Part shown: one piece after another, positions 1 through 64,000 of the stretch
Position numbering within the stretch: position 1 is the stretch's first letter
Layout of the letters: each line of letters begins with the position of its first letter
NCBI GenBank assembly: GCA_019057385.1
Contig: JAHQJS010000006.1
Location: 416,001 to 480,000 of the forward strand
Source of the DNA: Candidatus Borrarchaeum weybense
Lineage (GTDB): Archaea > Asgardarchaeota > Sifarchaeia > Borrarchaeales > Borrarchaeaceae
Direction: 5' to 3'
Length of the DNA stretch: 64,000 nucleotides
Made by a program: the position numbers and the translations under genes
Notes under the pieces: generated by a model
Seen by the model: the letters and a program-made list of their open reading frames with translations, nothing else
Told to the model about the DNA's origin: nothing
The model's database searches: none

Positions 1-455
1 CAGAAGATAAACCGAAAAGTCTGAAAGCCTTTATAAAACAAAGAATTAGATGGGCAACTGGGGCAATTCAAGTAGCTAAAACGCATTTCAAAACGCTTTT
101 TTCTCAAGTTGGCATTTCAAGAACCAGAAAATTAGCCTATGCTACTTATATGCTATTTCCAATCATATTTTATCCCGCATTTATATTGGTGATACTTTTA
201 TTAACCTTTGAAAAATTGTTTTCATGGCCAGGCCTTGGTCTGTGGGTATATCCCCTTAATTACTTTATTTGGTGTGTACTCCTAGCAGTACCGCTCTGTT
301 GCAGTTGGTTGTACGTTTATGGCCTTGATAAATGGAAAACAGCATTTGTAGGACTTGCTTTCCCATTCATGGTTCCAGTCTATACAATAATAACAATCGG
401 AACTATTATCTCTCTTATACAAGGCAAACAAGAATGGTATAAAACCGAACGTTAG
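1..455 (+). CDS. Family 2 processive glycosyltransferase (cellulose-synthase-like), C-terminal part; truncated by window start
   Basis: Frame is open from nt 3 (EDKPKSLKAFIKQRIRWATG), containing the QxxRW motif, followed by TM helices and a terminal WYKTER. Confidence 0.85.
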   Translation, partial: EDKPKSLKAFIKQRIRWATGAIQVAKTHFKTLFSQVGISRTRKLAYATYMLFPIIFYPAFILVILLLTFEKLFSWPGLGLWVYPLNYFIWCVLLAVPLCCSWLYVYGLDKWKTAFVGLAFPFMVPVYTIITIGTIISLIQGKQEWYKTER

Positions 456-470
456 AGATATATCTGAGTA

Positions 471-1352
471 ATGGACAGAGGAAAGATTATGAAGAAAAGG
501 ATATGGGGGTCATTAATCATCGCCCTTGTTATTATCCTGTATAGTTTGGCAGCTATTCAACCTGTTTTTGCCAAAAATGTCTCAGTTACTACAGATTGGA
601 GTTGGAAAGCCTATTCTGCAATTCCTCCTAATTCCACTGATTGGACTGAAGTAAATTATGAAGATACTTTCTGGTGGGATGTTGACGCTCCACATAAACA
701 CAAGGTTAGTCCCTCAGATATTCACAATATGGAGGGCACGAGCGCTCAATGGATCTGGTCCGCAAGTGCTGGTGGCGATGATGTTTTTGTATACTTTAGA
801 AAAAGTTTCTACCTTACAAAAAATCCTACTTCAGCACAGCTAGCCATCACAGCAGATGACGACTATTGGTTGTATGTAAATGGAATATTTGTTGGATCGG
901 ATTCACATTATTTTGGTGATGCTCCAGAATTTCATTGGCAAACGGCTGAGATTTACGATGTCACTTCGCTTTTACGTGAAGGTAAAAATGTAATTGCCGT
1001 TAAGGTCTATGATTGGGGTCTATATGAAGGTCTCTTGGTAGATTGTACTATAGAAGGGTCTGAATTAAGTCCAATAAACTTCTGGGTTGCGTTTCCACGT
1101 TGGATTGGATTCTTAGTCTTTGGTATTGCAATTTTTTCGATAGTTTTAGCGGTTTATTACATTCCACGACGAGTTTCAAAGAAAACATTAATTGTAATTA
1201 TCACAAGCAGAGGCAAAATTTCTTTTAAGACACTAGCTGACCAAATGGGCAGGGATGAGAGGCGAATTCGTAAAAAAGTGAAAGAATTAATTACAGAAAA
1301 CAAATTAAAAGCGCACATATCTGAAGATAGAAAAGAAGTTGAACTTGACTAG
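471..1352 (+). CDS. Membrane protein: signal peptide, carbohydrate-binding jelly-roll (rhamnosidase/GH2 N-terminal-like), TM helix, cytoplasmic winged-helix/PCI-like tail
   Basis: N-terminal hydrophobic signal; AQWIW, YFRKSF, ITADDDYWLYVNG and LREGKNVIAVKV motifs; TM at ~aa 212-232; tail GKISFKTLADQMG...KELITENKLKAHI. Confidence 0.7.
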   Translation: MDRGKIMKKRIWGSLIIALVIILYSLAAIQPVFAKNVSVTTDWSWKAYSAIPPNSTDWTEVNYEDTFWWDVDAPHKHKVSPSDIHNMEGTSAQWIWSASAGGDDVFVYFRKSFYLTKNPTSAQLAITADDDYWLYVNGIFVGSDSHYFGDAPEFHWQTAEIYDVTSLLREGKNVIAVKVYDWGLYEGLLVDCTIEGSELSPINFWVAFPRWIGFLVFGIAIFSIVLAVYYIPRRVSKKTLIVIITSRGKISFKTLADQMGRDERRIRKKVKELITENKLKAHISEDRKEVELD

Positions 1353-1383
1353 TTTAAGAACTTTTTTCACCACTCCCGCCTCT

Positions 1384-1415
1384 GGAAGCCCCTATCCTTT
1401 AGGGGGGTAATTTAC
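1384..1415 (+). mobile_element. Solo IS200/IS605-type right-end hairpin
   Basis: GGAAGCCCCTATCCTTTAGGGGGGTAATTTAC resembles the ends at 20107-20139 and 33167-33309. Confidence 0.55.
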
Positions 1416-1915
1416 ATTGCTGGAATGCATTCCAATGTTTTACGCAAAAGAACTGCGATAGCCTTCCCAATACCCTCTCCTGTTATTGCACTTGTACCCA
1501 CAATAGAAAAGGAATCTCCAGCAGCTAGAGAGAAATATTCCACGTCTAAGGCATCGGGTAAATCCTGTTTATTTGCAACTAGAACAAAAGGGACCGTATC
1601 TGGAAGTTTATTTAACAATCGTTGCAGCATCTTCACTGCAGTTGAAAATGTGTGAGGTCTTGAGCTGTCAAAAAGAACAAGTAAGCCATCTGCTCCTTGA
1701 ACTAAGATTTCTCTCATAAATTCGAAGTGTTCATGACCTGGCGTACCAAAAGCAAAGATTTTTATTCCAGACAGATTACAACGTCCAAAATCTAAAGCGA
1801 CTGTTCTACCTTCATCATTATTTATGCTAAGTGCTCGTTTTCCACTAAGTTTTTTAATAAAAGTAGATTTGCCGCAAGCTATGGGACCAGTCACAACTAA
1901 TTTAAATCTAGACAA
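1412..1915 (-). CDS. Small GTPase (MglA/Arf-like, ATP_bind_1-type)
   Basis: G1 GPIACGKST, G2 TVALDFG, G3 GTPG, G4 NKQD, G5 SA. Confidence 0.9.
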   Translation of the reverse strand: MSRFKLVVTGPIACGKSTFIKKLSGKRALSINNDEGRTVALDFGRCNLSGIKIFAFGTPGHEHFEFMREILVQGADGLLVLFDSSRPHTFSTAVKMLQRLLNKLPDTVPFVLVANKQDLPDALDVEYFSLAAGDSFSIVGTSAITGEGIGKAIAVLLRKTLECIPAM

Positions 1916-2057
1916 CGGGATACCTCAGTTTTGTAATCTATTTCAGAACATCGATATTTGATTTAAGAATGCGTAACACTGGGGTATGATAGATTTTCAA
2001 AATCTTGTCTTGATTCAGTCTAAAAGAAAAAGAAAATGTAATTTGATATGTGATTGA

Positions 2058-2477
2058 CTATTCTCCAATGATTTGAACTATTATTTCTCTGGAGCGGGAC
2101 TTTACATCAAGTTCAAGAAAAACAATCTGTTGCCAAGTTCCCAATATCAGTCTTTTTTCATTAAAAGGTACTGTAAGACTTGGTCCTAAAATAGATGCCC
2201 TAACATGGCTATGCCCATTGCCGTCATGCCAGAGTTCATGATGCTTGTAGTATGCGTTTTTCGGGGCGAATTTCTCAAGTGCATTAGGTAAATCTTCTAT
2301 TAAGCCTGGTTCGTACTCGATAGTTGTAATAGCTCCTGTCGCCCCAGGACAGAAAACTGTGGCGATTCCGTTATTTAAATTAGTTTCTTGAATTACCTTA
2401 TTTACAGACTTGGAGATATCAATGATATCTACTTCACCTTTAGTTTGAAACTTGATTTTTTTTGTCACTACGGTCAT
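2058..2477 (-). CDS. yjbQ: YjbQ/UPF0047 family protein
   Basis: HDGNGHSHVRAS and LILGTWQQI motifs. Confidence 0.9.
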   Translation of the reverse strand: MTVVTKKIKFQTKGEVDIIDISKSVNKVIQETNLNNGIATVFCPGATGAITTIEYEPGLIEDLPNALEKFAPKNAYYKHHELWHDGNGHSHVRASILGPSLTVPFNEKRLILGTWQQIVFLELDVKSRSREIIVQIIGE

Positions 2478-2515
2478 TTCCTCCTCTCCTAGTTATTTTT
2501 TGACTATTTTTCCGA

Positions 2516-3343
2516 TCAGAAGATTTGCGAACTTTTTTTCTTTAAAAGCCCTGAGGCACCTTTTCTAATATCTTTTCCTTCTATCGTCTTCCTTTGAGAC
2601 GTACTTGCAATATTGGCTGCCCTTACGACAGTTTGAATGATTATATTTTCTAAAATATCTCGGAGAACATCTGGTGCATCTTGGCCTATTCTTTTTGCAC
2701 CAGCATCTTTTAGTAATCTCCTCATTGTAGTCTTTTTTAACTCATGTGTGTATAGTTTTGTTAAATCCCATCTTCTAATGAAATTTACAATAGCATCAAT
2801 GAGATCCCTTTCTCCTAATTTTCTATTTTTAGCTGCGATTTCGAGTTGAACAGCATGCACTCCTCTTGAGATCTTTCCGTGATACGATACGATATCACCG
2901 CCCATATACTGAGGTGCCTCCATAAATGCATATTCACCCTGAATATCTCTTGCTTCGAGTTCTTCACGGAGCATTTCAATATAATCAACGTCAATAGTAA
3001 CTCCACCAGACGTGCCAAATAAAACAGTAATTTCTTCGAATGATGTAATTGGTTTTTCCATACCATGAATGTCTAAGAGAAGCACTTCTGAATGAGTTTT
3101 AAGGAGATCAGTGATGATTTCTTGAATCCTCTTACGAAAAGGTGTGTCTCTCCACTTAGCCCTGTTGTAGTCTTTATCTTCACGTGAGACAGTCGCAATC
3201 AAGGCATATGCTCCAACTTCGATTGCAACTCTATATGCTATTTCACCTGTTAAGAGATCTGCACGTGGACCCATAGCATGAGGCGCCGTCAATAAGACTG
3301 GTATGTCTCCAGGAATCTCAATAAATCCTTTTAAAGTCAACAT
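2516..3343 (-). CDS. N-formylglutamate amidohydrolase-like metallohydrolase fused to a C-terminal archaeal histone fold
   Basis: LLTAPHA, SR..KDYNR, LLDIHGM and AVQLEI hydrolase motifs. The last 75 aa (2516-2743) RRLLKDAGAKRIGQDA...RKTIEGKDI align with HMfB. Probable ATG at 3343 after GTGGAG (track start 3427). Confidence 0.8.
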   Translation of the reverse strand: MLTLKGFIEIPGDIPVLLTAPHAMGPRADLLTGEIAYRVAIEVGAYALIATVSREDKDYNRAKWRDTPFRKRIQEIITDLLKTHSEVLLLDIHGMEKPITSFEEITVLFGTSGGVTIDVDYIEMLREELEARDIQGEYAFMEAPQYMGGDIVSYHGKISRGVHAVQLEIAAKNRKLGERDLIDAIVNFIRRWDLTKLYTHELKKTTMRRLLKDAGAKRIGQDAPDVLRDILENIIIQTVVRAANIASTSQRKTIEGKDIRKGASGLLKKKSSQIF

Positions 3344-3544
3344 ATTTTTCTCCACAGACTTCGATGACCTCATAGAATTCCCTTGTGACTGCGGTGACAG
3401 AATGCAAAACTTCTTGATTACTTTCAATTCAAGGCTTATAAAAAAATATTTTATAATTGCTTTGTATTTATCTAGCGATTAAGATATTGCGAATCATCAA
3501 ACACTAACCTCATTAGACGAAATATATCTGTTTGAGGGATCGAT

Positions 3545-5020
3545 TTGGGTGTCATCGAAAATATTTGTCGTGAGTACGAAGTTGCTATCGGACTTGAAGA
3601 GGAACTGTTAATCATTTCAAAGGATGGGACACTTGTAGCTGCTGCAGACCAACTGATGGAAACTGCTGCAAGCCTATTGAACCAAGATGCCGAAAGACTG
3701 GAACGTATAATGTTGAAAATTAGGTCTCTGGATCCAGAACCCAACCTGGCACAAATTGAGCATGTGAGTTTACCGATTCCACTTTCAGAAGTTCCTTCAG
3801 CAATCACCGAAGGAAGGGCGCTTCTCTTAGATTCCGCAAAAAGCCTAGGCTATAAATTGTTTGTTCAAAGTTTACACCCTCTTGAGAGCAATCCACATCC
3901 TATGTGTGGAACTCATATCAATGTATCTGCAAAACGAATAGCTAACGAGATAATGAATCCTAAAGAGATATTAGCCGTATACAACCATCTTTGGAATCAT
4001 CTTCCAGAGCTCATAGCCTTATCTGCAAATACGCCAATCATTCAAGGAGAGAAGGGAGCGGTTAGTAATCGTGTTCTGAACTCAACTGTTCTGAAACCAA
4101 ATCCTTTTGGAAAGTTACAGATCCCTCGTCATCAACCTGCTTTAGTTCAAAATGAATACTATGGTGCCCTACGCTACTCGTTAAAAATAGGTGCACTTGA
4201 AAAAGAGCCAACAATAATCGCAAACACAACAGGACATAGATTACGCGACATTACACCGCGCGGCCCCTCTACAAACATTTCAGACGATAAGGAAGATAGT
4301 TTTACTCGAAATCGTATTGAAACAAGAATTTTTGACAATCAAAGAGAACCGAGAAGGTTAGTAGACTTATCGAGAATTGTGAGTGGGCTTGCAATTGAAG
4401 CACTGTGTCTTTTAGAAAAGGGCAGCCAAATTATTGAAAACCGTGCTCATGCTGTAAATCGAGAAAGAGCGATTTTAGATGGCATAAATGCCACTTTCTT
4501 ACATGAAAAGAATGGTTCTGTCATAGAAATTCCTGCTAGAGAAAGAGTTCTTGAAATGCTTAATCGGACAGAGATGCACAGAGAACTTCTAGGCGCAAAA
4601 CTTCAGACTGATTTGAAAAATGCAAAGACTGAAGTAGAAATAAAACGACCTCGCTTAGAAGTTGCGTATTCCAACCCTGAATTTGAACGTTTGCGAAGAA
4701 GTGGTAAAACGGTAGTATCCGTTCGCTTTGGAAAGGTTAAGAATGTTTCGGACATACGAAGTAGCAAGAAATATAAGATTTCGAGAGGTCAGACTATTAC
4801 AGGAAAACTTGGAATTGGGCTTTCTTTGACTTTTGATGAATCAGAAGCAACTCCAGGTCTAGTAACTGATTTCAAGGATGTTTTAATGAAAAACTATCTG
4901 CTGGTTTCAAGTATCCGTATTCCTCTCAATGAGTCGGATGAAATCATTGCTGCGATTTCTGAAGAAGAATACATGAGGAGACAGTTTTTTGGTGCGGATG
5001 CCTTTCCGTACTTTTTTTAA
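3545..5020 (+). CDS. GCS2/YbdK-family carboxylate-amine (glutamate-amine) ligase with an extra C-terminal beta-rich domain
   Basis: IGLEEE, QIE, CGTHINV, ALSANTP, DITPR and RIETRIFD motifs, followed by a ~130-aa extension. Confidence 0.8.
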   Translation: MGVIENICREYEVAIGLEEELLIISKDGTLVAAADQLMETAASLLNQDAERLERIMLKIRSLDPEPNLAQIEHVSLPIPLSEVPSAITEGRALLLDSAKSLGYKLFVQSLHPLESNPHPMCGTHINVSAKRIANEIMNPKEILAVYNHLWNHLPELIALSANTPIIQGEKGAVSNRVLNSTVLKPNPFGKLQIPRHQPALVQNEYYGALRYSLKIGALEKEPTIIANTTGHRLRDITPRGPSTNISDDKEDSFTRNRIETRIFDNQREPRRLVDLSRIVSGLAIEALCLLEKGSQIIENRAHAVNRERAILDGINATFLHEKNGSVIEIPARERVLEMLNRTEMHRELLGAKLQTDLKNAKTEVEIKRPRLEVAYSNPEFERLRRSGKTVVSVRFGKVKNVSDIRSSKKYKISRGQTITGKLGIGLSLTFDESEATPGLVTDFKDVLMKNYLLVSSIRIPLNESDEIIAAISEEEYMRRQFFGADAFPYFF

Positions 5021-5080
5021 ACATGCTTTTTCTTTCAAAAATCCAAAAAATTAAGAAAAAAGTTGGTTTTTCTATACGAC

Positions 5081-6154
5081 CTATGATCTTTCTGCATCCT
5101 GTTCTGAAATAAAATTCGAGAATCGTTGATGAGCAGTTGTGATACCCATATGCATCGGCGGATGTTTAAATCCATAGGCTGAAACTTCAACAAGAGCCCC
5201 TGTCATATTTCTATCTAAAGCAATCTTTACACCTCTAATAACATCTAAGAGCACACTCACGCCAGCACTTGCATCAGGTAAGGTCAATCTAATATCTACA
5301 GTAACAGGCTGTCCCGCAAAACACTTTCCTTTTATCCAAAAGTAACTAGCTCGGACGTCTTTCATGAAGTCCACAAAATCAGTTGATCCAGCGACTAATG
5401 GAACCTCATAAGGTATAGAACTACTAACCGACTCAGTTTTCACCGATCTCTTCTTTGTATAGCCCTTTTCATCAATGGCTGCAAGCGATTCCGAACCACC
5501 GCCTATGTCGAGCTGGTAACTCTCATCGATATGTACTCCCCTTTGAACACACAGATTAATGAGAGCCTTATGCAAAACAGTCGACCCAATTTGATTCATA
5601 AGGTCATCACCAGCGACAATGCATCCTGCTGAATAAAACTGTTCGCTCCAGTATGGATCTGAAGCTATCAGAATAGGAGTTGGATTGATAAAAGCACATT
5701 TTGTTTCAATTGCTGTTTGAGCCCACCATTTTGACGCTTTTTCGGCAGTACTTGGAAGCAAGTTGATTATTATTTCTGCACCGCTTGCTCTTATGACCTC
5801 CTTAACCTCTGCAGGCTCAGAATTATCTACTTGTATCATTTCTTCCAAAGCACCTTCTGTTGAGCCTAATGGGTCACATTTGTAGACAGTAACATTCAAT
5901 TCGGGGATTTCTGCAAACTTAGGGACATTATTTGGATCTGCAAAGATTGCTGCGCTTAAATCTTTCCCTACTTTTCGTTTATCAATATCAAATGCAGCTA
6001 CAATTTCAATGTCAGTGATTTGGTATTTTCCTAGGGTGATGTTAAGAAGGCCAAGAGCCACTTCACCCTCTTTTGCATCTTTGTAATATTGTAAACCTTG
6101 AACAAGCGCTGAACAAAAATTTCCAACGCCTACAATAGCAACTTTGATTGGCAT
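5081..6154 (-). CDS. ino1: Myo-inositol-1-phosphate synthase
   Basis: IKVAIVGVGN.CSALVQG, AFDIDKRKVGKDLS, AGDDL..QIGST, YQLDIGG, FKHPP. Confidence 0.9.
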   Translation of the reverse strand: MPIKVAIVGVGNFCSALVQGLQYYKDAKEGEVALGLLNITLGKYQITDIEIVAAFDIDKRKVGKDLSAAIFADPNNVPKFAEIPELNVTVYKCDPLGSTEGALEEMIQVDNSEPAEVKEVIRASGAEIIINLLPSTAEKASKWWAQTAIETKCAFINPTPILIASDPYWSEQFYSAGCIVAGDDLMNQIGSTVLHKALINLCVQRGVHIDESYQLDIGGGSESLAAIDEKGYTKKRSVKTESVSSSIPYEVPLVAGSTDFVDFMKDVRASYFWIKGKCFAGQPVTVDIRLTLPDASAGVSVLLDVIRGVKIALDRNMTGALVEVSAYGFKHPPMHMGITTAHQRFSNFISEQDAERS

Positions 6155-6223
6155 TCTTTCACCTTCAAATAATAAACTGTAAATTGTAGAGACCGGTTTA
6201 TACTCGGATTAATAAATAATTCG

Positions 6224-6970
6224 TTATTTTATCTTTTTCTTAGTAATGAAAAACCAACGTTTTGCGTCTTTTCTTATTTTGTTAAATTCAAAATCGGAGT
6301 AGGTTTCAAGAATCTCGAATTCTGCTTCTTTTAGCAATTTTTTAATCGTTTTTAGTTCGTATGCCCTTTCAATGTACTTCTCGTAAAACCGATCGTATTT
6401 TCCGTCTTTCGTTTTCTTAAATAGAATAACCTCTCCGATCCATAGATCTGGTTCTCGTGAATGTGAGTTTAACCAAATTAATTCCGCATCACCAAAGTCA
6501 TAATAATCAGCCTTATATTGGGGTAGTATTTGATTTATTTTGAAATCAGAGTTCATATCAAAGATAAACACTCCATCTTGATTCAGGTGTTTGCTTATCG
6601 TTTTGAAGCATTTTTGGAGACTATCTTCTTGTAAAATATAGTTTAATGAATCATAAGTGCAGATTATCAGATCGTATTTCTGCCCAAGATTGAATTCAAC
6701 CATATTGCTTTGATATACCTTCAGACCTCGTTTTTTTGCAATTTCCAACATTTTTTCGGAAATATCTAAGCCTTCGATGTCATATCCCTCATCAATAAAA
6801 ATCTTAGCCAATCTCCCCGTTCCGCAAGCAAGGTCCAATATTATTTTTGGTTTATAATTAATCTCTTTGAGAATTTCCGAGATGAAGTTATAATACTCGG
6901 CGTAGAATTCATCAGGAGTGATTTTATCATAGATTTCAGCGAGTTTTTGGTATGGTCTCATGGTGTCCAT
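6224..6970 (-). CDS. Class I SAM-dependent methyltransferase
   Basis: ILDLACGTG motif I, YDSLNY, GVFIFD. Confidence 0.9.
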   Translation of the reverse strand: MDTMRPYQKLAEIYDKITPDEFYAEYYNFISEILKEINYKPKIILDLACGTGRLAKIFIDEGYDIEGLDISEKMLEIAKKRGLKVYQSNMVEFNLGQKYDLIICTYDSLNYILQEDSLQKCFKTISKHLNQDGVFIFDMNSDFKINQILPQYKADYYDFGDAELIWLNSHSREPDLWIGEVILFKKTKDGKYDRFYEKYIERAYELKTIKKLLKEAEFEILETYSDFEFNKIRKDAKRWFFITKKKIK

Positions 6971-7067
6971 AATCTCATAACTTAGTGAATCTATTTATTA
7001 AAGTTTTAGAAAATTAGAGCAATCTACCGTATATCAGTATCTTTAAATTCTGCAAAGTTTTTCTACT

Positions 7068-8243
7068 ATGTATAGCGGTTTAGAGGGGAGTCCAAGAATG
7101 GGATTTAGATTTTTTCAACCAAAAGAAAGTATATGTCAAATATGCGGTTCAAAAAGTGTTGAAATATCCGAACTCTTAGGTATTTGTGGTGATTGTATAA
7201 GAGAAAATCCACCATCTTCACTTCCTTTTATAAAAATGGCACATAAAGAAGCAAGAATGCCTTATGGTCTACCCGCTGATCCGCCAAAAACCCCTAATGG
7301 AATTAAATGTAACTTCTGTTCTAATGAATGCTCTTTAGGAGAGAATGAGGTAGGTTACTGTGGAATACGTAGGAATGAAAATGGGCGTTTCACAAAGGTT
7401 GGAACTGAATATGCACTTTACCATGCTTATTTAGATTCCCATGTAACTAATTGTTGTGCAGCATGGTTTTGTCCAGCAGGTACAGGTAATGGATATCCTA
7501 AATATGCATATCGTGAAGGACCTGAACAAGGATATTCTAATTTAGCAATATTTTGTTATGGATGTAATTTTAATTGCCTATTCTGCCAGAATGCGTCTCA
7601 TAAAGAACTTCCAAAGCACATGATGAATATAGAAGATTTCGTAAAAGTTGTCAGAAAAAATGAACAAATTAGTTGTATATGTTTCTTTGGAGGCTCTCCT
7701 GAACCACAATTGCCATTTGCCCTTAATGCATCTAAACGTGTTTTAGAATTAAAGAAAAAGATATTACGGATTTGCTGGGAATGGAACGGATGTGGTAACT
7801 CGTCCTTTGTAAAAAAAGCAGCCCAACTTTCTCTTGAAACCGGAGGAAATATAAAATTCGATTTGAAAGCAGCCACGCCCTCTCTGAGTTTAGCCCTCTC
7901 TGCAGTCGATAATACGAAAGCCTTCGAAAATTTCGAAATGATAGCAAAAGAGTTTTATAATGAGCGTCCAAACTTACCTCTCCTCATGGCCTCCACCTTA
8001 CTTGTGCCGGGGTATGTAAGTGCTGCAGAAGTAGAGCAAATCGCACTATTTATATCGGAAATAAATCCAGATATCCCCTATTCCCTTTTGGCGTTTTATC
8101 CTGCGTTTAAAATGATGGATTTACCCCCAACCTCTAAGGTCCAGGCATCAGAATGCTATCACATTGCTAAGAAATACCTTAACAGGGTAAATATAGGAAA
8201 TTTGCATATCTTGGGTATTAAAGCACAAAATGAATTACTATGA
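7068..8243 (+). CDS. Radical SAM protein (PFL-activase / AmmeMemoRadiSam-like)
   Basis: GCNFNCLFCQN CxxxCxxC motif, additional N-terminal Cys clusters, FFGGSPEP. Confidence 0.9.
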   Translation: MYSGLEGSPRMGFRFFQPKESICQICGSKSVEISELLGICGDCIRENPPSSLPFIKMAHKEARMPYGLPADPPKTPNGIKCNFCSNECSLGENEVGYCGIRRNENGRFTKVGTEYALYHAYLDSHVTNCCAAWFCPAGTGNGYPKYAYREGPEQGYSNLAIFCYGCNFNCLFCQNASHKELPKHMMNIEDFVKVVRKNEQISCICFFGGSPEPQLPFALNASKRVLELKKKILRICWEWNGCGNSSFVKKAAQLSLETGGNIKFDLKAATPSLSLALSAVDNTKAFENFEMIAKEFYNERPNLPLLMASTLLVPGYVSAAEVEQIALFISEINPDIPYSLLAFYPAFKMMDLPPTSKVQASECYHIAKKYLNRVNIGNLHILGIKAQNELL

Positions 8244-8285
8244 AAAAAAGAAGCCTCTTGTAGAAACTACCAACCTTACAATTAT

Positions 8286-9020
8286 TTATAAAACAGCGGA
8301 ATGGTTGATAACATTCCACATTTTATAATAATCATCAATCTTTCCGTTGGCGGAAAGACCAGCCTTAAGGTTATCGGGCTGTGCGCTCGTCACCGAGTTC
8401 AACACATGCTTCATTACTACTGTTTTTTTCAGTATTTCAGCAGTCTTGAAGGACGTTATCCCGCTATGCTTGAAGAGTTTATGGATCTGTGACCAGCTAC
8501 GGTAAGGACTACCCTTTTTCAAATGAGGTTCTATGTACTCCTCAACTTGTGAGAGCACCCAATCGTAGATGGCTGGAAATGCTTCCTTAAACCCTAGCCC
8601 TCTTCGAGCTATTACATAACTTGCGAAGTGATGGACTGTCAAATTATGTAATCCTGAATATTTGTAGTTCCCAATGAGGGAGGTATATCCTGGAAATACT
8701 TTTCGAAAGGACACACCGCGCTTTTTGCATTTTCTCTCTAATAATTGCAAGGCGGTGGTCTTCAAATTGCTCAGTTTTCGGTTGCGTGTTGTATTATAGG
8801 AAAATTCTTGCTCTAATTGTAAATCTTCAACTACAATTCCTTTACCTTTATTGATGCAATAATTGACGACTTTATCCATTTTATAGGAGATATAATCATT
8901 ACGTTTATCTGTTCTATAGCTGTGAAGATTGCCAAATGATATTTTGCGATAGGAAAGCAATGTGCCGTTCTGATTCACGTTTGTTAACGCCACAAAATTA
9001 TAATTAAAATCTAAGCCGCT
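8286..9020 (-). pseudogene. tnpB: 5'-truncated IS200/IS605 TnpB-related protein
   Basis: Frame extends above the track start to SGLDFNYNFVAL (RuvC-I) then a stop. IVVEDL (RuvC-II) and PGYTSLIG..KY....H..ASYVIARRG are present. The N-terminal REC/WED half is missing. Confidence 0.75.
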
Positions 9021-9853
9021 TTACTTCACTTCATTTATAAAGACATAATTTTGCTTATAAAGAAATAAGTTTTTTTCAACGTTGTGTCTTAAGTTTAGGG
9101 TTTTTTACGTTCAATAACGGAAGACCGAAGGCTTTATCTTATTTTTAAAAGAAATAACAAATCTTTCTTACCTTAATTATTTTGAATTAATCATTACACA
9201 GTTTCAGCGTTATATAAAATCTCTTTCAACGCTATGCTATAACATTCTACCGTCATCAGGATTCATAACGACTACCGACTGTCTTCCTTCTTGTTATTCC
9301 AATATAAATCTGATTTGCTGTTTCAAAGTTTTGATTGAAAACCTCATGGTGACCCATCAAGACGTTATCGATAATACTCACTGCCTTTTCCTTCAAAAAT
9401 AACTCACAAAGGATTTTATAAGGTTTAAAGAATCCATTCCATTTCTCTGGCTTATAGACTTCATTCATCAACAGTCACCTTTATTATTTTCCTCATAGAC
9501 TAACAGCACCGCTTAAAAAATGCACTGAGCACATTTATTCCAATAATATAATTTGTAAAAAATTTAAAATGAGTTTTGAATTGTGCAATTCTTTTCAAAC
9601 GAGTTTTCTTAATAAAGAAATATAAATAACAAAAATTCTGTTGTCATATTCTATCTTCAAACGTAAAATATCACCAGGGACAAACAAATACTCTTTTTGA
9701 AGCACAAGTTAACACAGATTTGATTTAATACATAAATCTGTTAAACTGCTAAATTTTTGTTTTAGTCCGCACTGAACGATAGTTTTAAATACAATATACT
9801 TATTGTTGCCTTGAGATTTTTTTCATCCTATTTTTAATTTTGTCTTCCCTTCG

Positions 9854-10180
9854 GTGACAATTGTGACAGAACAACGTAAGGAGCTTCCAATTCCATTTCC
9901 AGCGTCCCCAGAGGAAATTACAGTTGGCCCAGGACATCTTACGAAATATGAAAAGAGTAGAATAATCGGTGCGCGTGCATTACAACTTTCCATGGGCGCA
10001 CCCATCCTTGTAGATTCTGAAGAAGCTCTTGACCCGATTATTATTGCAGAACACGAGTTATTAAGTAATGTATTACCCCTTACAATTCGAAGATATCTTC
10101 CTGATGGTAGATGTCAGGATATCCCGCTGCGAATTCTGCGAAGCTCTCCATTTCTGCTGGAAAAAGAAAACGATCAGTAG
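9854..10180 (+). CDS. rpoK: DNA-directed RNA polymerase subunit K (Rpo6)
   Basis: [22 protein letters not shown]...[12 protein letters not shown]. Confidence 0.95.
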
Positions 10181-10239
10181 TAACATCTTTTCTTATTACA
10201 CATTTCCTGGAATAAAAAACGATTTTAGGACCATTCATG

Positions 10240-10330
10240 GATATTCATCACCACTCTTCTGTGCAAAAACTATATAAAAATAGCTGCTTTCATCCCCCAC
10301 CTGTCAGAAGGGGACTTCCTGCCGATAATG
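10240..10330 (-). mobile_element. IS605-family left-end relic
   Basis: Reverse complement aligns with 19748-19840 (CGGC.GGAAGTCCCCTTC...GTGGGGGAT.AAAGC.GCTA...GTGATGAATATC) and is preceded by TTTAA. Confidence 0.75.
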
Positions 10331-10389
10331 TTAAATACTAATTCAGTTAGTTTTTTCATAGAGAAAAAAATGGGGTTAAGTGCATCAAA

Positions 10390-10734
10390 ATGGCTCGATC
10401 TATTTGCCCTTTCCTTTATAATCACGGACAAGGCTATGTTTGTAGAGCGCTAAACTCACAATATATTCATGATGATGATGCAAAGAATATTTGCAGCAAT
10501 GCTGAAGCATATATGTACTGCGTTCATTATTCACAAAGGAATAGACATATACATGACTTCCCAACTAATACAAAAAGGATGATCTGTCCAAAATGTAACT
10601 CTCAACAGGTATGTGAGACACTTTATTTGCTAAACAAAGAAACTCAAACATCTAGCGAATTTTTGGCTTATACTTGTGAAGTATGCGGGTACACTGAACT
10701 ATACAAATCCCATTTATTTCCAGATAATATTTGA
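10390..10734 (+). CDS. Small Cys-rich protein with C-terminal zinc ribbon
   Basis: CPKC...CEVCGYTELY plus an N-terminal C/C/C/C-H cluster. Confidence 0.7.
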   Translation: MARSICPFLYNHGQGYVCRALNSQYIHDDDAKNICSNAEAYMYCVHYSQRNRHIHDFPTNTKRMICPKCNSQQVCETLYLLNKETQTSSEFLAYTCEVCGYTELYKSHLFPDNI

Positions 10735-10851
10735 TGTGTACGCCAATACTTTTCTTCTCTTTTTAGAAGTTTTGAAAATATGTTAAATAAAAAAAGTCAA
10801 ACAGAGAATTGCGATATTGTGATGTATTGAATCTTTTGAACTAATACTGTT

Positions 10852-12825
10852 CTATAGTATCTTTACCTTTACGTAATTGAAAATATGATCAATTATATTC
10901 TTATCAAGATCATCGCTGTTTTCTAAACTCTCCAAATAATTTTTTAGATCAACACACGTTTTATAAGTCGAAATTATAGGCAAATCGAATCTTATGTTTA
11001 GTTTTGAGATTATTAAGGCTCCTGCGTGAGTTTGGGAAAACCCTTGATATCTGATTGCCTTATATACCTTTGTTATTGCAGTTCGAAGTGAATCATCCAG
11101 TTCCTCTTTTTCTCTCCAGCGCACTAGTTTAATATCTCGCTCTAAGAAATCAACTGGATCTGTTAATTCAGGGCCTATTAACCCATTATTATATGGTGTG
11201 TGCATTACTAGAAATGAACGTTGTTCGGTTGAAATCTCAATTTTTGGTCTCGGAGCAACTTCTAAAATTATCTCACATAAACTTCTTTTTGAGATAAAAT
11301 CAAGTGGCTTTTCAAGTTCATCAAAAACAATTGAATAATCTTGGAATGCGTATTCTACTTCTAGTGAATCATCTTTATTGGATTCCAAGATTGGTAGTAC
11401 TTTGTTTAATGTACTAAATAGTTTTGTTTTTCCATTTCTAAGCAGGAAATAAGTTTCAGAACGAGATAATCTCTTCAATGCTGAAGAAATAGCTGTTGCA
11501 GCCTCTATTGGTTTTGTGTGAATATGATCATTAAGCCATTTATTCATTACAGGATATATGATCTCTTTAATAATCTTTATTCGTTCTTCTAGAAGTTGAA
11601 TCATTTTTTCTACAGATTTTTCGTATCCATCTAATACAGATCGCTCAAGGTTTGCAAGATCTCGAATATCTTGTTCTAACTCTTTAGCTAATGTTTTGCG
11701 CAAGTATTCAATCCATTGCCCTTCAGAAAGCGCAAAAGTGAATTCATGTGAATATATCGAAGGAACAGGCGCTCCAACAACATTTCTCCGTTTAAACTCA
11801 TCCATTATTTCTTCGCATGCCATTTGCGCATCTAAAATACCGTCTAATTCGATTTGATATGCGATCTTAGCTATACTAACTGGACAGTTATATTTTAAAG
11901 CAGTTTGTTCGGCAATGCGACCTGGCAATCTTTGAACTTTTGATTCCAAAGAGCCAAATTTATCTTCAAACTCTTTTGTGATTTCAGTTAAAGCAGTTAT
12001 TGTTAATTTATCTAACTCGCCCTCTTTATCCAATAATTTCTTTTGAGTTTTTAGCGTCTCAACTCTTCTCTTAAGCTCTTCTTCCAGTTTCTTCTTTGTT
12101 TCGAAATCTTCTTCTACGTCTCTTTCCACATCTCTTTCAAAATCTGCAAGAAAGGGGTATTCTTCGTCAATTAATTCTTCCCATGGTTTTACATGTTTAG
12201 GTGATACTTGTTCTAAAGCAAATCCACCAGCTATAGCGTACTCTGCAATCTGTCTAACCTTTTCTTGATCAATTCTTAAACTCTCTGCAATCTCCTTTAG
12301 AGGCCTTATGCCATCAATTAAGGCAATTACATCAATTCCTTCATTTCCAAAACGTTCGCTTATCTCTTTATTCTCTCTTGATGATGGTATCATAACTTTA
12401 AAAGTTGCTTTTGTTCTTTCTAATATTGTCTCTAGAGTTACTGTTTTGATGAGCCATTCTCTTATTAGCTTATCGAGTTTCTCATCGAAAGGTTTGAAAA
12501 TCTTCACATCTCCAGCCCATGTATTTATTCTATAACGATAATCTGCCAAAAATTCGCGTTTAACAAGATCTATGAATCCTTCTAACTTTTTCAAATCTAC
12601 ATTAATATCTGCTGCAATGACAAAAATAAGTCTAGGATTAAATGTGGATTCATACACAAAACGGACATCTTCAGCTACGATAGACTTGATTTTCAAATCA
12701 GCATATGTTAGAATTGCGGATTGAAAGCCTGAAATTAGGTCTTCATCAATTTCCGAATGTTCACTGAAGTCTTTGTGTACTAAGCATTGACCTGTATCCA
12801 AGATAATCCAGACACCATATTTCAT
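10852..12825 (-). CDS. Longin-domain protein with winged helix, coiled coil and helical C-terminal domain
   Basis: N-terminal VWIILDTGQCLVHKDF...DEDLISGFQSAI...FVIAAD...FKPFDEKLD longin pattern; LIDGIRPLKEIAESLRID winged helix. Probable ATG at 12825. Confidence 0.75.
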   Translation of the reverse strand: MKYGVWIILDTGQCLVHKDFSEHSEIDEDLISGFQSAILTYADLKIKSIVAEDVRFVYESTFNPRLIFVIAADINVDLKKLEGFIDLVKREFLADYRYRINTWAGDVKIFKPFDEKLDKLIREWLIKTVTLETILERTKATFKVMIPSSRENKEISERFGNEGIDVIALIDGIRPLKEIAESLRIDQEKVRQIAEYAIAGGFALEQVSPKHVKPWEELIDEEYPFLADFERDVERDVEEDFETKKKLEEELKRRVETLKTQKKLLDKEGELDKLTITALTEITKEFEDKFGSLESKVQRLPGRIAEQTALKYNCPVSIAKIAYQIELDGILDAQMACEEIMDEFKRRNVVGAPVPSIYSHEFTFALSEGQWIEYLRKTLAKELEQDIRDLANLERSVLDGYEKSVEKMIQLLEERIKIIKEIIYPVMNKWLNDHIHTKPIEAATAISSALKRLSRSETYFLLRNGKTKLFSTLNKVLPILESNKDDSLEVEYAFQDYSIVFDELEKPLDFISKRSLCEIILEVAPRPKIEISTEQRSFLVMHTPYNNGLIGPELTDPVDFLERDIKLVRWREKEELDDSLRTAITKVYKAIRYQGFSQTHAGALIISKLNIRFDLPIISTYKTCVDLKNYLESLENSDDLDKNIIDHIFNYVKVKIL

Positions 12826-13192
12826 GAAAGTGAACCTCTTATATTTAACTACACGTAAGAGCAAAAATATTGCATATTCTTCTTCTTAATTGAACAACGA
12901 TTAGTAGCTACGAATCTTATTCAATCATTATTCTTAAATCCTGCGATTGTAAATAATTCAAATCCCCTAGCACCAAGATTTTTGCGCACGAAGGCAAATT
13001 TTAACACTAATGACTTAGATATCCCCTCATAGTAATACCTTAACAATGTATTTCTAAGAAACTAACGAAATACTCGTTTATTTGATTTTTCGGTACTTGA
13101 AACTAAATAAATGCTTAGAATTGTCCAATTTAAAGATTCTGAAAAAAATATCCGCAACCGCGTTGAATAATGAATGAGCCTCATTTGGTTCG

Positions 13193-13459
13193 CTAAATAA
13201 TGAATGAGCCCCATGTTGTCAGCGCGAAATGAAGACCGAAACCAATTGTGAGCGAGATCGCTAGAAGTCGAATTCCAAGACCTTTAAGAGTTATATCACG
13301 AGTGGTCTCAATATAGATAATGAAATTAACAACTAATAAACCACCTATAACTAATAGAATCCCTGCAATTATTCCATATCCGCCTTTAAGCCATCCAAGA
13401 AATTCAAGAAAAGTTGGTATATTTATTTCTGGTGGTCCTTCTTCCTGCATGAACAACAT
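13193..13459 (-). CDS. Small two-TM membrane protein
   Basis: Two hydrophobic helices; GGTGA SD upstream. Confidence 0.6.
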   Translation of the reverse strand: MLFMQEEGPPEINIPTFLEFLGWLKGGYGIIAGILLVIGGLLVVNFIIYIETTRDITLKGLGIRLLAISLTIGFGLHFALTTWGSFII

Positions 13460-13610
13460 ATTTTTTCACCGAAATATTTCCTTTCTTTTAGGGTAGGTTC
13501 AATGAGCAATACTTCTTCTTTTAGTTTGTCCAGTAAACTTTTAAGAGTTGTTGCGAACATCTCTAATAGTGAGGCTTTAAGAAATTTTCCCTTTAAATGG
13601 TGTCTTCAAA

Positions 13611-14000
13611 ATGGCTAAAAAATTGAAATGTAAGAACTGCGGTAATACCTCATTTGAGGGTGTAAAACCTAATAAGACGTGGCAAATGTACAGCCCGCTC
13701 CCAGATAAAGCTGGGAATATCACTATTACCATAATGGGGTCGCTTACATGTCCTAGTTGTGGGAAAAATGTAAGAGGCGCTCTACGCACCATAAAAACTG
13801 ATCAAACTGAGGGTGGCACATATAAAAAGCGTGAAAACCTCTTAGAGGCTCTTGTTAGTGCAACTGATAAGATCGATTTAACAAAATTAAGTTCTGAGTT
13901 AGACATTGAACTAAATACCCTTAAAAAGGTCATAGAAGCCCATATCAAAAAAGGAAAGGTGAAAGGACAGGTAACTGATAATTCCTTTGTACCTAAATAG
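13611..14000 (+). CDS. Cren7-like zinc-ribbon domain fused to a C-terminal winged helix (PCI-like)
   Basis: CKNCG...PNKTWQMYSPLPDKAGNITITIMGSLTCPSCG, then IDLTKLSSELDIELNTLKKVIEAHIKKGKVKGQV. Confidence 0.65.
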   Translation: MAKKLKCKNCGNTSFEGVKPNKTWQMYSPLPDKAGNITITIMGSLTCPSCGKNVRGALRTIKTDQTEGGTYKKRENLLEALVSATDKIDLTKLSSELDIELNTLKKVIEAHIKKGKVKGQVTDNSFVPK

Positions 14001-14168
14001 AGTGTCATCATTTTCTTAAATTGAATTTTTCGAAATGTAGCTAACTTTCGGAATTTTTTTTCTGGTACATTAAAGAAAGATATTTTAATAACAGAACATT
14101 TCCTATGGTGAAGCATAGGAGTAACAGAGATTTTTATCTAATCATATCTTTGTTAAATAAATCGAAAG

Positions 14169-14975
14169 ATGAAAGGGAAGCATGAAATGACAGAATTTAA
14201 CTTAAAGACAATTCAACAGATCCCTTCAGATATTGATAAATCAATTGTTTTAATAGGCATGCCTGGTATCGCAAGTGTAGGAAAACTATGTATATCATCT
14301 TTAATTAATGCTTTGAGCGCAACAAAAGTGGCAGAAGTTTTTTGCAGCGATTTTCCCCCACACGTGCTTGTAGAGCCAGATGGTCTTCTTTATGTTCCAC
14401 GAACTACAATTTACCATAGTAGACTTGAAGATGGTGGAACCAAAGATTTATTCTTAATCACTGGTGATTATCAACCTACAACCTCAATTGGTGTCTATGA
14501 GTTTGCAGATTACTTAGCAAAGAAGTGCGCAGAAGAATTCAAAGCCGAATTAGTCATAGCTACCGCTGCTTTTGTACGAGATAACTTAACAGAAATCCCA
14601 CATGTGTTCATTTCATCTACTTCTCAAGAAACACTTGATTCGTTTATTGAAGCAGATAAAGCAGAACTTTTTAAAAATGGGACTGTTACTGGCGCAAATG
14701 GTATTATCCCTGCAATGGCTGCGGCACTTTATGATGTAACTGGAGTTTGTTGCTTAGGAGAAACAGCTCCAGTCCTACAGTCAGATCCGCGTGCAGCGAG
14801 GGCTATAATTGAAGTTTTGAACCAAACCTTACACATTTCCAATGATGTAACAAACCTTACGCCTTTTCTTGATGAATTAATCAAAGAAATCGAACCGGTA
14901 TATAGAGAGGCAAAAAACAAATTGGACATGGATAAAATGCGTGATCGGACACGTGACCAGCCCTATATCTCTTAA
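14169..14975 (+). CDS. Proteasome assembly chaperone PAC2 family protein
   Basis: GMPGIASVGKL, DFPPHV, ITGDYQP, GANG, CLGET, DPRAA. Confidence 0.9.
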   Translation: MKGKHEMTEFNLKTIQQIPSDIDKSIVLIGMPGIASVGKLCISSLINALSATKVAEVFCSDFPPHVLVEPDGLLYVPRTTIYHSRLEDGGTKDLFLITGDYQPTTSIGVYEFADYLAKKCAEEFKAELVIATAAFVRDNLTEIPHVFISSTSQETLDSFIEADKAELFKNGTVTGANGIIPAMAAALYDVTGVCCLGETAPVLQSDPRAARAIIEVLNQTLHISNDVTNLTPFLDELIKEIEPVYREAKNKLDMDKMRDRTRDQPYIS

Positions 14976-15227
14976 AACGCTAATATATATCTTTATGGAG
15001 ACTTTATTGCATCTCATCTATTTATTTTATGAGTAATTTGACTGTGCGCCCACTTTTCTAATTTTTGTTAAATAGATTACATACATTGAAATTTAGCAGC
15101 CCAATTCGATGTCAAATTACTTTTCGATATTATTATTTTTTCTAATATGTATTATCAGAAAAATTTTTAAAACCTTTATTTCAACGTCTTATTTGTAATT
15201 CAAAACTGCCAAAGAGGTTGTTATAAA

Positions 15228-15575
15228 ATGGGAACATTTACTGTAGTAATTTCAGAATCTCCTTATGGACGCGAGAAACCATATACTGCACTGAGATTCG
15301 CACTTTCATCTCTTGTTGATGAACATAATGTAAACCTGTTCTTAGTTCAGGACGGGGTATACGTCGGGTTAAATAAACAGTCACCTAAACAATACCCGAA
15401 TCATTTTAAACTCCTTAAGACGTTTTTGGAAGAAGGAGGAAAACTCAGAGTCTGTGGGGTTTGCATTGAGGCTCGTGGCGTTTCCCGAGAAGATTTAATT
15501 GACGGTGTAGAAGTCATCGGTATGCATGAATTTGTTGACTGGGTTGCTGAATCTGAAAAAGTCTTAATGTTTTGA
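15228..15575 (+). CDS. DsrE/TusD-like sulfur relay protein
   Basis: SPYGRE, FLVQDGVY, VCGVCIEARG. Confidence 0.85.
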   Translation: MGTFTVVISESPYGREKPYTALRFALSSLVDEHNVNLFLVQDGVYVGLNKQSPKQYPNHFKLLKTFLEEGGKLRVCGVCIEARGVSREDLIDGVEVIGMHEFVDWVAESEKVLMF

Positions 15576-15584
15576 GGTGATGGA

Positions 15585-15821
15585 ATGCACAATTCTGAGA
15601 CACAAGTCGATACCACTGGTCAGGCTTGTCCAGTCCCGGTACTTCGTACTCGGCGAGGATTAAAAGCGATTGAATCTGGTAAAATCCTAGAAATTATTGG
15701 AGATTTCTTTCCTGCGAAGAAAAACATCCAAGATTATGCTGAAAAACATGGACATGAAGTTATTGAGGTAATCGAGCCTGACGAGAATGGAGTTTATAAA
15801 ATTTTTATTAAGAAAGGATAA
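15585..15821 (+). CDS. tusA: TusA/SirA sulfur carrier
   Basis: VDTTGQACPVPVL (CPxP motif). Confidence 0.9.
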   Translation: MHNSETQVDTTGQACPVPVLRTRRGLKAIESGKILEIIGDFFPAKKNIQDYAEKHGHEVIEVIEPDENGVYKIFIKKG

Positions 15822-15868
15822 AGTTGTTTTAAGTGTAACTTGCTGAACTTTTTTTATTTTTCTATTTT

Positions 15869-16342
15869 CTATTTGCGGAGAGTTGATTTTAGTATAATTG
15901 GATGAAGAAATAAGTCTAAAGCGTGCGCTGGATCGGTAACCACGATATTCGCGTTATTAATTGTTTCAACAGCAGCTCCTTCTTTACCCATAACTGCAAT
16001 ACCTATTTTTGCTGCTTTAAGCATTTTACTATCATTAATTCCGTTGCCAACAGCAGCTGTGTTTTCTGCGCCTAATTTCTCTATTAATAGTCGTTTTTCT
16101 TCATCTTCTGGTAGATCAAGTGTTAGACGATGTGTTTCCACACTTAATTCTTTTCCTATATCTGCAAGATTTCCACGCGTATCTGCGCTTGCAATAATCA
16201 CTCTAACGCTATTTGCAAGTAGTTTCAATCGTGTTTTAACATTATCGCTAATTTGCCCAGTCATAGCTAATGTACCGTTGAGGTCAAAAACGATAGTACT
16301 AATACCAATTTTCCCAAGGCTAGGTATTTCTATTTCAATCAA
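15869..16342 (-). CDS. Soluble P-type-ATPase-like HAD hydrolase
   Basis: FDLNGTLA, SADTRG, VGNGIND. Confidence 0.85.
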   Translation of the reverse strand: MIEIEIPSLGKIGISTIVFDLNGTLAMTGQISDNVKTRLKLLANSVRVIIASADTRGNLADIGKELSVETHRLTLDLPEDEEKRLLIEKLGAENTAAVGNGINDSKMLKAAKIGIAVMGKEGAAVETINNANIVVTDPAHALDLFLHPIILKSTLRK

Positions 16343-16361
16343 TTGATTTTCCTCTGACTAA

Positions 16362-17351
16362 TTACTCATTTTCAGCGATAGAATTCTTTACGTGCTCCCA
16401 AAAAGCCTCAACGAGCACTGGATACGATTCGTGTACTCTACGAACCATGAAAAGTTTCCTTCTATTTTCAATTGCTTTGAGCGGAATTATTTTGATGTAA
16501 TTCTCTGATTTTTTTGCTGCAATTGATGAAATCACGCTTATACCATATCCCCCGCTAACTGCAGTAATTACCGCTTCAGTACTTCCGAGTTCTAATACGC
16601 TTTGAAATTCGTCTATTGAAAGACCTGCAGTTTCCAAAATTCTTTCAGTTTCTTTTCGAGTTCCAGATGTTTTTTCTCTAGTGATAAGTTGATATTTTAC
16701 GAGTGTCTTTGGATCGACGGGAATGTTAGATGCCAATTCATGCTCTGGAGGAACAATCAATACGAGTTCTTCTTCCGCTATCGGAAACATTTCTACTTCT
16801 GCGTCATAGCCAACCAAACTTCCAACTGCTGCGAGATCTGATTCTTTCGCTAATAACTTCTCCAAACTTTTTCCGCTATCACTAAGATCTACCTCAAATT
16901 CAACGGTCGGATGTTCTGCTTTGAATATTGCCATGAACTTAGGCAATATGTGTTCCCCAGGGATCGTGCTCGTGGCGATACGTAAAGTGCCAGTTATTTC
17001 ACCTTTTAGTCTCTCGATATCTTCCTTAGTACGATTTAATATCGCAATAATTTCTCTTACACGTTCGAAAACTATTATGCCTGCCCGATTAAGGTTTTCT
17101 CCTTCGCTTACTCGCTCAATTTTGTCTTCACGCAGCCGCTCAACTTTGTAAAATAACTCTGCATTAAAGAATTTTTCAAGTGAGCCTATGTGATTAGAAA
17201 CAGTTCCTTGTGTTAGATTCAATTTCTCAGCGGTTCTTGAAAAACTTCCTCCCATCTCTACTAGTGTTAGAAATGTTTTCAATGCCCGAAGTCTTAGATC
17301 ATCCTTTGGTTCACGAGTTTTGGATTCCATCCGCCCACCCTTTTTGTTCAT
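16362..17351 (-). CDS. LysR-family regulator, CysL/selenium-metabolism-associated type
   Basis: SFSRTAEKLNLTQGTVSNHIGSLE HTH; STIPGEHILP, REKTSGTR, GSTEAV. Confidence 0.85.
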   Translation of the reverse strand: MNKKGGRMESKTREPKDDLRLRALKTFLTLVEMGGSFSRTAEKLNLTQGTVSNHIGSLEKFFNAELFYKVERLREDKIERVSEGENLNRAGIIVFERVREIIAILNRTKEDIERLKGEITGTLRIATSTIPGEHILPKFMAIFKAEHPTVEFEVDLSDSGKSLEKLLAKESDLAAVGSLVGYDAEVEMFPIAEEELVLIVPPEHELASNIPVDPKTLVKYQLITREKTSGTRKETERILETAGLSIDEFQSVLELGSTEAVITAVSGGYGISVISSIAAKKSENYIKIIPLKAIENRRKLFMVRRVHESYPVLVEAFWEHVKNSIAENE

Positions 17352-18501
17352 TTAATGTGGGTGCAGGAATTAAAAGTGTAATCATTAAACAGATAATTGC
17401 TATGCCCGCTGAAAAATAAAAAATACTACCCAAACCAAAGTTTTCACCTAAAAATCCTGCGATAGGTGGTCCCGCTGATGATACTCCAAAAGCGAACAAG
17501 TAGTAAATTCCAAAGAGTACACCAAAACTTCCTTTTGCTAAGTCGCTCATGAGCGCATTCGTGGTTGGAATTAACCCTAATAAAATGAAACCGAAGACAA
17601 GAACGAGTATCACCAAAATTACATTTGAGACCATAGGTATTGGTAATGCAGTTCCTGCGCATGCAAGTGAGAGAACAATAAGTACTTTCTTTCTTCCAAG
17701 TCTATCACTAAGCGCTCCTGAAACATATTGTCCCACACCACCTGTAGCAAGAAGCAATGAAAGCATTAAGCTTGCAATTGCAACATCATAAGATCGAGCT
17801 TGAACTAAATAAAGAATCAAAAAAGATGTTGTTATTTGATAAAGAAATCCTTGGAAAATGGCTAGAACAAATACGATGATGATAGCTTTTGATAAAAGCC
17901 TTCTTAAAGAATTTCTTTGTTTTGGCGCTTGCGCGTTTGTTCTACTGACCACATCTTTACCTCGCCATCGGATAAAGACAAAGATCGAGAAACCAAAGCC
18001 TAATAGCGCGTAGATCAGAAAAGTTATTTTCCAACCTTGTAAAACAGCTATGCCACCAGAAGCTATGGGGGATGCAATCTGTCCTACACTTCCTGCGAGA
18101 CCATGCAAACCCATAGCATGTCCTCTTCCTTTTTCATCGAAAGCATGAGATAACATTGTCAGGCCGCTTGGATGGTATGTACTTCCTCCAGCTCCCATTA
18201 TGACGAACCCAGCCAGTAAAATGTAAATATTTGGCGAAAATAAAGCAACAAGTGATCCTACCGCACATATGGTAAGCCCAAAAATGATTAGATTCTTAGC
18301 CCCTACTTTATCAGCTAAAATACCGGTAGGTAACTGACCAACTCCATATGCCGCAACAAATGCTGTAACAAGCAAGCCAATTTCTATAAGATTAAGATTA
18401 AATTCGATTGCGAGGAAAGGTAACAAAGGGGGAATCATTAATTGAAATGAATGATTTATGGCATGTCCAATTCCTGCGATAGTTAACGACATCTTTTTCA
18501 T
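17311..18501 (-). CDS. MFS transporter
   Basis: ~12 TM helices; GILADKVGAK and GALSDRLGRK motif A repeats. Confidence 0.9.
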   Translation of the reverse strand: MKKMSLTIAGIGHAINHSFQLMIPPLLPFLAIEFNLNLIEIGLLVTAFVAAYGVGQLPTGILADKVGAKNLIIFGLTICAVGSLVALFSPNIYILLAGFVIMGAGGSTYHPSGLTMLSHAFDEKGRGHAMGLHGLAGSVGQIASPIASGGIAVLQGWKITFLIYALLGFGFSIFVFIRWRGKDVVSRTNAQAPKQRNSLRRLLSKAIIIVFVLAIFQGFLYQITTSFLILYLVQARSYDVAIASLMLSLLLATGGVGQYVSGALSDRLGRKKVLIVLSLACAGTALPIPMVSNVILVILVLVFGFILLGLIPTTNALMSDLAKGSFGVLFGIYYLFAFGVSSAGPPIAGFLGENFGLGSIFYFSAGIAIICLMITLLIPAPTLNEQKGWADGIQNS

Positions 18502-18568
18502 TATTATCCCAGCTCACCTAGCAAAAGTTATGCTTTTAAAAGTACCTTTTCTGGTAGGGCAGTTCCAA

Positions 18569-19585
18569 TCAGATTTCTGAAAAATCAATGAGCGGGCTTT
18601 CACGAAATGAAAGTGGTTCTGCATCAAAGCCAAGTTTTCTTAGATGTGCTGCAAACTCATGGTCATAACCATGGCTGACAAACACTTTTTCGGGATTGCA
18701 TGTCTCGACAGTCTCTACCAATTCGTTGAAATCCGCGTGGTCCGACAGCGGAAAAACCCGATCTACTTTCATTCGATGAACATAACTCTCTTCATCAATT
18801 GCCCATCCACTAAAAAACGCTGTTTTCGCATTGACCTTTCGCATTAGTTTCGCTCTTCCGCTTTGAGGTGAAGTGATCAATATCCATGGTGGGATTTTTA
18901 ACTGCTTGTTTTGTCCAAACCTTTCAAAATCTAGAAGTGGGACACCACATTCTCTATAAATATCGTTAATTTTCTTTATATTTTTATCTAGGTAGATGGG
19001 CGCGAAGTCTTCGAATATCTTACACAGTAATTGTGCCTTTCCAAGAGTATAACCCATCAAAACAACGGGACAACCCTTTTTAAACTGTTCTTCAATCCAG
19101 TCTTTTGCATCCTTGACGATTTCTTCGGATGGAGGAAAAATGTATTTTTCTTTGCCAAATGTGGCTTCTAAAATTGCGTAATCACATTTTTCAGGTATAA
19201 ATTTCCCTAAAAACTCGCGTTCTCTTAAAGTAAAATCTGAGGTAAAGACTATCTTCTTATCATTTTCAATGACCAATGCTCTTGAGCCAAGAACATGTCC
19301 AGTATCAACCATTCTCAGATTGAGATTGTTGATTGACAGTTCTTCGTTGATTGTATTGATCAATGAGTGATTTCTTCTAGCTGATACAAGTTTTTCTGTC
19401 TCCAGAGAGCACAATTTTGGAATTGGAGTTTTTTTCCTCAGCATGTGATCAGCATGGCTGTGAGATATGAATATAATATTTCCTTGAGGTTCCTTCGTTG
19501 GATCTAGTGCGATTTTGAATTTCGGCAATTGTAGTATTATGTTGTCATTCATTTTACACAGTGCTCCAATGCATTTAAAATACAA
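18569..19585 (-). CDS. Metallo-beta-lactamase/beta-CASP nuclease
   Basis: SHSHADH, GHVLGS, EATFG, GKAQ, SDHADF, HG. Confidence 0.85.
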   Translation of the reverse strand: MYFKCIGALCKMNDNIILQLPKFKIALDPTKEPQGNIIFISHSHADHMLRKKTPIPKLCSLETEKLVSARRNHSLINTINEELSINNLNLRMVDTGHVLGSRALVIENDKKIVFTSDFTLREREFLGKFIPEKCDYAILEATFGKEKYIFPPSEEIVKDAKDWIEEQFKKGCPVVLMGYTLGKAQLLCKIFEDFAPIYLDKNIKKINDIYRECGVPLLDFERFGQNKQLKIPPWILITSPQSGRAKLMRKVNAKTAFFSGWAIDEESYVHRMKVDRVFPLSDHADFNELVETVETCNPEKVFVSHGYDHEFAAHLRKLGFDAEPLSFRESPLIDFSEI

Positions 19586-19747
19586 AGGGTATCTAACACA
19601 GTTTTTAGTTCGTTTTTTGTAGATAGATTGAACTTTAGTGTCATTTGAGTATTCTTATCGTTTTTATTTCTAAGTCGTGAAACAAGTTTTCATGTAAGAC
19701 GAGGACTTTATAAGTATCGGATGAGTTTCTTATACACCATTATTTAA

Positions 19748-20139
19748 AAATGACGGCGGGAAGTCCCCTTCCGAAAAGTGGGGGGATTAAAGCCGCTAAC
19801 TTTGAATAATGTTTTGGATAGAATAGATGTGATGAATATCGGGAGGAAGGCAGGGATATAAAACTCCCGTTAGGATGACAGACGAGACGCCCCTGTTAGC
19901 CAGGATTCGGACAGTTGCTAACCCGCGCGAATAACCGCGAAGGTAAAAGGATAATAGCATTTGACGAATCCCTATGATGTGATGCTGGAATTGAAGTTTC
20001 CTATCACAGAATGCCAGGTGGACAGGCCATCCTCAAAAGAGGATGATCTGCGACATACAGCAGAACGTAAAACAAGAGTTTCCCGAAAGGGTTGGGAGGA
20101 CTCGCAGGAAGTTCCATCCGTCAGGGTGGGATAGTTCAC
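19748..20139 (+). mobile_element. Non-autonomous IS200/IS605 element: left end, structured RNA, tnpB 3' remnant/omegaRNA, right end
   Basis: Preceded by TTTAA; LE hairpin at ~19754-19796. 19998 onward translates FLSQNARWTG and (shifted frame) LRHT...SQEVPSVRVG*, like TnpB C-termini. Ends GGAAGTTCCATCCGTCAGGGTGGGATAGTTCAC. Confidence 0.8.
19840..20139 (+). ncRNA. Putative structured ncRNA (pseudoknotted 5' module plus omegaRNA-like 3' part)
   Basis: GC-rich, no ORF, multiple complementary pairs: CGGGAG/CTCCCG, GGCAGGG/CCCTGTT, GTTAGC/GCTAAC, GGATTCG/CGAATCC, CATCCTC/GAGGATG. Confidence 0.55.
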
Positions 20140-20325
20140 AAATGCTTCAAGAATGACTAGTAATATCCAAGATACGCGGCTCGTTATCTCACAATCTTAG
20201 TTAAGTTTTTAGAAGAAAAATCATCATCGTCCTTTCTGAATTTCATTCTTGAAACATGGATCTGCCTTTTTTGCGCACATCGGGCATCAATCGTGTGATT
20301 AAAAAATCTTAAAGGTGCAAAAAGC

Positions 20326-21027
20326 GTGGATGTAAGAAGAGGAAAATTATGGTACGATCGCATCAGAATTTGGGCTTTCTTTATTCTTCTAGTTCTGATG
20401 GCATATCATAGTTTGAAATACTACACTATATCTTACAGATATGCTGGTTTGAGTCTTTTAGTAGAAGTTCTAGGGATTGGTTTATTTATTTTAGTTTTCC
20501 TGTTCGGTGTTTTTTGTTGTTTTCTCGCTGTGACGGTGGTTCATGCTAAAGTAGAAAAACTTGAAAAACGAAAGAATATCATACTCTTTCAGATCCTTTT
20601 CTACTTGTTCTTAGCGTTGGCATCAATTTCTTATAGTTTTTCACTTGCTGAAGGTATCTTTGGCGCTCGTGCACAGCTTTTTTTCTCAAGAAATATCCGT
20701 ACTATCATTAGTGGTTTTTATTCCAGCCTTTTTGTATTAACTATCCTTAAAGAGGTTAGAATCGCTCTAAAAGAAGTAGAGACGGAATATGAACGGCGTA
20801 TTCGTTTGATTAAACGAGGAAGTGACCTCAAAAAATTTGAAAAAACTCAACCCAGTTATAAGCTAGATAATTTACTGGATTTCCTATTCAAAACCTCTGT
20901 AACTCAGATCTTAATGATTTTTGGCTATAATTTGCTGCTACTCTATGTCGATGAATCATTCTTGGTGAATGTAGGCTTTACTATTTCTTCTTATGCCATT
21001 GAATTGATTAAACAATGGATTGTTTAG
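20326..21027 (+). CDS. Hypothetical multi-pass membrane protein
   Basis: 233-aa ORF with 5-6 hydrophobic segments. Confidence 0.65.
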   Translation: MDVRRGKLWYDRIRIWAFFILLVLMAYHSLKYYTISYRYAGLSLLVEVLGIGLFILVFLFGVFCCFLAVTVVHAKVEKLEKRKNIILFQILFYLFLALASISYSFSLAEGIFGARAQLFFSRNIRTIISGFYSSLFVLTILKEVRIALKEVETEYERRIRLIKRGSDLKKFEKTQPSYKLDNLLDFLFKTSVTQILMIFGYNLLLLYVDESFLVNVGFTISSYAIELIKQWIV

Positions 21028-21221
21028 TCACTTTACTGTTATATCTAATTGAAACCAATTTATTGGTTGAATAAAAGGTCTTAAAGCCCGACAAATCTAG
21101 TACTTTTTGTATATCATATAAAATGACGGTATCTCTAAATAGTGTGATTTTAACCCCAATTCCATTTTTCTAAAAGAATGGTTTATTAAATCAAGAATCA
21201 TAGTATTGGTGAGGGAAAAAA

Positions 21222-24200
21222 TTGACTTTGAGTTTATCTGAAAATTCACTAAAAATTCTCGAGCGCCGCTATTTGGCCAAGAACGAGAAAAGGGAACTAA
21301 TTGAAACACCTGAGGAAATGTTTAGTCGTGTCGCTAATAATATAGCTTCTGCGGAGGCACTCTATGGCGGCGATGTTGAACGAATGGGATTAGATTTTTA
21401 TGAAATAATGACTTCCTTTAAGTTTCTCCCTAACTCTCCGACGCTTATGAACGCTGGTCGAGAACTTCAGCAATTATCTGCATGTTTTGTAATTCCAATT
21501 GACGATTCTATTGACAGTATCTTCGACGCAGTTAAGTATACTGCTCTAATTCACAAGAGTGGTGGCGGAACGGGGTTTGCTTTTTCTCGCTTGCGTCCTA
21601 AAAATGATGTAGTTCGAACGACCGGGGGCATAGCTAGTGGTCCCATCTCCTTTATGAAAGTACTTAATACTAGTACTGAAGTTATCAAGCAAGGAGGATG
21701 CTTAGTTCCTAATACTTTAGTCTTTTCAAATAAAGGTCTCCTTCGTTTGAACGAGTTAGTAGATGAAAAAGTTCGGGGCTGGCAGGAACACGATCTAAAA
21801 GTTGCTACCGATAATGGAGAAAAGATATCTCCCCGAGGATATAATAATGGAGTTGTATCTGTTCTCAGAGTTACTACTGAACAAGAGATTAATCTTACAG
21901 GTACACCTAATCACAAGGTAAAAGTGATGACAGATGAAGGGACTGTTTGGAGACAATTAAGTGAATTAAGACCAGGAGATGCTATTCTTGTTAAATTAGG
22001 ACAGCATAGAGGACAAATTCAAAAACTTAAGCACCCTGAAATTCAGCATCACAACCAGAAAGAAATTGATCTTCCTTCAGTTCTAGATGAATCACTGGCC
22101 TTCTTACTTGGTCTTCTGGCAGGTGATGGTTTTGTTGCGAGTGGATTAAAAGATTATCGTATCGGGTTCAGTATCAGTCATAATTCTTACTTGATTGAAG
22201 AGTTACCAGAATTTTTGGAGAAATTATTTCCAGGTATTCACGTTCAGCTAATGCAGAAAGATGATGATGCTTCAGTCAATTTTATTGTGAGCAGTCGGTC
22301 ACTTAAGGAATTTTTGGTATTAAATAATCTATCAAAGGAAGAAAGCCATAAGGTATCAGTTCCTCTATTAATAAGGAAAAGCCCACCATCTGTGGTCGGG
22401 GCTTATTTAAGAGGTCTCTTCGAAGCTGATGGTACAATAACACATGGATATCCCGTACTAACATCTACTTCTCATCGGTTAATTCAAGAAGCGTCTGCAT
22501 TACTAATAGGATTAGGATGCCCTGTATCCATACGTGAAATTCCTGCAAATGAAGATCGCTTTGGATCAGACAATCTATGGTCCCTAAAACTGCGATCCCA
22601 CGTTGCTTTAGATGTCTGGAAAGACAAGATTGGATGCGATTCACGATCTCGTTTTGTTAGTTGCTACGATTTTTCACCAGATTTAGAAAGAGAGCAAAAT
22701 TATGTACTTCCAAGTGTCAAATGGTGGGTTGAGCCTGTTCTAAAAGCTATTACCCTACCACAGAGAGATAAAAAGGGAAGGGGAATGGGAAAGAAATTCA
22801 GATCAACTGCACCTAAGTTGCGAAATAAACTTCTACGTTATATTCGTGGAGAGCGGCAATTTACCTTTAGTGCTTATTGTAATCTATCAAAAGAATACCC
22901 CGAATTCACTGCGAATGCTCGTGATGTTAACAATTTATGGTTCATTACTGTTACAGATATTCAAAAAGTAGGCAAATCACAAACCATGGATTTAGAGGTC
23001 AATGAAAACCATACTTATTTAGCCCATGGAATGGTCACCCACAACACAAGGCGTGGCGCTAATATGGGCATTCTCCGCGTAGATCATCCCGATATAATTG
23101 AATTTATTACCTCGAAAAGTGACCTAACAGAACTAACCAACTTCAATATTTCAGTCGCAGCAACTGATGAGTTTATGAAAGCAGTAAAAACTGATCGGAA
23201 ATATAATTTGATTAATCCTCGCACAAATAAAATAGTTGAAACTCTAGACGCAAAAGATGTATTCGATTTGATTATTGAAATGGCTTGGAAAAACGGAGAG
23301 CCCGGTTTATTCTTTATTGATCGTGCAAATCAATTTAATCCTACGCCCGCTTTAGGAGATTATGAAAGCACTAATCCTTGTTTGCCAGGAGATACTTTAA
23401 TTGCAACTGCAGATGGAAGGGGAACAATTCCGATAGAAAAACTTGCTAATGAAGACAAAGATGTTCCTGTATTTACAGAAAATAATGACGGCAAAATTGT
23501 AGTTAGATATATGCGAAGACCTAGACTTACTGGAAAGAATGTTCCTGTCTATAAAATTGCTTTAGATTCAGGAGATGTTATTAAAGCAACTAAAAATCAT
23601 GTCTTCTACCTTAGAGATGGAACTAGTAGACGCACAGACGAGTTAAAGCCAGGCGACAGTCTTCATGTTTTAACCAAAGTATTACAATGGCAAAAGGGAA
23701 AATACACAAAAAATAGGTCAAAAAAATATTGGAGGATGTATAATCGAGGAATATCGGATAAATCAGAGCACAATATCATTGCAAGGTTTTTCCATAATAA
23801 TAATAAAGAAATATCTGAAGATTGTGTAGTCCATCATATTGATTTTAATTCAACAAATAACTCGCCTACTAATCTTGAAATTCTTAGAATCAGTGACCAT
23901 GATCAACTTCATAGTCATTCAATAAAAGGTGAAAACAATCCGCTCTATAAATTAAAGCAAAACAAGGAAGTTTGGGAAAAATATAAAGCTGAGAATCCGT
24001 TTTATAATACTAAAGGTGAAAATAACCCTAATTATAGGAAGCATCACTCAGAAGAAACGAAAAGAAAAATAGGAGAAAAATCTAGAGAATTATTTGCCAA
24101 TCCTGAAGTAAGAAAAGCGTTTTCAGAGAGAATGACCAAACTCTGGAATGATGAGAACTATCAAAAAAATGCAGAAAAAGGTTTTCATAAAAGAGCCTTA

Positions 24201-26135
24201 CGTAAATTAGAAGAATGTAGAGAAAAAACAGATCTGCAATGTTATTTGAAAGGAAATAGTGTTATGGTCAAGAAAACCTGTGAAAACTGTGGATCTGAAT
24301 TTTCAATTAGTTTTAGCGAAAGAGAACTTGGCTTTTGTGGCAAAGAATGCTTCATGGACTTTTTAAATTCAGATGACTCAATTTTCGAAAAAAGAGTAGA
24401 AGGCGTAAGAAATGCTTACAAAGAGAGAGCAAGACGAAATAAAGAACAACAAATTGAAAAATACATAGAATTACTGGACAAACTAGACCGTGTACCATTT
24501 AAGAAAGAATGGGAAGATTTCTGCAAAGAATCAATAGTTACTTTTAGATTAGGGACTAAATATGGTTCCAAGACTTACAAAGAATTAAAAGAAGCCGCAG
24601 ATATGTACAATCATAAAATCGTTTCAATTGAATACCTAGGCAAAGAAGATGTATATAATGGGACAGTAGATGATTTTCATACATTTTTTATTGGAGGTTT
24701 CGAGTCTAAGAGCAAGAATAGAAAGAAAGTAAGATTCATTAAAACTAAAAACTGCGGCGAGCAATTGTTACTTCCTATGGAGAGCTGCAATTTAGGTTCC
24801 ATCAATCTTTCAAAGATGGTTAAACAAGAAAACGGACACTGCACAGTTGATTATGAGGAATTGAAGAGAGTGGTTAGACTTTCAGTAAGATTTCTCGATA
24901 ATGTTATTGATATGAACAACTATCCACTTCCAGAAATTGAAAAAATGACTAAAGAAAATAGAAAGATTGGTTTGGGAGTTATGGGGTGGGCAGATTTACT
25001 AATTCAATTGAGAATTCCTTATGATTCACTAGATGCTCTTGAACTTGCAGAAAAAATCATGAGGTTTATTTCAGAAGAAGGCCGCAAAGCATCTGAAGAC
25101 TTAGCTAAGGAACGTGGTCAATTTCCAAGTTTCGACGATAGTATCTACAAGGATTCAACACCACTACGTAATGCAACAGTTACCACCATAGCTCCCACTG
25201 GAACTATTAGCATGATAGCAGATTGTTCAAGTGGAATTGAACCTCTATTTGCTGTAAGTTATTTCAAGAAAGTAATGGATGGTGAAAAACTCGTAACTGT
25301 CAACTCGTACTTCGAAGGCATTGCAAATGAAGAAGGCATTTACAGTCAAGATTTAATGCAGAAAATTGCAGAACAAGGAACTATTCAAAAAATTGATGAA
25401 ATTCCTGAGCATATTCGTAGACTTTTCGTCACAGCACATGATATCACACCTGAATGGCATGTGCGTATGCAAGCTGCGTTTCAGAAATATACTGATAACG
25501 CTGTCAGTAAAACGGTAAATATGCCGCAAGAGGCCACAAAGTCCGATGTAGCAACTGTATTTATGACTGCTTATGAACTGGGTTGTAAAGGAGTAACTGT
25601 GTTTCGTTATGGTAGTAGAGAAGCAGTTGTGAATATAGGCAAGGCTGAGGAGGCTCCTAAAGAGGATGTACTTACACCACGCACTAGACCGTCTGTGACT
25701 GTAGGTGAGACGGAAAGAATAAGAACTGGATGCGGTAATCTTTACGTTACCATAAACGCTGATAGCGAGGGTCTTTTTGAGGTATTTTCAACGCTTGGAC
25801 ATTCTGGGGGATGTCCTAGTGCCCAATCGGAGGCAATCAGTCGTCTAATTTCATTATCTCTTCGTTCAGGTGTAAAAATTGAATCAATTGTCAAGCAATT
25901 GCGAGAAATACGTTGTCCGTCAGCTTCTTGGGACGAAGGTACGTTGATTCTCTCATGTCCTGATGCAATTGGCAAGGCACTTTCTCGATATATCGAAAGA
26001 CACGAAATAGAAGGCTCTTATGAAAAAACTGCTATGAAATCATATTATGGTGTTTGTCCAGATTGCGGAGGACAACTTGTTCACGAAGAAGGTTGTCTAA
26101 TCTGTAAGTCATGTGGAGCATCAAAGTGTGAGTAA
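21222..26135 (+). CDS. nrdJ: Class II (B12-dependent) ribonucleotide reductase with C-terminal TSCPD domain and two inteins
   Basis: FLPNSPTLMNAG, QLSACFV, NP|CGEQ, ESCNLGSINL, TIAPTGTIS, ILSCPDAI and terminal Zn ribbon; ~730 aa after splicing. Confidence 0.95.
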   Translation: MTLSLSENSLKILERRYLAKNEKRELIETPEEMFSRVANNIASAEALYGGDVERMGLDFYEIMTSFKFLPNSPTLMNAGRELQQLSACFVIPIDDSIDSIFDAVKYTALIHKSGGGTGFAFSRLRPKNDVVRTTGGIASGPISFMKVLNTSTEVIKQGGCLVPNTLVFSNKGLLRLNELVDEKVRGWQEHDLKVATDNGEKISPRGYNNGVVSVLRVTTEQEINLTGTPNHKVKVMTDEGTVWRQLSELRPGDAILVKLGQHRGQIQKLKHPEIQHHNQKEIDLPSVLDESLAFLLGLLAGDGFVASGLKDYRIGFSISHNSYLIEELPEFLEKLFPGIHVQLMQKDDDASVNFIVSSRSLKEFLVLNNLSKEESHKVSVPLLIRKSPPSVVGAYLRGLFEADGTITHGYPVLTSTSHRLIQEASALLIGLGCPVSIREIPANEDRFGSDNLWSLKLRSHVALDVWKDKIGCDSRSRFVSCYDFSPDLEREQNYVLPSVKWWVEPVLKAITLPQRDKKGRGMGKKFRSTAPKLRNKLLRYIRGERQFTFSAYCNLSKEYPEFTANARDVNNLWFITVTDIQKVGKSQTMDLEVNENHTYLAHGMVTHNTRRGANMGILRVDHPDIIEFITSKSDLTELTNFNISVAATDEFMKAVKTDRKYNLINPRTNKIVETLDAKDVFDLIIEMAWKNGEPGLFFIDRANQFNPTPALGDYESTNPCLPGDTLIATADGRGTIPIEKLANEDKDVPVFTENNDGKIVVRYMRRPRLTGKNVPVYKIALDSGDVIKATKNHVFYLRDGTSRRTDELKPGDSLHVLTKVLQWQKGKYTKNRSKKYWRMYNRGISDKSEHNIIARFFHNNNKEISEDCVVHHIDFNSTNNSPTNLEILRISDHDQLHSHSIKGENNPLYKLKQNKEVWEKYKAENPFYNTKGENNPNYRKHHSEETKRKIGEKSRELFANPEVRKAFSERMTKLWNDENYQKNAEKGFHKRALRKLEECREKTDLQCYLKGNSVMVKKTCENCGSEFSISFSERELGFCGKECFMDFLNSDDSIFEKRVEGVRNAYKERARRNKEQQIEKYIELLDKLDRVPFKKEWEDFCKESIVTFRLGTKYGSKTYKELKEAADMYNHKIVSIEYLGKEDVYNGTVDDFHTFFIGGFESKSKNRKKVRFIKTKNCGEQLLLPMESCNLGSINLSKMVKQENGHCTVDYEELKRVVRLSVRFLDNVIDMNNYPLPEIEKMTKENRKIGLGVMGWADLLIQLRIPYDSLDALELAEKIMRFISEEGRKASEDLAKERGQFPSFDDSIYKDSTPLRNATVTTIAPTGTISMIADCSSGIEPLFAVSYFKKVMDGEKLVTVNSYFEGIANEEGIYSQDLMQKIAEQGTIQKIDEIPEHIRRLFVTAHDITPEWHVRMQAAFQKYTDNAVSKTVNMPQEATKSDVATVFMTAYELGCKGVTVFRYGSREAVVNIGKAEEAPKEDVLTPRTRPSVTVGETERIRTGCGNLYVTINADSEGLFEVFSTLGHSGGCPSAQSEAISRLISLSLRSGVKIESIVKQLREIRCPSASWDEGTLILSCPDAIGKALSRYIERHEIEGSYEKTAMKSYYGVCPDCGGQLVHEEGCLICKSCGASKCE
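21699..23045 (+). mobile_element. Intein 1 in NrdJ with LAGLIDADG homing endonuclease (449 aa)
   Basis: KQGG|CLVPNT...VTHN|TRRGANM; LLGLLAGDG and YLRGLFEADG motifs. Confidence 0.92.
23379..24752 (+). mobile_element. Intein 2 in NrdJ with HNH endonuclease, NUMOD3 repeats and Zn finger (458 aa)
   Basis: STNP|CLPGDT...IKTKN|CGEQ; VHHIDFNSTNNSPTNL; KGENNP twice; HSEETKRKI; CENC...FCGKEC. Confidence 0.92.
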
Positions 26136-26164
26136 TCTCCCTTTTTCCATTAGACGAGTTAGAT

Positions 26165-27379
26165 CTAATTCAAACCAAAAACAAGAATATACTCCAGTTT
26201 AAGCGCCCTTGGGTCGTATGAATATCGTCCTGTGGTATACCAGGGTTTACGAGAGATAATTCGCTCTATCTTGAAACCCTTATCAGTCGCTAAATTGATA
26301 ATTACTTTATGCGTGGCTAAGGGTTTTTTTCTAATTGTACAATCTCCTATAACGACGCAACATTTTCTATTGGGTTTTATAACTCTGTACATTTCAGTTA
26401 AGCATTTATCTAGGTCTGAAAAGTATTTGTCCACTAATTTTTTATTTGTAGCTGGCCATGCCCGAATTTCTTCTTTTCTAGTTGTTAAATATTTAAGATC
26501 TAACCAATGCATCGTTGGTTTGAAAACAGGTGCATAATCAAACGCATTAAGATATGGAGGATGCGAAATTATCAAATCAACACTTTCATCATCTACTATT
26601 TTCTGTAGATCTCTACTATCGTGCTGAAATACCTTCGTAAATACATCTTTTGCTGTTTCTTGTGAAAATAATTTCATTCTTTCAATCATGTCTTCAACTT
26701 TGTCTTTAAATGCTACAAGGACTTTGCGTGGCTTCTTTTTTTTGTTAATGTGTGGTCTTACCTCTCCATCGAATGCTAAACTGCAACGACGGATTATAGC
26801 TCCAAATGCTAGTTTAAAAAAATCTTTGAGAGCATCATCTTCCTCTAACCCAAATACATGATGCCTTAAAACGCCCAAATGATTTATTTGCTTTGATGTA
26901 AACCATTTATCAATTGAGGAAAAATCTGCTTTTGATGGTATAGATAAAGTAACTTCATTATTTTTCTCTTCAAGATTTGAAATGTCGAGAGAGGACTTTT
27001 GTAATAAATCCATAAACGTATCTGACAATTTTCGTGGATCAATTATAGTTGTTTTTACTTTTGAGGCAAGAACACCGAGAGGATTGATCTCTACTCCAAT
27101 CGAGTTTCTTCCATGCAGTTTTGCTTCCACTAAGCCCGTGCCACAACCGGCAAAATTGTCTAGGATGATATCTTGCCTTTCAGTATATCTTTTTACCAAA
27201 TTTGTCGCGATAGGTGGTATATACTTTCCATAGTATCGAACAAAATTGTGTGTAAGATACGCCAATTGAGGAATTGTGTCCCTGATATCCCACTCCTCTT
27301 TTGGAATTATTTTATAGTCTTCTTCAGTAATATGTGCGTTCCACATTGAATTCACATAGATATCTTTCGTGCTTTTCAC
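26165..27379 (-). CDS. Amino (N4-C/N6-A) DNA methyltransferase, apparently orphan
   Basis: THNFVRYYGKYIP, DNFAGCGTGL (motif I), ISHPPY (motif IV variant), VIGD. Confidence 0.85.
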   Translation of the reverse strand: MKSTKDIYVNSMWNAHITEEDYKIIPKEEWDIRDTIPQLAYLTHNFVRYYGKYIPPIATNLVKRYTERQDIILDNFAGCGTGLVEAKLHGRNSIGVEINPLGVLASKVKTTIIDPRKLSDTFMDLLQKSSLDISNLEEKNNEVTLSIPSKADFSSIDKWFTSKQINHLGVLRHHVFGLEEDDALKDFFKLAFGAIIRRCSLAFDGEVRPHINKKKKPRKVLVAFKDKVEDMIERMKLFSQETAKDVFTKVFQHDSRDLQKIVDDESVDLIISHPPYLNAFDYAPVFKPTMHWLDLKYLTTRKEEIRAWPATNKKLVDKYFSDLDKCLTEMYRVIKPNRKCCVVIGDCTIRKKPLATHKVIINLATDKGFKIERIISRKPWYTTGRYSYDPRALKLEYILVFGLN

Positions 27380-27600
27380 TTTTTAACTTTATAGTTAAGA
27401 GAATATTAAAGTATAAAAGTGTGTAAAATGTATAATAGTAAATGGCTTTGAAATTTACTGTAACGTTCTAAAGGCTTGAATATTGCTAGGGACGGAAAAA
27501 AAAGGATAAATTCTTGATCATTTTAATTTTTGCAGATCATTTTTTCAGTACGTCGATGAGGGGCGCTGAATAATCACCTAGATGAAGAGAGGAGGAGATA

Positions 27601-28107
27601 ATGTCAAAAAACACGAAAACACCTTTTCCGGCACTAAAGAGAGGGCTTCCCTGGGAACTAAAATGTAAATTTGCACAGGGACAATTGACGACCCTGTTCA
27701 AGGGTATAATGAATGAAATTCGAGAAAAATATGACGCGGTTGCAGCACTTGAAATTGCTGAAAAGACTTGGAAAAGAGAGGATAGAGTAAAGAATATGGT
27801 AAAAACACTTAAAGATGTTTTCAAAATCGAGGGCAACGATATGGAAGCAATGAATAAGTGGTGGAACATTTATTGGGAGCTGACTGGTGTTGAAGCTACT
27901 TATCTTGAATTGAGTGAAACATACACGAAAACTAAAATCACTAACTGTCCATGGAGCACAACAGATCCCAAGGATATCTGCAACTGGTGCACAATCTACA
28001 GTAATATTATTGAAAAGGCCATGAATCCAAAGGCTACAATTAAACGACTTAAAGGAATGTGTGCAGGAGATCAATATTGTGAATTCTTTACAAAAATCGA
28101 AGAGTGA
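27601..28107 (+). CDS. ATC-hydrolase/V4R-like ligand-binding protein
   Basis: ITNCPW...C...NP...GMCAGDQYCEF pattern. Confidence 0.65.
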   Translation: MSKNTKTPFPALKRGLPWELKCKFAQGQLTTLFKGIMNEIREKYDAVAALEIAEKTWKREDRVKNMVKTLKDVFKIEGNDMEAMNKWWNIYWELTGVEATYLELSETYTKTKITNCPWSTTDPKDICNWCTIYSNIIEKAMNPKATIKRLKGMCAGDQYCEFFTKIEE

Positions 28108-28156
28108 AGATATGGTAAATAATCGTGACCTAGAAGCAATCTCCACTTTTTAAAAC

Positions 28157-28960
28157 TTAGAGAGTTCCTAATAGTTCATCTAACTCTGAGGGATCTCCTA
28201 AAGCCTCTTTCACTATTTCGTTCTGCAATCCCTCAACGGTAGGTCCACAGAAGATCATTTTCCCTCTATTTAGAACAAGTAAGTTTTCTGACCATTTATG
28301 AAATCGTTGATCATGAGATGCAAATAAAATAGCCAATTCTTTTTCTTGTGTAATCTCGTTTAGAAGTTTAATTAGCGCTATTGTTGTCGGTAAATCGAGA
28401 TTTGCATAGGGTTCATCAAATATTAGCATTTTTGGATCCATGGCTAAAACGCCTGCAATTGCGACCCTCTTCTTTTGACCGAAACTTAAGTTAAATGGAG
28501 AATAGTCTTTCCATTCTTCCATTCCCATTTTCCTAAGAGCATCATATACAATTTCTTCAACTTCATTTTCTGGAAGTCCTAAATTTCTAGGCCCAAAGGC
28601 CACATCTTCAAAACAAGTCGTAGCAAAGACTTGATTATCCGGATTTTGAAAAACAAATCCGACCTCTCTTCTAATTTCATCAAAATTTTCTTTATTAACA
28701 ATCTTATCGAAAACACGTACCTCTCCTTTAATTGGGGTATTTAATCCTACAATCATTTTCAAAAGCGTTGTTTTTCCAGCCCCATTTGGACCTGCGATGG
28801 CAAATTTAGTTCCTTGAGGAACTGAAAAACTAATATCTTCCATTAGAAATCCTTTTGAACCATGTTGATATTGAAATGAAACGTCCTTAAACTCCACTGC
28901 CACTGAGTAATCCACTAATACTCCTCCAAATCCATGTGATAATGTAACTCTCGATGTCAA
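28157..28960 (-). CDS. cbiO: Co/Ni ECF transporter ATPase
   Basis: GPNGAGKTT, FQNPDNQ, LSFGQKKRVAIAG, FDEP. Confidence 0.9.
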   Translation of the reverse strand: MTSRVTLSHGFGGVLVDYSVAVEFKDVSFQYQHGSKGFLMEDISFSVPQGTKFAIAGPNGAGKTTLLKMIVGLNTPIKGEVRVFDKIVNKENFDEIRREVGFVFQNPDNQVFATTCFEDVAFGPRNLGLPENEVEEIVYDALRKMGMEEWKDYSPFNLSFGQKKRVAIAGVLAMDPKMLIFDEPYANLDLPTTIALIKLLNEITQEKELAILFASHDQRFHKWSENLLVLNRGKMIFCGPTVEGLQNEIVKEALGDPSELDELLGTL

Positions 28961-29747
28961 TCGGAAGCCATAGTTCTATTATAATCCAAATTACTATACA
29001 AAGAACAATGCAAGTTGCTAATAATGCATATTCTTTTTTCTTTAATCTAGTTTTTCTGAATTGTATCTTGCTTTTAAGTCCTCGAAGGGACATCGCCTCA
29101 TAAACTGCAAGCCCTCTATCATATGAGCGAATGAAGATCATACCTAACATTGCCGCCGCCGCCGCAAAACGTGACTTTTTTGTACCCAAATGTAACCCTC
29201 TTAGAGTCTGAGCCGTTCTAACAGTTGCCGCTTCCTCAAAGATAAGAGGTGCGTAACGTAAGATGAGCATTATCATTGATACCATTGTTTCCGGCAGACG
29301 AATATCTCTTAACCCGTCCACAAACTCTTGCATGGTCATCGAGGACGTAAATGTTGTGATTATCAAAACCGCACAGATCCCTCTAAGCATTATCAGGGCA
29401 AAAAATCGCAATCCTTCTTGGTAGACATTTACCGTGAACCCTAAAAGTTGAAATGTAGTGATAATTGCATCAGGAGACCCTTTTGAAAACGTGTTAAAGA
29501 TTCCGAGGGAAAACAGCACAGGAATTGCCACCCATGAATGCTCTATGGCATGAAGAATTCGCCCTTGTAGTGACTTTGCGATAACTAATGCGCAAATGAA
29601 AGTCAAAAAAATTATGACGAAATCTGTGTTTGCGACAACTGCGACTGCAAATGCAATCATGAGTACAACTTTCGCTGCAGGTGATAACTGTGGAGGACTT
29701 TCCTCACTAAATTTTCTAAAAGGTAACGTAAAGTAGTGCCCTTTCAT
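28887..29747 (-). CDS. cbiQ: Co/Ni ECF transporter T component
   Basis: LRYAP...AQTLRG...RSYDRG..VYEAMSLRG. Confidence 0.88.
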   Translation of the reverse strand: MKGHYFTLPFRKFSEESPPQLSPAAKVVLMIAFAVAVVANTDFVIIFLTFICALVIAKSLQGRILHAIEHSWVAIPVLFSLGIFNTFSKGSPDAIITTFQLLGFTVNVYQEGLRFFALIMLRGICAVLIITTFTSSMTMQEFVDGLRDIRLPETMVSMIMLILRYAPLIFEEAATVRTAQTLRGLHLGTKKSRFAAAAAMLGMIFIRSYDRGLAVYEAMSLRGLKSKIQFRKTRLKKKEYALLATCIVLCIVIWIIIELWLPIDIESYIITWIWRSISGLLSGSGV

Positions 29748-29855
29748 AACTAAGATCTCCAGTGGGAGAGAAATTCTTCTAACAACTTATGGTGTCGTGA
29801 ATATAACAAGTATAAAAAAAAGATTGTGAAACTTACATATAAGTAAGAAAAAAAT

Positions 29856-30149
29856 TCAGCTTCTTTTTAGATACCGAACTGCCAGCATTATCACAATGAT
29901 GATTGCGAACACACTAACCATACCGACCGCCATAGTTAGAAGATCAGCCGCGAACCCTTCACCAAACGATAAAAAGCCGCCCTCTGCACCTTCCACGCCG
30001 ACTGCTTCGAACATTCTCTCAAGACCATCTGGATTTTCTGAGGCTATAAATGCAAATACAGCCATGATTACAAATGCTACTATCAGTGACAATATCACGT
30101 ATCTAGGAATTGTAAAACCTTCTTTAGTAGTTGCAGCCATTATTTTCAC
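29856..30149 (-). CDS. PDGLE-domain (NikN/CbiN-like) component
   Basis: ASENPDGLE between two TM helices. Confidence 0.88.
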   Translation of the reverse strand: MKIMAATTKEGFTIPRYVILSLIVAFVIMAVFAFIASENPDGLERMFEAVGVEGAEGGFLSFGEGFAADLLTMAVGMVSVFAIIIVIMLAVRYLKRS

Positions 30150-30150
30150 C

Positions 30151-30816
30151 TCATTCGGATGTCATAACTCCAGGTGCCAATTCGAAATGTGTCAACTCTA
30201 GAAGATCAGGGCGTACTTTTGTTGTGTATGCAACAATTGCCATTGAAATTACTGCCTCACCGATTCCAATTATTGCATGAAGTCCAACCATCCAACCAAT
30301 TACAAGTGCTGCTGGTTCTAATCCTGCAACTATCATTTCCAGGGAAGCAACGAAAGCTGCAACAACAGTAGCTACAAATCCTGCAATTCCGACAGCAATG
30401 GTTTTCGCGTTTTTATTATCTTTCATTAGTTTCGTGACAAGCCCTATGATAACCCAGCTTACTAAACCTCCAATAACTCCCATATTAAGCACATTAGCAC
30501 CGTAAGCTGTAATACCGCCGTCGCCAAAGAATGCCTGCACTAATAAAACACTTGCAATAATCACTATTGCGCCAGCAGGCCCCACATAGGCAGTAGCTAG
30601 AGCTGTGCCCACAAGATGACCACTTGAACCGTAAGGTACTGGGAAGTTGAACATCTGAGCTGCAAAAATGCCCGCTGCTAAAACGCCAAGAAGCGGTATG
30701 TGTTTGTCTTCGAGACCTTTTCCTATTCTATAGATCGAATATGCTATAAAAATTACTGCAATTATCAAATAGACAATCGCTTGTTCTATAGGAATAATTC
30801 CATCGGGAATATGCAT
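30151..30816 (-). CDS. cbiM: Co/Ni ECF substrate-binding component
   Basis: MHIPDG N-terminus, GSSGHLVG, GDGGITAYGAN, HAIIGIGE. Confidence 0.93.
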   Translation of the reverse strand: MHIPDGIIPIEQAIVYLIIAVIFIAYSIYRIGKGLEDKHIPLLGVLAAGIFAAQMFNFPVPYGSSGHLVGTALATAYVGPAGAIVIIASVLLVQAFFGDGGITAYGANVLNMGVIGGLVSWVIIGLVTKLMKDNKNAKTIAVGIAGFVATVVAAFVASLEMIVAGLEPAALVIGWMVGLHAIIGIGEAVISMAIVAYTTKVRPDLLELTHFELAPGVMTSE

Positions 30817-30910
30817 CTTATTGACTCCTCCTATTTTTTTCTTGTCTCTCTGTAATTTAGAGGCGTTGTATATAGGTATTACTGCCTCTTTACAGAGAAA
30901 ACTTATTAGA

Positions 30911-30983
30911 ATATTACTGATTACGGTATTCGTAAGACTCCAAAAAAGAATATAAGTGTTACTCTATTGCGAGCGCGTAATAT
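30911..30983. promoter_or_regulatory. Two tandem NikR-like operators upstream of cbiM
   Basis: ATATTAC-N14-GTAAGAC (30911-30938) and GTGTTAC-N14-GTAATAT (30956-30983), each 28 bp like known NikR sites. Confidence 0.6.
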
Positions 30984-31066
30984 CACAGACACAAAAAACA
31001 TCTTTTAATTGCTTGTGATTATTGATATCCAGCCTGCGAGATTAGATTAATAATATAAAAACGTTC

Positions 31067-31252
31067 TCAGAATACCTGGGCATCCAATAAATCTCTAATT
31101 TCAAAAACTATTTTCAAATATCGATCAATTTGTGATAGCAGTAACTCTAATTCTCCGCTATCTATATTTTTTAGAATAGGATGTCCTACATCATTTCTAG
31201 TCAATCGATATGATTTGAAACCTGTATCAACGATATCATCAAATTCGAACAA
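31067..31252 (-). CDS. Small hypothetical protein
   Basis: 61-aa ORF overlapping the stop of the upstream gene. Confidence 0.35.
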   Translation of the reverse strand: MFEFDDIVDTGFKSYRLTRNDVGHPILKNIDSGELELLLSQIDRYLKIVFEIRDLLDAQVF

Positions 31253-32081
31253 CTTTATTGATGATTAATTTCTCTAATCCTTGCTTTTTAGTAGTTACAT
31301 GCAACTTAAGGTCAAATTCTGAATACATCAGTTCATAAAGTCTCACTAATGATTCTGAAGCTGAAATTCTCATTCTATAACCATAAATTGTGTTATCAAT
31401 TGTATATCGCCCAAGGAGTTCAGCAATGTCCTGTAGAAATAAGATTGAGGAATTTCCAATAATCACATGAAGAGACTTCTTATGTAAATTAACACCGCCT
31501 TCACATTCAAAGGTTGCTCGTAATACTGCACCGTGTAGCTTCGGATCGGTAGATTTCATTATCAGTCGTGGCAATTTCACCAGTCCGCTTTTCACTCCCA
31601 ATGGGACTCCGTAAGTGTATATTAAAAGACCTGCTAATTCCGCAGAATAAATGTTGAAAGTACCCAACATGCCAGGTTTGAACTTGTAGCCATGGCTACT
31701 CCATCCTATATGCAATGCCGGTGTTATAGTTAGTATATGGCACATGATATCTCGAAATTCAACACAATCCTCTTTTCTAAAAGCAAATTGCACTCTTCGC
31801 TCTCGCAGGTGGCCATCACATAAAACTGAAGTTATGAAATATACCCCTTCTGGAGTCAGCAGTTTCACATTGCTCAAATCTTTTTTATATTTCCTTTGAA
31901 CTTCAGGTTTTCTATAGCCTACCATTCCTTTTTTTCGTAATTGCCTTATTCTATAATCAACTGATTCTAAACTGCGCCCTAATTTAACAGCTATTTGTTC
32001 ATAACTGAACGTTGTGTGTTTCCATAATTCTATCATTTTTTGTTCTTCTTCTGGCGTCCATGGCCTTCCCCGCATTTTCAA
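31239..32081 (-). CDS. Myb/SANT-like HTH fused to a LAGLIDADG domain, free-standing
   Basis: PWTPEEEQKM..LW....YEQIAVKLGRS; YFITSVLCDG and VLRATFECEG. Confidence 0.75.
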   Translation of the reverse strand: MKMRGRPWTPEEEQKMIELWKHTTFSYEQIAVKLGRSLESVDYRIRQLRKKGMVGYRKPEVQRKYKKDLSNVKLLTPEGVYFITSVLCDGHLRERRVQFAFRKEDCVEFRDIMCHILTITPALHIGWSSHGYKFKPGMLGTFNIYSAELAGLLIYTYGVPLGVKSGLVKLPRLIMKSTDPKLHGAVLRATFECEGGVNLHKKSLHVIIGNSSILFLQDIAELLGRYTIDNTIYGYRMRISASESLVRLYELMYSEFDLKLHVTTKKQGLEKLIINKVVRI

Positions 32082-32540
32082 TCACAACCTTTTATTAGCC
32101 ATGATTTTTAAACTCCCCTCTATTTGCTGAATACTCTACCAAGTGGTCTGATTGGAGAAAAGAGGCTAAATTGGTTATCGGGTGTCTTGATAGAATACTT
32201 CAACTCTTTCTCACCTTCATAATATCTCCTTTGTAAAGAGTTGTGAATGGTCGTAAACAAAAAGGAAAAAACGCAGGGTTGGTGTAGTTTAGCAGCATTA
32301 GAGAATACTATTGTTTTCCTTCAAGTTAATTATCAAACAGCAAAGGTAATTTATAAAGAAAATCGTTTTTTACAGCATTTTATCAAATCTTTGAGTCGTT
32401 TAGAATAATAAATTATGCAGAGTTCTTCACTTTCACGAAATTCAAAATTGCAAATATCATAACATAAAAGAATACTGTTTTTCTCATTGTACTTATTCTT
32501 TGAGAGTAATTAACAAATAACATGAAAGGACGTTTGAATT

Positions 32541-33170
32541 ATGGGACGGAAAAAAAAAGAATCTATTGAAAAAACACTAAAAGACAGTTTTGCCAACGCA
32601 TTTCCCGACACAACTCCTCCCTTAGAAGAGGACAAAAATCCAAAAAGCATTGTAGTGACAACTCCTTCTGAATTAAATCCTCGCTTAGCGAAGGAGATTG
32701 AAGTTTCAAACATTCCCAAGTTACAAGGAGTAACTCTCGAAGAAGACGAGATAATTACGCCTGAAGGAGAGGTTTATAAGATAGAAAAAGCCACACACGG
32801 TCTTAATTATACAAAAAGTGAGCGAACCGCGGCATTTCGAAAATTAATGACAGCCATTTCATATGGCGAGGAAAGGGAAGTCACTATCGATGGAAAAAAA
32901 CAAAAAATAACGATCCGTAGAACGGATATTTTTCCAGGAGATTTAACACCATATGCACAATATTGTGAAAACCCCGAATGTAAAGAACTATTCATACCAG
33001 AACCCGAAGGAAAAGGGAAAAAAATAATTTCTAGGAACGCATTAACCGTAGAAACGATTTATGATGGTGCGGACATCATCGTTATAAAAACATGTAATCG
33101 TTGTAATGCACAACACATTACCGTGTCCGATATGCGCGCGACTCGATTTTTTATGGTATCTCGAACGTGA
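32541..33170 (+). CDS. Hypothetical protein with C-terminal zinc finger
   Basis: CENPEC...CNRC. Confidence 0.65.
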   Translation: MGRKKKESIEKTLKDSFANAFPDTTPPLEEDKNPKSIVVTTPSELNPRLAKEIEVSNIPKLQGVTLEEDEIITPEGEVYKIEKATHGLNYTKSERTAAFRKLMTAISYGEEREVTIDGKKQKITIRRTDIFPGDLTPYAQYCENPECKELFIPEPEGKGKKIISRNALTVETIYDGADIIVIKTCNRCNAQHITVSDMRATRFFMVSRT

Positions 33171-33309
33171 ACTACCCACCGCTCAAGCAGTGGACTTTCT
33201 TGCTTAGTTGCATGTAAACTTGTAGAAAATGTTGCCTGAAATGAGCAGGGGAGTGAACTGAAACTAAGTACAGCTACAAGCCTCACAGCTTTAGCGTGAG
33301 GTAGTTTAC
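33167..33309. mobile_element. 143-bp IS200/IS605-derived MITE with two inverted end hairpins
   Basis: Starts GTGAACTACC, ends GGTAGTTTAC; hairpins CCACCGCTCAAGCAGTGG and CCTCACAGCTTTAGCGTGAGG. Confidence 0.75.
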
Positions 33310-33382
33310 TGGTCATTCTCTTTCCTCTTTTTCTCTGCACGAGTTTTCATGCAATTCAGAATCTATTTATATACAAGAACGT

Positions 33383-33574
33383 GTGAATAGTACTACAGGA
33401 GGGGATAATATGGGTCTTGAAATGGAAGTAGAATCGATTATCAAGAAATTAAAGGCAGAAACAAAGGGTATAAAGGATACTACTACCAAATTAGCTATTT
33501 TGAGTTTAACGAAAATCGCAGAAGGCATGTTAAAAAAAATTAACAACCTAGAGGAGCAATTAAAAGTTAGCTAA
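33383..33574 (+). CDS. Small coiled-coil protein
   Basis: Helical ORF; GGAGG SD before ATG at 33410. Confidence 0.5.
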   Translation: MNSTTGGDNMGLEMEVESIIKKLKAETKGIKDTTTKLAILSLTKIAEGMLKKINNLEEQLKVS

Positions 33575-33664
33575 AAACGAAATATCTCGCAGCAATTAAA
33601 AATGTACAAAGCTGTAAGGCCATATGCTTAGTTAACTTCAGGCAGATCTATAATACAATATCTT

Positions 33665-34093
33665 CTACGGCTCGTCAGCATCTGCTTTTATGGTAACCAC
33701 GCGAAGTTCATGAATTCCTCGAAGCACGGTTAAATCATCTTTTAGTTTTTTTATTTCTGAAGCCTTTCCATGACATACAAGCACTTCTAAACAGTGCTCC
33801 GAATGCAGATGGCTGTGCGTACGGGCCTTTACGAGTTCGGTGTATTTGTGAAAAACTGTCGATAATCTCTCAGAAGATGAGGCGTCCTCTTCGTACAGTA
33901 TTGTTATCGTTGCAATAAACATACTATCATGCTGATTTGTTAGCCATGCATCCTCTGAGATTAAAACTCGAATTGCTTTTCTTATGACTTCAGAACGACT
34001 TGCATAGCCCTCTCTTTCAGTTATGCTATCCACCTGGTCAATTAACTTCATCGGTAATGACATACTTATTACGGGAATCGTTATCACCAACAA
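33665..34093 (-). CDS. nikR: Nickel-responsive regulator
   Basis: RHH ISMSLP...GYASRSEVIRKAIR; HSHLHSEHCLEV. Confidence 0.92.
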   Translation of the reverse strand: MLVITIPVISMSLPMKLIDQVDSITEREGYASRSEVIRKAIRVLISEDAWLTNQHDSMFIATITILYEEDASSSERLSTVFHKYTELVKARTHSHLHSEHCLEVLVCHGKASEIKKLKDDLTVLRGIHELRVVTIKADADEP

Positions 34094-34264
34094 AAAACGT
34101 TAATCATCTATCAACTTGTGAGACTATAGTTTACTTACTACTTAAAAGATAATAAATAAATAAATAAATTCCTCCATGTTCTCGATTAACAACAAAGAGA
34201 GGATTTCTTGATAATAAGTTTATTTGGTCAAATAACCTAAAAGATTCTTTCCAGAACAAAGTTT

Positions 34265-35251
34265 TTGGAGACGGAACGCATGGAGAATACGTATAATAAC
34301 CTTTTAATCGAATTGAATGATATTTTAAAAGCTCAGAGCATTATCAATGGTCATGTTCACTGGACCCCACTAGTTTCTTCAGCAACATTGGGGCAACAAA
34401 TTGGAGCAAATCTTCATTTTAAAGCAGAAGTTTTCCAAAAGACTGGAAGTTTTAAACCAAGAGGGGCTTTGAACAAGCTTCATAGTCTGACCTTAGAGGA
34501 GAAAAAGCAAGGCGTAATTACAATTTCGGCTGGAAATCATGCACAAGGGCTCGCATATGCATCTTCCTTGTTAGGAATCAAAGCAACAGTTATAATGCCT
34601 CAAAATGCTGTGAAGAGCAAAGTTGAAGCTACAAAGGATTATGGGGCTGAAGTAATTCTTCATGGTACCCACAAAGATCTCATGCCTAAATGCCGGGAGG
34701 TTCAACGGGAACGAGATTTAATATTGATTCACCCCTTTGATGATCCCTTCGTTATTGCGGGTCAGGGAACCATTGGCCTTGAAATCCTGGAAGACTTGCC
34801 AACAGTTGAGATGGTTGTTGTTCCTATAGGTGGTGGTGCATTGGTCTCGGGGATTGCAACAGCAATAAAGTCAAAGAAACCTGATACTAAGATCATTGGA
34901 GTGGAGCCCACTGGGGCTGCAGTTATGACAAAAAGTATTCAGCAAAATAAAGTGGTCCATTTGGACGAGATAAATACTGTGGCTGACGGTCTAGCTGCTC
35001 CATTTGCAGGCAGATATACCATTGCACACGTTAAAGAATATGTAGATAAGGTTGTACTTGTTTCAGACGAGGAGATTATTGCTGCCTTACGTTTAATTCT
35101 AGAAAGGTGCAAAATTTTGACGGAACCCTCAGGAGCTGCTAGTTTTGCTGCACTCCTTTTTGATAAAATCGCCATACCGAAAAATTCGCATGTTGTTTGT
35201 GTCTTGAGCGGAGGAAATGTCGATATAAGCATGCTCAAAAAAATCCTGTGA
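34265..35251 (+). CDS. ilvA: Threonine/serine dehydratase (PLP fold II)
   Basis: KAEVFQKTGSFKPRG, SAGNHAQG, PIGGGAL, LSGGN. Confidence 0.9.
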   Translation: METERMENTYNNLLIELNDILKAQSIINGHVHWTPLVSSATLGQQIGANLHFKAEVFQKTGSFKPRGALNKLHSLTLEEKKQGVITISAGNHAQGLAYASSLLGIKATVIMPQNAVKSKVEATKDYGAEVILHGTHKDLMPKCREVQRERDLILIHPFDDPFVIAGQGTIGLEILEDLPTVEMVVVPIGGGALVSGIATAIKSKKPDTKIIGVEPTGAAVMTKSIQQNKVVHLDEINTVADGLAAPFAGRYTIAHVKEYVDKVVLVSDEEIIAALRLILERCKILTEPSGAASFAALLFDKIAIPKNSHVVCVLSGGNVDISMLKKIL

Positions 35252-35325
35252 AATATAAGTCCTATCTTGATATATACGAACCATATGGATGGGAAAAAGG
35301 CGAAGGACGAGAAAAGTGATCCTGC

Positions 35326-36222
35326 CTAAGCAATTTTATAGCGCGGATGACTGCGATCCAATCTTATGCCAGATTCTGTCACCATTGATGAAAAAGCAAC
35401 GTCAACCATGGCAACAGCAGGAAAAATAAAATCAGCATGCTTAATTGGACCATAAAGAATGAAATCTGCTCCAGTTGCTATTGTCACAGCATTTGCAACA
35501 GCTAAAGCTGGTTTCTTGGCTTGTTTTCCCATTTTTGACTTTAAACCACGCCAGGTGTCAACTGCGTTATGCGCTCCACTCCCACACGGCAATCCAACTT
35601 CAGTTTTTAATTGGTAGATTGCGTTGCAACCCGCGCCAAGTGATGGGAGATCTAAAATCGCAGTATCAATAATAGGTTTGGTAACGCCAATTTCTTGTAC
35701 GGTATTGACCAATTGTTTTGCGGCATCAACTCTTCCTTTTGAAGTAAAATCTTTCATGTTCATAGCGAGTAATAATACACTTTCAATCCCTGATTCTTTG
35801 ATGGATTTCAGTTCATCTTGACCAGAATCAATGGTGATAGAATTATAAACAACATCTTTAATACCCGCTTCCTTGATGTAATCAAGACCAGAGATTTTTA
35901 CTGAACTGATCACTCCGTCCATCAAAATAGGCATATCTGTTACACTGGAAACGAAATCAAGGTGTTTTCTCATATTCTCTTCTGTACTTACAACCACGTC
36001 AATCATACAAGGATTCCCCGTTTTATCAGAGAATTCCTCTTGTAACTTAATTACCTCTTCCGCTTTTTCCTTGTCGAATTTCCCAGATTTTTCGTCTTCT
36101 ACGGTCTTGTCACCTTTGTAAAATATCGTGCCAATCAAAACCGTAGGATATCTCCAAGGTTCCCCTCCAATCTCAGTATTTCCAATACTGAAGCGTTTCT
36201 GTTCCTTTTCAAAGTTGAACAT
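35326..36222 (-). CDS. MtrH/MtgA-like pterin:corrinoid methyltransferase
   Basis: IGGEPWRYPTVLIGTIFY, DKTGNPCMID, GSGAHNA, ADFILYGPI; probable ATG at 36222. Confidence 0.88.
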   Translation of the reverse strand: MFNFEKEQKRFSIGNTEIGGEPWRYPTVLIGTIFYKGDKTVEDEKSGKFDKEKAEEVIKLQEEFSDKTGNPCMIDVVVSTEENMRKHLDFVSSVTDMPILMDGVISSVKISGLDYIKEAGIKDVVYNSITIDSGQDELKSIKESGIESVLLLAMNMKDFTSKGRVDAAKQLVNTVQEIGVTKPIIDTAILDLPSLGAGCNAIYQLKTEVGLPCGSGAHNAVDTWRGLKSKMGKQAKKPALAVANAVTIATGADFILYGPIKHADFIFPAVAMVDVAFSSMVTESGIRLDRSHPRYKIA

Positions 36223-36428
36223 ACAAACTCCTCTTAACTTTATAACATGTGAAACGGGAAGTTGTTTATAATCATTGCGCAAGAACACTCCCATTTAGTC
36301 CTCCAAGCCACATGATGTTTCAGCTGACATCTTTCCCGAAAATATTGAAGTCTGCTGTGAGTGAATATCCATCTTGCGTTTTCTTCAAGTGTTCTATGTT
36401 TGCACTTTTTCTATTCTTAGAAAATAAG

Positions 36429-36466
36429 TTCCCTAGCATATTCGAATAATGATACGTTCTAGGGAA
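36429..36466. promoter_or_regulatory. Inverted repeat between divergent methyltransferase genes (possible operator)
   Basis: TTCCCTAG-N22-CTAGGGAA. Confidence 0.3.
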
Positions 36467-36568
36467 AGGTTAAAAACATCAATCACAAATGGTGGGCAAT
36501 ACCTTCCCTTTTAAAAGCAATGAACTTTCTAAATTAATAGAGTCAAGAAAAGCTGGGGGTACTTACTG

Positions 36569-37732
36569 GTGGTTATGACACATAAGGAACGATTTCTCAC
36601 GGCTATTCGTCATGAGGAACCTGATTGTGTACCTATCGATGGCACGTTCATAGATTTGATTCATACTGAACGTATTACAGGAAAACGAGCTTATGGTGCT
36701 GGATCTGGTGGAGGCGGGGGCGGAGTCTCAACGCAACAAGAAGAGATGACTTATACAGAAATGATGACTCATAATCAAAAACTCGAAAATGAAGCGAGAA
36801 TGAAACTTGGCCTTGACGTCCTGACGGTTTCTGACTATAAAGTGTTTCCAGAAGACTATAAACCTAAATTCATCAATAAAGACACCTATGTCGATCTGTG
36901 GGGTAAGATCTACAAAATAAAAGAAGACGTAAAGACGACCTGGTGGATAGATGGCACTATAAGAACACCTGAGGATCTTGAGAAGTGGCGTTCGGAGTTT
37001 CCAAACCCAAAAGAATTCAATTGTGAAATTGTCGACCTGACTATTGAAGAAGCGGAAAAAAATGATTATCCTGTTGTAGTATGGGTTCACGGTTCTATGA
37101 TGTTTCCGTATCTCATGATTGGCGGCATAGATAAAATGGTACTTGCCATTTATCGACAACCTGAGTTTGCCAAAGAATTGGTGCGGATTGTAGCGAAATT
37201 AAACCTCGAAATAACAAAACAACTTTTGAATAGAGGGCGAGGCTCTATAGACCTTGTAATCGAGAGTGATGACATAGCAGATGTTAAGACGCCTTTCTAC
37301 CCCCCTAGGCTCTTTAGAGAGTTTTTCTTTCCGTATTTTACGCGATTAATCGATGAATGTCATAGTCGAGACATACCATTTATGAAGCACTCGGATGGAA
37401 ATTTGTACCCGCTTCTTGATGATTTCGTCGAAATGGATGTCGATGGATTGCATCCGATTGAACCAGGAGTCATGGATTTAGCCGATGTGAAACAGAGGTA
37501 TGGTGATAAATTCGTATTACGGGGAAATGTAGACTGTACCCATGTTTTACCATATGGAAAGGAAGACGATGTCCGTAGAGATGTTAGACGATGTATTGAC
37601 GCCGCGGCAGAAGGAGGGGGCTTTATTCTCGCAGACAGCAACAGTCTGCATTCTTTAGTGAAAACAGAAAATATCAAATTTATGATAGACGAAGGACGAA
37701 AATACGGCCAATATCCACTTGAAAAATCATAA
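36569..37732 (+). CDS. UroD-family (MtaA/MtbA-like) methyltransferase
   Basis: MTHKERFL..I.HEEPD.VP, SDD, KHSDGN, GNVD, GGFIL. Confidence 0.85.
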   Translation: MVMTHKERFLTAIRHEEPDCVPIDGTFIDLIHTERITGKRAYGAGSGGGGGGVSTQQEEMTYTEMMTHNQKLENEARMKLGLDVLTVSDYKVFPEDYKPKFINKDTYVDLWGKIYKIKEDVKTTWWIDGTIRTPEDLEKWRSEFPNPKEFNCEIVDLTIEEAEKNDYPVVVWVHGSMMFPYLMIGGIDKMVLAIYRQPEFAKELVRIVAKLNLEITKQLLNRGRGSIDLVIESDDIADVKTPFYPPRLFREFFFPYFTRLIDECHSRDIPFMKHSDGNLYPLLDDFVEMDVDGLHPIEPGVMDLADVKQRYGDKFVLRGNVDCTHVLPYGKEDDVRRDVRRCIDAAAEGGGFILADSNSLHSLVKTENIKFMIDEGRKYGQYPLEKS

Positions 37733-37753
37733 ATTGAACAGAGGTGCGCACTT

Positions 37754-38398
37754 ATGGGCGAAAATAAGATGCTCAAAACAATTGCTGAAAGTTTAGCTAA
37801 TTTAAATGATGAACTTCTCAAAAATACATTAAGAAAAGCGATGAAAGAGATTCTACTTAAAAAAATAATTCGAGAAGGCTTAGGAAAGGGAATGGAAATT
37901 GTTGGAACACGATATGAGAGCGGGGATTATTTTCTTAGTGAATTAATTATGGCAGCCACCCTTATGAATGAAAGCATGGAGTTACTACAACCTTTGCTGA
38001 AACATGAAGCAGCAGATAAAGATGCCATTGGGAAAACCGTGATCGGCACTGTGGAGGGCGATTTACATGATATTGGAAAAAACCTCATTGGTGCTATGCT
38101 TGAGTCAATAGGATTTGAAATCACTGATCTTGGAGTAGACGTGACTCCAGAAAAGTTTGTCGAAACAGTAAGACAAGTAAAACCTGATATTCTCTGTATG
38201 TCCACACTTTTAAGTGCAACAATGGATAAAATCGAAGAAACTATTAAAAAACTAGAAGAAAATGGGTTGCGAGATACTGTCAAAGTTCTTGTCGGTGGTA
38301 GATGTCTAAATGATCAACTTGCTCGTGACATGGGTGCCGATTCTTATGGCGACGATGCGTGGGACGCCGTAAGAAAAGCACGAATGCTTCTCTCCTAA
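37754..38398 (+). CDS. Corrinoid (B12-binding) methyl-carrier protein
   Basis: GTVEGDLHDIGKN, DLGVDV, VLVGG. Confidence 0.92.
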   Translation: MGENKMLKTIAESLANLNDELLKNTLRKAMKEILLKKIIREGLGKGMEIVGTRYESGDYFLSELIMAATLMNESMELLQPLLKHEAADKDAIGKTVIGTVEGDLHDIGKNLIGAMLESIGFEITDLGVDVTPEKFVETVRQVKPDILCMSTLLSATMDKIEETIKKLEENGLRDTVKVLVGGRCLNDQLARDMGADSYGDDAWDAVRKARMLLS

Positions 38399-38496
38399 TT
38401 AAGTCGTCACTATGCCGGAATTTTTATATTTCCACATCTTTGTAGAGTATTAGCTGTGGTGATGACATTCCTAAAAAGAAAAAGATGGATAGTGGG

Positions 38497-39132
38497 TTAG
38501 ACGACTTCCTTCTTTCGAAGTCGGATCAGGCTATATGAGACTAAGGCAGTCACTGAAACTAAGGGAATAAACAGTGTGCCGAGGCATCCAATTGAAACGG
38601 TTGATACTGCCATATAGGCGTCAGTCGAAACCAATCTATCGGTTATAGTACCATCAGGAGATCTGGATTCAAAGAGGATGCCTGTGTTGGTGTCTCGATA
38701 GCTTCTACTAGATTCACTATAATAGGCAGTGTAGCTGACACCCTCGAATTCGTAATTTTGAGTGGTAAGACTTAAATCTTCTTCTAAATAGCTTTTTGGT
38801 AGTAGCCACGGTGAAACATAGGCAAGGTTAAGTTCAGTAATACTTGCGTCGGCATCGAGTATTTCAGTTTCGGTGTTACCACTTACTGTTACTTCCAGCG
38901 ATATCGTCTTGCCTTCTACGTTAATCACTTTCATTTTAATAGTTCCATAGCTATTTGACTGCCATTGTATTTCATTGCCTATTGATAATGTCCCCCAGTT
39001 TGGTGTGGCAGTTACCGTTGTTGTTGATGAGGTGCTGGCGATCAAACAGACCAAGCATACAACAAGAAGTCCCATTAGAGCCTTTCTGGATGTATTCCTC
39101 ATAGACTCACCATATTTAGTGTTAAAATTCAA
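38497..39132 (-). CDS. Secreted protein with C-terminal membrane anchor
   Basis: Signal peptide, Thr-rich linker, GCLGT then TM helix then RLRKK. Confidence 0.7.
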   Translation of the reverse strand: MNFNTKYGESMRNTSRKALMGLLVVCLVCLIASTSSTTTVTATPNWGTLSIGNEIQWQSNSYGTIKMKVINVEGKTISLEVTVSGNTETEILDADASITELNLAYVSPWLLPKSYLEEDLSLTTQNYEFEGVSYTAYYSESSRSYRDTNTGILFESRSPDGTITDRLVSTDAYMAVSTVSIGCLGTLFIPLVSVTALVSYSLIRLRKKEVV

Positions 39133-39363
39133 AAACTCGTGCAGTATATTAAGGGTCTTGGTTTATAAACGTTCATGGTCTTATGGAAGGTTTTTACAGT
39201 TTTAAGGGTCTGGTAGTCATATTCAGTAGAAAAAATAAATTATCAGGTAAAAATTACTAACTGTAATAGAATTTAAACTAGCAATATGCATGCCAGACCT
39301 ACACGTTAGATAATTGTGGTGATGTATAGCTTCTGGACGGCTTTAAAAAAATGCCCATACGCA

Positions 39364-39381
39364 AGAAAATTAGCCGCTATA
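39364..39381 (+). promoter_or_regulatory. Conserved upstream element, copy 1
   Basis: AGAAAATTAGCCGCTATA, identical at 40141-40158; ~60 nt before the ATG of each paralogue and followed by a TATA-like box. Confidence 0.6.
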
Positions 39382-39440
39382 CACAGGTTTATATCACTCG
39401 CATTTTCATTTATATATGAGAGACTAAGGAGATGAACTAA

Positions 39441-39953
39441 ATGGAAAAAGCATATAATTATCCTACAATAGATAGATTTATGTGGGCTTTTGTTGCTGCA
39501 GGTGCAGGTGTAGTACTTCTTCTTCTAGGTATAGGACTGCCCGTGTTTGTTCCACAAGAAAGGTCAATATCAGCTAATCGTTGGTTAGAAGTGTTAACGG
39601 GTCGCGCCGCAGGACAGTCAACGTTTTATACGCCGCTCACACGAGTAATCTTCGTAATCTTTGGAATTTTTGCCTTAATTAACGCAGTACTAATCTATAG
39701 AGCAGGTTCGACAATCATTAAAATCGACGATGCGACAATAACGTATCAAAGAGGAGACAAGACGATAAATGTGCCGTGGTCTGAAGTGACTGATGTCAAA
39801 AAACGTGTGACAGTTGGAGTGCGAGCTGGAGCCACAGAAGTAGTTACGCTAGCCACAGAGACAGAACCACGCAAAATTACCTTTAATAGCAAGCTCACAG
39901 GTTATGATGAGCTAATGAAGGCTATCCAAACCCATACAAACGTGCAATTCTAA
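39441..39953 (+). CDS. Two-TM protein with bacterial PH-like domain, paralogue 1
   Basis: Two TM helices then IDDATITYQRG...VPWSEVTDVK. Confidence 0.75.
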   Translation: MEKAYNYPTIDRFMWAFVAAGAGVVLLLLGIGLPVFVPQERSISANRWLEVLTGRAAGQSTFYTPLTRVIFVIFGIFALINAVLIYRAGSTIIKIDDATITYQRGDKTINVPWSEVTDVKKRVTVGVRAGATEVVTLATETEPRKITFNSKLTGYDELMKAIQTHTNVQF

Positions 39954-40140
39954 ATATACTAAATCTGGTGAATCTTCATAGGAATACAAAAAATCCAGTA
40001 AGTGATTAATGGAGTTACACGGTTTATTTCCTATTTTTCTTTTAATGTGTGAGATCCAACTAAAGAGATAGTCATAATTATTCTCTTCAAGGAAAATATT
40101 TTACTTTATCTCATGTTAGAAAAGAAAATTGCAGAAACAC

Positions 40141-40158
40141 AGAAAATTAGCCGCTATA
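40141..40158 (+). promoter_or_regulatory. Conserved upstream element, copy 2
   Basis: Identical 18-mer to 39364-39381. Confidence 0.6.
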
Positions 40159-40218
40159 AGTAAGTTTAAAACCTCTCTGTCCAAAATATTTTTAGAAATT
40201 AAAAGGAGAATGAGTATA

Positions 40219-40731
40219 ATGGCACAAACTTTTCATTATAAACTAATGGAGAGACTAGAGTGGACGCTTATCGCTGCAGGTGCGGGAATTGTTCTCCTAG
40301 TATTAGGATTTGGATCCTTTTTCTTTGCTCCACAAAGTACTCTCTCAAGTATTCGGTGGTTAGAAGTATTAACGAGTAGACCAGCAGCAGAACAACCAGT
40401 GTTCTTCACGCCGCTCTCGCAAGCAATTTTTGTGATAATCGGAATTCTTGCTTTGATTAACGCGGTATTTATTTACAGAGTTTTTTCGGTCAACATTGAA
40501 GTAACTGATGATGCGATTACATATCACAGAGGAAGAAAAACCATCAGAGTTCCTTGGTCTGAAGTAACTGATGTCAAAAAACGTGTAGTCGCCTCGCGGT
40601 ATGGAGCAGGAGAACTCGTGACTCTAGTTACAGAGACAGATTCTTATAAAATTAGTTTTAATTCCACGATCAAAGGATATCCTGAACTATTGGAAGCGAT
40701 TAAGACCCACACGAACATTAAATTCGCGTAG
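40219..40731 (+). CDS. Two-TM protein with bacterial PH-like domain, paralogue 2
   Basis: Colinear with 39441-39953 (RWLEVLT, TPL, VPWSEVTDVKKRV); start placed by alignment and SD. Confidence 0.75.
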   Translation: MAQTFHYKLMERLEWTLIAAGAGIVLLVLGFGSFFFAPQSTLSSIRWLEVLTSRPAAEQPVFFTPLSQAIFVIIGILALINAVFIYRVFSVNIEVTDDAITYHRGRKTIRVPWSEVTDVKKRVVASRYGAGELVTLVTETDSYKISFNSTIKGYPELLEAIKTHTNIKFA

Positions 40732-40835
40732 TCAAACACTTTTTTTCAAACCTTTTACTTATTTTATTTTCTAAGCTTGTTGTTTGACATTTTACGGGTT
40801 CATTTTTTTGTTTGAATGCTCTAGTTTCTTTAAAT

Positions 40836-41462
40836 TCATTCTGGGAGAAGCAAAGTTAGTACAGATGCAATTGCGGCTTCTGTTGCCTTTTTTCGATCAG
40901 AAGCTGTGCCTACAATCAGGATATCACCCTCTTGGAGGTCAAAATTAGAAGTCAACTTATTATAAAGATCTTCATTTGATGCTTTAAGGTTCTCTATTGG
41001 TTTTGGAGGAATAAATAGCGTATTTTTCTCAAATATAATCGTTGTAGCACCATCTGCTCCCACTTTTATTGCCTCATCTCTCAATTCTACGCCGGTTTTC
41101 ACTTTTAACGCGGCATTTCTAAGTTGACAGATTGTATCGAACTTTCCAATAGTAAGCGCCTTTAAATTTAAGTCAGTTCGTATTTCAATAAGTTCCTTTC
41201 TAATTTCTTGCATAAGATTCTTTCCTTCGTTGCTTAACACATGTCCTTGTTTTGGGATTGCTTTTATTAATCCTATTTCCTTAAGGTGCTTAATAATGGT
41301 CCGAACGCTTGAATCACTTATCTCAAGTTCTTTTGAAAGCTTATAGCGTCCTATCGGTTCTTTTGAAGCTATATAGAGGAGAACTATTAGAATATGGGCT
41401 TTTCCAAATGAGGGATGTGGTTTACCGTTCCTGAAAATCCTTTCAAATAATTTAGTAAGCAG
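40836..41462 (-). CDS. wHTH plus DUF4443/DUF2111-like transcription regulator; CTG start
   Basis: Frame is open 74 codons above the track start, to a CTG after GGAGG, adding EPIGRYKLSKELEISDSSVRTIIKHL. C-terminal GVELRDEAIKVGADGATT. Confidence 0.8.
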   Translation of the reverse strand: MLTKLFERIFRNGKPHPSFGKAHILIVLLYIASKEPIGRYKLSKELEISDSSVRTIIKHLKEIGLIKAIPKQGHVLSNEGKNLMQEIRKELIEIRTDLNLKALTIGKFDTICQLRNAALKVKTGVELRDEAIKVGADGATTIIFEKNTLFIPPKPIENLKASNEDLYNKLTSNFDLQEGDILIVGTASDRKKATEAAIASVLTLLLPE

Positions 41463-41601
41463 AATGAAGCCTCCAAATATTCTCGCAATCTCCCCACTAT
41501 TATATATATCAAATAAAAAGTAAAAGGTTTCTGGATAGTCATTTTAACTGTATAAGACGTTAAGCTTGTTTGTAGGAAAGTAATCCATTAGAAGTGTTTG
41601 A

Positions 41602-42189
41602 CTATCGCTTCTTCTTTCTTCTCTCTTCTTTTCTTTTCAGTCTTTTGTCTCTTTTCTCAGCAAGACTCACGACCCTATTTACCCAGTCTACGTAACCCTC
41701 ATTGTATTTAAACAAAATTATGAACAGAAAGACAAAAATCGATAAAAATATAACACTTAACGTCCATTCCCACATGAACCCATATGCAACATATCCCCAG
41801 ATCAAGCTTGTTGCTCCCAAGAACGGGAGCCTACGCCATTTTTGATAACCTTTGATAGGGTCTTTTTTAAATTCTACTTCAACGCCCTTGTTAGCAACGA
41901 GAATCCAGAGCAAATGGAAAATTGATGCACCAGCTAATCCCGTAATAATTACGATTGGTTCCCAATCCCAAACCCATTTTGAAGGGTTTCTGATAAATGT
42001 ATTAAGTGCGATGTATATAGCAAGTGGCACAATAAAACTAATTATAGTGAGTATCCGCATATTCCTAGTTATGCCAGCAAGTCTCTCTTTATTCTCCAAA
42101 AGATATGTCGTCTTATACCTCATTCTTTCTTTACTCATATTTCGCACCGCGGAGATAATATCATAGATTATATGTCCTTGTATAAACAC
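41602..42189 (-). CDS. Hypothetical four-TM membrane protein
   Basis: Four hydrophobic segments and a basic tail. Confidence 0.65.
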   Translation of the reverse strand: MFIQGHIIYDIISAVRNMSKERMRYKTTYLLENKERLAGITRNMRILTIISFIVPLAIYIALNTFIRNPSKWVWDWEPIVIITGLAGASIFHLLWILVANKGVEVEFKKDPIKGYQKWRRLPFLGATSLIWGYVAYGFMWEWTLSVIFLSIFVFLFIILFKYNEGYVDWVNRVVSLAEKRDKRLKRKEERRKKKR

Positions 42190-42402
42190 AGTTTATATTT
42201 GGGACAAAATTCTTGCGCTAGCTTATATTTAATGGAACTTTAGAACACATACATCTAAGTCTTTATACTTAAAACTTTCTCTGAGTGTTCCTTTTTTAAA
42301 TCAAAATGCAAATTTTCTTACCTTCAATTTCAAGCAATCTCATAGCTAATAGTTAAATAAAGTCTTTGAAAATTTATATTGGTATAATTTCATTTTAGAA
42401 GT

Positions 42403-42617
42403 TTAATTATTGATAAAGTTATAGATGAGTCTGCATTTCTCCGAGAGTTTCCAAAGCACTTCTTCCTGTTCAGGAGTCGGAAAGATCCTGATTTGCTGTG
42501 TCAGTTTCATGGGTTTCACGCAGACTCTATTATCAGAACTTCTACCCCAAAAATACTATATAAAGCTAGCGGCTTTCATCCCCCACCTTTCGGAAGGGAA
42601 CTTCCCCGCCGCATAAG
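42403..42617 (-). mobile_element. tnpB: IS605-family relic: left end plus first 35 codons of tnpB
   Basis: TTTAA, then an LE hairpin like 19748; ORF 42510-42403 MKLTQQIRIFPTPEQEEVLWKLSEKCRLIYN matches the HTH_OrfB_IS605 N-terminus. Confidence 0.8.
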
Positions 42618-42762
42618 TTAAATGAAAAAGGTTCAGACGAATAACTAGCTCCAAATTAACCTCCAACTAGATAGATGCATAACTATATAAGAGATCAAGA
42701 GTCCTTCTACAAAAAATCAACTTGTAAGAATTCTGAAGATTTTGGTTTCGAGGTGAGAATAC

Positions 42763-42993
42763 ATGACAAAATGTCCCCAATGTGAATCTGATAGTGTTGT
42801 AAGTGGATCTTTTGGAGGTGGGTTTACAATACCGACAATAGTTGCCTCATGTTTGAAATGTGGGCTATTTTGGCAAATTAGCGAACGGGATGGAATGGTA
42901 ATTAAGCGCCTGCCTGTTATAAAAGACTTCAGAAAAAAACACCGCGAAAAAATCTTAAAAAAGCAAGGAATTGAACCAACCCAGAAAGAATGA
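42763..42993 (+). CDS. Small zinc-ribbon protein
   Basis: CPQC...CLKCG; GAGGTGA SD. Confidence 0.7.
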   Translation: MTKCPQCESDSVVSGSFGGGFTIPTIVASCLKCGLFWQISERDGMVIKRLPVIKDFRKKHREKILKKQGIEPTQKE

Positions 42994-43065
42994 TTTCTCC
43001 CCTAGTTATTAACTCAATATCAAATTACTCTCGAAGATATAATAGATTAAAATGAAGGTGATCTA

Positions 43066-43674
43066 ATGAAGTTACCTCGCAAAACTTTTGAATTTGTAGA
43101 CAGTTCGCTTATTACTTACAGTCCTACAAGACTACGTATGGAATTTTATATCTCCTTCGCGTCAGTCTGCATCCTTCTAGCGTCTTTTGTGTTTTGGAAC
43201 AGCCCCGGCTGGATGTTTTATGCAGATATTGCCTATCTTCAACTTGTGTTAGGTTTGGTTTTGACTGTCGTTGCTATGACTTTCTTATGGATCGTCCTAA
43301 CCTTAGAAAAGTTTGTTGTAAAAAAAATAAGAATTAAGAAATATAAGATAGAAGTAATAGCATCCTTTGTAACTTTGCCCTTTGAGTTCTTCGTGGTGTA
43401 CGTCATACTAGATTTTATAGAGTATTTCAGACCAATATCATCTGTACTCCAAGGCATTACTGCAGCCTTCATAATTGTTGCACTGCTTCTCCTCTCTCTA
43501 TGGGCTGCGTTCTCTCTTGAAAGATGGCATTCTGTAAGAAAAAGCCTGTCTGGTGAAGATGAACAAATATCAGTTGAAGATTGGGTCGAAGAATACGAGA
43601 AAATAGATGAATCTGAGGAGGAGGACGAATACGTAAAAGAAAGAGAATTTGAAGAAATTGACTATTCGTCATAG
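43066..43674 (+). CDS. Four-TM membrane protein with acidic C-terminal tail
   Basis: Hydrophobic helices, E/D-rich tail, AGGTGA SD. Confidence 0.7.
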   Translation: MKLPRKTFEFVDSSLITYSPTRLRMEFYISFASVCILLASFVFWNSPGWMFYADIAYLQLVLGLVLTVVAMTFLWIVLTLEKFVVKKIRIKKYKIEVIASFVTLPFEFFVVYVILDFIEYFRPISSVLQGITAAFIIVALLLLSLWAAFSLERWHSVRKSLSGEDEQISVEDWVEEYEKIDESEEEDEYVKEREFEEIDYSS

Positions 43675-44035
43675 TGATTCCTCTCTTTTTCTATACTGTA
43701 TATAACATGTAATCCACTCTTCCCTTCTTACAATGGCGTTTAAGCGCTTCTATTTTTTAATCCTTTATGCATATTCTTTTCATAGGTGCGATTCCTCTCA
43801 TTCTTTCATAACTGCATATAAACTAAAGTTGATTGAATTACAAAAAAGTGAATTTGTTGATACTACTTGAGTACTATTTTCTTAGGACTTGGCGCCTTAT
43901 TGTAAACTTCATTAAAAATTGAGGTCGACGGTTAATCGGAAGTAAGCTTTATATATAACTTGTTATGGTATAGTTTTTCCAAACCTATACGTATAAACAA
44001 AAAAACCTAATTAGGTAAAAATATAGGAAATTTCG

Positions 44036-44623
44036 GTGAGCATAAAAATGCCATTTGCAGGAGCTGTTGGAGTACCCGCACCCGCTGTCGCCATTGGTAT
44101 GAGCGGATTAATCTTCCCATTGTGGGCCATCGGTGCCGCCATCTTTCTCGGCTATGAATTTACCCCAGCTGAGGGTAAAGCTCTCGGTGCTACCTGTCTA
44201 GTTGGTTGCTATTCATTAAGTTTCCAGGGGCTTTGGCACATCGTTGCTAACCCATTAGGTGGTGTCTTTAGCATCATCTTTGCCACGATTCCATTCATGT
44301 ATGCCGTTACCTGGCTCGTTGGCTTCTTTGTCAACGTCTTCGGATTTGACGGTAAAGTTCTTGGACAAGTATGTCTACAAGAAATGATACCGCAAATTAT
44401 AGCCTCGGTAGCATGTTGGATGGCTGGTGGAACTCAACCAATGCTACAAATTGACTTGTGGTTCTATATCCTTGTGCTATTTGGATTCTTCCTCTTTACA
44501 CACGGATACGGCGGAAAAGGCGGTGCGTACTACTGTGGGCTGTTCTGCTTCCTTTCCTGGATTGCTACCGTCCACCTACAATTCTGGTGGAGTGGAATCT
44601 TCGATCCAGGTCCCTTCTGGTAG
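44036..44623 (+). CDS. Six-TM channel, SatP/GPR1-FUN34-YaaH or AmiS/UreI-like
   Basis: ~195 aa, six TM helices, N-terminal PAP motif; higher GC with C-ending codons; T-rich terminator follows. Confidence 0.55.
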   Translation: MSIKMPFAGAVGVPAPAVAIGMSGLIFPLWAIGAAIFLGYEFTPAEGKALGATCLVGCYSLSFQGLWHIVANPLGGVFSIIFATIPFMYAVTWLVGFFVNVFGFDGKVLGQVCLQEMIPQIIASVACWMAGGTQPMLQIDLWFYILVLFGFFLFTHGYGGKGGAYYCGLFCFLSWIATVHLQFWWSGIFDPGPFW

Positions 44624-44789
44624 GAAGCCTGACATCTGCGTAGTAAAAGCACAAAACCCTTTTTTTTCTTTTTTTCCATTTTCTAGCTTCTCAAGTTTGT
44701 TAAGTTGTTTTCATATTCTAGATGTTTGAATGTAAAACAGAATTATTCAAGTTTTCAAACCTGTCGAATAGCACAATGGAGAGGATAAA

Positions 44790-45320
44790 CTGACAGAAAT
44801 TTCACGTAACGAAATTGAAAATGCCTTTACTGGTAGTTTCACAAAAAAGGAACTAACTGAAATAGCAAAAGAACACGATCTTAAGGGATTATCAAAACTT
44901 AAGAAACAAGAACTTATCGATTTTTTATTTAAGAATGTAGATTTAGCAACCTTATATACCTACGCAGAAGAATGTATCAAAAAACAGCGGAAGCTGAAAG
45001 CTGAAATAAAAGACTTATCATTTGAAGAACTTCTTGCCAAACTTACTGATGAAAAGAGACTAAAAAATGGCTTATCAATCCCTGACTCTGAGGTAAAACT
45101 CATAGAAGAGGGGGAAGGCACTTGGCATTTCAGAATAAAAAACTATAATTGTCAAATTGACGTGAATCGTCGGATAATTCGTCATGATTGTACTGATTGG
45201 GGTTTTCGCGGGAAAAAAGAACATATCCTATGCAAACACATGATCAAAGCGATCTCGAAGATTGATAATGCAGAAACTATTGTGAAACGTCTAATTTTAG
45301 ATAGATGGGTCTATCTATGA
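44790..45320 (+). CDS. Rho-N/HEH-like domain plus SWIM zinc finger protein; CTG start (absent from ORF track)
   Basis: 176-aa ORF after GGAGAGG: TKKELTEIAKEHDLKGLSKLKKQELIDFL ... HDCTDWGFRGKKEHILCKHM. Confidence 0.8.
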   Translation: MTEISRNEIENAFTGSFTKKELTEIAKEHDLKGLSKLKKQELIDFLFKNVDLATLYTYAEECIKKQRKLKAEIKDLSFEELLAKLTDEKRLKNGLSIPDSEVKLIEEGEGTWHFRIKNYNCQIDVNRRIIRHDCTDWGFRGKKEHILCKHMIKAISKIDNAETIVKRLILDRWVYL

Positions 45321-45503
45321 GGATCTTCAGTCGTAATTACTTTCCAATGAAAAATCCAATGGAGCTCTTATTTATGAACTTCTAGGAGATTGTGATTCCT
45401 TTAAATGGAGTACCACGCAAGAGGTACTTGCAGCAACAACTAGCGGACTTAATTTAATTTATAAATTTTGAAAACTATTATTCAAAATATATGGTTTAAA
45501 TGA

Positions 45504-47975
45504 ATGATTATAATTATTAAACGCTTAATTCTCGGAAGTGATTATTTGAGTGAATTATTATCAGCAATAATATTTGCATTGATTTTTGGTGCATTATCTT
45601 GGATCCCTGGATTTGGAGATTTAATGTTTAGAGTTACGGACTTAGCAGGAGTTACGGAATTAGCAGGAATCGAAATAGCGCCAGGTCACCCATTACTTAT
45701 TTGGGTAGGATTTGGGTTTGCGATAGGTATAGGATGTCGTTTCCTTTTAGATGCCTATACTACTCTTATGAAATTAGGGTCTGCAGGAGTACGTGGTGCT
45801 ACTGAAGGATTCTTTAGCGGAGGAGAGACGCAAAAAAGTGCTGTAACATCAATTGTGCTCTTTGGGTGCGCAATTTCCATCGTTTCACTTACAAGTTATA
45901 TTACAGTCTACATAACTCCAGTTTTTGAATATCTTCAATTAGTGGAAAATACGCTTCTTATAATCGGAGACTATTTAGCAATCACTCTTGGTGTGGTTCT
46001 CATATTTATTGGTGTTATATCTTACCGGACGGGAAGGTTCGTGAGAACTGTTGCGAGAAAACAGGTTAGTGCACCGCAATTTCTGTTTGGAGCATTCTTC
46101 TTTGGTCTGATGCAAATTGTAGATCTTAGAGTCGGAATTTTCGCCCTGGTTATTGCATTTCTTGCAGCAGGTTTTTCTCCATCATTAGCATTGAGAATTC
46201 CGCTCTTTTTTGCAATTCCTAGTTCCTTGATGACAGCTTTTGGTTTGATTAGTCGAACTGGAGGTGTAGTTCTTACAGATTCTATAGTTATAGTATTAAT
46301 TCTTGTGAGTGCACTTTCAACATTTGTAGTGCTATCGTTTGTGTTTCGATTTACTGAAAAATTGAGTTTAGGAAGTTTTAGTGGATTAATTGGAATTCTT
46401 ATTTTGGTCGTAAGCAGCAGCATTCTCTTTGGATTCAGTTTAGACAAACTTGGATATTATGCTCTTTTTGGAATAGGAGCTGTTGGTGCAAGTATTTTCT
46501 CCGTTGAATTGTTCACAGAGGTTAGCAGAAGAAGCAAAGTTAAAGGTATTACTAAAGAGATTTTAGATGACACAAAAAGAGCGACAGAGCAAGCGAGAAT
46601 AATCAGAGCAGTTGAAGTAAATAATCTCACGACAAGTTCTGGTGAACTTAAAGAAATAGCCGAACCGATGAATTTTGTTATAATGCAAGGGAGGATTGAA
46701 CGAACAAATTCAATGGTTAAATCAGTTTCGGAGAGTGAATTACGACGAATTCAAAGTGAAATAAGTGATCCAGATCCCAAGAAACGTAAAGAAATCCAAC
46801 AGAAATTGAATGACATTATGGCATCATTGCCAACATTGACACTTCAAGAGTTTTCAAAAGTTAAAGAATTGGGAACTGAACTTGAGTTAGCGCTCTCAGA
46901 TGAATCTGAATGGGTGCGTTATTTTGCAGTGGATTCTTTGGCCCATCTTCTCTCAGCGTATGGAATGGTTTTGGAGAACACCCTTCCCGAATGGGTAACG
47001 GATGTCGTTGAAAAACTAAAACTTCTTCTAAATGATGTCGATCTTGATGTCCGTTATATGACTGCAAAAACAATTGGCGTTATTGGAAGCATCGACCCAG
47101 AGAAAGTGCGTTCAGTTATTCCACAATTAAGTCAACTTACTGATGATGTAAACAAGGAAGTACGCTATGTAACAATAGATTCTCTTAAGAACATCGTTTT
47201 GTTTGAAGTTATTTCTTCAGGTTTGCCACGCATAATTGACAAGTTTAATGATTCAGATAAAGATGTACGTCTGATAGCAATCCGGGCTACTTGTGAACTC
47301 TATAAGAATTTCCCAGACAAAATGGACTCAGTGATTGAACCCTTAAAGGAATTACAAAAAGATTCTGATAAAGACGTCAGGAAGGAAGCATTTGCTGCTC
47401 TCTCTGTTATTTCCGCTGAAGAAGCGAGGGCTATCCCAATAAGTGAAATAGCAGAGGATGAAATAAAGGCGGTAGCAGAGGTACCAGCAGAAAAGACAGT
47501 AAAACTACGTCCTACAATTACTACTCTGACCTCAAATCTTAAATGGAAGCAAAAAGACTTAGGAAAAATGCTAAAAGTAATCGAAAAAGGCCCTAACATG
47601 ACTTACACAGTTTCAATTGCATTTAAAAACAGTAGTGGCATAACCCTGAAAAAACTGAAGATCATTGATGAACTACCACGCTCCTTTGAAATTACTAATT
47701 TCCTGCCAAAAAAAGAGAAGCCAAAGATTAAAACTCAAGAAGATGCAAAAGAAGCAACTTGGACGCTCAAGAACTTAGATACTGATCAGATATTTACAGT
47801 GGCATATATAGCTAATGGGTCAGAATCATATTTGTCAAAACCTCCAAGAGTTGAAATTGATGGCTTTGTAGAAACAGGGACAACTACAGATGCTATGGAT
47901 AAAGCGAAGAGGAAGAAATTCAGACTGCCAGTATTACACGCAAGACTGAGAAAACAGCAAATCGCTGAAGCATAG
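45504..47975 (+). CDS. Degenerate UppP/BacA-like multi-TM domain, HEAT repeats and C-terminal Ig-like domain
   Basis: 8-9 TM helices with UppP-like remnants (ALSWIPG, FGLMQ, ALRIPLFFAIP); D...VRY/L HEAT units; YTVSIAFKNSSGITLKKLKIIDELPRSF beta-sandwich. Start may be TTG at 45546. Confidence 0.7.
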   Translation: MIIIIKRLILGSDYLSELLSAIIFALIFGALSWIPGFGDLMFRVTDLAGVTELAGIEIAPGHPLLIWVGFGFAIGIGCRFLLDAYTTLMKLGSAGVRGATEGFFSGGETQKSAVTSIVLFGCAISIVSLTSYITVYITPVFEYLQLVENTLLIIGDYLAITLGVVLIFIGVISYRTGRFVRTVARKQVSAPQFLFGAFFFGLMQIVDLRVGIFALVIAFLAAGFSPSLALRIPLFFAIPSSLMTAFGLISRTGGVVLTDSIVIVLILVSALSTFVVLSFVFRFTEKLSLGSFSGLIGILILVVSSSILFGFSLDKLGYYALFGIGAVGASIFSVELFTEVSRRSKVKGITKEILDDTKRATEQARIIRAVEVNNLTTSSGELKEIAEPMNFVIMQGRIERTNSMVKSVSESELRRIQSEISDPDPKKRKEIQQKLNDIMASLPTLTLQEFSKVKELGTELELALSDESEWVRYFAVDSLAHLLSAYGMVLENTLPEWVTDVVEKLKLLLNDVDLDVRYMTAKTIGVIGSIDPEKVRSVIPQLSQLTDDVNKEVRYVTIDSLKNIVLFEVISSGLPRIIDKFNDSDKDVRLIAIRATCELYKNFPDKMDSVIEPLKELQKDSDKDVRKEAFAALSVISAEEARAIPISEIAEDEIKAVAEVPAEKTVKLRPTITTLTSNLKWKQKDLGKMLKVIEKGPNMTYTVSIAFKNSSGITLKKLKIIDELPRSFEITNFLPKKEKPKIKTQEDAKEATWTLKNLDTDQIFTVAYIANGSESYLSKPPRVEIDGFVETGTTTDAMDKAKRKKFRLPVLHARLRKQQIAEA

Positions 47976-47991
47976 AATTTCCTTACAAAAG

Positions 47992-48864
47992 GTGAAGAAA
48001 ATGAGATCGATTGTAAATGATGAAGCTATGATTGAGTTATTATCAAATCTATATCCTCCACTCACAGTAAAAGAGATCAAGGATGTTTTACCAGACTTTT
48101 CATCGAATAAAGACAAAGATATTAAGGATATTTTAAATAAGCTTAGTTCTACAAGCGAAATGGCTCTTCCTTCTCTTTTTAAGAGCATTGTGCTTGAAAA
48201 AAGAGGAACATTCAAGAGTGAAATGAAGAAAAAAACAGAAAGTTATTTTCAAGATGAAGTTAGTTTAGACGCATACAAGACTGATGTTACAATTGGAAAA
48301 GGCAAGACTGTTCTAAAAATTGATATTTTAGGGAGGAAAGAGAATAACGATATTTGCTCTTTTGTCATGGAAAACTTAGATATCGAATCTTTTGAAAGTT
48401 TTAAGACAATGCTGGTCACAATTCTTTCTTATGCAAAGATTTCTCCAGTTGAAATTTATTTAGTAACTCCAAAGGAAACAGATAACAAAATTGTGGAGCA
48501 TGTGAAAAAAAACAAAGCATTAAAATATGTGAAAACTTCTGGAACTGAAATTGATGCCGAGTTCAAACCAATTCTTTACGAATCAGAGATTTCTCGCACG
48601 GCAACCTTAACAATTGAAAAAGAAGATATCTTCGGAGATACAATTCAGATTGGCAGTTTTTCAGGCAGTAGTTTTAAGGATAAAGATGAGCTAATAAAGT
48701 TACTTATAGAAAAATATAGCAAATATGGTGAAGAAATATTTCGTTGCAAATCGTTAGATCATTTCAATAAGAAAACCAGTAAATTCAGCTTTGATACGAC
48801 AACTACATTAGCCTCGGACGTTACAGAAATCACTCAAACCACTCGTTTTAAAGAAAATAAATAA
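47992..48864 (+). CDS. Hypothetical protein, possibly inactive restriction-endonuclease-like fold
   Basis: 290-aa ORF 16 nt after the upstream stop; DVTIG....KIDILG...EIYLVT pattern. Confidence 0.55.
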   Translation: MKKMRSIVNDEAMIELLSNLYPPLTVKEIKDVLPDFSSNKDKDIKDILNKLSSTSEMALPSLFKSIVLEKRGTFKSEMKKKTESYFQDEVSLDAYKTDVTIGKGKTVLKIDILGRKENNDICSFVMENLDIESFESFKTMLVTILSYAKISPVEIYLVTPKETDNKIVEHVKKNKALKYVKTSGTEIDAEFKPILYESEISRTATLTIEKEDIFGDTIQIGSFSGSSFKDKDELIKLLIEKYSKYGEEIFRCKSLDHFNKKTSKFSFDTTTTLASDVTEITQTTRFKENK

Positions 48865-48915
48865 AGCAGAAAAGTTTCTGAGTTGTTGTTAAACTCAAAG
48901 TATTTAAAAGAAAAA

Positions 48916-49039
48916 TGGCGGCTCCCGAGCGGATTTTCGTATTCATTTTTGAATTTTACAAATATATCGAACCGCAAGCCCTCATCGAGCTACCGGGTTT
49001 GAAGCCCGGTGCGCGAGACCACTCGTGCTTTCGGGAGCC
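48916..49039 (-). tRNA. selC: tRNA-Sec (UCA) with 32-nt BHB intron in the T-loop (48934-48965, position 59/60)
   Basis: 9-bp acceptor GGCTCCCGA/TCGGGAGCC, G73, encoded CCA; 7-position D stem with TGGT loop; CCGGG-CT-TCA-AA-CCCGG; long variable arm; 4-bp T stem GCGG/CCGC; 92 nt after splicing. Confidence 0.93.
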
Positions 49040-49150
49040 GACTGAACTATCTACTTAAGTATAATTCTCTATATTTGACTCTCATTATAAATGGGTCTTT
49101 TCATCTCTTAAAAAATAAGCTGTTTGTATTCTTTTTTAAGATGGTTTTCT

Positions 49151-50197
49151 TTAGTATGTGCGCTCTACAAAATACGTTGCAATATTTTCTAACATCTTTT
49201 TTGCTGATGAATCAGGAAAATTTAATAATTGTTTTCTAGCCTCTTCTTTTAACTCCTTCGCTTTTTCTTCAGCTTTTTGAGGTGCTTTAGTTGATTTTAT
49301 AAGATCAATTACTTCATTTACTTCTTCATCTGTTACCTTTTCTTTTCGCAAAACATTCAAGACATATTCTCTTTGTTTACTTTCAAGTTCCTCCAAAGCA
49401 TAAAGTACAGCAATATTACCCATTTTATGTTCTTTGATGTCATGTCCGACTGGTTTCCCTAATTTTTCTGCGTCGGCAAATAAATCTAGCACATCATCTT
49501 TGGCTTGAAATGCCAATCCAGCGTTCCATCCATAAGAACTTGCTGCTTCAATCATTTCTTTAGAACCATTGGCACATATCACGCCAACTTCACACGCTGC
49601 TTTTATCAGAACTGCTGTTTTATCTCCAACCATTTCAAAATAATCATCGAGGGTTATCGTTTTATATCTCTTTTCTAAAATATACTCTTCATCGCGACCT
49701 GCTTGTTCAAAGAGTACGTCCTTGCGTTCTCCTTCAACCAACTGTCGTACGACGTCAGAAAAGATCTTGTTAATAGTTTCTGATGCGGGCGATTTTAAAG
49801 CAGATAAAAAAATCGCTTCTCTATAATGCATACCTGCAAGTAATGCAATTGGAAGACCAAATTTCACGAAGGTTGTGGGTCGATTCCTCCTGTAAGGCGA
49901 TCTATCGATGATATCGTCCATTAACAAGGAGTAATTATGAATTAATTCAATTCCAGCAGCTGAACTCAATGCATCCTCAGTATTGCCATTAGCTAATTCA
50001 CAAAATAATAAAGTAAGCACAGGACGAAGTCTTTTTCCCCCAGAAGCAACTTGATATAATATCACTTCTTGAAAATCTTGAGTCGTATCCTCTAATAATA
50101 ATTCCTCAATCTTGTTTTCAATAGGTCCGATAGTTTGCTTCAAATGTTGCTCAATCTCTTTTTTGAGTATCATTACTTCATCTGACATTGATTTCAA
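49151..50197 (-). CDS. idsA: Polyprenyl (GGPP) diphosphate synthase
   Basis: GGKRLRP, HNYSLLMDDIID...RR, KT, FQAKDDVLD, GKPVGHDI. Confidence 0.92.
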   Translation of the reverse strand: MKSMSDEVMILKKEIEQHLKQTIGPIENKIEELLLEDTTQDFQEVILYQVASGGKRLRPVLTLLFCELANGNTEDALSSAAGIELIHNYSLLMDDIIDRSPYRRNRPTTFVKFGLPIALLAGMHYREAIFLSALKSPASETINKIFSDVVRQLVEGERKDVLFEQAGRDEEYILEKRYKTITLDDYFEMVGDKTAVLIKAACEVGVICANGSKEMIEAASSYGWNAGLAFQAKDDVLDLFADAEKLGKPVGHDIKEHKMGNIAVLYALEELESKQREYVLNVLRKEKVTDEEVNEVIDLIKSTKAPQKAEEKAKELKEEARKQLLNFPDSSAKKMLENIATYFVERTY

Positions 50198-50566
50198 CTG
50201 CCTTTAATCATATTACGCAATATCATTAATGATATTGAAACGATTTTATGAATGAATAATCCGCATTTTAGTATTTTAGGTTTTAAACATTTTACTTTTT
50301 TGAGTTCATTTAAAGAGAAATATGATTCTTTGAATGTTGTTCACTGGAGTATATTTCCTCAAAAACGAAACTTTTGAATGAACATAGGTCTACGTTTCAC
50401 TTACGCCTTTAGCTTTACTGTTGAATTGCAGGCGGAGAATTTTACCACAATTATTTTAATAATCGAAATCGTGTCTCTCTTAATTTTCCCTCCTTTCCCA
50501 TTTGGATCTTTCTCATCTTTGTGGGAATTATGATTTCAAACAATTCAAAAGCGGAAGGTGATCAAT

Positions 50567-50701
50567 GTGACATGCGATCAATATGATGCTGAAGCCGGAC
50601 TTTGTAAATTGCTAAACTTTAAGTTTTATGAGGGCATGGATAGGCCATGCGAATACGTCAAGGATCCCGCAGTCTGCCCTGTAGTTAACATGAAAGGGTA
50701 G
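50567..50701 (+). CDS. 44-aa four-Cys peptide (putative metal-binding)
   Basis: AAGGTGA SD and GTG start; MTCDQYDAEAGLCKLLNFKFYEGMDRPCEYVKDPAVCPVVNMKG; T-rich terminator follows. Confidence 0.65.
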   Translation: MTCDQYDAEAGLCKLLNFKFYEGMDRPCEYVKDPAVCPVVNMKG

Positions 50702-50758
50702 TCATTTTTCTTTTTTCTATTTTTATTATCGACTAGAAATACTTTCAGTGAGCATTTT

Positions 50759-51121
50759 TTATTTAAGAGGTTCATGTCTTAATGCAGTGATTCTTGGGGG
50801 AGAATGGGCATTCAATTTCAGTAATGTTTCAGTTCCAATAACTGTGAGCCCATGCCGCACATGAGGCGGGATTTTTATCACATAGGGGGCTTCTATATCA
50901 TATATTTCTTCCTCTACAGTCAAGATTGCTTTGCCTTGTAGGATATAACTGAGTTCCTCTTCTTCGTGATCATGTATTTCGAAACTTGTACCTGGTTCAG
51001 CTTGAAGTAACGAGAGTGAAACATTTTTTCCAGAAGCTAAAAGTTTGACAAACACTCCTTCTTCTTTTTTTGATCCTTTAATTTCGTCAACTTTTAATAA
51101 AACAATTTCATCTGTTCCCAT
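50759..51121 (-). CDS. Cupin domain protein
   Basis: HDHEEEELSYILQG...IPPHVRHG. Confidence 0.88.
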   Translation of the reverse strand: MGTDEIVLLKVDEIKGSKKEEGVFVKLLASGKNVSLSLLQAEPGTSFEIHDHEEEELSYILQGKAILTVEEEIYDIEAPYVIKIPPHVRHGLTVIGTETLLKLNAHSPPRITALRHEPLK

Positions 51122-51139
51122 TTATTCTTTTCTCTCCTA

Positions 51140-51748
51140 TCAAACCTTAAAAACGATCTTTTCATATCCACCTACGCGATCTCCTTTTTTGGCAGTCATA
51201 ATTAGCTTATTATCGATTATCTTGAATGAAAGCAAACTCTCAACCTCAACGATCTCAGAACCGTGAGGGAAATGATATTTAATGAGAAAATCATAAGGAG
51301 CGATCTCATCTTCCATATCGAATTCAATTATATTATTTCCTTCTTTAAGTTTACAGCGGATTAATATCATAAAATTGAGCTGGGGATATTCTGATAATCC
51401 ATCTTTGAATTTAAGTTCTACTTCACTTAATTTCATGCGTTTTTCTTCATGGTTTACTAACACTTTATCCTGATCGAGATAGAACTGCATATTATCCTTT
51501 ATTTTGCTCATTTCGGTATCATAGTCTTCTGAGGCACATAATTTCTGATAAAAATATTCTTCATCAAGGTAATTATAAACAAGTAATTCTGAAATTCCCT
51601 TTTCACTTACATAGAAGTCAGCTTCTGCGTTCAAAGGAATTTCACTTATTTCATTAAGATTGTTGGCATTTTCTAGAGGCGGCGGTTCTTCATTCATAAA
51701 CTTACTTCCTTCTTTAGGATAAATCAATATGCAAAAAAATGACCTCAA
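51140..51748 (-). CDS. Conserved archaeal hypothetical protein
   Basis: Acidic 202-aa ORF (NMQFYLDQDKVLVN, EIAPYDF) co-directional with the M48 protease. Confidence 0.65.
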   Translation of the reverse strand: MRSFFCILIYPKEGSKFMNEEPPPLENANNLNEISEIPLNAEADFYVSEKGISELLVYNYLDEEYFYQKLCASEDYDTEMSKIKDNMQFYLDQDKVLVNHEEKRMKLSEVELKFKDGLSEYPQLNFMILIRCKLKEGNNIIEFDMEDEIAPYDFLIKYHFPHGSEIVEVESLLSFKIIDNKLIMTAKKGDRVGGYEKIVFKV

Positions 51749-51816
51749 ATGTTCTTCGAATTAGTTCAAATAAAAAATTAGCTGTCCCACTTATGAAATG
51801 GGACTTCTCAAAGAAA

Positions 51817-53322
51817 TTATGTAAGTGATGACAAGAATCCCTTAAAGACATCGCCAACAGATTTTAGGAAGGTATGTTTGATCTGGCTTGGATTTTCAAT
51901 TTCATCTAACCGTTTAATCCTCCAACTTAGCGGTGGATGGGGGTCTAATCTAATCCAGTCGAGGAAAGACCATGAGATCCCACCTTTACTGATCAAACGC
52001 CTGAATCCGATCTTTCTTAAGGCATTAGCAGCTACCTTTGGCTCGTTAAGATATACTGCTGCTTCCAAATCACTCTTTGCCTCAAAAAATTTTCCTACAA
52101 AAAATATTGATCCCAGAAGCACGATAAAGTAGATAAAAAAGACTCCTTGTATGATAGCTGCGATCGATGGGAAAAAGGACAACGCATAAATACGTAACAT
52201 ATATTCAGTTGAGAGAATGAATAAGAGAACAACAGGGTCGTGTCCTTTAAGATGACTGACTTCATGTCCGATAATCTGAAAGAGTTCGTTTTCGTCTAGT
52301 TGAACTATTGCACCTGTGGTGACAAGCATCGTTCCTCTTTTCGGGCTTAGTCCTGTTGCAGCTGCATTGGCTGCCATTTTATTGCTTACGACAATTGTAG
52401 GGATTGGTACATTAAACGTGCCACAGGCCTTACTGACAAGATCATACAAATTTACTGTTTTGACGATGAGATTTTGTGGCGTACATGCAATTCCATATTT
52501 TGTAAAGATCGGGTGAGCGTTCTCGCATGTTATTTGTTTTCCTGTGGCTAACGTACTATCATAGATTTCTTTGCGAATTTTGGGGAGTTCTTTTCTATGT
52601 TTTTTCCTTAAAATATCCGCTTCTTGTTCTGTCAAAGTATACTGAAGTACTTTAACTTCAGGCCGGTCTTTCGTAATTCGCCAGTCAGATGTTCTGGCAA
52701 TGAGCCTTCCAGAATACGCCACAACCAGCAATTGAGATACTACGATCACAATCGGTGAGAGTAGCAAACTCAACTCCTGACCAAATACCGCATTAAATAG
52801 TGCAAATGTCCCTACGGCAACCACAATGAAGATAATAAATAAATTAACCATTGAATCTGTAAACAATTTTTCGAGTATCCCACGTCCATATTTTTGTTCA
52901 GAAATCTTTTGGCCAGGGATATATGCCAGATAAAGAGTATATTGGCGCGCATAGTCCTCGAAGAGCTGTAGTTCTAATAATATGTTCTCTTGTATGCCTT
53001 TTATTAACTCCTCAGAAATTTCTGGCGAACTACGAGATATAATCACGTGAATTGGACGACCTCGTTCCGTAGATGCTTCTATTGTTACATCTATATGTTC
53101 GGATGATTTTGACAGATAGGCAGTAAAGACAAGATAATATTGATTTCCGATGTTAAATCGACGTATGTTTTCTACTCTTCGAAAAGCACGAAGCACATAG
53201 TAGTTCTCCAAAAATTCGGGAAGATAACGCAGATATCCAGGCGTGGTTTCAGTAGCTACACTAAAATGAAATTCCCCTTCTGGTTGAGTGAGCGTCATAA
53301 AACTAGCCTCAGCTATAGTCAT
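51817..53322 (-). CDS. M48 (HtpX-like) zinc metalloprotease with N-terminal extension
   Basis: NAAATG, IIGHEVSHLK (HExxH), EAKSD, DPHPPLSWRI. Confidence 0.9.
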   Translation of the reverse strand: MTIAEASFMTLTQPEGEFHFSVATETTPGYLRYLPEFLENYYVLRAFRRVENIRRFNIGNQYYLVFTAYLSKSSEHIDVTIEASTERGRPIHVIISRSSPEISEELIKGIQENILLELQLFEDYARQYTLYLAYIPGQKISEQKYGRGILEKLFTDSMVNLFIIFIVVAVGTFALFNAVFGQELSLLLSPIVIVVSQLLVVAYSGRLIARTSDWRITKDRPEVKVLQYTLTEQEADILRKKHRKELPKIRKEIYDSTLATGKQITCENAHPIFTKYGIACTPQNLIVKTVNLYDLVSKACGTFNVPIPTIVVSNKMAANAAATGLSPKRGTMLVTTGAIVQLDENELFQIIGHEVSHLKGHDPVVLLFILSTEYMLRIYALSFFPSIAAIIQGVFFIYFIVLLGSIFFVGKFFEAKSDLEAAVYLNEPKVAANALRKIGFRRLISKGGISWSFLDWIRLDPHPPLSWRIKRLDEIENPSQIKHTFLKSVGDVFKGFLSSLT

Positions 53323-53511
53323 AGCTGTAGTTATTTATAAAAGTTCCAATAGCGGCTTATGGTGTGCACTTGTGGTTTTCAATAAAATGAATCTTATGTG
53401 CCTATTTTCTTTTTAGAGACTATTTTCTCTACAGTGTTTCACTATCATGTAATAAAGTGAAGAAAACGAGTTCAATTAAAAATGAAATAAAAAAAAGAGG
53501 GCTATAAAGGG

Positions 53512-54879
53512 CTACAAATCTTTGGGCGGCATTGGTATATAGTTTTCTTTCATTAGCAGTTGTGTCATTTCTCTTGTTTCTTTGATTATTTTAGACGCAC
53601 GATCCCAGAGTTCTTGCTTGCTTAGTTTAACTCTTGCGATGCCTTGTTCCATAGCTTTCAGTGCCACAGCTACTGCTTCCCTTGGGAAAACCTCCCACTC
53701 GTCCATGTTTGGCACTATATAGCCTTCGTGTATTCCTTTGTCCTCTGCTGTTTTAGCGATCTCTAGAGCTGCGGCGATAACCATTTCATCGGTAATTGTT
53801 TTCGCCTTAACATCAAGAGTTCCTCGAAAAATTCCAGGGAAACCTAGACTATTGTTAACTTGGTTTTCGAAGTCAGATCGACCGGTACCAACTACCCTTG
53901 CCCCTGCTTCTTTGCATTCCCAGGGCCAAATTTCAGGGATTGGATTGGCACATGGAAAAACGATAGCGTCTGTAGCCATTGCTTCAATCCATTCTTTCTT
54001 AATTACGCCAGGTCCTGACTTACTCATAGCTACACAAACGTCAGTCTCTTTCATACACGCCTGCATATCGCCTTCTCGTCCTTCAGCATTAGTATTAAGA
54101 CATACCTGCCACTTATAAGGATCTTTATCTTTATTTGCTTCAAGATCTGATCGGTGCTTTCCAAGGATACCTTTGCGGTCGCAATACATCACGTTTTTAG
54201 GGTTGATTCCAGCAGCCATCATAACTCGTCCAACAGCGATGTTTGCGGCACCAGCCCCGATCATGGATACTAGAACTTCGCTCATCTTCTTACCAACAAC
54301 TTTCAATGCATTTATGACTCCTGCAGTTACTATTGTTGCAGTTCCCTGTTGATCGTCATGCCAAACTGGAATTTCTATTTCTGGATCTGCTCGTAATGTA
54401 TCTAAAATATAGAAGCACTTAGGCTTGGCAATATCTTCGAGGTTGATCCCGCCGAACGATGGCTGTATTAGTTTCACAACTTCTATGATTTTATCAGGAT
54501 CTTTAGTATCTAGACAAAGAGGGACTGCATCAACGCCGCCTAGATACTTAAAGAGCAGGGCTTTACCTTCCATTACAGGTAATCCTGCTTTCGGACCAAT
54601 ATCACCAAGCCCCAAAACACGTGTTCCATCGCTTACAACGGCGACTGTATTCCATTTATTCGTGTGTGTATACACCATTTCAGGATTTTTTTGAATGTCC
54701 TTACAAGGGGCGGCTACGCCGGGCGTGTACCAGATCGCGAAATCATTGAAATCTCTGATTACACACTTAGGAACGGTTTGTATCTTGCCTTCATAAAAAG
54801 GATGTAAAATCATAGCATCCTTAGCTGGCTTATATGCCTTTTCTAATAATTCTTCTTTAGTATATTTCTTTTCAGTCAA
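53512..54879 (-). CDS. NAD(P)-dependent malic enzyme
   Basis: YTPGVA, DGTRVLGLGDIG, PVMEGKALLFK, INLEDI, HDDQQGT, ANPIPEI. Confidence 0.95.
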   Translation of the reverse strand: MTEKKYTKEELLEKAYKPAKDAMILHPFYEGKIQTVPKCVIRDFNDFAIWYTPGVAAPCKDIQKNPEMVYTHTNKWNTVAVVSDGTRVLGLGDIGPKAGLPVMEGKALLFKYLGGVDAVPLCLDTKDPDKIIEVVKLIQPSFGGINLEDIAKPKCFYILDTLRADPEIEIPVWHDDQQGTATIVTAGVINALKVVGKKMSEVLVSMIGAGAANIAVGRVMMAAGINPKNVMYCDRKGILGKHRSDLEANKDKDPYKWQVCLNTNAEGREGDMQACMKETDVCVAMSKSGPGVIKKEWIEAMATDAIVFPCANPIPEIWPWECKEAGARVVGTGRSDFENQVNNSLGFPGIFRGTLDVKAKTITDEMVIAAALEIAKTAEDKGIHEGYIVPNMDEWEVFPREAVAVALKAMEQGIARVKLSKQELWDRASKIIKETREMTQLLMKENYIPMPPKDL

Positions 54880-54993
54880 GTTTTCACCTTCTAGAAAACT
54901 ATTTGATTTCTGATATGAATAGAGGTTTTACCTATGCAAAATTTACCTTTATAAAGGTACTCTATTATTAAACCTCACATAAGCTCTAGAGTT

Positions 54994-56022
54994 GTGATTA
55001 TCGTGATAACGTGTTCCGCACCTGGCAAGACACATTTAATCGGTGAACATGCTGTTGTATATGGAGAACCCGCAATAATTATTTCTGTTGGAAAGCGTGC
55101 TTATATTTCTGCTGAGAAATCGGAGAGTGTGAAAATCTATGCACAGGACATTAATCAAAGTGGAGAGTTTTCTATTTCAGAATTGAAAGAGTTTGCAGAA
55201 AAACTTCAACAACTGTGGGATAACTGCTTTGAAACAAAGGATTTCGCTCCACTTTACTCTCTCTTAAAAAATGAACATCTAGGTCACATAAAAGCTATGA
55301 TCGCTAACACAATGGCAGAACTCGATATTAATGCTCCTTTCAGTTTAAAAATAAACTCAAATATTCCAATCGGATCTGGATTGGGATCTTCGGCAGCTTT
55401 AAGTGTTGCCGTTCCAAAAGTGCTTTCAGAACTCTTTAGAAAAAATCTGACGTTGGAGGAAATAAATCAAATTGCCTATAAAATAGAAAGCCTTGCTCAT
55501 GGAACACCAAGCGGGGGCGATAATTCGATTTGTTGTTACGGCGGTGCGCTTTGGTTCAAAAAAGGAACTCCAAATGTAATCGAGCCGTTACATTTAGACT
55601 TTACAATGAAAAACTTTGTTTTAGTGTTTACAGGTATTCCCAAGTTGACTACTGGAGAACTTGTTTCTAACGTACGCTCTTTAGATCCTGAATATAGAGA
55701 CATGCGTATAAAACAGCTAGGTGCGTATACTTATGAAATGAGGGATTGTTTGACTGAACAAAATTTCACGAGAATAAAAGAATTGATGAATTTGGCACAA
55801 GAACTGCTTGCAGAACTGGGTGTGTCTATTGAAGCAATTGATGAAATTCATAACGCAGTAAAGTCTATAGGCGGTGGGGCGAAATTATCTGGTGCCGGTG
55901 GAGGCGGTTATATGGTTTGTTATCATGAAGATCTGCAATTACTCAAAAAATTCATAAAGGAATTAGGATACGTGCCCGAACAAGTCGAATTAGGTGTTGA
56001 AGGAGTGCGGGTCGAAAAATAA
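54994..56022 (+). CDS. mvk: Mevalonate kinase
   Basis: SAPGK..LIGEHAVVYG, PIGSGLGSSAA, HGTPSGGD, KLSGAGGGG. Confidence 0.93.
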   Translation: MIIVITCSAPGKTHLIGEHAVVYGEPAIIISVGKRAYISAEKSESVKIYAQDINQSGEFSISELKEFAEKLQQLWDNCFETKDFAPLYSLLKNEHLGHIKAMIANTMAELDINAPFSLKINSNIPIGSGLGSSAALSVAVPKVLSELFRKNLTLEEINQIAYKIESLAHGTPSGGDNSICCYGGALWFKKGTPNVIEPLHLDFTMKNFVLVFTGIPKLTTGELVSNVRSLDPEYRDMRIKQLGAYTYEMRDCLTEQNFTRIKELMNLAQELLAELGVSIEAIDEIHNAVKSIGGGAKLSGAGGGGYMVCYHEDLQLLKKFIKELGYVPEQVELGVEGVRVEK

Positions 56023-56217
56023 ACTTTGAGCGATATCTGTTGCTGATAAGTTATGGTTTTGTTGTAGTTTAACGAGGTCCTATTTACTTGATGTTTATAT
56101 ACTCTTGTTTTTTATATCTCTTATTAATTGTATTTTGTAATGTTTCGTGAAGTACGATTAGTCATTTCTTAATCTCAAAAATGTAAATCATTTGCCTTTA
56201 CTTGGAGATGTGCATTC

Positions 56218-57579
56218 ATGCGACATAAACTTGTAACTTTCCTAAAAGAGCATAAATATCCATTAATTGAAATCAAAGATCTTGCCATAAGAATTTTAAA
56301 ATGGCTGGTATTAGCTAGTATTATTGGTTTTTCTGTTGGCCTAGTTACGGTACTTTTCCAAATTGGCTTAGTTGAAGCCATCTCAAATCTTACCTCGATA
56401 AAATTAATATGGCTACTTTTTTTTCTTCCTCCCTTAGGATTGTTTCTTAGTGGACTTTTGACAGGATACATCGCACCAGAAGCGAGAGGTCATGGAACAG
56501 ATGCCATTATTGGGGCTTATCACGAACAGACAATAACTCGACTTAGAGTTATCTTCGCAAAACTTATTGCGAGTATAATTACCATCGCTTTTGGTGGCTC
56601 AGCAGGACGCGAAGGTCCAGCGATCCAAATGGGGGGTGGAGTCAGTACGAATACAGGGAAAGCAATGGGTGTCAGTTTTGCTGATAGGAAAATCCTTACC
56701 CTATGTGGTATGAGCGCTGCGTTTTCAAGCGTTTTTATTTCTCCTCTTTCAGGCGCGCTTTTCTCATGTGAAGTTGTGTTTAGAGATGACATCGAATATC
56801 ATGGTTTACTCCCTGCAGCAGTTTCAAGTATTGTCGGTTTCCTTACGTATCAAGCGCTACTTCCAGAACAATTAAGTGAGGAATTGATCTTTGTGAGGAT
56901 TCCAGCGTATACTTTTGAGCCATTCCATATTCTTTATTTTTTGGTGTTAGCAGTATGCTGCGGCCTTGTAGGTTTTTTGCATATCAAAGTTTTATATTTT
57001 CTTGATGAACTATTTTTAAAGTGGGATCGTCCCGAATATATGAGAACTATGGTAGGTGGTGTATTAACAAGCCTTATAGCCTTAGCGTTGTGTATAGCAA
57101 GTATACTCCTCAATCTCGATTTTTCTGAGGGCTTTCGTATTTATGGCCTTGGCTGGAGTACCGTGAACTTACTAATAGACTCTCCATTTTTTTTCCCGCT
57201 CCTATTCTTGATATTCTTGTTAATTGCAAAAATGTTAGCCACAGCATCTACCATTGGTTCTGGTGGGTCAGGAGGTATTGTCTCTCCATCTCTATTTATC
57301 GGTGCGATTCTAGGTCTAATAATTGGTCTTATGTTGAATTTTAATCCTCAGGTTATGGCTATTATAGGTGCTGTATGCCTTTTCGCTGCTATTGCACATA
57401 TTCCCATCACTGGAGCCCTCCTGTGTGGTGAATTATTTAGTTTTCAATATGTGATTCCTGCTATCCTCGTAGGTGTTATAGGCTCATGGATTGCTTCAGA
57501 GGACAGCATTTACAGAAGTACTCTCATTAGCAGAAGAAAACCTTTAAAAGTCGCTCATAAATATCGCATAATCAAGTGA
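56218..57579 (+). CDS. ClC family chloride channel/antiporter, no CBS domains
   Basis: GHGTD, GGSAGREGP, GSGGIVSPSL. Confidence 0.92.
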   Translation: MRHKLVTFLKEHKYPLIEIKDLAIRILKWLVLASIIGFSVGLVTVLFQIGLVEAISNLTSIKLIWLLFFLPPLGLFLSGLLTGYIAPEARGHGTDAIIGAYHEQTITRLRVIFAKLIASIITIAFGGSAGREGPAIQMGGGVSTNTGKAMGVSFADRKILTLCGMSAAFSSVFISPLSGALFSCEVVFRDDIEYHGLLPAAVSSIVGFLTYQALLPEQLSEELIFVRIPAYTFEPFHILYFLVLAVCCGLVGFLHIKVLYFLDELFLKWDRPEYMRTMVGGVLTSLIALALCIASILLNLDFSEGFRIYGLGWSTVNLLIDSPFFFPLLFLIFLLIAKMLATASTIGSGGSGGIVSPSLFIGAILGLIIGLMLNFNPQVMAIIGAVCLFAAIAHIPITGALLCGELFSFQYVIPAILVGVIGSWIASEDSIYRSTLISRRKPLKVAHKYRIIK

Positions 57580-57670
57580 TTCTCATAGAAAACAATTTAG
57601 GATTTGATGGGCTGAGAAAGGAGTTACAACTGATATAACCACATTAGACAATGGAGGGTCTGAAATTAAG

Positions 57671-58297
57671 GTGTTAATAGTTGGAGGAGGGAGAGTTGGA
57701 GAAGAAACTGCTAAATTACTCACAGAAGGAAAAAAGCATAAAGTAACTCTCATAGATTGCGATTTAGGACGTTGTGAAGCTCTCTCTGAGGGTCTGGGAC
57801 ACGAAATATTTTGCGGCGATGGAACGTTGCCTCATACTCTAGAAGAGGTAGGTGTACAAGACACACAATTTTTTTTAGCGTTAGCTGATGACGATAAAAC
57901 TAACGTTTTATGTGCAATGTTAGCACAGTCGTATAATGTTCCCTCCATTTATGCACGAATAAAAGATCCCAAGTGGATTGAAGCGTGTGAGCGACTTGGC
58001 ATTGATGTTATCGATCCTGCACAAATAATGGCCTATAATATTGATGCAAGGATTAGAGGTGATACCTTTCTAGAATTTCTTGAGGAAGTTACCCGGGATG
58101 CTGACTTTAAAATGATTCGAATATCTCCTGATACAAAAAAAGAGCAGAATATCGTTGGTTTTGAAAAAAAACGCCATATTCATGTTATTGGAATACTGAG
58201 AAAAGGTACTTTTATTGTACCTACCACTGAAGAAAAAATTAAACCAAATGACACGGTAGCCTATATGACCCGGCGAAAAAACCTGCATCTTTTCTAA
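57671..58297 (+). CDS. trkA: TrkA/RCK regulatory protein
   Basis: IVGGGRVG, GDGT, DDKTN. Confidence 0.85.
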   Translation: MLIVGGGRVGEETAKLLTEGKKHKVTLIDCDLGRCEALSEGLGHEIFCGDGTLPHTLEEVGVQDTQFFLALADDDKTNVLCAMLAQSYNVPSIYARIKDPKWIEACERLGIDVIDPAQIMAYNIDARIRGDTFLEFLEEVTRDADFKMIRISPDTKKEQNIVGFEKKRHIHVIGILRKGTFIVPTTEEKIKPNDTVAYMTRRKNLHLF

Positions 58298-58493
58298 TGA
58301 CCAATCATTATTTAGCAAATTTTTCTTTTTATTTCAGAAATTTTTTGATATCATGATGGAATATTTGCTTTTTCTTTGAAAGTAAAGACGAAAAGGTCGC
58401 CTTTCAAATAGCTTGATTACAAATATTTCCCTTAGATCATTATCGTACTTCTACAAACGAAAAACAATATAATAGAAATCTCTCTTATTTATA

Positions 58494-58763
58494 ATGGCAT
58501 ATAATATTGATGCACGCATTCGAGGAAATACTTTTCTTGAGTTTTTAGAGGAAATGACCAAAGATGCAGAATTTAAAATGATTAGAATACATTCCGATTC
58601 GTCAAATGAACAAAATATCATAGATTTTGAAAGGAAACGGCACCTTCATGTTGTTGGAGTTATGAGAAGTGGTGCTTTTATCGTGCCTACTCCAGAAACG
58701 TCACTAAAGCCAAATGATACAGTAGCTTGTTTAAACAAGAAAAAGGGTTTAAATCTTTTTTAA
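58494..58763 (+). CDS. Stand-alone duplicate of the TrkA C-terminal 89 aa
   Basis: Gap-free, 60/89 identical to the last 89 aa of 57671-58297. Confidence 0.7.
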   Translation: MAYNIDARIRGNTFLEFLEEMTKDAEFKMIRIHSDSSNEQNIIDFERKRHLHVVGVMRSGAFIVPTPETSLKPNDTVACLNKKKGLNLF

Positions 58764-59401
58764 TTAGTATCTTTTTTTGTATGTGTTCCTTCTTTTGTTT
58801 CATTGTGTTCCTCTAAAATGGATGAATCGATCGCTTTAACACACTTTTCTACCTGTTTGAAATTCACATCAGTATTATAGCAACCTTCTTTCGTCAAAAG
58901 TACACTTTGCGTAACTACTCCATGTTTTTCACAGACAAGATTACCTAAAAAAACCTCTTTATTACATGCGACTCCAATTACGGCTTTTGGATTGAACTCT
59001 GCAAATATCTTCTCGATTACTGATCCTCCTCTGACGATGAACAGCGCCGCATATCCTAACTCTTTAGCAAGGTTTTTTATTCTACTAATTCCGCATCTTC
59101 CACAGTCTACACATTTGTATCCCCATTCATCTTGTTTAGCCTCACAATCGGGATTTCGAAGACATTGGGGGAAAAGGATTATTCTTTCGTTGTAGGGTGT
59201 AGAGAGAAATGTGTCTTTATATGCTTCATTCTTCATTTGATTAAAAAGAGCTAAGATTTCCGTTTCATCTACTCCAAATCTAGTAGCCAGTTTTTCTAAA
59301 CTAATAGTTAGTACTTGCGCCTGTTTTTGTTGGCTTAGCTTTCGCAGAAACCCCATAAGTATTGTATTCTTTGATGGATTTCCTTTCGAATCCTCGCTCA
59401 T
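58760..59401 (-). CDS. DUF116 family protein
   Basis: ILFPQCLR...C...CVDCGRC...GGS...GVAC..E...GC.NT. Confidence 0.88.
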   Translation of the reverse strand: MSEDSKGNPSKNTILMGFLRKLSQQKQAQVLTISLEKLATRFGVDETEILALFNQMKNEAYKDTFLSTPYNERIILFPQCLRNPDCEAKQDEWGYKCVDCGRCGISRIKNLAKELGYAALFIVRGGSVIEKIFAEFNPKAVIGVACNKEVFLGNLVCEKHGVVTQSVLLTKEGCYNTDVNFKQVEKCVKAIDSSILEEHNETKEGTHTKKDTN

Positions 59402-59719
59402 TAATTTCCCAGCTCTCTATTTGTACAAATGCGTTTGCAGAAGTCTATGTTATAATTCAATAGATAATTAATTGAAAAATCTTCCCTTAGATTCAACAAA
59501 GTTTGCCAGAAACACATCTTTGACTTCACTTTTTTGTTTTACGCAGAATATCTTGCATGTTAACATTTTTTTCTTTTCAAGATTATTTAATTTTTGAATT
59601 TCGCTAAACTTTAGTTTCCATCGATCATTTAATTGCATAAATCGTAAAAGCATTTAACTAGTTAGTATTTTTCATAATTCTATACGAAATCTTTGTATGA
59701 ATGAAGTTCATTTTAAGAT

Positions 59720-60292
59720 GTGGATATCTTGTCCGAGGCTCCAAAATTCATATTCGAGTGCCAAAAGACTGGCAGATGTTGTTATTTAAGAGATCCTATC
59801 AAAATATACGATATCGACTTAGCTCGATGGTGGACCGATGGATCGTTTGGTACTGTTTTTCCTCATTTAAAACTTCATCTAACAGAGGCTCTAGTCCCAA
59901 ATGAAATAAAAATAGAGAAGACAATCCTTCAGGAAAATGAAAAAAGGCCTGATGAAGACAAATTTGATTCAGTCTGTCCATTATTAAACCGTGATACAAA
60001 AGAATGCACTATTTATTCAACACGTCCCATTACGTGTAAAGCTTTTCCGTTAGGATACAATGGAGAGAATTTTATTATTAGGGATTTAGAATGTCCTGGC
60101 ATCGATAAAGGTATTATGACCACTGAACGTCTAAAAACCGTACGTACTGCAGCAAAAAGAGAATACACTTCCAATAATAGAACTATGACTTTATTACCCG
60201 CCATTCATAGTCTGATAATGAAAGAGTTAACCGAATTGGCCATGAAAGAAGCCGAAGCTCAAAAAAGAACTGATATATCTGATTCTGAATAA
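59720..60292 (+). CDS. YkgJ family Cys-cluster (CxxCxxCC) protein
   Basis: FECQKTGRCC...CPLL....CTIYSTRPITCKAFP. Confidence 0.88.
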   Translation: MDILSEAPKFIFECQKTGRCCYLRDPIKIYDIDLARWWTDGSFGTVFPHLKLHLTEALVPNEIKIEKTILQENEKRPDEDKFDSVCPLLNRDTKECTIYSTRPITCKAFPLGYNGENFIIRDLECPGIDKGIMTTERLKTVRTAAKREYTSNNRTMTLLPAIHSLIMKELTELAMKEAEAQKRTDISDSE

Positions 60293-60304
60293 CTATTTTT
60301 AATT

Positions 60305-63300
60305 TCACTCGATTTCAAGTAGTTGTTTAACATCCATCCCTAATTCCATGGCACGTAATGTGATTTCTCTTTCGTCTAAATGAAGAATCAAGTTTTGCAA
60401 AGGAAAGTTTGCGTTAAGTTGTTTGAGAACAAAGATACATCTTTTTAGGACTTTCACTGCACGATCAAAATCATCAAAAGCTAATTGATCTGAGAGATTT
60501 TCAAACACTCTAGTCATGCCGATAAAGTCCTCAAAACTGCGGAAGTGATCAGCGGCCTTATAAGCGTATTCTACCATTAAATCTTGACTGAATTCTTGAA
60601 CTAGAAATGAAAATTTCTCGTATAATTTTGCACTTATTCGTGCTCTGTTTTCTACTTGTAATGTCTGTATAACTTCCTCAAAAACTGCCCTAGCCGCCTC
60701 AATAAATTCCGCACTTGTGAATTCTTCAGAAAGGCTTAAAAGAAGGTTCTCTAAAGTTTTAAGATCTTTAACTTCAGAGACTAATGTTTGAACAAACTTT
60801 TGTGCAGCTCTAACACCTTCTGTTTTCAATAGTTTTTGGATAGCTTGCTTTGCATATTCTTCAGCGGCATCAGGATTCTTAATTGTGTAATATATCTTTA
60901 TAATTTCAAGCGTAAATTGAGCACTATCTTCATATCTTCCTAAAGTATCAAGTTTGTCTATATATTTCTGCGCAATATCAATAGCCTTAGTTGGATCGTG
61001 AGCTTTAGTGATCTCAATTGCAGTTAACATCATTGTATTTGCCAGTTCAATATTTTGAGTTTCTGCGGCTAGCAGTTTTTTAACAAATCGAATGCAAAGT
61101 GCTGCGGCGTTTGTCCATTCTTCCGTCTTCGCTTTCAATTCAGCCAGGGTTTTGATTATTTCAGCTTGATCAGTTATTTTGAATTGATCATTTGTTTCAA
61201 AGGACTCAACAAGTTCCTGTAAAAAATTAATTGCATCATCATGTTTTTCTGATTTGAAGAAGTGGTGAGCCGCTGTCTTAGCATGCTTAACAGCACGATT
61301 GCACTGATTTAAAGAAATCAATTGTTCACAGAATTCTCTACTGATTATAGCTGCAATCGTCTCTCTATGTTCAGCGAGATTCATCTCAACAATAAACTCA
61401 ATTAATTTTTCAGCCCATCCAATATCTCCAGTTTCAACTATCTGATCTTTATATTGTGTAAGCAGCACAGTCCCTTTCCCTATGCCTTTAGATGCTTTAA
61501 AAAACTCCCTAAGTTGTGTGATGTATTCATATGCAGTTTCATAGTTTTTCTGCTGAATCAAAAATTCAATAAATGGCTTTAAAATATCTATTCCTGCGTT
61601 ATAATCGTGATCAACATTAATTGCCCGGTTTAAAAGTTGTTCAGTCAATTTCTTTGCTAAACTTAAGTCTTTGTCTTGTAAAATCTCTCTGTGTTCCGCT
61701 AATATAGTATATGCACTATCTATGTCTGCCATTTCTTCATAAAGTGTCGCTACCTGAGTGATGTATTCTAAGCAACTCGCGTAGACTTCGTTTTTAATTA
61801 GAATATCAATTGTATTCTCTAAGATTGGAATAAGCAATCTGAGTAAACGCTTTTCTTGATAATAATCAGTGATGTATGAAATAACTTTGAAGCCTTCTTC
61901 TGATTTCGAATTGACAAATATCTCATACGTGTCTAAATAAACTTTAATCGCTGTATAGGTATCTCCAGATGCTTCATAGGACTCATAAGCTTTTTCTAGA
62001 TATTCTAAAGCAAGGCTATAGTTCTCGGTTTTAAGAATCGCTTTTGCAAATGAAAAATTAAATTCAGCAACTCGTTTTGGTGCATTTGGTCCTCCAAGTT
62101 GTGAGATATATTCACTAACCTGATTAATAAACTCTGTAGCTAGATGCAAATCATCATCTTTGCATAACATCGGAAGCGCTTTTTCGTTATAAATTTTAAG
62201 TGCTTCATCGATATCTTCAGTATATTCTATTAATGTGAATAAACGATCAATGACTTCCTTAGCTTCACCAATTTCCTTCATTTTAGCTGCTGAACTTAGT
62301 GTTATTTCAGCTGTTTTATCAAAATCATCTTCATAAGATTGTATGGCGAAATCTGTAAATGTAATCAGATATTCACGTGCTTCACTCATCTGGTTGATCT
62401 TGATCAGGTCATCAACGGTTTCAAAGCCAAACTTAACGATTTTTTCAAATTCCTTTTGTTCAATGAAAATCTTTATGACAGCATTTACAAACTCTAAAGC
62501 TATAAGATATTTCTTTTCTTCTTCTTTCATTAGTCTTTTTGAAAGAGTAGATGCAAGTTCAAGTACTAGATCATCTTTACCTTCCTCTTGGAAATACTTA
62601 AAGCCCCTTTGCGAGAGTATAACTGCTTCTTCTTCCAATCTTTCATTTTCTGAAAGTAAATTGATAGCTTTTTCAGCAGTCTCCAGTAGATCAAATCGAT
62701 CTTCTAACGTTTCATAAAAATTAAGTGCTGATGTAAAGAATTCAACAATCTCTTCTTTAACTAAATTGTTCAATTCGTGATCATCTTCCGATACCTGGTC
62801 AAAATTGTTTAACAGGAATTCCCCGTATTCAACCGAATACTCCGCAAGTGTTCTCATTAGATCGGCTTTTTGTAATACTTCAACCGTTCTCTTCATATAT
62901 TGAATAATTACACGTAAATCAACTCGATATTCTGAATAACGTTTTATCAATGCATCTACTAGCATACTACAAAGTTTTGAAGCATCTAATAGCTGCCCTC
63001 GCTCAATTAATTTATTGATACTTTCATCCGCAAACTCAATGAAGAGATCAATATCTAATTCTAATAACTGCTCTGTAATATTCATTCTTAGTTTATTGGC
63101 ATCAGAATATTTTTCTCGCATATCAAGCAATGAAATTGCTTTTGAACCGAATTTTATTACGCCTAGTGAGTTCTTCAACTCACCGAATTTCCTTAATAAC
63201 TCAATTGAAAGTTCTGTCGCTTTTTCAATATCTTTATTTTCTTGAACAACCTGTAAGAAATGTTCAACTGCTTGATTGATAACAAGTTCCTCTTGAGGCC

Positions 63301-64000
63301 TTTGTCGGAGTTCCTGTATTACCTGTAGTACTTTTTCTGCCGCTAACAAAGCAGCTGATAAAGAAATTTGCGGAATTCCTTGATTCAATACTCTTGCTAT
63401 GTCTTCGTCAGTGAGTTCATTAATTTGTAACGTTTTTGACAAACTCTCTCCTGTATTAGTCGAAGAAAATGAGAGAAGCCATTTGTCCGCTCCACGTCGA
63501 TAAATATGTCCAGTTACGTCTTCCACATGTGCGATCCGGATGTCTTTTAGAAAGGCCATTCTTTCCTCGTCTTTCACACTGTCTTTCATCAACTCAATAT
63601 AACGATCAACATCTTTAGCAGTTCTTAATTCTTTTACGATTTCTTCCAGTGAAGGCATTTCTTCGATAGATATCTCATCACCACTTGATACTGAAACCTC
63701 TTCTTTCGGAAAATATTCTTCGATGTTGTTTAAGACGTCAACAAGTTTTTCTGCAGCATCATATGCTCCTGAAAAGGAAAAAAATTCTAACTGCTCATTT
63801 AACTTATCTGCAACATCATCTACAACTGTTGATGAAATATTTATTGCGAATGGGCTCTCTGATCGTCCATGAATTGCCATTATTTGCCATTCATTTGGAC
63901 TTCTCGCATGAATTTGAAGTGTGGTTTTTCCGCCCTCTACTACTATCTCTTTTATTAACAGTTCGGGCTTTTCTTCTGAGATTTCGCTTATGGGTGTTTC
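60305..64000 (-). CDS. Very large alpha-solenoid (TPR/SNAP-like) protein; 5' end lies beyond the window
   Basis: Frame stays open from 63880 to 64000; ~950 aa of acidic helical repeats preceded by two copies of a small alpha/beta domain. Confidence 0.8.
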   Translation of the reverse strand, partial: ETPISEISEEKPELLIKEIVVEGGKTTLQIHARSPNEWQIMAIHGRSESPFAINISSTVVDDVADKLNEQLEFFSFSGAYDAAEKLVDVLNNIEEYFPKEEVSVSSGDEISIEEMPSLEEIVKELRTAKDVDRYIELMKDSVKDEERMAFLKDIRIAHVEDVTGHIYRRGADKWLLSFSSTNTGESLSKTLQINELTDEDIARVLNQGIPQISLSAALLAAEKVLQVIQELRQRPQEELVINQAVEHFLQVVQENKDIEKATELSIELLRKFGELKNSLGVIKFGSKAISLLDMREKYSDANKLRMNITEQLLELDIDLFIEFADESINKLIERGQLLDASKLCSMLVDALIKRYSEYRVDLRVIIQYMKRTVEVLQKADLMRTLAEYSVEYGEFLLNNFDQVSEDDHELNNLVKEEIVEFFTSALNFYETLEDRFDLLETAEKAINLLSENERLEEEAVILSQRGFKYFQEEGKDDLVLELASTLSKRLMKEEEKKYLIALEFVNAVIKIFIEQKEFEKIVKFGFETVDDLIKINQMSEAREYLITFTDFAIQSYEDDFDKTAEITLSSAAKMKEIGEAKEVIDRLFTLIEYTEDIDEALKIYNEKALPMLCKDDDLHLATEFINQVSEYISQLGGPNAPKRVAEFNFSFAKAILKTENYSLALEYLEKAYESYEASGDTYTAIKVYLDTYEIFVNSKSEEGFKVISYITDYYQEKRLLRLLIPILENTIDILIKNEVYASCLEYITQVATLYEEMADIDSAYTILAEHREILQDKDLSLAKKLTEQLLNRAINVDHDYNAGIDILKPFIEFLIQQKNYETAYEYITQLREFFKASKGIGKGTVLLTQYKDQIVETGDIGWAEKLIEFIVEMNLAEHRETIAAIISREFCEQLISLNQCNRAVKHAKTAAHHFFKSEKHDDAINFLQELVESFETNDQFKITDQAEIIKTLAELKAKTEEWTNAAALCIRFVKKLLAAETQNIELANTMMLTAIEITKAHDPTKAIDIAQKYIDKLDTLGRYEDSAQFTLEIIKIYYTIKNPDAAEEYAKQAIQKLLKTEGVRAAQKFVQTLVSEVKDLKTLENLLLSLSEEFTSAEFIEAARAVFEEVIQTLQVENRARISAKLYEKFSFLVQEFSQDLMVEYAYKAADHFRSFEDFIGMTRVFENLSDQLAFDDFDRAVKVLKRCIFVLKQLNANFPLQNLILHLDEREITLRAMELGMDVKQLLEIE

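Follow-up and report, generated by a model that had tools for sequence, protein, structure and literature searches.

A hydrolase-histone fusion divergent from a GCS2-type ligase in Candidatus Borrarchaeum weybense, a probable variant of an older archaeal enzyme module

Within the window examined here (the whole 64,000-nucleotide stretch analysed), Candidatus Borrarchaeum weybense encodes an amidohydrolase of the FGase superfamily that carries a complete archaeal histone fold at its C-terminus, in a gene divergent from that of a carboxylate-amine ligase. We lean towards reading this locus as one lineage's version of an ancient archaeal module of two or three enzymes, by which a glutamyl amide bond is formed and cleaved. 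The core ligase/hydrolase module is old, widespread in archaea and uncharacterised; the histone fusion is the new part, found only in this lineage. The locus comprises the following features:

2516..3376 (-), hydrolase-histone fusion gene, 286 aa from ATG 3376, with the stop codon at 2516-2518
2561..2743 (-), complete archaeal histone fold (alpha1-L1-alpha2-L2-alpha3; PF00808, NF043032, 1b67), followed by a short basic tail to 2519
2753..3340 (-), FGase/PghP-like Zn amidohydrolase domain of ~196 aa (PF05013, profile A3, invariant residues, Foldseek)
3377..3544 (no strand), divergent intergenic region, from the sequence and an alignment of five loci of the genus
3545..4696 (+), ligase catalytic domain, residues 1-384, a divergent carboxylate-amine ligase of YbdK/GCL type (GCS2)
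4697..5020 (+), ligase C-terminal domain, conserved, basic and all-beta (residues 385-491 plus stop), tentatively an SH3-like small barrel

The hydrolase-histone reading frame is open over 2516..3427(-) in the ORF list and its translation, and ATG 3376 (MRSS...) is its likely start. The MRSS... start is common to the fusion homologues, and in the aligned locus of one relative an in-frame TAA TAG lies directly upstream of the equivalent ATG. A preliminary description of this DNA had noted an amidohydrolase with a C-terminal archaeal histone fold, which Pfam, NCBIfam and Foldseek all confirmed. The same fusion was seen again in four genomes from this genus, in a second family of its class and in about eight metagenomic clusters (four sources); since these assemblies are independent, an assembly artefact or frameshift can be ruled out as its origin. 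An AF2 model of the fusion reached a pLDDT of 84, and prediction of the full-fusion homodimer gave a median of 0.40 against a mark of 0.42, which we count neither for nor against a dimer. Neighbours of the fusion gene encode YjbQ, a small GTPase, the ligase, Ino1 and a methyltransferase.

PF05013 (FGase) matched the fusion at E 3.9e-12 and 47.2 bits (cut-off 28.9), with only profile positions 113-215 aligned, and the hydrolase family profile A3 matched G000:C6:418753-419340 at E 1.3e-106. The metal-site motifs listed earlier (APH, DIHG and QLEI) are all present in the translation. Counting residues from the Met at 3343, H22, D91, H93, Q166 and E168 do not vary among 12 homologues (34-94% identity), nor does D29 among 12 sequences. 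An alignment to 2q7s takes in the DxH and QxE motifs. A Foldseek search with the AF2 model returned FGase 2q7s at E 4e-8, together with CCP-type M14 carboxypeptidases and hydrolases of poly-gamma-glutamate; the matches listed were 2q7s, 2odf, 3a9l, 5onj and 4a37, and the nearest folds in this search (FGase, PghP/YndL, Csd4 and CCP-type M14 enzymes) all belong to glutamate-amide cutters. By analogy with these enzymes, H22, D29, H93 and E168 have putative roles as a His/acid/His metal site and catalytic Glu. Judged by its sequence, the hydrolase is a member of the FGase superfamily and not a HutG orthologue. The HutG equivalog model TIGR02017 scored 27.8 bits against a cut-off of 278.75, no hut genes lie near the hydrolase, and its constant neighbour is the ligase; HutG orthology was rejected on these model scores and gene context.

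The ligase ORF spans 3545..5020(+) and starts at TTG 3545, with GAGGGA 8 nt ahead of it. Its PF04107 (GCS2) match is local, covering residues 132-176 only (E 3.4e-6, 27.1 bits against a cut-off of 21), and TIGR02050 gave 40.3 bits against a cut-off of 176.4. The GxEEE motif and residues E65, E72, H124, E155, R232, R239, R257, E259 and R261 are invariant in 18 orthologues, which bears out the earlier statement that the ligase motifs are intact. The protein has a fold of GS/GCL type in which the metal- and ATP-binding residues are conserved, and its closest folds are YbdK and plant GCL. PafA-like tagging was set aside as the closest analogue, given fold scores lower than for YbdK. The C-terminal domain, previously put at ~130 aa, is indeed basic and beta-rich (all-beta) but spans only ~105 aa; its pI is 9.3 here and 9-10.4 in 17 of 18 orthologues. 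This basic domain is conserved in every lineage with the ligase and is therefore not chromatin-specific. Pfam assigned it no family at E up to 5, and a protein-atlas search returned nothing usable.

The histone fold at the other end of the locus scored above threshold with both PF00808 (E 1.8e-9, 38.2 bits against 21.4) and NCBIfam archaea_histone NF043032 (E 2.6e-14, 53.4 bits against 50), and in the AF2 model it superposed on HMfA (1b67) with a Foldseek TM of 0.90 and an rmsd of 1.0 A over 66 columns. The domain has a pI of 10.4 and a net charge of +9. Alignment with HMfB (1a7w) indicated that the DNA-contact residues R10, R19, K53 and T54, the R52-D59 clamp and the equivalent of G16 are kept, and that the tetramer residues H49 and L62 are replaced by T and K. 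The same two positions hold N and Q in the G009 fusion; both H49 and L62 are kept in five of the six stand-alone histones of the host, whose genes lie at G000 C6:276977, C4:567807, C7:667758, C7:667064, C7:666434 and C5:100612. With these residues lost, entry into hypernucleosomes, where the fold had been proposed to deliver the hydrolase, is doubtful by the usual interface. Among the fusion homologues the DNA-contact residues are mostly kept, K53 and T54 being changed in P0008 and P0009, a change that fits a purely structural or dimerising role as well. Histone folds are obligate dimers, and since the DNA-contact residues are kept and the tetramer interface is lost, we propose that the fused domain forms a non-polymerising, DNA-bound dimer or cap, both DNA binding and dimerisation of the fusion being predicted from its residues.

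Across the 301 genomes of the phylum surveyed for the pairing, strong hydrolase matches (E < 1e-36 with the family profile) occurred in 16, and 15 of these, from six GTDB families, lie directly beside the ligase; the sixteenth sits at the end of a 2.2-kb contig. The same operon occurs in Methanodesulfokora, a Korarchaeote, and in one other archaeon, so that the ligase-hydrolase pairing is conserved well beyond this genus, contrary to the lack of conservation that the preliminary description had named as refuting its proposal. In most lineages it takes the form of a co-directional operon, in which a permuted TTL/YheCD-like ATP-grasp gene is followed by a hydrolase with an N-terminal helical extension and then by the ligase; this TTL/YheCD/RimK-like third gene was present in 10 related loci. 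Neither a protein query nor a 10-sequence profile found the ATP-grasp partner in this genome, the best profile match (E 1.6e-5) being an unrelated 299-aa ORF, and a 76-aa acidic-tailed protein that adjoins the operon in one family was likewise not found here with the query used. In Heimdall-type lineages the hydrolase is replaced by a gamma-glutamyl cyclotransferase (GGACT) and a GATase-like enzyme, and the GATase-like partners found where the hydrolase is missing are class II-like or class I/C26. That the ligase sits beside other cutters of gamma-glutamyl bonds in these cases fits the logic of a pair that writes and erases. Elsewhere the module neighbours a dipeptide-epimerase-like MR_MLE, a CoA ligase and, in the Korarchaeote, an MFS transporter. 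An ABC transporter by one distant locus, Pot-like at first sight, was dropped as a clue to polyamines, its SBP_bac_1-first domain order fitting sugar-type importers equally.

The histone add-on is confined to one clade, comprising two families of one class (group support 100/98), which argues for a single origin of the fusion. Its sister group (support 99/96) carries an MTH865-like domain at the same position; a PDB sequence search gave no real match for this add-on, and the literature on MTH865 is uninformative. Most other hydrolases carry an N-terminal helical bundle, and adaptor domains vary across the family, a beta-propeller among them. The N-terminal extension of the sister hydrolases looks like a generic helical bundle; it matched no Pfam family at E up to 5 and nothing usable in the protein-atlas search. 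The histone may thus be a replacement for a dimerising or adaptor domain. Taken together, these comparisons demonstrate at the sequence level a remodelling in this Asgard class, by which the ATP-grasp was lost, the two genes turned divergent and the accessory helical domain gave way to a true histone fold. The module for making and breaking glutamyl amides is evidently older than the histone fusion and occurs without a histone in most lineages, and hence histone modification is not its ancestral job.

The switch to the divergent arrangement coincides with the C-terminal add-ons, the layout being found only in the clades that bear one (f1, f2 and f17). Here the intergenic region, first estimated at ~200 bp, is divergent as described but measures 168 bp, or 201 bp if the start is ATG 3343. 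Across five loci of the genus it contains an invariant A/T-rich, TATA-like core (~3436-3460) and, ahead of the hydrolase start (~3388-3420), a stretch of non-coding sequence that is likewise invariant, and we regard it as holding candidate promoters.

By analogy with the GS/GCL fold, the ligase would spend ATP on turning a carboxylate, in all likelihood the glutamate gamma-carboxyl, into an acyl phosphate, and would then condense it with an amine. The hydrolase, modelled on FGase, PghP and M14 enzymes, would hold zinc through H22, D29 (or E34) and H93, use E168 as general base and cut the type of bond that the ligase makes. The histone fold would most likely dimerise the hydrolase and keep it bound to DNA without polymerising, as a dimer or a cap. 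Bond removal would then be focused on the nucleoid, or the enzyme would be tied to the regulation of its own divergent promoter. For the substrate, enzyme analogies put the chance of a small amine, a short glutamyl peptide or a cofactor tail, taken together, at a little under even; a protein is possible but no likelier than a small amine or peptide, with histones or other chromatin proteins an improbable case within that class, and something else again is unlikely. Against this explanation stand the Pfam and NCBIfam matches of both enzymes, which are weak or partial and far below equivalog cut-offs, the altered K53 and T54 of P0008 and P0009, and the need for some purpose, be it regulation, protection or recycling, in forming a bond and breaking it again within one cell.

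The strongest competing explanation, to which we assign a real if minor chance, is purely metabolic: the product of the ligase would be a small gamma-glutamyl molecule (a thiol peptide resembling gamma-Glu-Cys, a gamma-glutamylated polyamine or the oligo-glutamyl tail of a cofactor) that the hydrolase recycles, and the histone fold would be a dimerisation module with no role on DNA, standing in for the MTH865-like domain or for the helical bundle at the N-terminus. The YbdK- and plant GCL-like fold of the ligase, the resemblance of GCS2 plus permuted ATP-grasp to GshA plus GshB, the enzymes and transporter that neighbour the module elsewhere (GGACT, GATase/C26, MR_MLE, CoA ligase and the Korarchaeote MFS protein) and the interchangeable nature of the small helical accessory units are all consistent with such a pathway. 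Dimerisation alone, however, requires neither R10, R19 and R52-K53-T54 nor a pI of 10.4; the histone add-on is retained among fusion homologues down to 50% protein identity, and the coincidence of add-on and divergent layout also counts against it.

The preliminary description had instead proposed a write/erase pair acting on chromatin, in which the ligase would mark histones or chromatin proteins with a gamma-glutamyl or other amide and the fused histone fold would pair with host histones, bringing the eraser. Opposing chemistries are plausible, and the histone-modification interpretation is only partly supported: the eraser is fused to a true histone fold with DNA-contact residues, the ligase-hydrolase pair is conserved and divergent, the ancestral ATP-grasp falls in the clade of protein glutamylases (TTL, TTLL7, RimK, YheCD), CCP deglutamylases share the hydrolase fold, the hydrolase family carries varied adaptors including a beta-propeller, and the ligase bears a basic barrel of SH3-like type. 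The chromatin role is weakened, however, by the absence of any histone domain from the module in most lineages, and further by a tether present on the eraser only, the loss of H49 and L62, a ligase closer to YbdK and GCL than to PafA and Dop, partners elsewhere (GGACT and PuuD/EgtC-like GATases) that are small-molecule enzymes, and a search of the surroundings that found no candidate tag protein. A role of the fusion in chromatin is possible, yet we consider this cycle quite unlikely. We hold a similarly dim view of its modified form, in which the eraser would be built into chromatin by its own capping, non-extending histone, paired with those of the host, and would work with the ligase to add and remove a glutamyl mark carried by histones, other chromatin proteins or polyamines bound to DNA.

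Finally, it is very improbable that the fusion is a trigger-enzyme regulator which, in the manner of one-component regulators encoded divergently from their targets, would sit on the intergenic region between the two genes and adjust expression of the ligase gene and of its own gene to the amount of substrate. The restriction of the divergent layout to f1, f2 and f17, the non-coding blocks (3388-3420 among them) that do not vary within the genus and the retained DNA-contact residues would suit it, but DNA binding by archaeal histones shows little sequence specificity, intergenic conservation seen in a single genus counts for little, and the still invariant catalytic residues indicate an enzyme.

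Asgard archaea are the archaeal group closest to eukaryotes, and archaeal histones are usually small and stand-alone. A conserved hydrolase-histone fusion in this group therefore offers a concrete, clonable test case, raising the questions of whether enzymes were recruited to DNA through histone folds before eukaryotes and whether 'capstone' histones have cargo, and it provides a handle on an orphan ligase/hydrolase(/ATP-grasp) module across Asgard and Korarchaeota. If the glutamyl-mark cycle were real, it would be a prokaryotic chromatin modification with a chemistry not described in archaea; if the histone is only a dimeriser, the finding is a domain-shuffling curiosity. Our literature search, which covered work other than the amidoligase survey of Iyer et al. 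2009, found no paper joining FGase with a histone fold, a carboxylate-amine ligase or an ATP-grasp.

Each component has known relatives from which it departs. The hydrolase shares with HutG (PF05013; PDB 2q7s) and PghP/YndL (PF05908; 3a9l, 5onj) the M14-like Zn-hydrolase fold and the His/Asp/His plus Glu motif of enzymes that all cut glutamate amide bonds; unlike them, it has a shorter core (~195 aa), is fused to a histone and stands always beside the ligase. The ligase resembles YbdK/GCS2 ligases and glutamate-cysteine ligases (PF04107; 1r8g, 1tt4, 2gwc), but at just 13-16% identity, with a Pfam match that is local, scores far below NCBIfam cut-offs and an extra conserved basic beta-barrel. 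Compared with the two-ligase glutathione pathway of GshA and GshB, the second ligase (the ATP-grasp) was absent from searches of this genome. Relative to the archaeal module of ATP-grasp, FGase-like hydrolase and GCS2 ligase, the same two core families are adjacent here, whereas the ATP-grasp is gone, the genes are divergent, the N-terminal extension is lost and a histone is gained. Glutamyl amides are added and removed by the ligase/hydrolase pairs PuuA/PuuD, EgtA/EgtC, PafA/Dop and TTLL/CCP, whose logic of a GS-fold or ATP-grasp ligase with an amidohydrolase, and whose fold classes, recur here and in sister operons; to our knowledge, none of them partners a YbdK-type ligase with a hydrolase of FGase type or includes a histone fusion.

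The histone domain resembles capstone-type archaeal variants, which are reportedly stand-alone, in keeping DNA-binding residues while its H49 and L62 tetramer-interface residues are replaced; unlike capstones, it carries a 200-aa enzyme. Catalogues of prokaryotic histone fusions include GTPase, zinc-finger and other add-ons, and those surveyed contain no enzyme with an intact active site. No amidohydrolase-histone fusion appears in the text and eight supplementary files of Schwab et al. 2024 (PMC11390915), whose subjects include the Rab-GTPase histones of Lokiarchaeota and further prokaryotic histones with fused domains. Like those Rab-GTPase histones, the present protein comes from an Asgard archaeon and places its globular domain N-terminally and its histone fold C-terminally; unlike them, its fusion partner is a hydrolase with intact catalytic residues, and its alpha3 is full-length, in contrast to the alpha3-truncated type of the same study.

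The ligase and hydrolase genes form a recurrent pair across the phylum. Among 301 phylum genomes sampled, the ligase was present in 43, and 16 had strong matches to the hydrolase-domain profile (E < 1e-36). The pairing highlighted in the preliminary description was confirmed to be conserved across Asgard genomes: the hydrolase directly adjoined the ligase in 15 of these 16 genomes, which span six GTDB families (the remaining match lies on a 2.2-kb contig), and the divergent orientation was found in f1, f2 and f17. The window genes are as follows.

2516-3427, minus strand: ORF of the hydrolase-histone fusion (likely start, ATG at 3376)
3545-5020, plus strand: ligase ORF, 491 aa, 168 bp from the fusion gene

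In these three families, which include that of the window, the hydrolase carries a C-terminal add-on. Ten loci from f15, f16 and f19 encode, in order, an ATP-grasp protein, a hydrolase with a ~110-150-aa N-terminal extension, and the ligase, as co-directional and frequently overlapping genes, and this operon is also found in a Methanodesulfokora (Korarchaeota) assembly and on another archaeal contig. Families f21 and f10, which are of Heimdall type, lack an FGase-type hydrolase next to the ligase; there, genes for GGACT (gamma-glutamyl cyclotransferase) and a GATase-like enzyme, either class II-like or class I/peptidase C26, come after that of the ligase. Because these recurrent partners all cut or make glutamyl amide bonds, we refer to the ligase locus as a putative glutamyl-amide make-and-break module.

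The ATP-grasp gene was searched for in the window's genome and not found. The protein, a component of the ancestral three-gene module represented by L004:4833-6011 and nine orthologues (alignment A4), belongs to the YheCD/ATPgrasp_ST/TTL/RimK group (YheCD matches 10/10, TTL 9/10), with a Pby1-like protein, TTLL7 and RimK-like ligases as best solved relatives. Alignment places its N-terminal segment on the C-terminal part of TTL (profile positions 19-63, with the D..E.N metal motif, on TTL 294-337; positions 220-316 on earlier TTLL7/RimK segments), which suggests a circular permutation.

The module has a small Ras/Arf-like GTPase gene only a few genes away at 7 of 17 loci from four families; at two f19 loci this gene directly adjoins the ATP-grasp gene in divergent orientation. 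Such GTPases are abundant in Asgard genomes, so the proximity may be due to chance. One family has, a short way downstream of the ligase, a gene for a conserved ~76-aa helical protein whose C-terminus is acidic (e.g. ...LKEE). This protein might serve as a carrier or tag; a search of the window's genome did not find it.

1412-1915 of the window, minus strand: Ras/Arf-like GTPase
L004:9913-10500, L063:4585-5187, L065:12544-13179, L067:684-1310, L069:11850-12533, L077:1765-2466: Ras/Arf-like GTPases at other loci
L004:8453-8683, minus strand; L063:6318-6632, plus strand; L064:9628-9867, minus strand: ~76-aa acidic-tailed protein

In its N-terminal two thirds the fusion scores 47.2 bits (E 3.9e-12; cut-off 28.9) with the Pfam FGase model PF05013, the match being confined to profile positions 113-215. 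When an AF2 model (12 homologues as input; pLDDT 84, pTM 0.87) was compared with the PDB, the enzyme part matched FGase 2q7s (E 4e-8), Atu2144, CCP-type M14 carboxypeptidases (3l2n, 4a37), Csd4, and the poly-gamma-glutamate hydrolases YndL 5onj, PghP 3a9l and 21dc, all of them zinc hydrolases acting on glutamate amide bonds. Hydrolase sequences of 34-94% identity all share H22, D29, H93 and E168, and likewise R54, D58, N60 and GGD 148-150 (numbering begins with the Met at 3343), so the APH, DIHG and QLEI motifs noticed initially are real and conserved. Public annotations name the fusion proteins either 'histone' or 'N-formylglutamate amidohydrolase'; orthology to HutG was rejected (27.8 vs. 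278.75 bits, with hut genes absent nearby). A YjbQ/UPF0047 gene (2058-2477, minus strand) begins 38 bp beyond the fusion gene in the same orientation, and the two are probably co-transcribed; this synteny is seen within the genus (L001-L003) and not at the locus of the fusion-bearing relative G009. Near the locus, a truncated TnpB-like ORF (8286-8993, minus strand; 235 aa), matching the C-terminal part of the model only, is a mobile-element remnant.

Two archaeal histone models, PF00808 (E 1.8e-9) and, above its cut-off, NCBIfam NF043032 (E 2.6e-14), recognise the last 75 residues of the fusion, which superpose on HMfA 1b67 with a TM of 0.90 (AF2 model vs. PDB; rmsd 1.0 A, 32% identity, 66 columns). 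Mapped through the PDB alignment, the equivalents of HMfB R10, G16, R19, R52, K53, T54 and D59 are retained, and H49 and L62 are replaced by T and K. Going by the roles of these positions in HMfB, DNA-contact residues are kept and tetramer residues lost. Together with a basic pI of 10.4, this pattern makes the fused domain look like a DNA-binding but non-extending ('capstone-like') histone. The window's genome encodes six stand-alone histones, five of which retain H49 and L62; the histone at G000:C5:100612-100797 (L039), which has a lysine-rich N-terminal tail, lacks both (L and K there), as does the fusion.

A HMMER search with the hydrolase-domain profile, run in full over 1.84 billion representatives, yielded 25 clusters (E < 1e-30). 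The domain occurs alone (about 195 aa), with an N-terminal extension (the majority), with long N-terminal additions including a beta-propeller, with a C-terminal MTH865-like domain, or with a C-terminal histone. Proteins P0077 (657 aa), P0079 (622 aa) and P0089 (401 aa) join it to a PQQ-like beta-propeller or other long N-terminal regions, and paralogues of 425-465 aa are found elsewhere in f16 and f19 genomes. A tree of the hydrolase domain, built by maximum likelihood from 61 rows, confines the histone add-on to a single clade (support 100/98), joined at 99/97 to a sister MTH865-bearing group (99/96), a topology consistent with one histone acquisition where the sister clade has another small helical domain. 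The fusion persists in homologues with as little as 50% identity overall (40% in the histone part), and was found in five of six sampled genomes of the class, the sixth being 76% complete.

The sole family signal of the ligase is a local GCS2 match (E 3.4e-6); TIGR02050, whose cut-off is 176 bits, gives 40. Its TTG start, preceded at 8 nt by a GAGGGA invariant in the genus, is identical in the database gene call (P0013). Eighteen orthologues (28-72% identity), alignable over their whole length, share GxEEE, E65, E72, H124, E155, R232, R239, R257, E259 and R261. The AF2 model (pLDDT 88.7) matched YbdK-like 1tt4 first (30.4; 308 residues, 2.9 A), then plant GCL 2gwc (24.4), Dop (20.7), PafA (19.6) and glutamine synthetases (about 18). 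These matches, with which Foldseek agrees, place the modeled ligase on the YbdK/GCL branch of GS-fold ligases, as a very divergent member.

Between the two genes, five genus loci share, upstream of the hydrolase start, an unvarying ~33-nt block (3388-3420) that has variable flanks and could be an operator or leader element. A relative has in-frame TAA TAG there, indicating that the block is non-coding; since this closes the upstream frame and fusion homologues from other assemblies begin with MRSS(K/N)SVEKN, ATG 3376 is most likely the start. In two genus genomes (L003 and L008) the divergent promoter region is lengthened by a 48-bp insertion (columns 138-185 of alignment A6), which the window lacks.

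The pair combines two folds, conserved catalytic residues and conserved adjacency. We propose that the ligase would form a glutamyl amide through an acyl phosphate, that the hydrolase would take this amide off, and that the histone fold would dimerise the hydrolase and anchor it on DNA. The substrate may be a small molecule, as suggested by the nearest folds of the ligase, its GshA/GshB-like pairing with the permuted ATP-grasp, its GGACT and GATase partners, and neighbours including an MR_MLE epimerase, a CoA ligase and an MFS transporter. It may also be a macromolecule, to which the kinship of the ATP-grasp with TTL/RimK/YheCD and of the hydrolase with CCP/PghP, the varied adaptor domains, and the basic barrel carried by the ligase all point. 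The histone fold itself may be a mere dimeriser, or a DNA-binding module autoregulating the divergent promoter. The cycle of histone marks first envisaged, with the ligase as writer and the fusion as eraser, is one among these several readings and an improbable one.

The prokaryotic histone catalogue (PMC11390915) was checked, supplements included, for amidohydrolase-histone fusions, as were two papers from 2026 that deal with archaeal and Asgard histones, and no mention was found in any of them. Both the enzyme families and the logic of pairing a ligase with a hydrolase are of already known kinds; what is new is the histone-fused, ATP-grasp-less, divergent version of the module.

Follow-up and report, generated by a model that had tools for sequence, protein, structure and literature searches.

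The locus at 45504-48864 on the forward strand of the DNA analysed here encodes an integral membrane protein with an unusual architecture. Its N-terminal domain is related to UppP/BacA and has lost the catalytic motifs of that enzyme, the domain is followed by a HEAT-repeat arm and a beta-sandwich, and its distribution is restricted to one genus. The best explanation overall, to which we give a little better than an even chance, is that the protein is a UppP-derived, dead membrane tether or scaffold for the product of the neighboring gene and that the two genes form a module. The coordinates are those within the 64-kb window that was analysed (Candidatus Borrarchaeum weybense, GCA_019057385.1, JAHQJS010000006.1, 416,001-480,000 of the forward strand).

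The open reading frame at 45504-47975 (+) encodes 823 amino acids. The true start of the gene is probably the TTG at 45546, because five of five relatives start at the equivalent MSEL/MSDL and ggaagtga is found just 5' of it; residue numbers count from the ATG at 45504. Five parts follow one another in the protein: a membrane domain, which is polytopic, an arm of 5-6 HEAT repeats, a linker that is short and little conserved, a beta-sandwich, and finally a basic tail. All of the elements that a sequence-only reading had described here (membrane domain, HEAT units, linker, sandwich and downstream gene) were found, and the order from HEAT through linker to sandwich is borne out by Pfam HEAT, the pLDDT of the model and the sandwich folded alone. 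The combination of membrane domain, HEAT arm and sandwich is a new domain architecture. A search for tRNA in 48800-49200 with ARAGORN found none.

The membrane domain (residues 15-338) has about 11 hydrophobic helices by hydropathy. Its core (residues 15-311; 45546..46436, +) descends, as judged from profile comparisons, from UppP/BacA. In hhalign the family profile matches a 30-sequence Asgard UppP profile with 86.5% probability (E 4.6e-6) over 250 columns, in which query 3-288 is collinear with UppP 5-263/270. When the UppP HMM was compared with all 251 ORFs of the genome that have at least six TM helices, the true UppP scored 100% and this ORF was second (89-90% probability, E 2e-6, 251 columns), while the best other polytopic ORF had a probability of 13% (E 0.0021, 75 columns). 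The reversed query fails against the UppP profile (E 0.32). HMMER with the filters off (--max) gives reciprocal best hits between UppP and the family: after the true UppP, the next five matches of the UppP HMM are all family members, and the top eight non-self matches of the family HMM are all UppPs, with a best E of 3.1e-8.

Other searches did not recover this relationship. Pfam BacA (PF02673, gathering threshold 33.4 bits) has no match to the ORF by hmmscan at E<=1, and a genome-wide BacA search at E<=10 hit the true UppP and two further sites but missed this ORF. When the UppP of this genome served as a single sequence, hhalign with the family profile gave a probability of 0.6%. An early reading of no UppP relation was built on this result and the Pfam negatives, and was overturned by the 30-sequence UppP profile. 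The membrane domain profile had 0 hits in a PDB sequence search, an ESM Atlas feature search with the domain gave no usable match, and hhalign of the N half against the C half did not find an internal repeat (0.5% probability). A DedA/VTT identity, which the 'IPGxGD' and 'RIP' loops had suggested, was rejected; PF09335 at E<=10 has matches at five other sites in the genome and none in this ORF. A TM+HEAT_2 protein (G010) was also set aside as support, as it shares 62 columns with the family (85% probability) and has no UppP match.

The predicted helix pattern of the core is two re-entrant hairpins and six TM helices. In the AF2 model of the full protein, which used six sequences, the membrane part has a pLDDT of 30-40; the hydropathy, the helix breaks at residues 32-38 and 207-209 and the loop charges are all compatible with the BacA fold. 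Since the membrane part is unmodelled, the UppP fold is deduced from sequence profiles only.

Both catalytic motifs are destroyed. The motifs considered were BacA1, E-x-L-P-I/V-S-S-x-G-H/Q (written EWLPISSxGQ for UppP), and BacA2, P-G-x-S-R-S-G. The remnant of BacA1, SWIPGFG (residues 32-38 in re-entrant loop 1; 45597..45617, +), keeps the W and P, and has S in place of the Glu and F and G in place of the two Ser. All members of the family have S32 and F37/G38 where UppP has its catalytic Glu and Ser. The remnant of BacA2, QIVDLRVGIF (residues 204-213 in re-entrant loop 2; 46113..46142, +), keeps the Q and G and reads V-G-I-F, with P changed to V, S changed to F and RSG deleted, including the catalytic Arg. 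D207 is a new invariant residue in this remnant. The column map and alignments place G29, W33, P35, W67, G71, G201, Q204, G211, P239 and G297 among the UppP residues that are kept. The losses are Glu20 (S32), Ser25/Ser26 (F37/G38), His54 (G69), Pro165 (V210), Ser168 (F213) and the deleted R-S-G. Since every polar catalytic residue is lost, the domain appears to be a pseudoenzyme and, by its motifs, is catalytically dead. This agrees with the sequence-only reading, which had seen a UppP-like domain lacking the catalytic motifs. A genuine UppP with intact motifs is encoded elsewhere in the same genome, and all four congeners also carry a genuine UppP.

In the E. coli BacA structure (PMC5852022) there are two re-entrant pairs and six TM helices, and both ends of the chain lie outside. 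The protein described here has an extra TM helix (residues 318-338; 46455..46517, +) after the UppP-like core, assigned from hydropathy and charge, with RRSKVK directly after it. One helix beyond the BacA topology would bring the chain back and place the HEAT arm in the cytoplasm, and the whole soluble part would share this orientation. The loop charges (K+R) fit this, with at least 16 inside versus 3 outside.

The juxtamembrane region (residues 339-446; 46518..46841, +) is helical with a short beta-hairpin in the AF2 secondary structure, at low to medium confidence. Its identity is 97% to the closest relative (P0003) and 68-71% to four more distant relatives. The HEAT arm follows (five helix pairs, residues 447-640; 46842..47423, +). 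Pfam HEAT (PF02985) matches with an E of 1.4e-17 and 62.6 bits against a cut-off of 23.5, HEAT_2 (PF13646) with 55.1 bits against a cut-off of 27.7, and the PDS5 and Cnd1 families are also over their cut-offs. The AF2 model has ten confident helices at 447-636 (pLDDT 80-90) and one pair before them. Foldseek matches the arm to designed armadillo, alphaRep, PP2A-A and importin-alpha structures; the arm is a generic alpha-solenoid. The public label of 'sister chromatid cohesion protein PDS5' on the relatives is due to their HEAT repeats only, and this annotation can now be corrected. The linker (residues 641-668; 47424..47507, +) is Ala/Glu/Pro-rich and flexible, with a pLDDT of 25-49. Conservation is lower here than in any other segment, at 51-57% for the four more distant relatives.

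The beta-sandwich (residues 669-790; 47508..47873, +) is probably a divergent DUF11 domain. Folded alone, it has a pLDDT of 78 and a pTM of 0.76. Its match to Pfam DUF11 (PF01345) is 14.8 bits (E 0.037), under the cut-off of 24.6. The profile of the sandwich family (A3) matches DUF11 domains in 72 of 400 Asgard genomes, and finds C-terminal domains of Asgard proteins with E down to 1.8e-11 that themselves score 61 bits on DUF11. The fold matches in the Atlas include DUF11 and CBM_2 clusters, and the VIA Z is 10.0 to CBM2 and 9.9 to AP2 mu2. The protein ends in a conserved tail with GTTTD, a basic stretch and an amphipathic helix (residues 791-823 and stop; 47874..47975, +), which has invariant columns and overlaps the predicted interface at 787-816.

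The downstream gene (48001..48864, +; called start ATG 48001) begins 25 nt past the stop of the first gene and encodes an orphan protein of 287 amino acids (P0009). Every relative whose contig reaches far enough has it behind the first gene (synteny in L002 and L003), although these are genus-level relatives in which synteny is expected from kinship alone. The two protein families are limited to one and the same clade. Twelve members of the 287-aa family were compared with Pfam, with nothing below E 0.04, and a PDB search with the family profile gave albumin noise only. The language-model leads are to wHTH/Mrr-like clusters and are sub-threshold.

Co-folding with the product of 47992-48864 had been proposed by the sequence-only reading, and here the pair does strongly, with a score of 0.78 versus 0.00 for the best control. 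A score of 0.78 is reached by 58 of 80 solved complexes and by 2 of 110 mismatched pairs, and it is the model's own confidence from shallow alignments of close kin. At least 89% of the contacts are common to the runs, and the partner has a pLDDT of at least 65. The interface columns are enriched in invariant residues, with odds ratios of 2.2-3.0 (p about 0.01-0.02). The model predicts that the first strand of the sandwich, RPTITTL, pairs with the invariant C-terminal strand (267-286) of the 287-aa protein, which suggests that sandwich and tail would bind this partner.

In a set of 400 Asgard genomes, a single genus, of sediment Asgard archaea, has the membrane domain, and an exhaustive HMMER search of 1.84 billion representatives found only the protein's own cluster. 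The two-gene module is lineage-specific. Conservation, which was measured among close relatives only, is highest in the membrane domain (70-87% identity) and is 53-58% in the sandwich of the four more distant relatives. The membrane domain being the best conserved part suggests a role beyond anchoring.

This conservation is also one reason to consider that the UppP-fold domain has been put to another use and remains active, for instance as a transporter, a flippase or a receptor for a polyprenyl-linked or other ligand, with the HEAT-DUF11 part and the neighbor as regulators or output. New invariant polar residues (S32, D207, R79, D83, E101) lie at, or close to, the loops that once formed the active site. 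Other proteins with the BacA fold are transporters and channels, and BacA itself has been suggested to act as a flippase (PMC5852022). However, the residues with which BacA binds pyrophosphate are lost, the conservation comes from close relatives only, and a ligand or activity is not inferable; such a function is rather unlikely, though it is the strongest of the alternatives. It is less likely still that the UppP resemblance is a false positive of membrane-protein composition and the N-terminal domain an unrelated orphan anchor. The silence of Pfam BacA, the HMMER result of its own cluster only, an hhalign probability of 86-90% rather than >95% and a UppP fold that has no 3D model are in line with this. 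Against it, the ORF stands apart by three orders of magnitude in the control of 251 polytopic proteins, where alignment length also sets it apart, the reversed query fails, the reciprocal ranking by HMMER, a second algorithm, agrees, and the alignment is collinear from end to end with both motif remnants at the right places. An outward-facing HEAT and DUF11 part, in the style of a cell-surface protein, is very unlikely. In bacteria and archaea, DUF11 is found mostly in surface proteins, and residues 191-224 as a single long TM helix would put the C-terminus outside, but the UppP alignment renders 191-224 a re-entrant pair. The sequence-only reading had raised the same placement outside the cell, and the positive-inside rule and BacA topology predict the cytoplasm instead. 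Signal peptides are absent from the Asgard relatives of the sandwich, in which the accompanying domains are cytoplasmic (TPR/SNAP/MIT-like or NACHT-like), and from the predicted partner as well.

The sequence-only reading itself had proposed a membrane-embedded proto-coat or adaptor akin to the large subunits of AP/COPI, which senses polyprenyl phosphate and has longin and GTPase partners. The solenoid-linker-sandwich layout is real, Adaptin_N (PF01602) has a sub-threshold match of 29.2 bits to the protein, a peptide strand is the predicted ligand of the sandwich, and the Asgard relatives of the sandwich are in proteins with an Adap_comp_sub match over cut-off. The sandwich also matches mu-homology domains with a Z of 9-9.9 and the GAE ear of GGA2 with a Z of 7.4. 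However, this ear is at rank 48 and in the background range, and the top ranks are CBM2 and mu-homology sandwiches. Alpha/beta-adaptin appendages are not among the 50 structural matches listed, but absence from such a list does not count as evidence. CBM2 and chitin-binding modules tie at equal Z, and the sequence link is to DUF11. The Adaptin_N match stays under the cut-off of 37 bits and is outscored by generic HEAT, PDS5 and Cnd1, and Foldseek of the arm gives designed armadillo, alphaRep and PP2A-A. No appendage domain was found by Pfam at E<=1, and Adap_comp_sub (PF00928) has no Pfam match to the protein. Adaptins are soluble heterotetramer subunits and not integral membrane proteins, and the membrane domain is found in a single genus. 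Since the HEAT arm is generic and the sandwich ties with CBM2 and mu-homology sandwiches rather than with adaptin ears, the proto-coat reading is unsupported and highly improbable; these parts match generic families, largely without adaptin affinity. The protein resembles an adaptor in layout only and appears unrelated to adaptins, and the presence of a longin protein and a GTPase elsewhere in the window does not amount to a functional link.

The preferred explanation remains the dead membrane tether. The first gene would encode an integral membrane pseudoenzyme derived from UppP/BacA, in which the added TM helix would return the chain to the cytoplasm as HEAT arm, linker, DUF11-type sandwich and basic tail. 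The sandwich and tail may capture the C-terminal strand of the second gene's product by beta-strand addition, and such a capture would tether that product at the membrane; other clients could possibly be held on the HEAT arm. An extended form, in which the dead domain reads the polyprenyl-(pyro)phosphate pool or another membrane lipid and thereby controls the hold and release of the neighbor, a possible winged-helix DNA binder, is quite doubtful. Lipid sensing here is purely speculative, and the residues that hold pyrophosphate in BacA are gone. If true, it would be an archaeal membrane-sequestration switch made from a pseudoenzyme, with a logic like that of SCAP-SREBP or PtsG-Mlc. A wider corollary would be that client capture by beta-strand addition is common to the cytoplasmic DUF11-type sandwiches of Asgard archaea and the mu-homology domains of eukaryotes, and perhaps ancestry too.

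To our knowledge, UppP/BacA is known only as an enzyme, and no catalytically dead, domain-fused derivative of it was found in the literature or databases. A dead, fused derivative suggests that the BacA inverted-repeat fold may be reusable as a non-catalytic membrane module. The locus also offers a concrete, predicted two-protein complex from an uncultured Asgard lineage. The confinement of the family to one genus limits its bearing on eukaryogenesis, and a 'solenoid plus beta-sandwich' in Asgard genomes should not be taken as adaptin ancestry.

Compared with UppP/BacA, the membrane domain is collinear over the whole UppP length, with a predicted pattern of a re-entrant pair and three TM helices, twice. 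It keeps Gly, Trp and Pro residues of structural importance, among them the counterpart of the Pro202 kink, and the loop charges indicate the same orientation. It differs in having no equivalents of Glu21, Ser26/Ser27, His30 and Ser173-Arg174 of the SRSG motif, in scoring below the Pfam threshold, and in one extra TM helix after the core followed by a 485-residue extension that is predicted to be cytoplasmic. The large subunits of AP/COPI share the order of alpha-solenoid, flexible linker and beta-sandwich, and the predicted binding of a partner peptide by the sandwich. Here, in contrast, the arm has 5-6 generic repeats, the linker is ~28 residues versus ~100, the sandwich is DUF11/CBM2-like rather than of the appendage type with a platform subdomain, and the protein is membrane-integral by hydropathy.

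With DUF11 (PF01345), the sandwich shares a 'D-x-(I/L)-P' strand motif found in cytoplasmic Asgard multi-sandwich proteins, which also carry Adap_comp_sub-like regions (match over cut-off). Unlike those, it occurs as a single copy in a chain that also has a membrane domain and HEAT repeats, and the conserved GTTTD/basic tail that comes with it is unique. The mu-homology domains (MHD) of AP mu, COPI delta, SGIP1 and Syp1 have two subdomains, of which the sandwich covers one, at 10% identity and in a tie with CBM2 and chitin-binding modules. Over this subdomain (~110 residues) the likeness is a Z of 9-9.9 and an rmsd of 2.6-3.0 A, and the beta-strand addition by which mu-homology domains bind a partner peptide is also the mode predicted for the sandwich.

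The ORF at 45504-47975 (+ strand) encodes 823 aa, and the elements described in the sequence-only reading (membrane domain, HEAT repeats, linker, beta-sandwich and downstream gene) were all confirmed. The membrane domain very probably descends from UppP/BacA, the polyprenyl-pyrophosphate phosphatase, as judged by comparison of profiles. The ORF had no BacA match at E<=1 in Pfam and NCBIfam. A whole-genome search with the BacA HMM at E<=10 did not return it, and matched the real UppP at 155 bits with its motifs intact. Run exhaustively in HMMER against 1.84 billion representatives, the family profile found nothing beyond its own cluster and one fragment, the PDB sequence and ESM Atlas searches with the membrane domain gave no matches, and profile comparison with the single genomic UppP gave a probability of 0.6%. 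Against a profile assembled from 30 Asgard UppPs, hhalign aligned the family at 86.5% probability (E 4.6e-6, 250 columns), collinearly from query residues 3-288 to UppP 5-263 of 270. Since membrane proteins are prone to false positives, the same UppP HMM was compared with all 251 ORFs of the genome with at least six predicted TM helices. The real UppP scored 100% (E 4.9e-75), the subject ORF 89-90% (E 2e-6, 251 columns) and the next best ORF 13% (E 0.0021, 75 columns); with the query reversed, E rose to 0.32. In HMMER with filters off, the five matches of the UppP HMM after the true UppP are all members of the subject family, and in the other direction the family HMM's first eight non-self matches are UppPs without exception (best E 3.1e-8), with matching segments such as 'LVFRFTEKLSLGSF' and 'LLFRFARKVQFGYF'.

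The domain retains structural residues of UppP and has lost the polar residues of the active site. Columns with conservation of 80% or more among Asgard UppPs were projected onto the family, with residues numbered from the ATG at 45504. Structural positions G29, W33, P35, W67, G71, G155, G201, Q204, G211, P239 and G297 are retained. UppP Glu20 is replaced by S32, Ser25/Ser26 by F37/G38, Gln29 (His30 in E. coli) by D/N/G39, His54 by G69, Pro100 by T/S130, Pro165 by V210 and Ser168 by F213, and Arg-Ser-Gly 169-171 is deleted. By motif, the E. coli counterparts of the lost residues are Glu21, Ser27, His30 and Arg174, which line the catalytic pocket of BacA (PMC5852022). The replacements at the former catalytic positions are invariant within the family, and at the level of sequence this pattern is a pseudoenzyme signature. 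The hhalign result, the 251-ORF control and the residue map bear out the earlier claim of a UppP-like domain without catalytic motifs. A normal UppP is kept in all five genomes of the genus. The literature search turned up no description of a comparable UppP, apparently dead or fused to other domains.

In some other Asgard genomes, a normal UppP and a DedA/VTT domain seemingly share a single protein of about 490 aa (L025:1489-2967, +; one open frame scanned; BacA 170 bits, VTT_dom 76 bits). The real UppP of the window's genome adjoins a DedA gene (G000:C4:660389-662191). Both arrangements fit a pairing of carrier-lipid phosphatase with flippase.

BacA is built from one unit, a re-entrant helix pair plus three TM helices, and an inverted repeat of that unit, with both termini periplasmic (PMC5852022). 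By alignment to UppP, the re-entrant pairs were assigned to residues 18-47 and 191-224, and the six TM helices to 62-84, 113-137, 149-173, 232-250, 257-281 and 290-311. An extra helix at 318-338, absent from UppP and followed by RRSKVK, would return the chain to the cytoplasmic side. The proposed inside loops carry 3, 5, 1 and 2 Lys and Arg residues, plus at least five in the tail, and the proposed outside loops 1, 0, 1 and 1. Since the extra helix and the loop charges agree, the HEAT arm is most likely cytoplasmic.

The protein has five relatives (64-88% identity) from MAGs labelled Sifarchaeia or Promethearchaeota. NCBI names two of them, P0003 and P0004, 'sister chromatid cohesion protein PDS5', a name transferred from generic HEAT repeats. 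The first residue of all five aligns with residue 15, which in the window is a TTG with ggaagtga 5' of it; therefore, the true start is probably 45546. A search of 400 Asgard genomes placed the membrane domain in one genus, where three of five genomes carry it, the window's among them; the other two congeners are 69% and 77% complete. In a different family, a TM+HEAT_2 protein of one genome matched weakly over 66 residues. In the Asgard genome G010, L007:436-1830 (-) encodes a polytopic membrane protein with HEAT_2 repeats at its end and a TM-loop-TM stretch 36% identical to residues 144-205; this TM+HEAT_2 protein did not match UppP. DNA of the locus occurs in metagenomes of sediment, marsh and mangrove (12 studies), and the runs listed for it include none of RNA.

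Contigs of two relatives share the order of two small multi-TM genes, a 176-aa Rho_N/SWIM-like gene, the subject gene, a 287-aa gene and a convergent polyprenyl synthase. This synteny alone is weak support because the syntenic relatives are close kin. The small multi-TM orphans lack a Pfam family and lie upstream at 43066-43674 (+), conserved in relatives, and 44036-44623 (+), also upstream in relatives and 91% identical to its counterpart at a relative's locus, L002. The 176-aa gene directly 5' of the subject gene (44790-45320, +) combines a Rho_N/SAP-like motif (32.8 bits, above cut-off) with a SWIM-like C-x-C...C-x-H finger. In the window no start at ATG, GTG or TTG precedes residue 125, yet the gene is intact, shares 76% identity with the L002 gene and likely uses an unusual start codon.

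The ORF for P0009, the predicted partner, lies 25 nt past the subject stop; gene callers place its ATG at 48001, giving 287 aa (48001-48864, +). Its 19 relatives belong to the same clade as the subject family. ARAGORN predicted no tRNA at 48800-49200. P0009 has no Pfam family, and the language-model leads, MarR/GntR/Mrr-like clusters, are all sub-threshold. Co-folding with this product had been proposed as a check in the sequence-only reading. Residues 440-823 (six-row alignment) and the 287-aa protein (twelve-row alignment) gave a score of 0.78 (runs 0.78, 0.79 and 0.65) against 0.00 for the best control. Among solved complexes 58 of 80 reach this score, and among mismatched pairs 2 of 110 do; these counts are only rough here because the alignments of this study were used. 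At least 89% of contacts recur between runs, and partner pLDDT is at least 65. In the predicted interface, the C-terminal 20 residues of the partner, among which SDVTEITQTTRF is nearly invariant, pair with strand RPTITTL (669-681) and tail 787-816 by strand addition. Invariant columns are over-represented there (odds ratios 2.2-3.0, p about 0.01-0.02).

On balance, the protein is best read as a genus-specific pseudo-UppP membrane tether, in which the DUF11/tail module on the cytoplasmic side would hold the neighbouring gene's product, P0009, at the membrane. The main rival is that the UppP-fold domain has acquired a new ligand-binding or transport role; the domain is well conserved, as that role would suggest, and this explanation is considered rather unlikely.

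The HEAT arm matches Pfam HEAT at 62.6 bits, with HEAT_2, PDS5 and Cnd1 also above cut-offs. The AF2 model has ten helices (residues 447-636, pLDDT 80-90), and Foldseek matches are designed armadillo proteins, alphaRep, importin-alpha and PP2A-A; as modelled, the arm is a generic solenoid. The linker (641-668) has the lowest conservation and model confidence of the protein. The 1637-aa ORF of the window (21222-26135, +) is no solenoid; it encodes a ribonucleotide reductase split by inteins (Intein_splicing, LAGLIDADG_3). The long TPR-containing ORF of the window is at 60305-64000 (-).

Residues 662-823 folded alone with pLDDT 78 and pTM 0.76. Structural matches of the sandwich are tied, all at an rmsd of about 2.5-3 A over 100-116 residues: CBM2 (3ndy_E, 6qfs_A; Z 10.0), the mu-homology domains (MHDs) of AP2 mu2 (Z 9.4-9.9), COPI delta (Z 9.3-9.4) and SGIP1 (Z 9.1-9.5), and chitin-binding and integrin domains (Z 8.7-9.9); the GGA2 GAE ear ranks 48 (Z 7.4). 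Foldseek and the Atlas gave further CBM2/3 and DUF11 clusters. In 72 of 400 Asgard genomes (31 of 85 genera), the sandwich family profile matches proteins of 520-750 aa at their C-terminal domain. These domains match Pfam DUF11 at up to 61 bits, the inspected proteins lack a signal peptide, and one has an Adap_comp_sub match in a separate region (39.3 against a cut-off of 31.6 bits). The subject sandwich itself matches DUF11 at only 14.8 bits and is probably a divergent, cytoplasmic, DUF11-type domain.

Widespread Asgard proteins of about 590-630 aa (L012:16-1779, +; L015, L017, L018) carry several beta-sandwiches without a signal peptide, and one pairs DUF11 (61 bits) with Adap_comp_sub (mu-homology, 39.3 bits). 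L014:1123-2763 (-) and L016:1402-2988 (-) carry DUF11-type sandwiches behind an N-terminal helical domain of TPR/SNAP/MIT-like type. The window's genome also has a 1337-aa protein (L050:2654-6667, -; on G000:C4) that combines DUF11 (36.9 bits) with a NACHT/NPHP3-like NTPase region and a stretch resembling Adap_comp_sub below threshold.

The trunk, hinge and Ig-like ear had been read as an adaptin-like proto-coat or adaptor, which is not supported. The protein is very unlikely to be a fused adaptin; its trunk is generic (Adaptin_N at 29.2 bits, below the 37-bit cut-off) and its sandwich is DUF11-like.
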